Origin: Syntrophomonadaceae bacterium
Lineage (GTDB): Bacteria; Bacillota; Dethiobacteria; DTU022; UBA8154
Assembly: GCA_003561325.1 (NCBI GenBank)
Contig: PWWY01000220.1
Span: 1-29,099 of the forward strand
Reading direction: 5' to 3'
DNA length: 29,099 bases
Shown here: piece by piece, positions 1 through 29,099 of the stretch
Layout: each line of letters starts with the position of its first letter
Position numbering within the stretch: the first letter of the stretch is position 1
Position numbers and translations under genes: made by a program
Notes under the pieces: model-generated
Seen by the model: only the letters and a program-made list of their open reading frames with translations
What the model was told of the DNA's origin: nothing
Database searches by the model: none

Positions 1-1
1 G

Positions 2-1699
2 CCTTTCACCAAGCCGGCCCCCTGGGAACTGAAGCATACGGCTTCCACCTGTGGATATTGCGGGGTGGGATGCAGCATTAACATTGAAACGATCGGGGAT
101 ACGCTGGCCCGGGTTGTGCCCCTGGAAGGCCCGGTTAACCAGGGATTGCTCTGTAAAAGAGGGCGATTTGGATATGCTTACGTCAACAGCCCGGATCGAA
201 TTAAGAAACCCCTGATCCGGGAAAATGGGCAATTAAAGGAAACCTCCTGGGAAGATGCACTGGTGCATATTACCAAGAAGTTTAAGTCCCTGAAAGCCCG
301 TTTTGGAGGAGAAAGCCTGGCTGTATTTTCCAACCCCAGGTACACCAATGAAGAAAGCTACCTCATCCAGAAGTTCGCCCGGGCAACCCTGGGAACAAAC
401 AATATTAACAGTACGGCGGAAACGGCAACCCCCCTGGCAGAAATGTTCGGTTGGGATGCCTCGACCAATTCATATGAAGAGATCGGTACGGCGGACTTTA
501 TCCTGTCCGTGGGCGCTGACCTGCCTGATTATCCCATCGCCGGCTTGAAAATCAAGCAAGCCGTGGAAAAAGGGGCTACCTTGTGGACCGTTGACAGTCG
601 AGACGTGAAGTTAAAGCAGTACGCTTCCCGTTCTTTGAAGGTCGAGGAACAGGCTTCGGTTTCCCTGTTTGCCGCCCTGCTCCTTTATGCAAAACAAAAA
701 GAATTGGTAGACCAGGCCTTCGTGGAACAGTACACAGAGAATTTCGCCGACCTGGAGGCATGGCTTAGTAAGAAATCCATGGATGAGCTGCTTTCCGGCA
801 GCGGGGTATCGGAGCAAGATATTGCCGACCTGGTGGAGCGCTATGCCGCTGCCAAGACCCCCATCCTGGTCATGGGAAGCAACAACCTGGCCCCGGAGGC
901 GGTGCAGCTGTTGGCCGGCTTTGTGACCCTGCTTGGAAAAGTCGGAAAACCACGCCGCGGTATCATCTACCTGCGGGAGCGGTGCAACAGCCAGGGTATG
1001 CTGGATATGGGTGTTTCGACCCGTTATTTAACCGGTTACCAGCCGGTGGGCGATCCCGAGATCCGCAGCAAGTTCTCCAAGAAGTGGAAGGCGGAGGTTC
1101 CCCAGGCAGCAGGAAAAACCACGCAGCAGGTCCTGGAAGGCCTGGAAAACAAGACCATTAAAGGTGTGTTCGTTTTCGGTGAAGATATCGAGGAAGCCTG
1201 GATCGGCAAACTGGCCCAGGCTGAGCTGCTGGTCGTGCAGGATCTTTTCCTGACGGAGATTGCAAAAAAAGCCGATGTCGTCCTTCCCGCCGCTTCTTTT
1301 GCAGAAACTACGGGAAGCTATACCAACAGCGAGCGATTGATCCAAAAAGTTAATCCGGCGATAAAGCCCCTGACGAGTAAAGAGAACTGGGAAATACTCG
1401 TCAAACTGATGGAATACATGGGCTATAAACAAACAGCGAAATCCCTGCAAGATATTTGGGAAGAAATCCGCGCCCTGGCGCCTATCTTTAAAGGCACAAC
1501 CCTGGAGGTCCTGGATGAAGGCCACTTCTGGCCGGGAGGGCGGCCCATTTGTTCCGTCAATGATTTTGCACAAACGAAAGGTAAGATTCCCTTCAGCCCA
1601 CCGCTTAATCACGAAGCGGCATTCCTGGCAGGGAAATGGGCGGATAGCGTAGAAAAATGGTTCGTGCAGTATTTTGAGGAAAAAGGTCTTAAAGCATAA
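2..1699 (+). CDS. 5'-truncated molybdopterin-oxidoreductase-fold (FdhF/NuoG-like) Fe-S subunit lacking the Mo/W ligand; possible StnC/SfrA-type NAD(P)H oxidoreductase subunit
   Basis: The frame is open from base 2 (PFTKPAPWELKHTASTCGYCGVGC...). It has the CxxCxxxC...LCKRGRFG 4Fe-4S motif, plus LVVQDLFLTE and VVLPAASFAETTGSYTNSER motifs. The CARL(C/U)H site is replaced by GTNNINSTA, and the C-terminal dinucleotide-binding barrel appears absent. Confidence 0.8.
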   Translation, partial: PFTKPAPWELKHTASTCGYCGVGCSINIETIGDTLARVVPLEGPVNQGLLCKRGRFGYAYVNSPDRIKKPLIRENGQLKETSWEDALVHITKKFKSLKARFGGESLAVFSNPRYTNEESYLIQKFARATLGTNNINSTAETATPLAEMFGWDASTNSYEEIGTADFILSVGADLPDYPIAGLKIKQAVEKGATLWTVDSRDVKLKQYASRSLKVEEQASVSLFAALLLYAKQKELVDQAFVEQYTENFADLEAWLSKKSMDELLSGSGVSEQDIADLVERYAAAKTPILVMGSNNLAPEAVQLLAGFVTLLGKVGKPRRGIIYLRERCNSQGMLDMGVSTRYLTGYQPVGDPEIRSKFSKKWKAEVPQAAGKTTQQVLEGLENKTIKGVFVFGEDIEEAWIGKLAQAELLVVQDLFLTEIAKKADVVLPAASFAETTGSYTNSERLIQKVNPAIKPLTSKENWEILVKLMEYMGYKQTAKSLQDIWEEIRALAPIFKGTTLEVLDEGHFWPGGRPICSVNDFAQTKGKIPFSPPLNHEAAFLAGKWADSVEKWFVQYFEEKGLKA

Positions 1700-1728
1700 G
1701 GATACTAAAAAATCAAGGAGGTTAAACG

Positions 1729-2613
1729 ATGGCAGCAAAAGTTATTTCCGGAAAACAGGTCGCTGAAGAAATTAGGGGAGAACTAAAGCAAAAAGTCGCT
1801 GAACTGAAGGAAAAGGGGATTGTCCCCGGTCTGGGTGTGGTGCTGGTAGGTGAGGATCCCGCTTCGATTTCCTATGTCACCAGCAAGGCAAAGGGATGCT
1901 AAGAGATCGGGATGTACGAAGAAACCATCCGACTGCCGGCAGATGCGACAGAAGAAGAGGTATTGAAGACCGTTGATGGACTGAACAAGGACCCGAAAAT
2001 TAGCGGCATTCTCGTCCAACTTCCCTTACCGGACCACATCAGCGTTGACCGGGTTATCGGCTATATTTCACCGGAAAAAGATGTAGATGGATTCCACCCC
2101 GTTAACCTGGGCAAATTGCTGCGGGGAGAGCCCTGTCCCCTGCCCTGTACACCCCACGGTGTGAAGCAGCTCCTGGTCCGCTCCGGGAATGATCCCGCCG
2201 GAAAACACGTTGTTGTTTGCGGTCGCAGCAATATTGTCGGGAAGCCTTTAGCGGCCATTTTAATGCAAAAAGCAGAAGGCGCCAATGCCGTTGTCACCGT
2301 GGTTCACACCGGGGCCAAGGACATCAGCTATTATACCAAGCAAGCGGATATTTTAGTGGCTGCCATGGGACGTCCAAATGCGATTACGGCAGATATGGTG
2401 AACGAAGGCACGGTAGTGATTGACGTTGGCGTGAATCGTGTTCCAGATTCTTCGAAAAAAAGCGGTTTCCGCCTGGCTGGAGACGTCGATTATGAGCCTG
2501 TTGCAGAGAAAGCGTCATACATTACCCCGGTACCGGGTGGAGTGGGCCCGATGACCGTCACCATGCTGCTTTATAATACCGTTGAGGCAGCGATCTGGTT
2601 AAACCAGGGTTAG
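1729..2613 (+). pseudogene. folD: FolD paralog 1 (methylene-THF dehydrogenase/cyclohydrolase) interrupted by an in-frame TAA at 1900-1902
   Basis: SD AAGGAGG precedes ATG 1729. The frame reads MAAKVISGK...[20 protein letters not shown], the same frame as ORF 1912..2613. [27 protein letters not shown] and [11 protein letters not shown] are intact. Could be a real nonsense allele or a base-call error. Confidence 0.85.
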
Positions 2614-2625
2614 GAGGTAGACTGG

Positions 2626-3480
2626 ATGCCCGCCAACCTGATTAAAGGGGATGAAGTGGCAGAAAGCGTTCGCACAGAAATTGTGAAAGAGCTGGGCCGC
2701 ATCTATGATGAAACGGGCCTGGTCCCCGGTCTTGCCGTTGTATTGGTCGGGCAAAACCCTGCTTCCCTGTCGTATGTGATCAACAAGGAAAAACAGAGTA
2801 AGAAGTTGGGGTTCTATTCAGAAGTTCGGCGCTTGCCAGAGGATATCTCCCAGGATGACTTGCTTGAGGTGATAGAAGAACTCAACGAGGATGAAAAAAT
2901 CCACGGTTTCATGGTGCAGCTGCCCCTGCCTGAACACCTTGACGAGCGCGCCATCTTGACAGCGATTGATCCTGAAAAAGATATTGACGGCACACATCCC
3001 ATTAATATGGGCAAACTGTTTAGTGACGAAAAGGGCTTCATCGCCTGCACGGCACACAGTATTTTGCACATGATCGAACACACGAAGCAGCCGGTGTATG
3101 GAAAATCTGCCGTGCTGATTGGCCGAAGCAACATTGTGGGCAAGCCCCTGGCCTTGATCCTGCTGCGAAGAAATGCCTCCGTGACCCTATGCCATTCGAA
3201 AACGGTCGGCTTAGCGGACATTTGTCGCGAAGCGGATATCCTGGTCGCTGCTGCGGGCAGTACAGGGTTGGTCAAGGGCGACTGGGTCAAGCCTGGCGCC
3301 ATCGTAATCGACGTGGGTGTAACCCAGGTAGGAGACAGGCTCGTGGGCGACGTGGATTTTGACCAGGCGAAGGAAGTTGCGAGTTGGATATCACCCGTTC
3401 CAGGAGGCGTAGGGCCCATTACGATTACGATGTTGATGTGGAATGCGTTGGAAGCGTTTAAGTACAAGCTTGAAATCTGA
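2626..3480 (+). CDS. folD: FolD paralog 2, canonical motifs
   Basis: YVINK (YxxxK), [42 protein letters not shown] overlaps the upstream stop. Confidence 0.93.
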   Translation: MPANLIKGDEVAESVRTEIVKELGRIYDETGLVPGLAVVLVGQNPASLSYVINKEKQSKKLGFYSEVRRLPEDISQDDLLEVIEELNEDEKIHGFMVQLPLPEHLDERAILTAIDPEKDIDGTHPINMGKLFSDEKGFIACTAHSILHMIEHTKQPVYGKSAVLIGRSNIVGKPLALILLRRNASVTLCHSKTVGLADICREADILVAAAGSTGLVKGDWVKPGAIVIDVGVTQVGDRLVGDVDFDQAKEVASWISPVPGGVGPITITMLMWNALEAFKYKLEI

Positions 3481-3510
3481 ACGGGGATAAGACGGCTTTA
3501 TTGAAGAATA

Positions 3511-3582
3511 GGCATTTCAACCACGAAGAGGTCAGCTTTGGGGCCAGTGGATTACTCAGCTGGCCTCAAAGCTGGAAATGCC
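3511..3582 (+). other. Long intergenic stem-loop between folD2 and folD3
   Basis: 3533-3547 pairs with 3560-3574 (15 bp, one G-U). 3511-3518 GGCATTTC pairs with 3575-3582 GAAATGCC. 12-nt loop and 14-nt bulge. Confidence 0.7.
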
Positions 3583-3597
3583 GCTAGGGGGTCAAAC

Positions 3598-4440
3598 ATG
3601 GCCGCAAAAATTATTGATGGAGAACAGGCTGCAGTCGAGGTCAAGGAAAAGATCAAGCAAGATATTCAGTCTTTAAGTTCAGAAAAAGGCATTACACCTG
3701 GATTGGCGATCCTCGTTGTGAAAAGTCCTGTCGGCCGGGTCCACATTGCACAATTGAAAGAACGGACATGCCGACAGCTAGGGATCAAGTGCCGGGTCTT
3801 TAACCTGCCCGAAACCACAACGGATGAAGAAATTATCCACCTGATTGAACGACTCAACGATGCCGATCCTGTCCACGGGATTAACATTCACCCTCTACCA
3901 CCTCACCTGGACCACACCCTGATCTCGCAAATCGTAGAACCCCGCAAAGATGTCGAAGGGCTGCATTTTTTAAATATGGGAGATTTTTTAATCGGGGAGC
4001 ACCATATGCCGCCTTTCGTGGCCAAGGGGATTGTTAAGCTGATTGATTCAACCGGTGAAAAGATTGAAGGCAAAAGGGCTGTTGTTGTCGGACGCAGCCA
4101 GCTTGTTGGAAAACCGATAGCTTTCATGCTGCTGGAAAGAAATGCAACTGTCAGTATCGTTCATTCCCAGACCCCGGATCTTTCCGCTTTCACGGAGCAC
4201 GCGGATATCCTGGTAGTTGCCGTGGGGCACCCCTATACCATCACGGGGGAGATGGTGAAAGAGGGCGCAATCGTGATCGATGTTGGCCTAACCCAGGTTG
4301 GAACCCGCCTGGTGGGCGATGTCGACCACGCCGAAGTGCAGGAAAAGGCCAGCTGGATTACCCCGATCACGGGTGGCGTTGGCCCCGTGACCATCGCGAT
4401 GCTGCTGGACAACCTGGTCGAGGCCTGTAAGCTGTTATGA
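3598..4440 (+). CDS. folD: FolD paralog 3, divergent (altered cyclohydrolase residues)
   Basis: FolD fold motifs GRSQLVGKP, VIDVG, LVGDVD and GGVGPVT are present. The start is more likely ATG 3598 (SD AGGGGG, MAAKIIDG) than 3538. YxxxK, QLPLP, KDVDG and PCTP are altered. Confidence 0.85.
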   Translation: MAAKIIDGEQAAVEVKEKIKQDIQSLSSEKGITPGLAILVVKSPVGRVHIAQLKERTCRQLGIKCRVFNLPETTTDEEIIHLIERLNDADPVHGINIHPLPPHLDHTLISQIVEPRKDVEGLHFLNMGDFLIGEHHMPPFVAKGIVKLIDSTGEKIEGKRAVVVGRSQLVGKPIAFMLLERNATVSIVHSQTPDLSAFTEHADILVVAVGHPYTITGEMVKEGAIVIDVGLTQVGTRLVGDVDHAEVQEKASWITPITGGVGPVTIAMLLDNLVEACKLL

Positions 4441-5654
4441 AAAAGGATCTCATTTACCGTGTATCCCAGGTTAACCGCTACCTGAAACAGCTATTATTCC
4501 AAGATACCCTTTTACAGGATATCCAGGTCCTGGGTGAAATATCGAATTTCAAACATCATAAGCCCTCGGGACACATGTATTTTACGCTAAAAGAAGAAGA
4601 TCAAATCTTGCGTGCCGTTTTTTTTAAACACAAGAACCAGCACCTTACTTTTTTACCGGCCGAGGGGATGAGCGTGATCGCCCGGGGCAGCACCTCGATC
4701 TATGAACGCAGCGGGTATTTTCAACTGTATGTCGAGGAACTGGAACCTGAAGGACAGGGGGCGCTCTACCAGGCCTTTGAACAACTCAAAGAAAAACTAC
4801 AAGAACAAGGGCTTTTTGATGCGGCGCACAAAAAGCCCTTGCCCTATATTCCAAGGAAGGTTGGAGTGATCACTTCCCCCGGTGGCGCAGCGATTCGAGA
4901 TTTTATGACTACCCTGCAGCGGAGATTTCCCCTGGTCCAGCTGACCATCTTTCCTGTGGCCGTGCAGGGAAAAGAGTCTGCCGCACAAATCGTTAAGGCC
5001 CTGGAGACGATGGACCGGCGGAGGGAGTTTGATGTGCTGGTCCTCACCCGCGGCGGCGGTTCCCTGGAAGAGCTGTGGTCTTTTAATGACGAAGGCGTCG
5101 CCCGGGCCATTTTTCAAGCGAAAACTCCCGTGATTTCAGCTGTCGGGCACGAAACGGATTTCACCATCGCAGATTTTGTTGCCGACTACAGGGCTTCAAC
5201 ACCTACTGCAGCGGCGGAGCTCCTTGCCCCTGATAAAAACGAGCTGGAAAAACAGCTCCAGGTGATGAGCGTTCGCCTGGAAACCGCAATGAAGAACAGC
5301 CTCGCAGGCCGGCTGCATTTGCTGAAGCACCTTTCCAGCGCCAGGTTCCAGCGGTATTTGCGCGATAAGATCAATTACCACCTGCAGAGAATCGATGAGC
5401 TGTGGTCGAGGATGACGCGGAGCATCAAGCACGATTTACAGATCAAGCGCGCCACGGTAAAAAACCTGGAAGATCGCCTGCAGGCGTTGGATCCTACACG
5501 GGTTTTGGGGCGGGGATTTACCCTGGTCGTGGATGAAAATCAACAGCTGATCAAGCGCATCGGGCAGATAAAGGAAAATTGTGAGGTAGAAATTATTTTT
5601 GTCGATGGACGGGCTCGCTGCCTGGTCAAAGGAACCCAAAAAACAGGGGAGTAG
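4437..5654 (+). CDS. xseA: Exodeoxyribonuclease VII large subunit
   Basis: GEISNFK..SGHMYFTLK, VITSPGGAAIRD, RGGGSLEELWSFN, SAVGHETDFTIADFVAD...TPTAAAE. ATGA overlap with the folD3 stop. Confidence 0.96.
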   Translation: MKKDLIYRVSQVNRYLKQLLFQDTLLQDIQVLGEISNFKHHKPSGHMYFTLKEEDQILRAVFFKHKNQHLTFLPAEGMSVIARGSTSIYERSGYFQLYVEELEPEGQGALYQAFEQLKEKLQEQGLFDAAHKKPLPYIPRKVGVITSPGGAAIRDFMTTLQRRFPLVQLTIFPVAVQGKESAAQIVKALETMDRRREFDVLVLTRGGGSLEELWSFNDEGVARAIFQAKTPVISAVGHETDFTIADFVADYRASTPTAAAELLAPDKNELEKQLQVMSVRLETAMKNSLAGRLHLLKHLSSARFQRYLRDKINYHLQRIDELWSRMTRSIKHDLQIKRATVKNLEDRLQALDPTRVLGRGFTLVVDENQQLIKRIGQIKENCEVEIIFVDGRARCLVKGTQKTGE

Positions 5655-5694
5655 CTCATTCCCGTGTTAACCTGTTAAAGGAGGGAAGTTTGCC

Positions 5695-5934
5695 TTGACG
5701 GAGAAGCCTTTAGAAGACCTATCCTTTGAAGAGGCCATCAAAAAACTGGAAATCACCATTGAAAAACTGGAGAAGGAAGAGCTAACCCTGGAAGAAACCC
5801 TGCAAAATTTCCAGGAAGGGATGAAGTTGACCCAACACTGTAAAAGGATCCTGGGCCAGGCGGAAGAAAAAGTTGAACTGCTCCTCGAAGATGGGACAAC
5901 AGTAGAGTTCAGCACTGAGAACGATCTGGCATAA
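5695..5934 (+). CDS. xseB: Exodeoxyribonuclease VII small subunit
   Basis: SFEEAIKKLE...LTLEETLQNFQEGMKL...AEEKVELL. SD AGGAGG, TTG start, directly after xseA. Confidence 0.95.
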   Translation: MTEKPLEDLSFEEAIKKLEITIEKLEKEELTLEETLQNFQEGMKLTQHCKRILGQAEEKVELLLEDGTTVEFSTENDLA

Positions 5935-5972
5935 AGAAGCTGAGGAGTATTTCAGGAGACGAGGGTTGCGGC

Positions 5973-6899
5973 ATGAAGAACAATCCGGAGCTTTTCAAGA
6001 AACAGGCTGCGCTTGTGGAACAGGCCATGGACCTCTACTTACCCGCGAAGGACTGCTATCCCCAGAACATTCATAAAGCCATGCGCTACAGCGTTTTTGC
6101 AGGAGGAAAACGCATCCGCCCCACCTTACTCCTGCTTGCCACGGAGCTCTTCACGGAAAACACCTCCCAGGCTGTGCCGGCAGCATGTGCCGTGGAGTTT
6201 ATTCACACGTATTCCCTGATCCACGACGATCTGCCCGCCATGGACGACGATGCCTACCGACGGGGTCAGCCGACCTGCCATAAGGCCTTCGGTGAAGCCA
6301 TTGCCATCCTGGCGGGAGACGCTTTGCTGACCCTGGCCTTTGAGGTTTTGAGCCTCCATAACCCTGCGGCGGGCCACAACCCTTTTTCCGCTGCTTATGC
6401 TTTGCACGTCACGCCCGCGACCCGGCTGCGGGTGATCCATGAAGTTGCCCAGGCTTCCGGTGTCAACGGCATGATCGGGGGCCAGGTTGTCGACATGGAA
6501 TCTGAAGGGCAAAACCCTGACCAGGACGTGATCGCTTACATCAACCAGAAAAAAACCGGCGCTTTGATCGAGGCTTCCCTACGAGCCGGTGTACTGCTGG
6601 GAGGAGGCCGGGAGGAGGACCTGTCCCGCCTGGGTCGTTTCGGCGCATTATTGGGCGAAGCGTTTCAACTGGTTGACGACCTTCTCGATGTGCAGGGAGA
6701 TCTGCATAAAATGGGTAAAGCAGCCGGGATGGATGCGCAGCGGGAAAAGGCCACCTTTTTGGCGTCCCAGGGTCTGCAAGAGACCATGGACAGGCGTGAC
6801 GAACTCTATCACCAGACCGTATCCCTCCTGGCGCCCTACGAAGAAGCGGCCAGGTCCCTGCAAGAAGTCACCGGGTTCGTTTTTTACAGGGACTACTGA
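5973..6899 (+). CDS. ispA: Geranyltranstransferase / polyprenyl diphosphate synthase
   Basis: GGKRIRP, first Asp-rich motif HDDLPAMDDDAYRRG, GMIGGQVVD, KTGAL, second Asp-rich motif FQLVDDLLD. Confidence 0.95.
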   Translation: MKNNPELFKKQAALVEQAMDLYLPAKDCYPQNIHKAMRYSVFAGGKRIRPTLLLLATELFTENTSQAVPAACAVEFIHTYSLIHDDLPAMDDDAYRRGQPTCHKAFGEAIAILAGDALLTLAFEVLSLHNPAAGHNPFSAAYALHVTPATRLRVIHEVAQASGVNGMIGGQVVDMESEGQNPDQDVIAYINQKKTGALIEASLRAGVLLGGGREEDLSRLGRFGALLGEAFQLVDDLLDVQGDLHKMGKAAGMDAQREKATFLASQGLQETMDRRDELYHQTVSLLAPYEEAARSLQEVTGFVFYRDY

Positions 6900-6942
6900 T
6901 GGATTGTTCCCTGGTTGATCACAAGCAGGCATTTGTAAAATC

Positions 6943-6971
6943 TTGAGATAAAGAAAGCAGTGTGCTATAAT
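6943..6971 (+). promoter_or_regulatory. SigmaA-type promoter for the OLE RNA
   Basis: TTGAGA (6943-6948), 17-bp spacer, TATAAT (6966-6971) with extended TG at 6963-6964. Predicted start ~6977-6979, just before the OLE 5' strand. Confidence 0.8.
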
Positions 6972-6983
6972 TGAATTGGGACA

Positions 6984-7547
6984 TAGGTGGTGCAGTATTC
7001 TAGTTAGGCAAACGCTTCTGAAGGCGGGCCTAAAAATCCGCCAAAGGGCACATCGATGAAGTTCCTGGTGCCGGCTGCCGAAGCCCAGTCGGGGGTTGGT
7101 GCTGGGAGTTAAGGAGGATGGGGCGATCTACAAAGGCATGTAGGCGTTGACCCTACCTCCGTGGAGACCTAAGTTCGTGGTTAATTGCCTTACTGGGAAA
7201 GCGCTACGGCTTAGGCTAGAACCTGTGTGCGGCAGACGCTGGGCACAGTGTAGCCTGCCTTGAGTGGTTCTGCGGGGAGAAAGGCAGCGTGCTGTCTTAG
7301 GAAACCAGGACTGCAAAAGAGGCTAGGAAGCGTAAATGCACTATCGAGGAAAACTCCTAGACTGTTCCCACCTTCGGGAGATCTTGCGGGGATTAAAGTG
7401 CGGTCTTAGTGGCAATCCAGCCCTGCCGGTGGCAACACGGCAGAGATGCCTTTAAAAGGAAACTGCCCTCTGGCAACAGCGTGGCAGGCATCTGGGAAAA
7501 CCTGCTGGACCTGAAGCCGTAAAGTTTACCCGCATGATTGCCACCTA
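6984..7547 (+). ncRNA. ole: OLE (ornate, large, extremophilic) RNA
   Basis: Recognisable conserved OLE segments: GGTGCAGTATTCTAGT, CTAAAAATCCGC-AAAGGGCACATCGATGAAGTTCCTGGTGC, GCAGTGTAGCCTGCCTTGAGTGG-like, GAGGAAAACTCCTAGACTG, TTAGTGGCAAT and GTGGCAACAC. Closing stem TAGGTGG(6984-6990)/CCACCTA(7541-7547). GCAA and UUCG tetraloop hairpins. Canonical position between ispA and oapA-dxs-tlyA-nadK-recN. Confidence 0.93.
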
Positions 7548-7579
7548 GGTCCTTTATCAATAATGAGGTGTTTGAGGTT

Positions 7580-8173
7580 TTGGTCAACAACAAGCAAGCC
7601 CAGAGAAAGCAAAGAACGGTTCGCTGGATCCTTCAAGCCAGTATCTGGACTTTTTTTTTGGCCTCTGGTTTTGCTCTGATCACCCGGCTGCTCGTGCAGG
7701 GGATCAATTCCACCGTTGTTTCCTTTGTGATCCTTTTTCTGATTATTTTTATCGGCATCCTGTTTGATACCATTGGAACAGCCGTGGCGGCAGCGGATGA
7801 AACCCCTTTTCACTCCAAGGCTTCAAAGAAAATTTACGGGGCCAAAAAAGGGATTTATTTAGTTAAAAACGCTGAAAAAGTGGCCAATTTTTGCAACGAT
7901 GTGATCGGGGACATCAGCGGTGTGATCAGCGGCACCATCGGGGCCTTCATCATTATCAATCTCGCTCTCTTGCGCCCGGGGGTAAACGAACTGTACTTGA
8001 ACATCTTTCTCGCGGGGATGATTGCCGCGATCACCGTGGGGGGGAAGGCCGTAGGAAAGTACCTGGCGATCAATCATTCCACGGAAGTGGTTTTCTTGGC
8101 GGCGCGGTTTATGACAACCGTGGAAAAAATAACTTTTTGGGGAACAAACACGCAACAACAACGGCGTGGTTAA
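7580..8173 (+). CDS. oapA: OLE-associated membrane protein OapA (DUF21/CNNM-like TM domain)
   Basis: About four hydrophobic segments. Motifs FDTIG, AADExPFH, NFCNDVIGDI (DxxxD) and TVGGKA. Lies immediately 3' of OLE. TTG 7580 follows GAGGTG at 7565-7570; the ORF-track start at 7538 falls inside the OLE closing stem. Confidence 0.9.
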   Translation: MVNNKQAQRKQRTVRWILQASIWTFFLASGFALITRLLVQGINSTVVSFVILFLIIFIGILFDTIGTAVAAADETPFHSKASKKIYGAKKGIYLVKNAEKVANFCNDVIGDISGVISGTIGAFIIINLALLRPGVNELYLNIFLAGMIAAITVGGKAVGKYLAINHSTEVVFLAARFMTTVEKITFWGTNTQQQRRG

Positions 8174-8185
8174 TTCCCGGGGGAC

Positions 8186-10081
8186 GTGAGTGCTGTTTTG
8201 AGTTCGCTCCTGGAAAGCATCAACAAACCTGGAGATTTAAAAAAACACAACGTGCAAGAGCTGGAGCGCATCGCCGCGGAAATCCGCCGCTTGATTGTAT
8301 CTGTGATCGCGAAACAGGGAGGCCACCTGGCTTCCAGCCTCGGTGTCGTCGAATTGACGCTGGCCCTCTACAGCGTGTTTGCCCCCCCTGAAGATCGGGT
8401 AATCTGGGATGTGGGACACCAGAGTTATGCGCATAAAATCGTCACGGGTCGCCGGGAGCAGTTTAAGACCATTCGCAGCTATGGCGGCATATGTGGTTTC
8501 CCCAGGAGAGATGAAAGCATCTATGATGCCTTTAACGTAGGGCACAGCAGCACTTCCATATCCGCTGCGCTGGGGGTCGCCCGCGCAAGAGATTTAAAAC
8601 AGCAGAAGAACCACGTTGTTGCCGTCATCGGTGACGGGGCTTTGACCGGTGGGATGGCTTTTGAAGCCCTTAATTATGCCGGTGTTGCCAATACCGACCT
8701 GATTGTCGTCTTAAACGATAACGAACTCTCCATCAACGAGAATGTGGGGGGGCTGCCATCTTATTTGGCAAGGTTGCGCACAGATCCAAAGTACTCCAGG
8801 CTCAAGGAAGACCTGGAACATGTCCTGGGGCGCATTCCCCATATCGGAAAAACCATGGTTCGTTCCGCCGAGCGGATCAAGGACAGCCTCAAGTACCTGC
8901 TGGTTCCCGGCATCCTGTTTGAAGAGTTAGGATTTACTTACCTGGGGCCCATTAATGGCCACAATATTTTGCAGCTCCAGGAACTGTTCCGCCAGTCCAA
9001 AACGATCAAGGGGCCGGTTTTGATCCATACCGTGACAACGAATGGTAAAGGCTACGAGCCGGCAGAAGAAGCACCCCAGAAATTTCACGGCGTTAGTAAA
9101 TTTGATCCACAAACCGGCAGGTTCCCTCCCAGGCGCAAATCTCCTACATACAGCCAGCTTTTCAGTGCGTCCTTAAACCAGCAGGCAGCCCAGGACCCTT
9201 CCATCATCGCCCTGACTGCGGCCATGGCCGCGGGCACAGGGCTGGAGTCTTTTGCCGCCAGGTGGCCGGAGCGGTTTATCGACGTGAGTATTGCCGAGCA
9301 AAACGCGGTAACCATGGCGGCAGGCCTGGCTGCCGAGGGGTTTAAACCGGTCGTAGCGATTTACAGCACTTTTTTGCAGCGGGCGTACGACCAGATCGTA
9401 CACGATGTCAGCTTGCAGGGGCTGCCGGTACATTTCGCCGTGGATCGAGCAGGACTGGTGGGCGAAGATGGAGAAACTCATAACGGTTTATTTGATCTGG
9501 CGTACTTACGCCACCAGCCGGGGATTACCTTAATGGCCCCTGCAAGCGGGGCGGAATTAACGGCAATGTTGAAGCTGGCCTTGACCCTGGATGCCCCCTC
9601 GGCGATTCGCTATCCCCGGGGCGCTGCGGCAGAACCCCTCCCCCCGGAACCCTGTGAGCTGGTTTACGGCCAGGGCCAGGTGCTCAAAGAAGGCCATGAT
9701 CTCTTGATCCTGGCTGCAGGTTCCATGGTGCAAGCCGCCCTGGAAGCCCATGAATCCCTTTTAAAAACAGGCATAAAGTCCTGTGTATTAAATCCTCGGT
9801 TTATTGTTCCCCTAGATGATGAACTCATTTGCCGTTGGGCAAAACAATGTAAAAATATCCTCACGATAGAGGAAGGAATTACCCGGGGCGGTTTCGGCAG
9901 TGCCGTGCTTGAATTATTTGCGGAAAAAGGGTTAACGGATCTCCGGGTGAAAACCATGGGTGTGGATGATCCCTGCACCGGTCATGGCAGCCGGGATCAA
10001 ATCCTGGAGATTGTCGGCTTGACGGCGGGGGGCATTATCCGGGAGGCAAAAAAGCTTTGTAAAATTCGAGAGAAAGTGTAA
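8186..10081 (+). CDS. dxs: 1-deoxy-D-xylulose-5-phosphate synthase
   Basis: GGHLASSLGVVELT, WDVGHQSYAHK, TPP motif GDGALTGGMAFEALN, IAEQNAV, YSTFLQRAYDQ, DRAGLVGEDG, IRYPRG. Confidence 0.97.
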   Translation: MSAVLSSLLESINKPGDLKKHNVQELERIAAEIRRLIVSVIAKQGGHLASSLGVVELTLALYSVFAPPEDRVIWDVGHQSYAHKIVTGRREQFKTIRSYGGICGFPRRDESIYDAFNVGHSSTSISAALGVARARDLKQQKNHVVAVIGDGALTGGMAFEALNYAGVANTDLIVVLNDNELSINENVGGLPSYLARLRTDPKYSRLKEDLEHVLGRIPHIGKTMVRSAERIKDSLKYLLVPGILFEELGFTYLGPINGHNILQLQELFRQSKTIKGPVLIHTVTTNGKGYEPAEEAPQKFHGVSKFDPQTGRFPPRRKSPTYSQLFSASLNQQAAQDPSIIALTAAMAAGTGLESFAARWPERFIDVSIAEQNAVTMAAGLAAEGFKPVVAIYSTFLQRAYDQIVHDVSLQGLPVHFAVDRAGLVGEDGETHNGLFDLAYLRHQPGITLMAPASGAELTAMLKLALTLDAPSAIRYPRGAAAEPLPPEPCELVYGQGQVLKEGHDLLILAAGSMVQAALEAHESLLKTGIKSCVLNPRFIVPLDDELICRWAKQCKNILTIEEGITRGGFGSAVLELFAEKGLTDLRVKTMGVDDPCTGHGSRDQILEIVGLTAGGIIREAKKLCKIREKV

Positions 10082-10091
10082 GGAGCTTTCC

Positions 10092-10943
10092 ATGAGAGGG
10101 CACACGGAAAAAGATCGCCTGGATAACCTGCTTGTACGCCGGAAGCTGGTAGAGACGAGAAACCGGGCCCGGACAGAAATCATGGCGGGCAATGTGCTGG
10201 TTGACGGCAACGTGAAAGATAAACCCGGTTTTTTGGTCCCGGTATCGGCTGAGATCCAGCTGAAAAAACCGCTGCACCCCTTCGTCAGTCGCGGGGGCTT
10301 GAAACTCGAGAAAGCCCTGCAGGAATTTCGGGTTGAACTTGTGGGCAAAACAGTTCTCGACATCGGGGCCTCCACAGGCGGATTTACCGATTGTGCTCTC
10401 AAACACGGCGCCTCCCTGGTTTATGCCGTAGATGTGGGTTTTGGCCAGCTGGCCTGGGAGCTGAGAAATCATCCCCGCGTAATCAACCTGGAGCGCTTGA
10501 ATGCCCGGGACTTGAAACGGGAGCACCTGGACAGAAACCCGGACCTGGCGCTCATCGATGTATCCTTTATCTCCCTGCGACGTATTCTACCCGCGGTGGC
10601 CGACTTCCCGGTAGAGGAGGTCATCTGCCTGGTGAAACCACAGTTCGAGGCTCAAAAAGCCCAGGTTGGGAAAAAAGGCGTGGTAAAAAACGCCGCGGTG
10701 CATCGAGAACTGCTGTTGAAGATCACTGCTGCGGCAGCGCACCTGCATTACAGGTGTCTGGGTTTAACCTATTCCCCGGTGCAGGGCCCCCGGGGCAATA
10801 TCGAGTTTTTCGTGCATTTAAGGTACGATCAGATGAAGGATCGTTTTCTCGGCCAGGAGGAACTGGAGCCGTGGATCAGGACCGTGGTCGAGGAAGCGCA
10901 TCTCTTTTTTACAAAGAAAGAGAAAACAACTCCCCTTCTTTGA
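10092..10943 (+). CDS. tlyA: TlyA-family S4 plus FtsJ-like rRNA 2'-O-methyltransferase
   Basis: RLDNLLV, VSRGGLKL, DIGASTGGFTD, DVSFISL, KPQFE, GNIEF. Confidence 0.95.
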   Translation: MRGHTEKDRLDNLLVRRKLVETRNRARTEIMAGNVLVDGNVKDKPGFLVPVSAEIQLKKPLHPFVSRGGLKLEKALQEFRVELVGKTVLDIGASTGGFTDCALKHGASLVYAVDVGFGQLAWELRNHPRVINLERLNARDLKREHLDRNPDLALIDVSFISLRRILPAVADFPVEEVICLVKPQFEAQKAQVGKKGVVKNAAVHRELLLKITAAAAHLHYRCLGLTYSPVQGPRGNIEFFVHLRYDQMKDRFLGQEELEPWIRTVVEEAHLFFTKKEKTTPLL

Positions 10944-10995
10944 AAAGAGCCGTGGTGAAACGAGGTTTTCAATTAAACTATAAGGGTGATGGAAC

Positions 10996-11850
10996 CTGTT
11001 TAAAGGTATCGGTGTGATTCCCAACTGGCAAAAAAAGAATACCCATGAGGTCATTGCAAAGATTCAAACGTTTTTTGCAAAACACAATGTCCCCGTTTAC
11101 ATCGTGCCGGAACGTTCTCCCCTGCTGCACCTGCCGTCACCGATCAAGGACCTGGAGGCATGGCCTGCACGGGTGGATGTTGTGATTGTCGTGGGTGGCG
11201 ATGGGACTTTTCTGCGCGTGTCCAGGGAACTGGCCCACATGGATCTTCCCATACTGGGGGTTAACATGGGACACAAGGGGTTCCTGGCAGAGATTGAAGT
11301 CCCGGAACTGGAACAATACCTGGAGTTGTTAATAGAAGGAGACTACCTGCTGGGTGAACGGATGATGCTCCAGGCGGACGTGATCCGCAGGGGCCAGCCC
11401 TACAAGTCCTTTATTTCCTTAAACGACGTCATTATCTCCCGGGGGCCTTTTTCCAGGATCATCAGGTTGAATACATACGTAAACGATGATTTCCTGGAGT
11501 GTTACCCCGGCGATGGCATGATCATCGCCAGTCCGACCGGTTCGACAGGATACTCCCTATCGGCGGGAGGCCCTATTTTAAACCCCATGTTAAAGGCCCT
11601 GGTCATTACCCCTATCTGCCCGCACCTCTTATACCAGCGCTCGGTCGTTGTCCACATGGAAGACCTGGTGACCGTCAACGTCGCAACAAAACAGGGGGAG
11701 GTCTTCCTCACTTTTGATGGACAGGAAGGGTTTGCCCTGCAGTATCAGGATGTGATCAAGGTGCAAAAAGCCAGCTGCGTGACCCGGGTGGTCAATTTTC
11801 GCGGGCACAACTTCTATAAACTTCTGCATGACAAGCTGATGGATGCCTAG
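10996..11850 (+). CDS. nadK: NAD(+) kinase (probable CTG start at 10996; first standard start is GTG 11014)
   Basis: GGDGTFL, GVNMGHKGFL, LNDV, GDGMIIASPTGSTGYSLSAGGP, DGQ. The in-frame LFKGIGVIPN N-terminal strand extends upstream of GTG 11014. Confidence 0.95.
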   Translation: MFKGIGVIPNWQKKNTHEVIAKIQTFFAKHNVPVYIVPERSPLLHLPSPIKDLEAWPARVDVVIVVGGDGTFLRVSRELAHMDLPILGVNMGHKGFLAEIEVPELEQYLELLIEGDYLLGERMMLQADVIRRGQPYKSFISLNDVIISRGPFSRIIRLNTYVNDDFLECYPGDGMIIASPTGSTGYSLSAGGPILNPMLKALVITPICPHLLYQRSVVVHMEDLVTVNVATKQGEVFLTFDGQEGFALQYQDVIKVQKASCVTRVVNFRGHNFYKLLHDKLMDA

Positions 11851-11949
11851 CGACAGGGACGAAGCCCGGATGTCCCTTCGCCTCCTGGCCAGGATTGAAT
11901 ATGAGACGATTCGCTTCCCTGCGACGGGGTTGCTGATGGAGGTTCTGCC

Positions 11950-13638
11950 TTGCTGGTTTTTCTGTCGATGAAGAACTTCGCCTTAATTGAAGAGCTTTCT
12001 TTTGATCTCCACCCGGGCTTGAACGTCTTAACCGGGGAAACAGGGGCCGGCAAATCTATCGTTGTGGGTGCGATCAGCCTGCTCCTGGGAGAAAGGGCTT
12101 CCAGCGAGCAGATTCGCTCCGGCTATGACAAAGCCTTGATCGAAGCGGCCTTTACCTGGTCCGGGGTCCAACCGGCCCTGGCCGCGAAACTGGGGGAGAT
12201 CGGGGTTGATCCAGCGGAGAACTTAATTGTTTCCAGGGAGATCTCCTCAAGCGGCCGCAACGTCTGCCGGGTGAATGCCCGCATGGTGCCCCTGTCCACC
12301 CTGAAGGAAATAGGCCGCTTCCTGGTTGACCTGCACGGGCAGCACAGCCATCAATCCTTGCTGTTCGCGGAGCAGCAACTTCTCCTGCTGGACGAGTTCG
12401 GCGGAGAGAACGTGCTCACGGAGCGAAGGCATTGGCAGTCCCTCTACCAGAAACGGCAGAAAATCCAGCAGATGCTAAGGGAGCTGGGAGAAAACCCCCG
12501 GGAAAGGGCCCGCAGGTTGGAGCTGCTGTCTTACCAGCAGGATGAAATTGAAGCAGCCGCCCTCGATCCACAGGAAGAAGAACGCCTGCAGCAGAAGCTT
12601 GCTTTGCTGGATAACCAGGAAAAACTGCTGGCGGCAGTACACCGGGCGTACCATGAACTTTACCAGGGTGAGCCTGAAACAATACCGGTTTTGGATCGAA
12701 TCATCCGTATAAAAGACGAGCTGCTTGCGCTCAGCCGCTTTGATCCGGAATTTCAAGGGTATGCCGCTATCCTGGAAGAAGCCTCAGCAGGATTAACGGA
12801 GTTAAGCCACGAGCTCTTCCGTTACCAGGACCGCCTCGCCTTTTCGCCGGAGGAGCGCCAGGAGACGGAAGATCGCCTGGAAACCTATCGAAATTTGAAA
12901 AGAAAATACGGTCAAACGGTGCAGGAGGTGCTGGCCTTTCAAGAAAGATGTCAAAAGGAGATCGAAGACCTGGAAAACAGCGAAGCCCGGGCAACAGAGC
13001 TGGAAAAGGAACGGCAAACCATCGAGGAGCAGATGGAGCACTGCGGTGTCGCCCTTTTTGAAAAACGGAAAGCCGCCGCAGAAACCGTCGAATCGCTGAT
13101 GATCGAGCTGCTGCAGGAGTTGGGGATGAGCGGCGGGAAATTCCAGGTTTCTTTTCGCCAGAAGGAAAAGCCCGACCGCCTGGGGAAAGAAGACGTGGAG
13201 TTTTTGTTTTCGGCAAACCCGGGTGAAGCACCCAAGCCCCTGTCCAAGATTATTTCTGCCGGGGAAATGGCCCGGGTGATGCTTGCTTTAAAAAGCATCC
13301 TGGCTGAACAGGATCAGATTCCCACCCTGATTTTTGATGAAATCGACAGCGGAATCGGGGGGAAAACGATCCAAAGGGTGGCTGAAAAGCTGGCAGATCT
13401 CAGCGCGTATCACCAGGTCATTTGTGTCACCCACAGCCCTCATATCGCCGGCAAGGCTCATCACCAGTACAACATTTACAAGGAACCCAGTGGAAGCCGC
13501 ACGGTAACCCGGCTGAAATACCTGGACACAGACATGCGCATTCACGAAATCGCCCGCATGCTGGGAGGCGAGGAGAGCAGCGAAATTACAAAGCGCCACG
13601 CCGAAAAGCTGTTGGAAAAAGAACAGGAAAGAGCGTGA
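11950..13638 (+). CDS. recN: DNA repair ATPase RecN
   Basis: Walker A GETGAGKS, DLHGQH, coiled coil, SANPGE, signature ISAGE, Walker B IFDEIDSG, VTHSP. Confidence 0.96.
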   Translation: MLVFLSMKNFALIEELSFDLHPGLNVLTGETGAGKSIVVGAISLLLGERASSEQIRSGYDKALIEAAFTWSGVQPALAAKLGEIGVDPAENLIVSREISSSGRNVCRVNARMVPLSTLKEIGRFLVDLHGQHSHQSLLFAEQQLLLLDEFGGENVLTERRHWQSLYQKRQKIQQMLRELGENPRERARRLELLSYQQDEIEAAALDPQEEERLQQKLALLDNQEKLLAAVHRAYHELYQGEPETIPVLDRIIRIKDELLALSRFDPEFQGYAAILEEASAGLTELSHELFRYQDRLAFSPEERQETEDRLETYRNLKRKYGQTVQEVLAFQERCQKEIEDLENSEARATELEKERQTIEEQMEHCGVALFEKRKAAAETVESLMIELLQELGMSGGKFQVSFRQKEKPDRLGKEDVEFLFSANPGEAPKPLSKIISAGEMARVMLALKSILAEQDQIPTLIFDEIDSGIGGKTIQRVAEKLADLSAYHQVICVTHSPHIAGKAHHQYNIYKEPSGSRTVTRLKYLDTDMRIHEIARMLGGEESSEITKRHAEKLLEKEQERA

Positions 13639-13813
13639 TGATCTCTTGCAGTTGCAGCTGAGCCCTGTTCCGGGTGCCTTGCAAGCAGGGAAACAAAGGT
13701 TTATGCCTGGGCAAGCTTGATAACCAATAAACGAAATTAAATGAAATAATGAAGAAGCGAAAAACAAGGAGGTGTCACTTGCTTTAACGACCCGGTTAAG
13801 GCAAACAAAAACG

Positions 13814-14959
13814 ATGAACTTTGACTTCACGCCAGAACAGGTAGACATGCGAAAAGCCGCCCGCGAATATGCGGAAAAAGCCATGATTCCCGTTGCAGCC
13901 AGGTACGACGAGGAAAATGAGACACCCATCGACCTGCTCAAAGAAATGATCCACCAGGGATACAGCACCATGACGATCCCTGAAGACTACGGCGGAGGCG
14001 GGATGGACTGTGTGACCTCCTGCCTGGTTGTAGAAGAGCTGTCCCGGGGCTGTGCCGGGATCACAACCAGCGCTGCAGCCAATTCTCTGGCCGCTTACCC
14101 CATCCTGGTGGGTGGGAGCCATGAGCAAAAAGAAAAATACTTAACCCCTCTTTCTGAAGGAAAGTTTGCCGCGTTCTGTTTAACGGAGCCCGGCGCGGGC
14201 TCTGACGCCGCCGCCATTTCTACCCTGGCAAAGAAGGTCGACAAGGGCTACATGATCAACGGGCGAAAATGTTTCATCACCAACGGCGGCATTGCAGACT
14301 ATTATACCGTCTTCGCCACTGTTGACCGCTCCCGGGGTGCGCGGGGACTCACGGCGTTCGTGATAGAACGCGATTTTCCCGGCCTGGAGCCCGGGAAAAA
14401 AGAGAATAAAATGGGTATCCGGGCCTCCAATACCTCGGAAGTTCTTTTTGAAGATGTCTTCGTGCCGGAAGAAAATGTTTTGGGCAAGGAAGGCGGCGGT
14501 TTTCGGATTGCCATGACGACCCTGGATATTTCACGCCCCATGGTCGTGGCCATGGCCGTGGGCATTGCCCGGGCCGCATATGAACACGCTGTGAGCTATG
14601 CCCGGGAGCGAGAGCAGTTCGGCAAGCCCATCAGTTCTTTCCAGGCCATTCAGTTCAAACTGGCAAACATGGCCATGAAAATTGAAGCAGCCAGGCTGCT
14701 GGTGCTGCAGGCGGCGTTTAAAGTGGACAGGCAAGAAAAACACTTATCGGCTCATTCTGCCATGTCCAAAGCATTTGCCGGGGATATGGCCATGGAAGTC
14801 ACCACCGATGCCCTGCAGGTGATGGGCGGTTACGGCTATATGAAGGATTATCCCATGGAGAAATACATGCGGGATGCCAAGATCATGCAAATTTACGAGG
14901 GAACCAGTGAAATTCAACGACTTGTGCTGGCTAATGAAGTCTTGAAGGGCCGGGTTTAG
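13814..14959 (+). CDS. Acyl-CoA dehydrogenase (short-chain/butyryl-CoA-like family)
   Basis: PEDYGGGG, CLTEPGAGSD, NGRKCFITNG, KMGIRAS, REQFGKPI, GGYGYMKDYPMEKYMRDAKIMQIYEGTSEIQR with the catalytic Glu. Start uncertain (GTG 13772 or ATG 13814). Confidence 0.93.
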   Translation: MNFDFTPEQVDMRKAAREYAEKAMIPVAARYDEENETPIDLLKEMIHQGYSTMTIPEDYGGGGMDCVTSCLVVEELSRGCAGITTSAAANSLAAYPILVGGSHEQKEKYLTPLSEGKFAAFCLTEPGAGSDAAAISTLAKKVDKGYMINGRKCFITNGGIADYYTVFATVDRSRGARGLTAFVIERDFPGLEPGKKENKMGIRASNTSEVLFEDVFVPEENVLGKEGGGFRIAMTTLDISRPMVVAMAVGIARAAYEHAVSYAREREQFGKPISSFQAIQFKLANMAMKIEAARLLVLQAAFKVDRQEKHLSAHSAMSKAFAGDMAMEVTTDALQVMGGYGYMKDYPMEKYMRDAKIMQIYEGTSEIQRLVLANEVLKGRV

Positions 14960-14984
14960 CCCTTAACCCAGCGCGATAAAAAGG

Positions 14985-15857
14985 ATGTGTGCAAGAATGG
15001 CGGGCGGCAATGACCTGGTCATAGACTTCCATCTCCACGTAGGCAGCCGGGAGATGACGAAACCTTTCGTCTGGGAATGGATTGAAAGTTTTGTCCCGCG
15101 AGGAAGCGGCCTGGACAGGGGATCAGATTCCCGGGGAGAAATTGACCCGGGCAAGCTTTCCGAACTCTTAAAAGAAAGCGGGGTCGATTACGGGATTTGC
15201 CTGGCCGAATCTTCCCCGATCTCCACGGGGATAACCACCAATGAATACGTAGCGGAGTTCTGTCAAAAACACCCCCGGTTGATTCCTTTCGCCAATATAA
15301 ATCCCTACCTGGTTACGCGGCCGGAAGAAGAGCTTCTCTACTGCCTGGATGATCTGCAGATGCGGGGACTCAAACTGCTTCCCTCGTACCAGCATTTTTA
15401 TCCCCACGACCGCCGCATGTATCCCCTCTACCAGGTAGCCCAGGAGCGGGGAATTGTGGTGATGTCTCACACGGGCAGCTCCATTTTTCCCGGGACAAGA
15501 CTGCGCTATGCCGACCCCATTTACTGGGACGATGTCGCGGTGGATTTCCCTCATCTGACCATTTTGCTCGTCCACAGCGGTCGCGGGTTCTGGTATGATC
15601 AAGCCGCCTTCCTGGCCCAGCTCCACCAAAACGTCTACCTGGAGGTTGCCGGGCTGCCTCCCCAAAATTTATTGAGTTATCTGCCCGGGCTGGAAAGACT
15701 TTCTTCCAAAACCATTTTTGGGACCGATTGGCCGGCTGTTCCCTCCATCAAGAAGAACATTGAAACCATCGAAGGGCTTCCCTTGTCGGGAGAAAGCAAG
15801 AGAAAGATCCTGGGTTTAAACGCAGCCCTGCTGCTGAAACTGCAAGATAAACCCTGA
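14985..15857 (+). CDS. Amidohydrolase_2-family metal-dependent TIM-barrel protein
   Basis: IDFHLH (HxH), GLKLLP, SHTG, LVHSG, FGTDWP. Start may be ATG 14997. Confidence 0.88.
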   Translation: MCARMAGGNDLVIDFHLHVGSREMTKPFVWEWIESFVPRGSGLDRGSDSRGEIDPGKLSELLKESGVDYGICLAESSPISTGITTNEYVAEFCQKHPRLIPFANINPYLVTRPEEELLYCLDDLQMRGLKLLPSYQHFYPHDRRMYPLYQVAQERGIVVMSHTGSSIFPGTRLRYADPIYWDDVAVDFPHLTILLVHSGRGFWYDQAAFLAQLHQNVYLEVAGLPPQNLLSYLPGLERLSSKTIFGTDWPAVPSIKKNIETIEGLPLSGESKRKILGLNAALLLKLQDKP

Positions 15858-15957
15858 GGACAGGGTAATCAACCGGCAACGGAAGCAGGAGAGAAGCAAA
15901 GTCCCTGCTGGAGCCCTGGAGCCGGTTCCGGCATCACAAACTCTCTTAGAAGGCGGG

Positions 15958-16503
15958 GTGTTTCAAGTGGAGCTCGAAGAAAAAACACTGCGTTCCAGCT
16001 ATCCCTTTCGTGGTAAGGTGGTTACCGTGCGCGTGGATGAGGTGCTGCTGCCCGACGGCAAGGAAAGCAAGCGGGAAATCGTGGAGCACGCAGGAGCGGT
16101 AGCGATCATACCAGTCAATGAGAAGCAGGAAGTGCTTTGTATCCGCCAGTTCAGGAAAGCTGCCGGGAAGGTTCTCCTGGAAATACCGGCCGGCCTGGTC
16201 GAGCAAGGAGAAACACTGGAGGCTTGCGCCCAGAGGGAACTGGCCGAAGAAATCGGGTTTATGAGCAACAATCTGGTGAAGCTTTCTTCCTTTTACCCAT
16301 CACCGGGCTTTTCCAGCGAAATGATTCATGTCTACCTGGCACAAGAACTGGTAAAAAAGACCGTAGACAAGCCGGACGATGAATTTATTGCTCTCGAAAA
16401 GTTTCCCCTGAAAGAGGGGCTGAGCAAAATTCAAAGTGGCGTTGTAGAGGATGGAAAAACCATTATTGGCCTGCTGATGGCGCTGCAATACCCGGGGTTG
16501 TAG
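15958..16503 (+). CDS. nudF: NUDIX hydrolase, ADP-ribose pyrophosphatase-like
   Basis: Nudix box GLVEQGETLEACAQRELAEEIG, REIVEHAGAV, RQFR, SPGFSSE, DGKTII. Confidence 0.9.
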   Translation: MFQVELEEKTLRSSYPFRGKVVTVRVDEVLLPDGKESKREIVEHAGAVAIIPVNEKQEVLCIRQFRKAAGKVLLEIPAGLVEQGETLEACAQRELAEEIGFMSNNLVKLSSFYPSPGFSSEMIHVYLAQELVKKTVDKPDDEFIALEKFPLKEGLSKIQSGVVEDGKTIIGLLMALQYPGL

Positions 16504-16577
16504 GGCCTTCTCCTGCCGCTTAAACATTTTAAAAGATTGTTATCTTTCCTAAACAATTTTAAAGGGTTTTTCAATAA

Positions 16578-16613
16578 CCGCGTGGAATAAATGATCCGCG
16601 TGGAATAAATGAT
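16578..16613. repeat. Perfect 18-bp tandem duplication (CCGCGTGGAATAAATGAT x2) in the nudF-xerD intergenic region
   Basis: 16578-16595 is identical to 16596-16613. Confidence 0.95.
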
Positions 16614-16765
16614 TATTGCTGCGGAATGTACTGAGCATGTTCCTCGAGGTTTCTCTGCCGCAGGGTCAATCCCGTGAGTTGAGTATAAGCAGGAACATCA
16701 CCGATTGTTACCTGGACGATTTTGATCGCCGGGTTGCGGATTTATTGTAAAGGGGTTATCACCGG

Positions 16766-17653
16766 ATGGAGCAGCTTTTGAAAGACTACATCTATCATCT
16801 TTCAGTGGAAAAAGGACTGGCCGACAACACCCTGGAATCTTACCAGCGAGACCTGAAAAAATACGTGTCATTTTTACAAAAGAACAATGTGCAATGTTTT
16901 AAAGAGACATCCAGGAAGCAGATCACCGATTACTTGAACCTGCAGCACGAAAACGGGCTGGCTCCTTCATCCATCAGCCGAAGTCTTGCCTCCCTTCGAT
17001 CCTTTTACCAGTTCCTTTTAAAGGAACAGGTCATGCAAGAAAATCCCGCCACCGATCTCGAAACCCCGAGGATGGAAAAAAAACTACCCCATGTGCTCTC
17101 TTTTAGCGATATCGAACTTCTACTGGAACAGCCCCAGACCAATTGTGAAATCGGCATGCGAGATAAAGCCATGCTGGAACTCATCTACGCGACCGGCATC
17201 CGTGTCTCTGAGCTGGTATCCCTGAACCTGAATCATGCCAACATCAAGATGGGCTTCTTACGCTGTGACGGCAAGGGGGGAAAAGAGAGAATGATCCCGC
17301 TGGGATCGGTCGCCATCCATTGTTTGCAGGATTATTTGGCGCGCAGCCGAAGAAAACTTTTAAAGAACCAGGATGAAAAGGCGCTCTTTCTCAATCAGCA
17401 CGGTAAAAGGTTGACGCGGCAGGGGTTCTGGAAGATATTAAAAAAGTATGTTCTGCGGGCAGGAATTAATGCGGATATCACGCCACACACGCTGCGCCAT
17501 TCTTTTGCGACCCACTTGCTGGAAAATGGCGCAGATTTACGTTCTGTGCAGGAGATGCTGGGTCATGCAGATATCTCCACGACCCAAATTTATACCCAGC
17601 TGACACGGAAGAAAATCAAGGAAGTTTACGACCAGGCCCACCCTCGCGCCTAG
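16766..17653 (+). CDS. xerD: Tyrosine recombinase XerD
   Basis: Catalytic R (GIRVSEL), K (GKGGKER), HxxR (HTLRHSF), H (LGHAD) and Y (TTQIY). Housekeeping context upstream of deoB. Confidence 0.93.
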   Translation: MEQLLKDYIYHLSVEKGLADNTLESYQRDLKKYVSFLQKNNVQCFKETSRKQITDYLNLQHENGLAPSSISRSLASLRSFYQFLLKEQVMQENPATDLETPRMEKKLPHVLSFSDIELLLEQPQTNCEIGMRDKAMLELIYATGIRVSELVSLNLNHANIKMGFLRCDGKGGKERMIPLGSVAIHCLQDYLARSRRKLLKNQDEKALFLNQHGKRLTRQGFWKILKKYVLRAGINADITPHTLRHSFATHLLENGADLRSVQEMLGHADISTTQIYTQLTRKKIKEVYDQAHPRA

Positions 17654-17710
17654 CCGCCGCGATCTTCAGATTAGCCTTTGCCAGCGCCGGGTTAGAAAGC
17701 GGGTGATCGC

Positions 17711-18880
17711 ATGAACGTAAAACGTGTTGTAATCCTGGTATTGGATGGCCTGGGGGTAGGTGCCTTGCCCGATGCCCATCTATACGGGGATGAAGGCAGC
17801 AATACCCTGGGTCATATTCTCTCCGCTTCTCCAGGTTATACGCTGCCGGGCCTCGTTTCCCTGGGCCTTGGTGAACTGGTAGACCCCCCCCTGGAGACAA
17901 CCTCGCAGATCAGGGGTGCCCATGGTAAAATGGCCCAGCGATCCAGCGGCAAAGATACCATCTCCGGCCACTGGGAGCTTGCAGGTGTTCCCCTGGATCG
18001 ACCTTTTCCCGTTTATCCCCACGGCTTCCCCGATGAGGTGATCAGCCTCTTTGAAGCCTACGTGGGGAAACCCGTTCTCGGCAATGTGGCCGCATCGGGA
18101 ACGGAAATTATTAACCGTCTGGGCGAGCTGCATCTCGAAACAGGGCGTCCCATCGTCTATACTTCAGCAGATAGTGTCTTTCAGGTTGCGGCCCATGAAG
18201 ACGTGGTTCCCGTGGAAACCCTTTATGGATGGTGTATGAAGGCGAGAAGGGAGATACTCCTGGGGAAGCACGCCGTGGGCAGGGTGATTGCGCGCCCCTT
18301 TCAAGGGTCAGCCGGTCATTTTTTTCGAACAGAAAACCGGAAAGACTTTTCTTTGCCGCCCCCCGCACCGACTTTATTAGACGCCGTTAGCCAGGCCGGG
18401 CTCGAGGTCTGGGTGGTTGGCAAAGTCTATGATATATTTTCAGGACAGGGAATTACCCGGCACCAGCAAGACCGGGGTAATAAAGCCATCATGCGCAGCT
18501 TGATGGAGTGTATCGAGCAGCCTTTTGAGGGGGTCATGTGGGCGACCCTGGTTGATTTTGATATGCTCTATGGTCACCGCAACGATGCGGAAGGATTTCT
18601 GGGGGCGCTGGAAGTTTTTGATCAATTTTTAAGGCTCTTTCTCCGTCGCTTACTGGAGGAAGATGTACTTTTTATCACGGCTGATCACGGCTGCGACCCG
18701 ACTTTCGCAGGCACGGATCACACCAGGGAATATGTGCCCCTGCTTGTTTACGGCCGCCAGGTCAAGGCACGGTCCCTGGGTACCCGCAAGAGTTTCGCGG
18801 ATCTTGGGGCAACGGTTGCCGACCTGCTGGGTGTTGCCGCATCGCTGGAAGGGAACAGTTTTGCCCGGGATCTCACTTAG
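17711..18880 (+). CDS. deoB: Phosphopentomutase
   Basis: VLDGLG, GKDTISGHWE, YTSADSVFQVAAHE, RVIARPF, DFDMLYGHRND, TADHGCDP, DHTREYVP. Confidence 0.96.
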   Translation: MNVKRVVILVLDGLGVGALPDAHLYGDEGSNTLGHILSASPGYTLPGLVSLGLGELVDPPLETTSQIRGAHGKMAQRSSGKDTISGHWELAGVPLDRPFPVYPHGFPDEVISLFEAYVGKPVLGNVAASGTEIINRLGELHLETGRPIVYTSADSVFQVAAHEDVVPVETLYGWCMKARREILLGKHAVGRVIARPFQGSAGHFFRTENRKDFSLPPPAPTLLDAVSQAGLEVWVVGKVYDIFSGQGITRHQQDRGNKAIMRSLMECIEQPFEGVMWATLVDFDMLYGHRNDAEGFLGALEVFDQFLRLFLRRLLEEDVLFITADHGCDPTFAGTDHTREYVPLLVYGRQVKARSLGTRKSFADLGATVADLLGVAASLEGNSFARDLT

Positions 18881-18894
18881 AGGGAGTTCAAAAC

Positions 18895-20211
18895 ATGCAG
18901 GCACTGGATTTGATTATTAAAAAGCGAGACGGCCAAAGCCTGTCTCCCGAGGAAATTCAATTTTTAATCCATGATTACAATACCGGGGCCATACCGGACT
19001 ACCAGATGGCCTCACTGCTGATGGCCATTTATTTCCAGGGCTTAAACGCCAAGGAAACCAATGCCCTCACCACGGCACTGGCCAATTCCGGGGAAGTGCT
19101 GGATTTTTCATCCCTGGATAAAACCGTGGTGGACAAGCACAGCAGTGGCGGGGTTGGCGACAAGGTTACCCTGGTTCTGACCCCAATAATTGCTGCCGCA
19201 GGAATCCCTGTGGCAAAAATTTCTGGACGCGGATTGGGCTTTACCGGGGGCACCATCGACAAACTTGAAAGTATCCCCGGCTTTAATGCCCGGCTTTCAC
19301 CCCAGCGTTTTAAAGAGATCGTCCAGGACAATAACCTGGCGATCATGATGCAAACCGAGGGTTTAACTCCGGCTGAAGGGAAGCTTTACGCCCTGCGAGA
19401 CGTGACGGGAACGGTGGAAAACATCTCCCTGATTGCGGCGTCCATCATGAGTAAAAAATTAGCCGCAGGAACCCAGGCCATCTTGTTAGATATCAAGACG
19501 GGGCGTGGGGCTTTCATGGAAAGCCTGGATGACGCGTTTAACCTGGCCGAGATTCTTGTCCGGATTGGGAAGGACATGGACCGCCGCGTGGTCGCTGTTG
19601 TTTCGGATATGAGCCAGCCCCTGGGTTTCGCTGTTGGTAATGCCCTGGAGGTGATCGAGGCGGTGAAGGTGCTGCAAGGTCACGGGCCCTGGGACGTGGA
19701 GCGGCTTTGCGTACAGCTGGCCGGATACATGTTTGCCATGGTGGGCAAAGTAAGAAATCCCGAAGAAGGCCAGGAGCAGGCGGAAAAACTGCTGAAAAAC
19801 GGGAGTGCTTACCAGAAACTTAAAGATACCGTCAAGGCACAGGGAGGAGAGGTCGCATACCTGGAAAACACGGATCTCTTTCCGAAAGCCCGGATTATCC
19901 ATAAAGTGAAAGCAAAAACAGCGGGTTACCTCTGTGAAATCGATGCCAAGCGGGTGGGCCGGGCTGCCGTCTGGCTGGGTGTGGGGCGTATGTATAAAGA
20001 TCAGCAGATCCGGCCGGAGGTGGGTGTGATCTTAAACCGCAAAATCGGGGACAGCGTGGTTAAGGGTGAAACCCTGGCCTTTGTGCATGCGAACGATGAA
20101 GCTTCTTTGAAAAATGCCGGTAAAGAACTGGCAAATGCCTTTAATATCTGCGGTGAAAAGGTTGAATCTCCCCATTTAATCTACGGCGTAGTTCCCCCGT
20201 TTCCCAGCTAA
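18895..20211 (+). CDS. pdp: Pyrimidine-nucleoside/thymidine phosphorylase
   Basis: IIKKRDG, DYQMASLLMAI, VDKHSSGGVGDK, SGRGLGFTGGTIDKLESIPG, LYALRDVT, SIMSKK, VGNALEV. Confidence 0.94.
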   Translation: MQALDLIIKKRDGQSLSPEEIQFLIHDYNTGAIPDYQMASLLMAIYFQGLNAKETNALTTALANSGEVLDFSSLDKTVVDKHSSGGVGDKVTLVLTPIIAAAGIPVAKISGRGLGFTGGTIDKLESIPGFNARLSPQRFKEIVQDNNLAIMMQTEGLTPAEGKLYALRDVTGTVENISLIAASIMSKKLAAGTQAILLDIKTGRGAFMESLDDAFNLAEILVRIGKDMDRRVVAVVSDMSQPLGFAVGNALEVIEAVKVLQGHGPWDVERLCVQLAGYMFAMVGKVRNPEEGQEQAEKLLKNGSAYQKLKDTVKAQGGEVAYLENTDLFPKARIIHKVKAKTAGYLCEIDAKRVGRAAVWLGVGRMYKDQQIRPEVGVILNRKIGDSVVKGETLAFVHANDEASLKNAGKELANAFNICGEKVESPHLIYGVVPPFPS

Positions 20212-20277
20212 CGAAAAGAGCCCCTGCAGCCGTGATCACGGCATACTTCTCTATAAATGGGAGCATATACCACGATA

Positions 20278-20286
20278 TGGTATAAT
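20278..20286 (+). promoter_or_regulatory. Extended -10 promoter element (TGgTATAAT) upstream of the nucleotidyltransferase-like gene
   Basis: TG at 20278-20279 and TATAAT at 20281-20286, in the pdp downstream gap. No clear -35. A perfect 14-bp palindrome GCCGTGATCACGGC lies at 20229-20242. Confidence 0.6.
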
Positions 20287-20346
20287 GGGAACGTGCATGC
20301 AGTCGCGAACCCGTACCGGCCAGAAACTAACCCCGCTTAGAATAAG

Positions 20347-21513
20347 TTGAAAGGGTTCTTGGCAATGACCAATCTCCTTCCCTTGATCAACGAGCGACTT
20401 ACCAGGGATCTGCAAATATTATTTTACCTCTCCAGTTACTGTGCCCGTCAGGGCGGCTGGCGGATCTATGCCGTGGGAGAATTTGTGCGGGACCTTTTTC
20501 TCCAGCAACCCACCCAAGAAATATCCCTGTTAATTGAAGGCTCAGCCGTTGATTTTGCCCATCGCTTACACAAACTCTTTGCCGGCCGACTGCGGGTCAT
20601 GGAAAAATTTGGCACGGTAGATTTTTTTTTGCAAGACCATACCGTGTTGAAAATGACCACGGCCAGGCGGGAGTTTTCTTTACAAACTGCGGACGAAGCG
20701 CCTGGAGACGAGGCGTTTTTGAAGAGCGATTTGTACAACCGTGATTTCACGATCGATACCATGGCCTGTTCTTTGAATACGGATACCTATGGGAGATTAT
20801 ACGATTTTTTTCGCGGAAAGGACGACCTGGACCAGGGGCTGATTCGCGTTCTTTATAAACTCAGTTTCGTCGACGAACCACTCCGGGTTTTTCGGGCCGT
20901 GCGCAGTGAGCAGAGGTACCGATTCGCACTTGAAAAAGAAACATACGAGCAATTAATCGCGGCCGGTCATAACCAGTTAACCAGCCGCTTAAGTAAAGGA
21001 AGGTTGTACGAGGAAGCATTCTTGATCTTCAAGGAACCCTCACCTGTTGCCGTGCTTTCCCGTTTAAAGGAGCTGGGCCTGCTGGAGGTGCTGTTCCCCC
21101 GCACCCGTTTTAGCCAGAGGCTGTTTGAGAACCTGCAGGCCCTGGAGCGTATCCTGCAGGAGGGAGGAAAGTCTGCACTTTTTGATCGCAAGAAAATCGG
21201 CCTTACAGCCCTGTACTTGACGATGATTTTTGATGAAACCCCGGAACACGACTTGAAATACCTGTTATACGTGATGCGGCTGAAGAAAAAGCAGCGGGAA
21301 ATTATCCTTGGTCTACGGGAGCGGATCCCCGCCCTGCTCCACGCCCTGGAACAAGAATTTATCACAGATTTCCACCTTGAACAGTTATTCAAAAACCTGC
21401 CGGAAGAAGCCTTTCCGCTGCTGTTGGTCTACGGACAGGGTAAATCCTTTACCCGGCACATCGGCCAGCACATGATGTTCAGAAAAAACAGCCCAACCCT
21501 GTCGCAGCGGTAG
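20347..21513 (+). CDS. Class II tRNA nucleotidyltransferase (CCA/A-adding) homolog with degenerate active site
   Basis: Recognisable YAVG.FVRDL, TAR.E, DL..RDFTI, GRLYDFF.G..DL..GLIRVL and SFVDEPLRVFRAVR motifs. GG is GE, DxD is EIS, and RRD is NRD. Start may be ATG 20365. Confidence 0.82.
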   Translation: MKGFLAMTNLLPLINERLTRDLQILFYLSSYCARQGGWRIYAVGEFVRDLFLQQPTQEISLLIEGSAVDFAHRLHKLFAGRLRVMEKFGTVDFFLQDHTVLKMTTARREFSLQTADEAPGDEAFLKSDLYNRDFTIDTMACSLNTDTYGRLYDFFRGKDDLDQGLIRVLYKLSFVDEPLRVFRAVRSEQRYRFALEKETYEQLIAAGHNQLTSRLSKGRLYEEAFLIFKEPSPVAVLSRLKELGLLEVLFPRTRFSQRLFENLQALERILQEGGKSALFDRKKIGLTALYLTMIFDETPEHDLKYLLYVMRLKKKQREIILGLRERIPALLHALEQEFITDFHLEQLFKNLPEEAFPLLLVYGQGKSFTRHIGQHMMFRKNSPTLSQR

Positions 21514-21582
21514 TTCTCCCGCGAACAGGCAGCGATTTCCGCATCTTTTTCAGGTATTGGTACAGAAGAAAGGAGATGGAAG

Positions 21583-22236
21583 ATGTTTTTCTCTGGCGTT
21601 GACTTGCTTTACCGCATACCGGCCTTGTTGATTGCCCTGACCTTTCATGAATATGCCCATGCGCGCATGGCCTATGCCTGGGGCGATGCAACCGCGAAAA
21701 ATGCGGGGCGCATGACACTAAATCCTATCTCTCACCTGGATCCCCTTGGCACCTTGATGGTAATGCTGGTCGGCTTTGGGTGGGCTCGCCCGGTTCCCAT
21801 TAATCCCTTTCATTTCCGCCACCGGGAAAAGGGGCTGTTCTGGGTTTCCCTGGCCGGGCCGGGGACGAATTTGCTGCTGGCTTTTATCGCCGCACTGATA
21901 TTGTTCTTAACCACGGGCAATCTTCCTTCTCTTTACCGCTGGGCTGCACCGGGAATCCTGGAAGGCATCTTGATCTGGGTCGTTTTTATCAATGTCTTCC
22001 TGGCGATCTTCAACTTCGTGCCCCTGCCTCCCCTGGACGGATCAAAAATTGTCCGGTCGCTGTTACCCCGTGCCTATGCGCATTACTACCAGAGCTTTGA
22101 AGCCTACGGGCCTTTTCTGCTGATCTTGCTCCTGGTCCTCGGGCTGCTCACACGGGTTTTGCTTCCCATCGCCTCCTTCATTATCGGGGGGATCAATTTG
22201 CTGGTCTTGATCCTCACCGGCCATTATTTTCTATAA
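21583..22236 (+). CDS. Site-2 protease (peptidase M50) membrane metalloprotease
   Basis: HEYAH, LNPISHLDPLG, GWARPVP, AGPGTN, FNFVPLPPLDG, hydrophobic segments. SD AAAGGAG. Confidence 0.92.
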   Translation: MFFSGVDLLYRIPALLIALTFHEYAHARMAYAWGDATAKNAGRMTLNPISHLDPLGTLMVMLVGFGWARPVPINPFHFRHREKGLFWVSLAGPGTNLLLAFIAALILFLTTGNLPSLYRWAAPGILEGILIWVVFINVFLAIFNFVPLPPLDGSKIVRSLLPRAYAHYYQSFEAYGPFLLILLLVLGLLTRVLLPIASFIIGGINLLVLILTGHYFL

Positions 22237-22269
22237 ACTGCTAGCATCACGGGAAAGGAATGGTATCTT

Positions 22270-23262
22270 TTGGCAGCAAAAAAGGGCATAATTTTGAGCG
22301 GCATGCGGCCGACGGGTCGCTTACACCTGGGGAACCTTTTCGGCGCCCTGGAAAACTGGATACATTTACAGGATCAGTACGAATGCTATTTCTGCGTGGT
22401 GGACTGGCATGCGTTAACCACCGCTTATGAGAGTCCCGGGAATATCCAGGAAGACGTGCGCGAGATGGTCATGGATTGGTTGAGCTGCGGGATTGACCCG
22501 GAAAAGGCCACGCTGTTTAAGCAATCCGATGTGATTGAGCATGCAGAATTACACCTACTCTTTTCCATGCTGACACCTTTATCCTGGCTGGAAAGGTGCC
22601 CCACGTACAAGGAACAGATGCAGCAGATGGAGGGGCGCAACCTGGCGACATACGGTTTCCTGGGATATCCCCTTCTGCAGGCGGCGGATATTTTGATCTA
22701 CAAGGCCAATGCCGTGCCGGTGGGTGAAGATCAGGCGCCCCACATTGAACTGACCCGGGAAGTGGCCCGCAGGTTCAATTACCTCTACGGAAAGCAAATA
22801 TTTCCTGAACCGGAAACCCTGCTCAACGAATTTAAAATCATTCCCGGGCTGGACAAGCGGAAAATGAGCAAAAGTTACAACAACTACATCGAGATCGCCA
22901 TCGCGCCGGCGCAAATACCGGAAAAAGTGCGCATGATGATTACCGATCCGGCCCGCATCAGAAAAGATGATCCCGGTAACCCGCAGATTTGCAGCGTGTT
23001 TGCTTTCCAGCGGATCTTCAATGCGGAAGCGGTCGAGGCTATCGCGCAAGAATGTCGCGAGGGCACAATTGGCTGCGTGCAGTGCAAAAACCTCCTGGCC
23101 GGAAAAATGAAGGACTACCTGGAACCTATCTACCATCGAAGAAAAGAAATTGAAAGCAAGCCGCAGATCGTTGATGAAGTAATGGCCCGAGGGGCAGAAC
23201 AGGCCAGGAATACGGCCCAGGCCACGATGAAAGAGGTGCGAGCAGCCATGGGGCTTATCTAA
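22270..23262 (+). CDS. trpS: Tryptophanyl-tRNA synthetase
   Basis: SGMRPTGRLHLGN, YPLLQAADIL, VPVGEDQ, KMSKS. Confidence 0.97.
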   Translation: MAAKKGIILSGMRPTGRLHLGNLFGALENWIHLQDQYECYFCVVDWHALTTAYESPGNIQEDVREMVMDWLSCGIDPEKATLFKQSDVIEHAELHLLFSMLTPLSWLERCPTYKEQMQQMEGRNLATYGFLGYPLLQAADILIYKANAVPVGEDQAPHIELTREVARRFNYLYGKQIFPEPETLLNEFKIIPGLDKRKMSKSYNNYIEIAIAPAQIPEKVRMMITDPARIRKDDPGNPQICSVFAFQRIFNAEAVEAIAQECREGTIGCVQCKNLLAGKMKDYLEPIYHRRKEIESKPQIVDEVMARGAEQARNTAQATMKEVRAAMGLI

Positions 23263-23285
23263 ATCAGGATCAACAGGATCATGGT

Positions 23286-24107
23286 GTGATTGAGGCTGGC
23301 CAAAATGGGGGGACAGGATACCTGATTGCACTCCCGGTTTTTGAAGGCCCTTTTGACCTGCTTTTTCATCTCATTCAGCGAGAAGAAGTGGATATCTGGG
23401 AAATTCCCCTGGGAAAAATCACCAACCAATACCTGGCGCACGTTCAATCCCTGCAACAACTTGAGGTCGACCTGGCCGGTGAATTCCTGGTCATGGCCGC
23501 AGCCCTGCTCCAGCTAAAGTCGCGGTTGCTCTTACCCAGCCTGCCCGCCAGGTTAACGGACAAAGAAGAAACGGACCTTTTTTTTGGTTCCAAGGAAGAA
23601 CTGGTGCGCTGTTTGTTAGAATACAGGAAAGCAAAAGTCATTGCCCTGGAACTCCACAAGCGGCAAGATGGCCAGCAAAGGGTTTTTTTGCGTTCCGGCT
23701 GGCAGCAGAAGATCATGCTGGTCAATCACCAAAAAATGATCTACCCCTTCGCCTATGACAGCCTCAAGCAGGCCGTGAAAAACTTGGGAAGGCGCCGGGA
23801 AAAAGAGTTGAAGCTCCCAGAACCCGTCCCCTTGCCTTATGAGAACTTGTCTTTTCGAGATACCTTAAGGCGCATCATGGATCGCATTAAAAACGTCCAA
23901 AAAGTTATTTTGACTTTCGAAGACTTTGTCAAAAGAAGAAGAGACAAATCTGAAATCGTGGTCACTTTCTTTGCCCTCCTGGAACTGGCGAGAAGGGGCC
24001 AGGTGCATTTAAGCCAGTACCGGCCTTTTAGCTCTATCCAGGTCATGCAGACACGTGGGGAAAATCACGCCGATGAACCCGGTGGACCCCCACTCTCGAG
24101 AAAATAG
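23286..24107 (+). CDS. scpA: Segregation and condensation protein A (kleisin)
   Basis: FEGPFDLLFHLI, EFLVMAAALLQLKSRLLLP, VTFFALLEL. Confidence 0.92.
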   Translation: MIEAGQNGGTGYLIALPVFEGPFDLLFHLIQREEVDIWEIPLGKITNQYLAHVQSLQQLEVDLAGEFLVMAAALLQLKSRLLLPSLPARLTDKEETDLFFGSKEELVRCLLEYRKAKVIALELHKRQDGQQRVFLRSGWQQKIMLVNHQKMIYPFAYDSLKQAVKNLGRRREKELKLPEPVPLPYENLSFRDTLRRIMDRIKNVQKVILTFEDFVKRRRDKSEIVVTFFALLELARRGQVHLSQYRPFSSIQVMQTRGENHADEPGGPPLSRK

Positions 24108-24150
24108 CTGTATCATATCAATACTATGTTGCCTGGAAGGGGTGATTTTC

Positions 24151-24714
24151 TTGGCTATTTCCCTGCAGGCTGTGCTGGAAGCGGGATTGTTTGCCAGCAG
24201 CGAACCGCTTTCTCTGGCGCAGCTGCAAAAAATGTGTGCCGCATCGGAGCAAGAAATTTTGGAAGCAATCACGGGGCTGCGGCGGGACCTGGAGAGTCAA
24301 ACCCGGGGGTTAATTTTGCTGGAAAGACCCGAAGGATACCAGCTGGGCACAAAACCTGAAGCCGCCTCGAAGATTGAAAAACTTTTTGATGAAAATTGTA
24401 TTTCACTGCCCTTATCCCAGGCAGCGCTCGAAGCCCTGGTGATCATTGCCCTGAAACAACCGGTGACCCGGCTGGAGGTTGAGCATATTCGGGGCGTTAA
24501 AACAGACGGTGTGATCGAAAACCTGGTCAAAAGAGGTTTCGTGGAGATCGCCGGTCGCAGGGAAGGACTGGGGAGACCTTTTTTGTATCGGACAACGGAA
24601 GAATTCTTCAATTATTTCGGCGTGCAAGATCTCGCTGAGCTGGAAACTTTTTTCAACGAGGAAATGGGGCACCTCTTGGAGGGAACGGAAAAAGACAGCG
24701 AACAGCGGCGCTGA
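24151..24714 (+). CDS. scpB: Segregation and condensation protein B
   Basis: LEAGLFASSEPLS, LSQAALEALVIIALKQPVTRLEVEHIRGV, GRPFLYRTTEEF. True start is likely TTG 24151 after GGGGTGAT rather than 24055. Confidence 0.93.
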   Translation: MAISLQAVLEAGLFASSEPLSLAQLQKMCAASEQEILEAITGLRRDLESQTRGLILLERPEGYQLGTKPEAASKIEKLFDENCISLPLSQAALEALVIIALKQPVTRLEVEHIRGVKTDGVIENLVKRGFVEIAGRREGLGRPFLYRTTEEFFNYFGVQDLAELETFFNEEMGHLLEGTEKDSEQRR

Positions 24715-24845
24715 TTTTGCCTGCCAACCATCCAGGCCCTGGTTGGTGGATAAGCGGGATTTGATCACACCCACGGACACTCCCCCGGCAAGCGGAGCCC
24801 TAATGCTGTCGGTCCGTGGTTCGGGGGTTTAAGTGCTTGGAGAAG

Positions 24846-25601
24846 ATGATGCGCCTTCAAAAGTATCTTTCCATGGCAGGGCTTGCTTCCCGGCGGGAGG
24901 CAGAGAGCATGATCAGGGACGGAAGGGTCAAGTTGAACGGCAGGACCGTTACGGCTATGGGCACGAAAGTGAACCCCCGGGAAGATATCGTCTCCGTCGA
25001 TAACCGCAGGATCAGGATGAAAACGGCCCATCGCTACCTCTTGCTGCACAAGCCTGCGGGTTATCTGACCACTCGCAAGGATCCCTTTGGCCGGCCCACC
25101 GTGTTTGAACTCTTACCCGCTTTCACGGATCAACACCTGTTTTACGTCGGCCGCCTCGATTTCGATACCGAGGGAGTCCTGTTCATGACCAGTGACGGGG
25201 AACTGGCTTCCCGCTTGATGCACCCCCGCTACCAGGTGGAGAAGTCGTACCTGGCTTTGACCCGGGGAGTCATTCCGGCCAGGAAACTGAAATATTTTCG
25301 AGACGGGATGGTCCTGGGTCAAGAAAAAACTGCGCCGGCCCGGGCCGCAATCCGCCAGGTGAACAAGCAGGAGAATACGACCTGGCTGTCCATCACGGTT
25401 CACGAGGGAAAGAAACGGCAAATCAAGCGCATGTGCCAGCAGATCGGCCATCCCGTGCTCTACTTGAAAAGAGTTTCCTTTGCAAGCCTCGGGGTGGGAA
25501 ATCTGCCCCCGGGTTCCTTTCGGCCATTGAACCGGGATGAAGTTCAAGAACTCTATCACAGGGTGGGCTTGCAGGCACCGTTTTCGCAAAATTCCTGCTG
25601 A
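24846..25601 (+). CDS. rluB: RsuA/RluB-family S4 pseudouridine synthase
   Basis: RLQKYLSMAGLASRR, LHKPAG, VGRLDFDTEG (catalytic Asp), HPRY, EGKKRQIKRM. ATG 24846 preferred over GTG 24816. Confidence 0.93.
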   Translation: MMRLQKYLSMAGLASRREAESMIRDGRVKLNGRTVTAMGTKVNPREDIVSVDNRRIRMKTAHRYLLLHKPAGYLTTRKDPFGRPTVFELLPAFTDQHLFYVGRLDFDTEGVLFMTSDGELASRLMHPRYQVEKSYLALTRGVIPARKLKYFRDGMVLGQEKTAPARAAIRQVNKQENTTWLSITVHEGKKRQIKRMCQQIGHPVLYLKRVSFASLGVGNLPPGSFRPLNRDEVQELYHRVGLQAPFSQNSC

Positions 25602-25627
25602 CACGGCCCCTCCAGCAGGATATTTCT
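25593..25627 (+). terminator. Possible intrinsic terminator after rluB
   Basis: TCCTGCTG (25593-25600) / CAGCAGGA (25613-25620) stem followed by TATTTCTT. The loop is long (12 nt). Confidence 0.4.
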
Positions 25628-25715
25628 TGCATTTCTCGAACTCTTTTAGGAAAAGGTTGATCATAAGTGCCTGCCAGGAAAATGCAATCATTTCTCATTT
25701 TAGGAGGATTGGCTT

Positions 25716-26228
25716 GTGTTTAAGCCCGATCTGGACAGCAGGGATTTAAGAGAGAAAAGGAAAAAAGAAGAACTGCCCGTGGAAAAGATCGAAGAGGAGA
25801 AGCCGGAAAAGCTCACCTTTAGAATTCGTTTTGACTATCGGGGGAATCCGCGCCCGGCCCGGTTCTTTTTCGGCAGGAAAAAAACAGAAGAGGTTGCAGA
25901 AGAGATCAGGGAGCAGCAAATCGCCCTCTGGCGAAACATGCCCTTGCAGGGCATCCAGGTAGAGAGCATCGATTTAGGGGAAATATACAGCCTCTACGAT
26001 GAACATAAAGGAGAAGATATCGCTTTCGCACCGCTGGAAATACGGGTCCGTGCCGATACCATGGAAGATATCCTGCGGTTTGTCTTGCGAGAAGAATTTC
26101 GAAAAATTGAGATCCTGGAACCCTCTTCGATCAAATTGACCAGCAAGGAAGCGGAACGGTTTTTATTTAAAGTGTACGGCCTGCATCAAGAAAAACTCCT
26201 GGCGCGTTTAAAAGAAAGCATTAAATAG
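25716..26228 (+). CDS. Hypothetical protein, 170 aa
   Basis: Fills the gap on the coding strand with SD AGGAGG and a GTG start. Charged N-terminus followed by a globular-looking region. No function recognised. Confidence 0.85.
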   Translation: MFKPDLDSRDLREKRKKEELPVEKIEEEKPEKLTFRIRFDYRGNPRPARFFFGRKKTEEVAEEIREQQIALWRNMPLQGIQVESIDLGEIYSLYDEHKGEDIAFAPLEIRVRADTMEDILRFVLREEFRKIEILEPSSIKLTSKEAERFLFKVYGLHQEKLLARLKESIK

Positions 26229-26263
26229 CCGGTAAAGACCAGGTGGACTCTATGAAATTGGGG

Positions 26264-26292
26264 TTGTAAAACTCGCTAAGATGGTATATGAT
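26264..26292 (+). promoter_or_regulatory. SigmaA-type promoter upstream of aroH
   Basis: TTGTAA (26264-26269), 17 bp, TATGAT (26287-26292). Confidence 0.6.
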
Positions 26293-26327
26293 TCATTATG
26301 TAGAGCGTTAATACTAAAGGTGGTAGG

Positions 26328-26705
26328 ATGGTGCAAGGAGCTATTGTGCGGGGAATTAGAGGTGCGATCGATGTTGCTGTGAATGATCCTGGGGAAATAC
26401 TCGAAGCGACAAAGCAGCTTTTATTGGAAATGACCGCCGGCAATACCATAAACCTGGAAGACATCTGTGCGGTTTATTTTACGATGACGCAAGATTTAAA
26501 TGCGGTGCATCCAGCCGAAGCGGCGCGGCAGCTGGGTTGGAAATATGTGCCCCTTTTTTGTTCACTGGAAATTGATGTGCCGGGATCTCTTCCCAGGTGT
26601 ATTCGAGTGCTTATGCTGGCAAATTCCTCGAAAAAGCCTGAAGAAATCCGGCATTTTTATTTAAAAGGTGCAGCGAACTTGCGGCAAGACCTGTTGACCG
26701 ATTGA
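26328..26705 (+). CDS. aroH: Chorismate mutase, AroH class
   Basis: VRGIRGA, FTMTQDLNA.HPA.AAR, EIDVPGSLPRCIRVL, GAANLRQDL. Confidence 0.93.
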   Translation: MVQGAIVRGIRGAIDVAVNDPGEILEATKQLLLEMTAGNTINLEDICAVYFTMTQDLNAVHPAEAARQLGWKYVPLFCSLEIDVPGSLPRCIRVLMLANSSKKPEEIRHFYLKGAANLRQDLLTD

Positions 26706-26773
26706 CATTTCCTTCGTTTATTCCCAGCCATTTAAGAGGGAATATCTGTGGAGTTCGCGAAGTAATCTAGAAG

Positions 26774-27490
26774 GTGGTATGTTGTGTGCAGATTGCCATT
26801 GACGGCCCGGCCGGGGCAGGCAAAAGCAGCGTCGCCAGGGAGGTAGCCAGGCGGTTGGGTTTGGTCTATCTCGATACGGGAGCCATGTACCGGGCCATTA
26901 CGCTGAAAGCGCTGAACGAAGGTGTCGATGTCAACGACGGCAAAATGCTCTCCCGCTTAACCAAGAACTGTAAGCTGGAAGTTGTCTACGACGACAGCCT
27001 GGGAAACCGTATCTTGATGGATGGAAATGATATCACGGAAGAGATACGTGCCCCCAGGGTAAATCAAAACGTTTCCCTGGTGGCCAAGTCTTCGGAGGTT
27101 CGCAAGGAACTGGTCCACTTGCAGCAGGCCATCGCAAAAAAAACGGGTGGGATCATCATGGAAGGTCGTGATATCGGCACAAACGTGCTGACGGATGCGC
27201 CCTACAAGTTTTTTTTATCTGCGGACGTGGAAGAGCGAGCCAGGAGAAGATGGGTGGAAATGAAAGAAAAGAACGTGGTGGTCCCGTTCCAGGACCTGCT
27301 GGAAGAAATTGCCATGCGCGATCGTATCGACCAGGAGAGAGAGGATGCTCCATTGCGGGCGGCCCCGGACGCCTGTGTGATCGATACCACGTCGTACAGT
27401 TTTGAGGAAGTCGTACAAAACCTCCTCGAGATGATTCGGTCTGCCCCGCGTGATTTGCAGAAAAAGAGCTGTTCCGGAGAGGTTCGGTAG
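26774..27490 (+). CDS. cmk: Cytidylate kinase
   Basis: IAIDGPAGAGKS, LDTGAMYRA, EGRDIGT, FLSA...RARRR, RDRIDQER. True start may be GTG 26786. Confidence 0.96.
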   Translation: MVCCVQIAIDGPAGAGKSSVAREVARRLGLVYLDTGAMYRAITLKALNEGVDVNDGKMLSRLTKNCKLEVVYDDSLGNRILMDGNDITEEIRAPRVNQNVSLVAKSSEVRKELVHLQQAIAKKTGGIIMEGRDIGTNVLTDAPYKFFLSADVEERARRRWVEMKEKNVVVPFQDLLEEIAMRDRIDQEREDAPLRAAPDACVIDTTSYSFEEVVQNLLEMIRSAPRDLQKKSCSGEVR

Positions 27491-27492
27491 CG

Positions 27493-28074
27493 ATGATTTA
27501 CCGGTTTTTTCACTTTTTTTTCAATCTCCTCTTCAGAACATTTTTCGGGTACCGCATTTCCGGGAAGAATCATCTCCCTTCCCGGGGCCCGTTTATCATT
27601 TGTGCCAACCACACGAGCTGGTTTGATCCTCCCCTGACAGGTTGTATCGTTCCAGCGAAAAATAGAGTCCATTTCATGGCAAAAGAAGAGTTATTCCACA
27701 TCCTGTTCCTGGGGTGGATCATCAAAAAAATGGGGGCCTTTCCGGTCCGGCGGAACACGGCCGACCGCAAGGCCATACGCCAGGCCCTGCAGATTTTAGA
27801 AGCAGGCGGGGTTGTGGGGTTATTCCCGGAAGGCACCAGGATAAAAACCGGGGCGTTGGGAAAGCCCATGCAGGGTGCCGGCCTTATTGCCGTGAAAAGT
27901 CAAAAACCCGTGGTGCCGGTGGCGATCAAGTGGCCTCCCGGGCTGTTCAAGCGCATCCAGGTAGCCATCGGAGAGCCTGTCGTCTTCCAGGGAAAACGAA
28001 AGGGTTCGCTGGAAGAGGTCTCCGGGCAAATTATGGAAGAGATAAGAAAGCAGTGGGTCTCCTTGACTCCTTGA
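27493..28074 (+). CDS. plsC: 1-acyl-sn-glycerol-3-phosphate acyltransferase
   Basis: NHTSWFD (HxxxxD), FMAKEELF, GAFPVRR, FPEGTR. Confidence 0.93.
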   Translation: MIYRFFHFFFNLLFRTFFGYRISGKNHLPSRGPFIICANHTSWFDPPLTGCIVPAKNRVHFMAKEELFHILFLGWIIKKMGAFPVRRNTADRKAIRQALQILEAGGVVGLFPEGTRIKTGALGKPMQGAGLIAVKSQKPVVPVAIKWPPGLFKRIQVAIGEPVVFQGKRKGSLEEVSGQIMEEIRKQWVSLTP

Positions 28075-29099
28075 GGGGGTACGTTTCCATTCAGGTTTAC
28101 TTGGCAGAACATGCCGGCTTCTGTGACGGGGTAAAAAACGCGCTGGAATTGACCCTGCACCACGTGGAAATGGGGAAAGAGGTTAGTACTTTCGGGCCCC
28201 TGGTGCACAATGAAAAAGTGGCAAATGTTTTGGCGCAAAAAGGTGTAAAAGTATTTTCGAAACTAGATGAAATCAAAAGCGGGACGATTATCATCCGCAC
28301 CCATGGCGCGACCCCGGACATCCTGGAGCGTTTGTCCAGGGAACCAAATATCGAAGTCATCGACGCTACGTGCCCCTATGTCAAGCGCTTGCAGAAGATC
28401 GCCCACAACTTTTCGGTCAAGGGGTACACGATTCTTATCTACGGGAACCGCGAACATCCTGAAGTTCAGGCTCTGCTGGGTTGGGCCGGCAAAGGGGCCA
28501 TGGTGATCGCACCCGGAGAGTACGAAGGTATCCACCAGCTGTCCATCCCGGGAAAAGCTGTGCTCATTTCGCAAACCACGCAACGAGAAAAAGAATTCTT
28601 AAACGTGGCGGGCATACTGAAGAGTACCTATGCCGAGCTGGATACGTACAAAACCATTTGCAAAGCCACGGTGCTGCGACAAAATGCAGCAGCTAAACTG
28701 GCTTCAGCGGTAGACTTGATGCTGGTTGTGGGGGATCGGAAGAGTTCCAACACAGAGAAATTAGCAAAAGTTTGCCGTGAAATGATAAAGACCTACCAGA
28801 TCACGGGTGCAGAGGAAATCTCCAGCCGGTGGTTGGTAGGGATCAAAAAAGTTGGGGTCACTGCAGGAGCATCTACCCCGGATTGGACGATAAAGGAGGT
28901 TATGGATCACATGGAAAACGAGAATTTTGAGATTCGACCAGAGGAAGAAAGCAGCCCGGAGGAAGAAAACAAACAAGAAGAGGCCAGCGTGCAGGAAGAA
29001 AGTCTGCAGGCAGAGGCCAGCGAGCAGGAAGAAAGTCTGCAGGCAGAGGCCAGCGAGCAGGAAGAAAGTCTGCAGGTAGAGGCCAATGAGCAGGTAGAA
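28071..29099 (+). CDS. ispH: 4-hydroxy-3-methylbut-2-enyl diphosphate reductase, running off the window through an acidic repeat region (probable IspH-RpsA fusion)
   Basis: Absent from the ORF track because there is no stop in the window. My translation gives LAEHAGFC, GPLVHN, IIRTHG, DATCPYV, EHPEV, SQTT, TIC.AT..RQ, SSNT..L and GVTAGASTPDW, with all three Fe-S cysteines present. The S1 fusion is inferred only. Confidence 0.93.
   Translation, partial: MRGYVSIQVYLAEHAGFCDGVKNALELTLHHVEMGKEVSTFGPLVHNEKVANVLAQKGVKVFSKLDEIKSGTIIIRTHGATPDILERLSREPNIEVIDATCPYVKRLQKIAHNFSVKGYTILIYGNREHPEVQALLGWAGKGAMVIAPGEYEGIHQLSIPGKAVLISQTTQREKEFLNVAGILKSTYAELDTYKTICKATVLRQNAAAKLASAVDLMLVVGDRKSSNTEKLAKVCREMIKTYQITGAEEISSRWLVGIKKVGVTAGASTPDWTIKEVMDHMENENFEIRPEEESSPEEENKQEEASVQEESLQAEASEQEESLQAEASEQEESLQVEANEQVE
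28893..28913 (+). promoter_or_regulatory. Internal Shine-Dalgarno (AAGGAGGT) with in-frame ATGs at the end of the IspH domain
   Basis: AAGGAGGT at 28893-28900 (K-E-V codons). In-frame ATG at 28902 and 28911. Confidence 0.55.
28980..29099 (+). repeat. 33-bp in-frame tandem repeat, at least 3.6 copies, encoding EAS(V/E)QEESLQA
   Basis: Units at 28980-29012, 29013-29045 and 29046-29078, plus a partial diverged unit at 29079-29099. Confidence 0.95.

Follow-up and report, generated by a model that had tools for sequence, protein, structure and literature searches.

What purpose is served by three divergent folD genes in immediate succession behind a redox gene? The question arises from the window analyzed here, a 29,099-nucleotide stretch of DNA from a soda-lake sediment lineage of the Dethiobacter/'Ca. 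Syntrophonatronum' group, which begins with exactly this arrangement. The reading we favor, with a probability of about 70%, is an stnABC-folD1-folD2-folD3 operon in which FolD1 would be catabolic and coupled to NADP(H), FolD2 would act as the housekeeping enzyme and FolD3 would represent a remodeled form. The features that carry this reading are collected in Table 1.

Table 1. Features at the start of the window, with the evidence for each assignment.
Feature	Position	Strand	Evidence
stnC, 3' part: FdhF-like/NuoG-like C-terminal domain of the predicted NADP(H)-binding Stn subunit	2..1699	+	Pfam, orthologue alignment
folD1: predicted canonical bifunctional FolD with QKAEGA insertion and R-H-T triad	1729..2613	+	Pfam, 141 + 213 bits
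In-frame TAA, folD1 codon 58, as assembled	1900..1902	+	Orthologue and Logan contig comparison
folD2: probable resident FolD of the order, inherited vertically	2626..3480	+	Pfam, 136 + 216 bits
folD3: family-restricted FolD subfamily with predicted remodeled folate pocket	3598..4440	+	Pfam, 85 + 200 bits
xseA (exonuclease VII large subunit)	4437..5654	+	Pfam Exonuc_VII_L, 327 bits

All three folD products contain both FolD domains (THF_DHG_CYH and THF_DHG_CYH_C), with scores far above the curated Pfam cut-offs, and share these domains with human MTHFD1 DC301 and canonical FolD enzymes (PDB 1B0A, 1A4I, 3L07 and 3P2O); none of the three reached the NCBIfam FolD equivalog cut-off. With only 40–47% mutual identity, they are as clearly diverged as the initial annotation had described them, and the motifs it had quoted are present—QKAEGA followed by VVHTG in FolD1, CHSKT in FolD2 and altered motifs in FolD3—together with the 29-bp gap between stnC and folD1 and the Shine-Dalgarno sequence (AGGAGG) ahead of ATG 1729. 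The start of folD3 had been placed at TTG 3538; we moved it to ATG 3598, which is preceded by AGGGGG and gives a protein of 280 amino acids. The start of xseA, a marker of the ancestral nusB-folD-xseA backbone, overlaps the folD3 stop codon (ATGA), and an identical overlap occurs in relatives. Based on short gaps and the lack of predicted terminators, the window appears to hold the 3' end of a longer operon, nusB-(TsaD-family gene)-stnA-stnB-stnC-folD1-folD2-folD3-xseA. A terminator scan of the cluster gave terminator-like hits that were not above chance, and a promoter scan gave an excess of promoter-like sequences (9 versus 4.3±2.2), yet no usable site inside the cluster. Within this region, metatranscriptome run X18 yielded two short contigs on stnC only and zero on the folD genes.

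The ORF of the upstream gene is open at the 5' side, where the contig ends, and contains the Pfam domains Molybdop_Fe4S4 and Molybdopterin, while a Pfam search found no C-terminal Molydop_binding domain. The ORF corresponds to the last 565 residues of a StnC of ~1241 amino acids, with 88% identity to residues 677–1241 of the 1241-aa orthologue in the family genome G001. This full-length orthologue combines Fer2_4, Fer4_20, Pyr_redox_2 (GltD-like), Fer4_Nqo3, Molybdop_Fe4S4 and Molybdopterin domains, matches StnC of S. ovata (8oh5_C) with 1046 bits and 9bov_A with 1090 bits, and is directly preceded by the genes for StnA, a 2Fe-2S_thioredx protein of 182 residues, and StnB, which has 592 residues and Complex1_51K and NADH_4Fe-4S domains. 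The missing 5' portion of stnC could be recovered from the same genome: contig C151 shares 95 exact bases with the start of the window, has stnB along with the beginning of stnC, and supplies StnC residues 1–707 with 97.7% identity. This contig ends before stnA, which was not found in the genome. Together, the domain content and the PDB matches identify the upstream gene as encoding the predicted catalytically dead FdhF-like domain of StnC, a subunit of StnABC. In an alignment with HDCR FdhF, a five-residue deletion falls exactly at the Cys/Sec-His Mo/W ligand motif of this domain; a genuine formate dehydrogenase is ruled out by this deletion together with the missing Molydop_binding domain. 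The description of the gene as ligand-less was thus correct, but it is StnC's C-terminal domain rather than a free-standing pseudo-formate dehydrogenase.

StnABC is a purified and structurally solved flavin-based electron-bifurcating transhydrogenase, catalyzing NADH + reduced ferredoxin + 2 NADP+ <-> NAD+ + oxidised ferredoxin + 2 NADPH (PMC7483475, PMC10482914), and the FdhF-like domain of its StnC subunit is inactive (PMC10482914). As in the S. ovata enzyme (PDB 8OH5/8OH9) and the related 9BOV complex, the relatives studied here possess a three-gene set encoding a NuoE-like protein, a NuoF-like protein and a ~1240-aa fusion. Like S. ovata StnC, the fusion joins 2Fe-2S, GltD-like and NuoG/FdhF-like parts, and its FdhF-like domain has neither a Mo ligand nor a C-terminal cap. 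The genomic setting differs, since the stn genes of S. ovata follow metVF in a Wood-Ljungdahl cluster (PMC7483475), whereas here they lie between nusB and the three folD genes. Of StnC, only the 565 C-terminal residues lie inside the window.

We found the triple folD array in 13–14 of 33 family genomes, distributed over 7 genera, a recurrence that places the arrangement far beyond chance. The order stnC-folD1-folD2-folD3-xseA is present in G001, G005, G008, G003 and G014, and its recurrence in many genera rules out a mis-assembly or a layout unique to this assembly. In genera g10 and g4, as well as in GCA_900198705, the slot directly upstream of folD1 is occupied by NfnA and NfnB (nusB-nfnA-nfnB-folD1). 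The overall reaction of NfnAB is that of Stn, but its subunit architecture differs; it was not found in the assembled region. The earlier proposal of an NADPH-balancing role for the upstream enzyme fits with StnC as part of an NADH/ferredoxin/NADP+ transhydrogenase, and the presence of NfnAB at the same position in sister genera adds to it. The array had been considered undescribed, which holds in part: the genome paper on 'Ca. Contubernalis alkaliaceticus' lists three adjacent FolD-type genes, although without comment (PMC10608574), and our literature searches found no dedicated analysis of multiple FolD paralogues or of a linkage between Stn or Nfn and folD.

To trace the origin of the three proteins, we reconstructed their phylogeny. 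The tree resolves three FolD clades, each with a support of 100 and each family-wide. FolD2 falls among the single-copy FolDs of sister families (support 99.8–100), and FolD3 forms its own clade (support 100) on a stem of 0.99. An AU test rejected the scenario in which all three FolDs arose together within the family (p=0.0015); recent tandem triplication is ruled out by this test, the 40–47% identities and the family-wide clades. Among the remaining topologies, a clade of FolD3, FolD2 and the FolD of the order was slightly preferred, and neither FolD2+FolD3 (p=0.27) nor FolD1+FolD3 (p=0.12) was rejected. FolD3 is probably an old duplicate of the resident FolD2 lineage, although its long stem makes this placement uncertain. 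The dN/dS ratios were 0.01 for folD1, 0.056 for folD2 and 0.054 for folD3, against 0.14 for xseA, with dS between 0.44 and 0.67 for all genes. All three paralogues are of old origin and not equivalent to one another, and purifying selection acts on every one of them.

The non-equivalence becomes apparent when the key residues Tyr52, Lys56, Gln100, Leu101, Asp125, Gly273 and Gly276 (human numbering; PMC3368264) are compared. In the genome under study, FolD1 and FolD2 both keep Tyr52, Lys56, Gln100, Leu101, Asp125 and the GGVG motif. For FolD1, the corresponding Y, K, Q, L and D residues, PCTP and GGVG are retained in 14/14 orthologues, and the protein is 84–99% identical across genera; by these residues it is predicted to be a canonical FolD, ultra-conserved in the family. 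Recent horizontal spread as the source of this high identity is ruled out, because the dS of folD1 (0.44 against the sister species) is in line with the values of neighboring genes. FolD1 departs from canonical FolD in a four-residue insertion ahead of the VVHTG cofactor-triad motif, spanned by the QKAEGA stretch, and in the triad that contacts the NADP 2'-phosphate (Arg173, His196 and Ser197), which reads R-H-T in FolD1 and R-H-S in FolD2 and FolD3. The triad sequence by itself does not fix cofactor specificity; in FolD1, Thr takes the place of the Ser197 equivalent.

These differences bear on the idea that the three FolDs are isoenzymes distinguished mainly by cofactor (NAD versus NADP) or direction, as the initial annotation proposed; the link to a transhydrogenase would then be incidental gene order. 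The R-H-T triad and the insertion by the cofactor loop of FolD1, set against the canonical R-H-S of the other two, would suit such a division of labor, and acetogens do have both NAD- and NADP-dependent methylene-THF dehydrogenases (PMC7483475). We nevertheless consider it unlikely: two unrelated NADP(H) transhydrogenases occupy the slot before folD1 in different genera, which is hard to explain as chance, and the changes in FolD3 lie mainly in the folate pocket instead of the cofactor site.

The initial annotation treated folD1 as an uninterrupted gene, overlooking the in-frame TAA at codon 58. At this codon, all 11 orthologues carry GAA, GAG or CAG. The Logan contig of run X1—the best-matching run, with 95% of sampled words present and a depth of only ~5.7x—reads G at position 1900 (GAA), its sole difference from the window across 1187 bases. 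Since this independent assembly restores the codon, the TAA is probably an assembly or consensus error, or a rare variant. Taken at face value, the stop codon in the deposited MAG sequence would make folD1 a true pseudogene and leave FolD2 and FolD3 alone functional. We regard this as very improbable, given the GAA of the X1 contig, the remaining FolD1 protein being 99% identical to that of the sister species with a dN/dS of 0.01, and a search of the genome that found no substitute FolD linked to FchA. Such substitutes do exist in the family: in ten genomes, an FchA (FTCD_C) gene lies immediately ahead of a divergent FolD, here termed type X, an arrangement that resembles the fchA + folD pair of acetogens. 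Type X is absent from the genome of the window and mutually exclusive with FolD1 (21 genomes with FolD1, 10 with type X, overlap 0 among 33), and shares 33–38% identity with the FolDs of the window.

FolD2, in turn, is best placed by its phylogeny as the likely resident housekeeping FolD of the order. Its catalytic residues are intact in the genus of the window but lost in many other genera; Lys56 is missing in 6/16 genomes, and further motifs are lost in genus g10. Purifying selection nonetheless persists (dN/dS 0.06–0.19). That FolD2 is kept in many genera despite the loss of the catalytic Lys or Asp is not explained by a plain housekeeping label. In the proteome of D. alkaliphilus, two abundant FolD proteins of 30.1 and 30.3 kDa were recorded, compared with 31.1, 30.9 and 30.4 kDa for the three proteins encoded here.

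FolD enzymes are dimers, and FolD2, FolD3 or both could conceivably serve as non-catalytic or partner subunits—for instance in a FolD2-FolD3 or FolD1-FolD3 heterodimer with one structural or regulatory chain. The folD3 gene always directly follows another folD gene, and the constrained evolution of FolD2 without Lys56 points in the same direction. However, FolD3 occurs without FolD2 in genus g4 and in GCA_900198705, and we give the proposal little credence, somewhat less than the isoenzyme explanation.

FolD3 differs from canonical FolD at 4/7 key substrate residues and in the PCTP loop throughout its clade. In all 18 members, Tyr52 is lost (His or Val), one residue is added before Lys56 so that the Lys is retained at a position one further along, Gln100 is replaced by His, Leu101 is deleted, Asp125 is replaced by Glu, and PCTP becomes PFVA. 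The cofactor site looks intact and of NADP type, with a triad of R-H-S in 16/18 members and R-H-T in 2/18. An AlphaFold2 model (pLDDT 94.1, pTM 0.91) predicts the two-domain FolD fold, with Foldseek TM scores of 0.90–0.96 to 3L07, 3P2O, 1A4I, 6V6Y and 5O2A. Because the key residues are changed in 18/18 members, we classify FolD3 as a FolD-fold paralogue and not as a canonical bifunctional FolD; we found no dedicated study of this subfamily in the literature.

Two comparisons guide the functional assignment of FolD3. In E. coli FolD, the carolacton-resistance mutation Q98H (PDB 5O2A) swaps for His the Gln whose counterpart is likewise His in FolD3, and leaves ~8% of the dehydrogenase and ~1% of the cyclohydrolase activity; further resistance mutations map to helix alpha2 (PMC5688156), where FolD3 also carries changes. 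Q98H is a single laboratory mutation, whereas FolD3 is a conserved natural protein with several more pocket changes. Type X FolD, in addition, lacks Gln100, and its Tyr-x4-Lys spacing matches the His-x4-Lys of FolD3. By analogy with Q98H and this FchA-linked type, FolD3 most likely retains some dehydrogenase and little cyclohydrolase activity. More tentatively, FolD3—perhaps together with a decaying FolD2—may have been neofunctionalized, either as a dehydrogenase-only enzyme with an altered substrate or C1 carrier or, considering that the Gln-to-His change confers carolacton resistance on E. coli FolD, as a form insensitive to folate-site inhibitors; it would then provide a second, separately controlled C1 route beside the Stn/Nfn-coupled FolD1. 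We regard this extension as possible but less likely than not.

The metabolic context agrees with a role of the cassette in C1 metabolism, as had been anticipated in the initial annotation. The genome encodes acsB and metF of the Wood-Ljungdahl pathway on contig C103, as well as glycine cleavage genes, and the suggested link to syntrophic acetate oxidation is in keeping with the relationship of these lineages to syntrophic acetate oxidizers. Searches of the MAG and of its sister species turned up no fhs (formyl-THF synthetase), so that the methyl branch may lack a step or follow another route. We infer that the cassette is a Wood-Ljungdahl redox module. In the favored operon model, FolD1 would act as the NADP(H)-using methylene-THF dehydrogenase/methenyl-THF cyclohydrolase of the catabolic pathway, and the upstream transhydrogenase—Stn here, NfnAB in sister genera—would connect its NADP(H) with the pools of NAD(H) and ferredoxin, a coupling that could support acetyl-CoA oxidation or, alternatively, CO2 reduction. 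FolD2 would supply the housekeeping activity, and FolD3 would still fold as a FolD and bind NADP(H), with a rebuilt folate pocket.

Stn and Nfn, two unrelated bifurcating transhydrogenases, share the slot directly before an ultra-conserved FolD, an arrangement that, at the genomic level, speaks for the methylene-THF dehydrogenase step as their chief partner in this lineage. In addition, the cassette constitutes a natural series of FolD states—intact, decaying and rebuilt—within which FolD3 stands out as a well-conserved subfamily whose assay would reveal what the FolD fold can do with a different pocket.

In the window, three FolD frames follow one another on the forward strand between a 5'-open redox gene and xseA, and each of them clears the Pfam thresholds of the two FolD domains by a wide margin. 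These frames, lying behind a short gap with a Shine-Dalgarno sequence, had been described in the initial annotation; the open reading frames and Pfam scores bear this out, and the FolD motifs quoted there were found in the translations. The gene order and frames hold, while the description needed amending at a stop in folD1, at the folD3 start and at the upstream frame. For folD3, a TTG start at 3538 was set aside, as the ATG adopted agrees better with orthologue lengths.

Features of the window (forward-strand coordinates)
Feature	Position	Strand	Remarks
stnC, 3' part	2..1699	+	5'-open; fragment of a larger gene
folD1	1729..2613	+	ATG at 1729 after a 29-bp gap with AGGAGG Shine-Dalgarno
In-frame TAA	1900-1902		codon 58 of assembled folD1
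folD2	2626..3480	+	FolD frame
folD3	3598..4440	+	ATG at 3598; 280 aa; AGGGGG ahead of start
xseA	4437..5654	+	ATG overlaps folD3 stop
Promoter	6943-6971		near-consensus, ahead of OLE RNA
OLE RNA (ornate large extremophilic)	6971-7560	+	full length; Rfam RF01071, 487.8 bits vs cut-off 50; between ispA and the next membrane-protein gene

The redox gene adds a member to an enzyme family already known and structurally solved, the Stn transhydrogenase. The window frame corresponds to the last 565 residues of a protein of ~1241 aa in relatives, in which a 2Fe-2S domain at the N-terminus is combined with a GltD-like FAD/NADPH module, NuoG-type FeS domains and an FdhF-like domain, and which is preceded there by nusB, a TsaD-family gene and NuoE-like (~180 aa) and NuoF-like (592 aa) genes. 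Matches of a full-length orthologue reached 1046 bits for Sporomusa ovata StnC (Stn complex, 8OH5) and 1090 bits for 9BOV. Stn has been purified and solved as a ferredoxin-dependent, electron-bifurcating NADH:NADP+ transhydrogenase (PMC7483475, PMC10482914), and its FdhF-like domain is described as inactive (PMC10482914). The earlier view of a pseudo-formate dehydrogenase lacking its ligand was right in that the Cys/Sec-His ligand motif is deleted (5 residues) and a Pfam domain scan of the fragment found no C-terminal molybdopterin-binding domain; however, the fragment belongs to StnC as one of its domains and does not represent an enzyme of its own. The metagenome-assembled genome itself is fragmentary (1.22 Mb in 239 contigs, ~80% complete), with the window forming one entire contig. 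The stnB gene and the codons for StnC residues 1-707 lie on another contig, C151, whose reverse complement (3852 bases) ends in 95 bases identical to the start of the window; the two contigs thus join, and the stn operon exists in this genome, split by an assembly break. Compared with the sister species of the same genus, StnC is 97.7% identical over residues 1-707 and 87.8% over 677-1241, a sequence pattern suggesting that the inactive FdhF-like domain may be much less constrained.

Because of the in-frame TAA, an ORF finder returns just 1912..2613 for folD1. The corresponding codon is GAA, GAG or CAG in 11/11 orthologues (GAA in the sister species, to which the FolD1 protein is otherwise 99% identical). 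When Logan contigs of public runs were compared with this region, the best-matching run, a sediment metagenome containing 95% of the window's sampled words at ~5.7x depth, yielded a 1187-base contig over 1705-2891 with a single mismatch: G instead of T at 1900. Together with a dN/dS of 0.01, these data indicate that the stop most likely stems from a consensus error at low coverage or represents a rare variant.

The triple arrangement is real and conserved. Tandem folD triples occur in 13-14 of the 33 family genomes, spanning 7 genera, a recurrence that excludes mis-assembly; among the genomes examined in detail, the complete order stnC-folD1-folD2-folD3-xseA was found in 5 genomes of 4 further genera. 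Orthologues of FolD1 (at least 84% identity) and FolD3 (at least 57%) are present in 21/33 and 25/33 genomes, respectively, and alternative layouts include stnC-folD2-folD3, nfnAB-folD1-folD3, stnC-folD1 alone and nusB-folD2-folD3. In one genome with stnC-folD1-xseA and neither folD2 nor folD3 (G012), fhs is directly adjoined by a further FolD1-like gene with 64% identity to FolD1 (contig C111, locus L032, 1031-3743). The sister genome ('Syntrophomonadaceae bacterium') originates from Cock Soda Lake, other relatives bear the label Dethiobacter, and the public runs containing the window sequence are soda-lake and salt-lake metagenomes. The initial annotation knew of no description of the triple; three adjacent FolD-type genes (HUE98_10805 to 10815) are listed, without comment, in 'Ca. 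Contubernalis alkaliaceticus' (PMC10608574). In D. alkaliphilus proteomes, two FolD-annotated proteins with consecutive accessions, candidate orthologues of FolD1, FolD2 or FolD3, are highly abundant, as is a GltD-like protein (PMC10376724 supplements).

The history of the paralogues was examined with a maximum-likelihood tree and constrained-topology tests. FolD1, FolD2 and FolD3 form separate clades (100 support each), and one exclusive clade of all three was rejected (p=0.0015). FolD2 nests within the single-FolD group of sister families (99.8 support), which identifies it as the vertically inherited copy, and FolD1 clusters with a Dehalococcoidia sequence and with the FolD of G012 that is linked to fhs. 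FolD3, which has a long stem (0.99), is restricted to this family; beyond it, the best database matches are ordinary FolDs at ~50% identity. Constraining FolD3 with FolD2 and the order's FolD gave a likelihood slightly above that of the free search. Moreover, folD3 adjoins xseA through a conserved ATGA overlap, in the slot where outgroups have their single folD. Tandem duplication and separate origins had been set against each other as alternatives; the simplest history would have two steps, in which the resident folD long ago duplicated in tandem, its downstream copy then diverging, and folD1 arrived separately along with a transhydrogenase. Purifying selection acts on all three copies, with dN/dS against the sister species of 0.010 (FolD1), 0.056 (FolD2) and 0.054 (FolD3), compared to 0.14 for xseA. 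Since dS is similar across genes (0.44-0.67), the extreme conservation of FolD1 reflects constraint, not recent transfer.

Scoring of the active sites followed the definition of seven key positions and an NADP triad for the human and Leishmania enzymes (PMC3368264; human numbering). FolD1 and FolD2 are FolDs: the former is canonical in 14/14 orthologues save for Thr at the Ser197-equivalent position, and the latter is intact in this genus. Elsewhere, FolD2 has lost Lys56 in 6/16 genomes (to Cys, Ile or Ala), others are without Asp125, and in sister genus g10 Asp125, the cofactor motif (His196) and GGVG are lost too. These copies are still retained, with dN/dS of 0.06-0.19, suggesting that FolD2 may be sliding toward a non-catalytic role. 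FolD3 does not pass this residue check for a canonical FolD and is an uncharacterised variant of the fold: in 18/18 members Tyr52 is lost, one residue is added ahead of Lys56, Gln100 is His, Leu101 is deleted, Asp125 is Glu and PCTP is PFVA, with GG-x-G kept and a cofactor triad of R-H-S (16/18) or R-H-T (2/18). An AlphaFold model of it is confident (pLDDT 94; TM 0.90-0.96 to solved FolDs), so FolD3 is folded and constrained, not decaying. The Gln100 change matches E. coli FolD Q98H, which keeps ~8% dehydrogenase and ~1% cyclohydrolase activity and binds the inhibitor carolacton poorly (PMC5688156). This comparison, and the likeness to a fourth FolD type (type X) that is also without Gln100 and has x4 spacing ahead of Lys, suggest that FolD3 could retain some dehydrogenase and little cyclohydrolase activity.

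A Wood-Ljungdahl setting is supported by the genome searches proposed earlier, which recovered adjacent acsB and metF (contig C103) and glycine-cleavage P-protein genes (contig C56). However, fhs (formyl-THF synthetase, PF01268), found in 29/33 family genomes, was detected in neither genome of the genus (80% and 90% complete), which may reflect incompleteness or a differently wired methyl branch. Flux may run either oxidatively, as in the syntrophic acetate oxidation described for soda-lake relatives (PMC6295475), or reductively. Type X lies directly behind an FchA cyclohydrolase gene in 10/33 family genomes; in G007 (contig C45, locus L103, 2571-4138), fchA (FTCD_C) precedes such a divergent FolD with Tyr-x4-Lys, and the pair adjoins pyruvate:ferredoxin oxidoreductase genes. 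Type X and FolD1 (21 genomes) never co-occur among the 33, a pattern that would make FolD1 the catabolic enzyme of the genomes that carry it.

In two sister genera (g10, g4), as in GCA_900198705 (on a 3.3-Mb contig), folD1 directly follows NfnA-like and NfnB-like genes, not stnABC. In the order's sister families, the single folD-xseA comes after GltD-like and NuoG/FDH-like genes; in two such loci (L093, L095), the latter is a separate 767-aa gene and the two resemble an SfrAB pair, so the link between this type of redox enzyme and folD is older than the family. The proposal that the upstream enzyme balances NADPH gains backing from its identity as Stn and from NfnAB in the same slot, with coupling between transhydrogenase and FolD inferred from gene order. 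That the same slot is taken by Stn and by Nfn, bifurcating transhydrogenases that are unrelated and both NADP(H)-linked, is the strongest evidence in this analysis for a functional neighbourhood.

Follow-up and report, generated by a model that had tools for sequence, protein, structure and literature searches.

Thousands of OLE RNA copies are known; the family is part of Rfam and is found by standard annotation pipelines, and the full-length RNA reportedly goes back to Puerta-Fernandez et al. 2006. The dimers of Clostridium acetobutylicum and C. botulinum OLE have been solved by cryo-EM (PMC12286853; Wang et al. 2025, as far as it is described in PMC12265935), with a C. acetobutylicum RNA of 577 nt (Kretsch et al. 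2025; PMC12286853). L4 of P4 makes the A-A dimer bridge B1, and bridge B3 is made by a kissing loop, L9.3, in which the P9 arch ends (PMC12286853, PMC12265935). The current model puts P1 in the 3' domain (PMC12265935). On the protein side, OapB binding depends on a GNRA loop, a single-nucleotide bulge and P12.2 (PMC7936274). OapC binds k-turn-forming sequences that flank P5, and mutation of its Gly15 abolishes OLE binding (PMC9723947). Two relatives of the RNA, OLE variant 1 (TANB77) and variant 2 (RF39), are much smaller, and a shortened P9 has already been mentioned for variant 1 (Fernando & Breaker 2024; PMC11332333). The same study found OLE correlated phylogenetically with sporulation and anticorrelated with MpfA (i.e. 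OLE carriers tend to be without it), and placed OapA as the next-best cluster to the CNNM HMM (PMC11332333). In soda lakes, OLE made up ~1% of ncRNA reads and was among the most abundant ncRNAs, in a Cock Soda Lake sediment study where 'Syntrophomonadaceae' MAGs were the dominant Firmicutes (PMC6704655).

Here, we describe an OLE locus from the genome of a haloalkaliphilic anaerobe. The window (the whole stretch of DNA analysed, 29,099 nt) belongs to G000, a soda-lake MAG of 1.22 Mb in 239 contigs that is 79.9% complete. We regard the locus as very probably a functional ole gene, whose stable ~575-nt RNA would belong to an OapA/OapB/OapC ribonucleoprotein.

Comparison with described OLE systems

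The locus resembles that of Halalkalibacterium halodurans in most respects. Both give the same full-model match, lie in an ispA-ole-oapA-dxs arrangement and have their own promoter; both have the same P13 OapB site, k-turn sequences and A-rich P4 loop. All three partners and bS21 are encoded in both, the host is alkaliphilic and the RNA is highly abundant. The differences are that the P9.2/9.3 arm with its GGCC loop is missing from the window's copy, and that its host, an uncultured soda-lake anaerobe known from sequence data, has no sporulation genes.

Set against the cryo-EM dimers, the RNA is of similar length (about 575 nt vs 577 nt), and the elements of the P3-P9 domain and the B1 (L4) and B2 (L5, L6, L7) loops are conserved in sequence. 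Bridge B3, however, cannot form in the window's RNA, which lacks the distal P9 arm and whose remaining apical loop, CGUG, is no palindrome. With variant 1 it has the short P9 in common, and like the clades of both variants it sits in a host genus that appears not to sporulate. Unlike them, it has full-size P7 and P8, an intact OapB site, and both OapB and OapC. It would probably be filed as a full-length OLE rather than a variant, with 488 bits against the 390-bit limit for full-length OLE in Fernando & Breaker, a limit tied to their own model and so indicative only.

Identity and architecture of the RNA

An Rfam covariance scan of the whole window returned one match, to RF01071 (the Rfam OLE family), at 6971-7560 on the forward strand (487.8 bits, E 2e-140; the gathering score is 50 bits). 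The match is untruncated, covering model positions 1-616 of 616, and it is the single OLE copy in the genome. A first, sequence-only reading of this DNA had assigned the RNA to OLE and had regarded this as a class already known. The full-model match to an existing Rfam family bears out both: 6971-7560 is a genuine OLE RNA and an ordinary family member. Its exact 3' end lies between about 7544 and 7560, and the span of the Rfam match is 590 nt. The features are collected in Table 1.

Table 1. Features of the ole locus (positions in the window)
Feature	Position	Strand	Remarks
xseA	4437-5654		Pfam/NCBIfam
xseB	5695-5934		Pfam/NCBIfam
ispA (farnesyl-diphosphate synthase)	5973-6899		Pfam/NCBIfam
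sigma-A-type ole promoter	6943-6971	+	-35 TTGAGA 6943-6948; 17-nt spacer; TG 6963-6964; -10 TATAAT 6966-6971
OLE RNA, ~575 nt	6978-7552	+	predicted start G6978; 3' end placed where closing helix ends
closing helix, 5' strand	6980-6992	+	pairs with 7540-7552; 13 bp, one A.G mismatch
A-rich-loop hairpin CCUAAAAAU	7023-7042	+	same as Rfam consensus
J4a/5-P5/P5.1-J5/6, predicted k-turn-forming sequences	7048-7118	+	joining sequences letter-for-letter consensus
short P9, 67 nt	7257-7323	+	apical stem 7281-7287/7292-7298; CGUG loop 7288-7291
P13 hairpin, predicted OapB site	7423-7443	+	covariance-model alignment
closing helix, 3' strand	7540-7552	+	pairs with 6980-6992
oapA Shine-Dalgarno GAGGTG	7566-7571	+	8 nt ahead of TTG; read from sequence
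oapA, 197 aa	7580-8173	+	TTG start; four hydrophobic segments; DVIGD
dxs	8186-10081		Pfam/NCBIfam
tlyA	10092-10943		Pfam/NCBIfam
nadK	11014-11850		Pfam/NCBIfam
recN	11950-13638		Pfam/NCBIfam

The first reading had also proposed that the RNA is closed by pairing of TAGGTGG (6984-6990) with CCACCTA (7541-7547). The two segments are complementary, and the real helix is longer, at 13 bp. Fuzzy-motif extraction in Python, anchored on conserved flanking motifs, recovered 83 OLE copies of other genomes that gave 75 unique end pairs. The register of the closing helix is constant across these 75, with many compensatory changes: 84% of cells are paired, a figure that drops to 75.6 +/- 0.8% once partners are exchanged at random among the sequences. 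At one of the outer positions, for instance, the pair is U-A in 30 cases, A-U in 14, U-G in 12 and C-G in 10. This helix is probably P1 of the published model.

The A-rich hairpin, the P5 flanks and P13 with its loop and bulge all agree with the consensus. From its position and conserved A-rich loop, we infer that the hairpin at 7023-7042 is P4, with L4 of bridge B1. P5, between the predicted k-turn-forming sequences, is 44 nt, the same as in all relatives compared. The P13 hairpin consists of 5 bp, the single-nucleotide bulge G7428, 3 bp and a GCAA tetraloop (7432-7435). Hairpins with GCAA and UUCG loops had been pointed out before, and they are present: a second GCAA loop lies at 7473-7476 and the UUCG loop at 7373-7376.

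Promoter and gene neighbourhood

The gap between ispA and the next coding sequence, put at ~680 bp by the first reading, is exactly 680 nt (from the ispA end at 6899 to the TTG at 7580). The dedicated promoter claimed for it, TTGAGA-17-TGcTATAAT, was recovered at 6943-6971 by a consensus scan, where it scores 11/12 against consensus with an extended -10. The predicted start, G6978, is 7 nt past the -10 and 2 nt ahead of the closing helix. Promoters of this kind are widespread upstream of OLE. A -10 that departs from consensus by one mismatch at the most was seen in 81 of 84 unique upstream regions, the extended TG in 66 and a -35 matching in at least four of six positions in 65, nearly always at a spacing of 17 nt; the order to which the window belongs hardly departs from TTGAG(A/T)-17-TGyTATAAT.

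Pfam and NCBIfam confirm the gene order xseA-xseB-ispA-ole-oapA-dxs-tlyA-nadK-recN, the setting of isoprenoid and DNA-repair genes in which OLE usually lies, and the neighbourhood of ole in a relative, G018, has the identical order. A scan of the forward strand over 6700-8400 found no intrinsic-terminator-like site, in agreement with the earlier claim that none separates the RNA from the membrane-protein gene. Many relatives have a U-run 3' of the closing helix, which is degenerate in this copy.

Partner proteins

The membrane protein with a DVIGD motif that had been noticed downstream is OapA, with the motif at residues 107-111 of the 197-aa ORF (nt 7898-7912). OapA homologues adjoin OLE in many Bacillota, and in 108 such OLE-adjacent homologues D63, D107, G110, D111, S117, G118, K156 and K160 are invariant. 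The closest homologue (91% identity) is in the 'Syntrophomonadaceae' MAG CSSed10_9, from Cock Soda Lake sediment. The only Pfam match of OapA is to CNNM and is sub-threshold (21.4 bits vs a cut-off of 28.4). Compared with MpfA/CorC-type CNNM Mg2+ transporters, OapA resembles the CNNM transmembrane domain weakly, though specifically, and is without CBS or CorC domains. Judged by these matches, it is a distant relative of the CNNM family and not a member. A true CNNM/MpfA gene was not found in G000, an absence that is provisional in a MAG 79.9% complete; this fits the published OLE-MpfA anticorrelation.

Candidates for both of the other partners, oapB and oapC, which the first reading had suggested looking for, were found in the same genome. 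OapB (YbzG) is expected between map and infA, as in the gene order of B. subtilis. A 95-aa ORF occupies this place (L117:1777-2064, reverse strand), and its only PDB match is 7k9b (OLE-associated protein B; E 4.4e-10, a modest 43 bits). We assign it as the putative OapB on this modest similarity to a structure entry and partly on synteny. A search of the genome with Pfam KOW (PF00467) found L24 and NusG and did not find OapB, and NCBIfam holds no model naming OapA or OapB. The OapC (YbxF) candidate is an 83-aa ORF of the L7Ae family between rpoC and rpsL (L111:1492-1743, forward strand). Within the PDB it is most similar to B. subtilis YbxF (3v7e, E 2.5e-17), it scores 92.9 bits with NF010125, under the strict cut-off of 113, and it keeps Gly15. 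The genome also encodes bS21.

A short P9 shared by a clade

OLE occurs in 40 of the 41 genomes of the order, with full-model matches of 566-629 nt that are mostly shorter than 590 nt. The first reading had taken the copy to be compact and a possible guide to the minimal core. This did not stand: its 590 nt lie at the long end of the order's range. The deficit relative to the Rfam model is confined to distal P9, where 37 model positions are reduced to 5 nt.

Measured between conserved anchors, P9 length is bimodal: the short class (36-48 nt) numbers 52 copies and the long class (73-83 nt) 33. Short-P9 copies come from this order and neighbouring Dethiobacteria-type lineages, and long-P9 copies from other Bacillota. 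None of the 52 short-class copies has a longer P9 than the window's, which measures 48 nt between anchors. The other elements are equal in both classes (P5 44 nt, P6 44 nt, P7+P8 82 nt and the 3' domain 206 nt). Most long-class copies have a P9 loop, L9.3 of the dimer, that contains the palindrome GGCC; this was found in none of the 52 short-class copies. On folding, short-class loops are variable while their stems covary. Only one short-class copy has a palindromic apical P9 loop (CAUG, in L022). The short P9 is therefore a lineage trait and not peculiar to this copy, and the long P9 arch with L9.3 is a feature of many OLE RNAs that does not define the family. Since the distal P9 arm with its GGCC loop is absent, the clade would be without B3, with the B1 and B2 loops kept, so any dimer must rely on these two.

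Abundance in soda-lake sediment

DNA of the window is present in metagenomes from soda lakes, salt lakes and alkaline sediments. Expression was followed in X8, a soda-lake sediment metatranscriptome, with X3 as the DNA run of the same sample. Depth in X8 was taken as the summed word depth of assembler contigs over positions 5500-10500. RNA depth is 0 over ispA (with a single bin at 18), about 4e3 at 6836-7002, about 1.2e6 at 7003-7169, about 2.5e5 at 7170-7336, about 1.4e5 at 7337-7503 and about 8.7e3 at 7504-7670, where some bins are raised by conserved OLE segments from the rest of the community and ends are not defined to the nucleotide. Over oapA (7671-8171) it is 0, which is compatible with an ole-oapA co-transcript since holes in contig cover prove nothing, and over dxs it is 3-15.

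The contigs identical to the window give a cleaner view of the organism itself. They are confined to about 6978-7560, covering the region (6984-7547) over which a stable transcript had been anticipated. Two RNA contigs match with zero mismatches, at 7244-7323 (depth 7370) and 7344-7416 (depth 2780), and the former spans the strain's own P9 tip, which differs even in the sister species. The depth of exact-match OLE contigs is about 1e3-1e4, roughly 1000x that of dxs (RNA contigs about 4-7), while in the DNA run X3 the organism is covered at about 8x, with contig depths of about 4-9. One X8 RNA contig starts at 6978. At the other end, a relative's 482-nt RNA contig from a freshwater metatranscriptome stops at the equivalent of 7544 and continues into Illumina adapter; this read-in suggests a defined 3' end near that position. 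OLE thus accumulates in situ as an abundant, discrete non-coding RNA.

OLE in genomes without sporulation genes

Spo0A (above cut-off), SpoIVA and SASP were each not found in the same eight genomes of the order, and are present in about 30 others. The eight are G000 (the window's own, 80% complete) and G001 (90%), both of g1; G003 and G014 of g3 (100% and 94%); G008 of g8 (79%); G034 and G038 of g20 (97% and 96%); and G035 of g21 (99%). SpoIIE, SpoIIGA and true SpoIID, all of which the control G018 has, were not found in G000, G001, G003 and G035. The gene neighbourhood points the same way. In G018 the order 3' of ole includes recN-spoIVB-spo0A-steA; in the window, the genes right after recN encode an acyl-CoA dehydrogenase and an amidohydrolase, and spoIVB-spo0A is gone from the slot. 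The earlier suggestion that this lineage may not sporulate is thus strengthened, with six markers missing from the genus and spoIVB-spo0A missing after recN.

All eight marker-lacking genomes have OLE at full score, so that in this order retention of OLE is independent of sporulation. This mildly qualifies the published correlation between the two (PMC11332333). In the one non-sporulating genome that was checked, the full set of OLE, OapA, OapB, OapC and bS21 was seen.

Proposed role and alternative explanations

On the reading that we favour, the strong extended -10 sigma-A promoter (6943-6971) would start transcription at about G6978. The ~575-nt RNA would fold into the conserved OLE architecture, shut by the 13-bp terminal helix, and would build up as a discrete stable RNA far above neighbouring mRNAs. 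Membrane localisation, protein binding and physiological role are carried over here from H. halodurans. By this homology, the CNNM-like four-helix OapA would tether OLE to the membrane, and OapB (on P13/P12.2), OapC/YbxF (on the P5 k-turn) and probably bS21 would complete the ribonucleoprotein. The particle is proposed to aid adaptation to stresses such as Mg2+ excess, cold, short-chain alcohols and poor carbon sources; control of divalent-ion transport through OapA may be how it does so. In this haloalkaliphilic anaerobe, the OLE ribonucleoprotein may contribute to ion and stress homeostasis.

Could the structured RNA instead be mainly a long 5' leader, i.e. a cis-regulator of an ole-oapA(-dxs...) mRNA that controls oapA expression? 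The transcript has no intrinsic terminator ahead of oapA, its U-run 3' of the helix is degenerate here, and the oapA Shine-Dalgarno begins only 14 nt past the closing helix, all of which would suit a leader. We nevertheless hold this to be very unlikely, given how the RNA is distributed: depth of 1e5-1e6 inside it gives way to no contig over oapA and still 3-15 over dxs. Moreover, proteins whose genes lie elsewhere in the genome have predicted binding sites on the RNA, OLE acts in trans as a ribonucleoprotein in the model organism, and 81 of 84 loci share a strong promoter dedicated to the RNA. The roles of stable RNA and oapA leader are in any case compatible, and read-through may supply oapA.

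Two further explanations concern the state of the RNA itself. One is that of an unusually compact OLE near the minimal functional core, as its match is 26 nt shorter than the 616-position model and the 37 distal P9 positions are down to 5 nt. Yet most full-model matches of the order are shorter still, the P9 is the longest of its class, and P5, P6, P7+P8 and the 3' domain are at class medians. In addition, the cryo-EM model RNA is 577 nt, and variants 1 and 2 of the literature, without P7/P8 or the OapB site, are far smaller; we consider this explanation extremely improbable. The other is decay, that is, an OLE pseudogene that survives by chance while its host, whose genome is small (1.22 Mb, about 80% complete) and has lost sporulation genes, sheds functions. 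Against such decay, the bit score is no lower than in sporulating relatives, there is no damage to the promoter, the closing helix or any protein-binding motif, the oapA, oapB and oapC frames are open with invariant residues kept, and the RNA is very abundant in situ, leaving the chance of a pseudogene vanishingly small.

Implications

The ole locus described here adds to the family a new member with a clade-typical short P9 and a sporulation-less host. A single locus is of little weight alone; its value lies in the clade around it. P9 lengths of 36-48 nt with the other elements at full size amount to a natural P9 deletion series, which tests the need for the P9 arch and B3 in dimerisation and function. 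Likewise, sporulating and non-sporulating genera of one order with equally conserved OLE provide a clean comparison for the proposed link between OLE and sporulation. At least five genera without sporulation, from one order of anaerobic and largely alkaliphilic Bacillota, keep a full-score OLE, in a clade without the P9.3 loop, and on this basis we lean slightly towards a core job of OLE that needs neither sporulation nor the B3/P9 arch. For the organism itself, OLE is among the most abundant RNAs of an uncultured bacterium living in pH-10 sediment, which fits a role in stress adaptation.

Gene order 3' of recN and sporulation markers

In a sporulating relative from the same order (G018), recN is followed by spoIVB-spo0A-steA. 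When the window was compared with this locus, an acyl-CoA dehydrogenase gene and an amidohydrolase gene were found directly 3' of recN (13639-15857), and a genome-wide search of the window's genus, g1, did not find any of six sporulation markers (spo0A above the cut-off, spoIVA, SASP, SpoIIE, SpoIIGA and a true SpoIID).

Uneven marker patterns and OLE matches across the order

In one genome of genus g2 (G002, 89% complete), spo0A and spoIVA were not found and three SASP genes are present; its congeners hold all three markers. Sporulation loss caught at an intermediate stage is a less likely explanation of this pattern than missing contigs. Among the 41 genomes compared, only G040 (90% complete, 490 contigs) is without an OLE match, which could reflect either assembly gaps or a true loss of the RNA; this genome has spo0A, and spoIVA and SASP were not found in it. 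In genera g4 and g7, some OLE matches are split into model positions 80-139, 140-190, 191-277 and 278-595, and are without the first 79 and last 21 positions. Two of these matches start at contig ends, and either assembly truncation or divergence of the copies could account for the split matches.

Coordinates of recN-flanking genes, split OLE matches and partner-gene loci
Feature	Location	Remark
Acyl-CoA dehydrogenase gene	window 13772-14959	first gene 3' of recN
Amidohydrolase gene	window 14985-15857	next after acyl-CoA dehydrogenase gene
recN locus of sporulating relative (L122)	G018:C73:44000-57500	
Split OLE match, g4/g7	G015:C73:1-486	
Split OLE match, g4/g7	G020:C91:8306-8792	
Split OLE match, g4/g7	G021:C285:17-439	
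oapB/ybzG cluster (L117)	G000:C153:7543-10749	minus strand
rpoC, C-terminal part (L111)	G000:C130, L111:3-1373	

Surroundings of the OLE partner genes

In the window's own genome (G000), oapB/ybzG lies in a ribosomal-protein cluster ordered secY-map-oapB/ybzG-infA-rpsM-rpsK-rpsD, where secY and map directly adjoin, with adk absent between them. The ybxF/oapC gene sits just 3' of an rpoC whose product carries a strongly acidic C-terminal tail, ~100 residues long and rich in Glu and Asp, which may be a haloalkaliphile adaptation.

Variation within and 3' of OLE

The tip of the P9 stem is micro-diverse within the soda-lake population with stem pairing kept, because the dominant population in soda-lake DNA runs differs from the window in the apical loop (7288-7295) by G7289A, T7290A, G7291C and T7295C, a variant that matches the CAAC loop of the sister MAG and replaces a G.U with a G-C pair. 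Comparison of 3' flanks showed that many relatives, and the Rfam consensus, carry a run of 5-8 U directly after the closing helix's 3' strand, which resembles the tail of a terminator whose helix is long-range. In the window this run is degenerate (UCCUUUAUCAAUAAU, 7553-7566), which might lead to more read-through into oapA.
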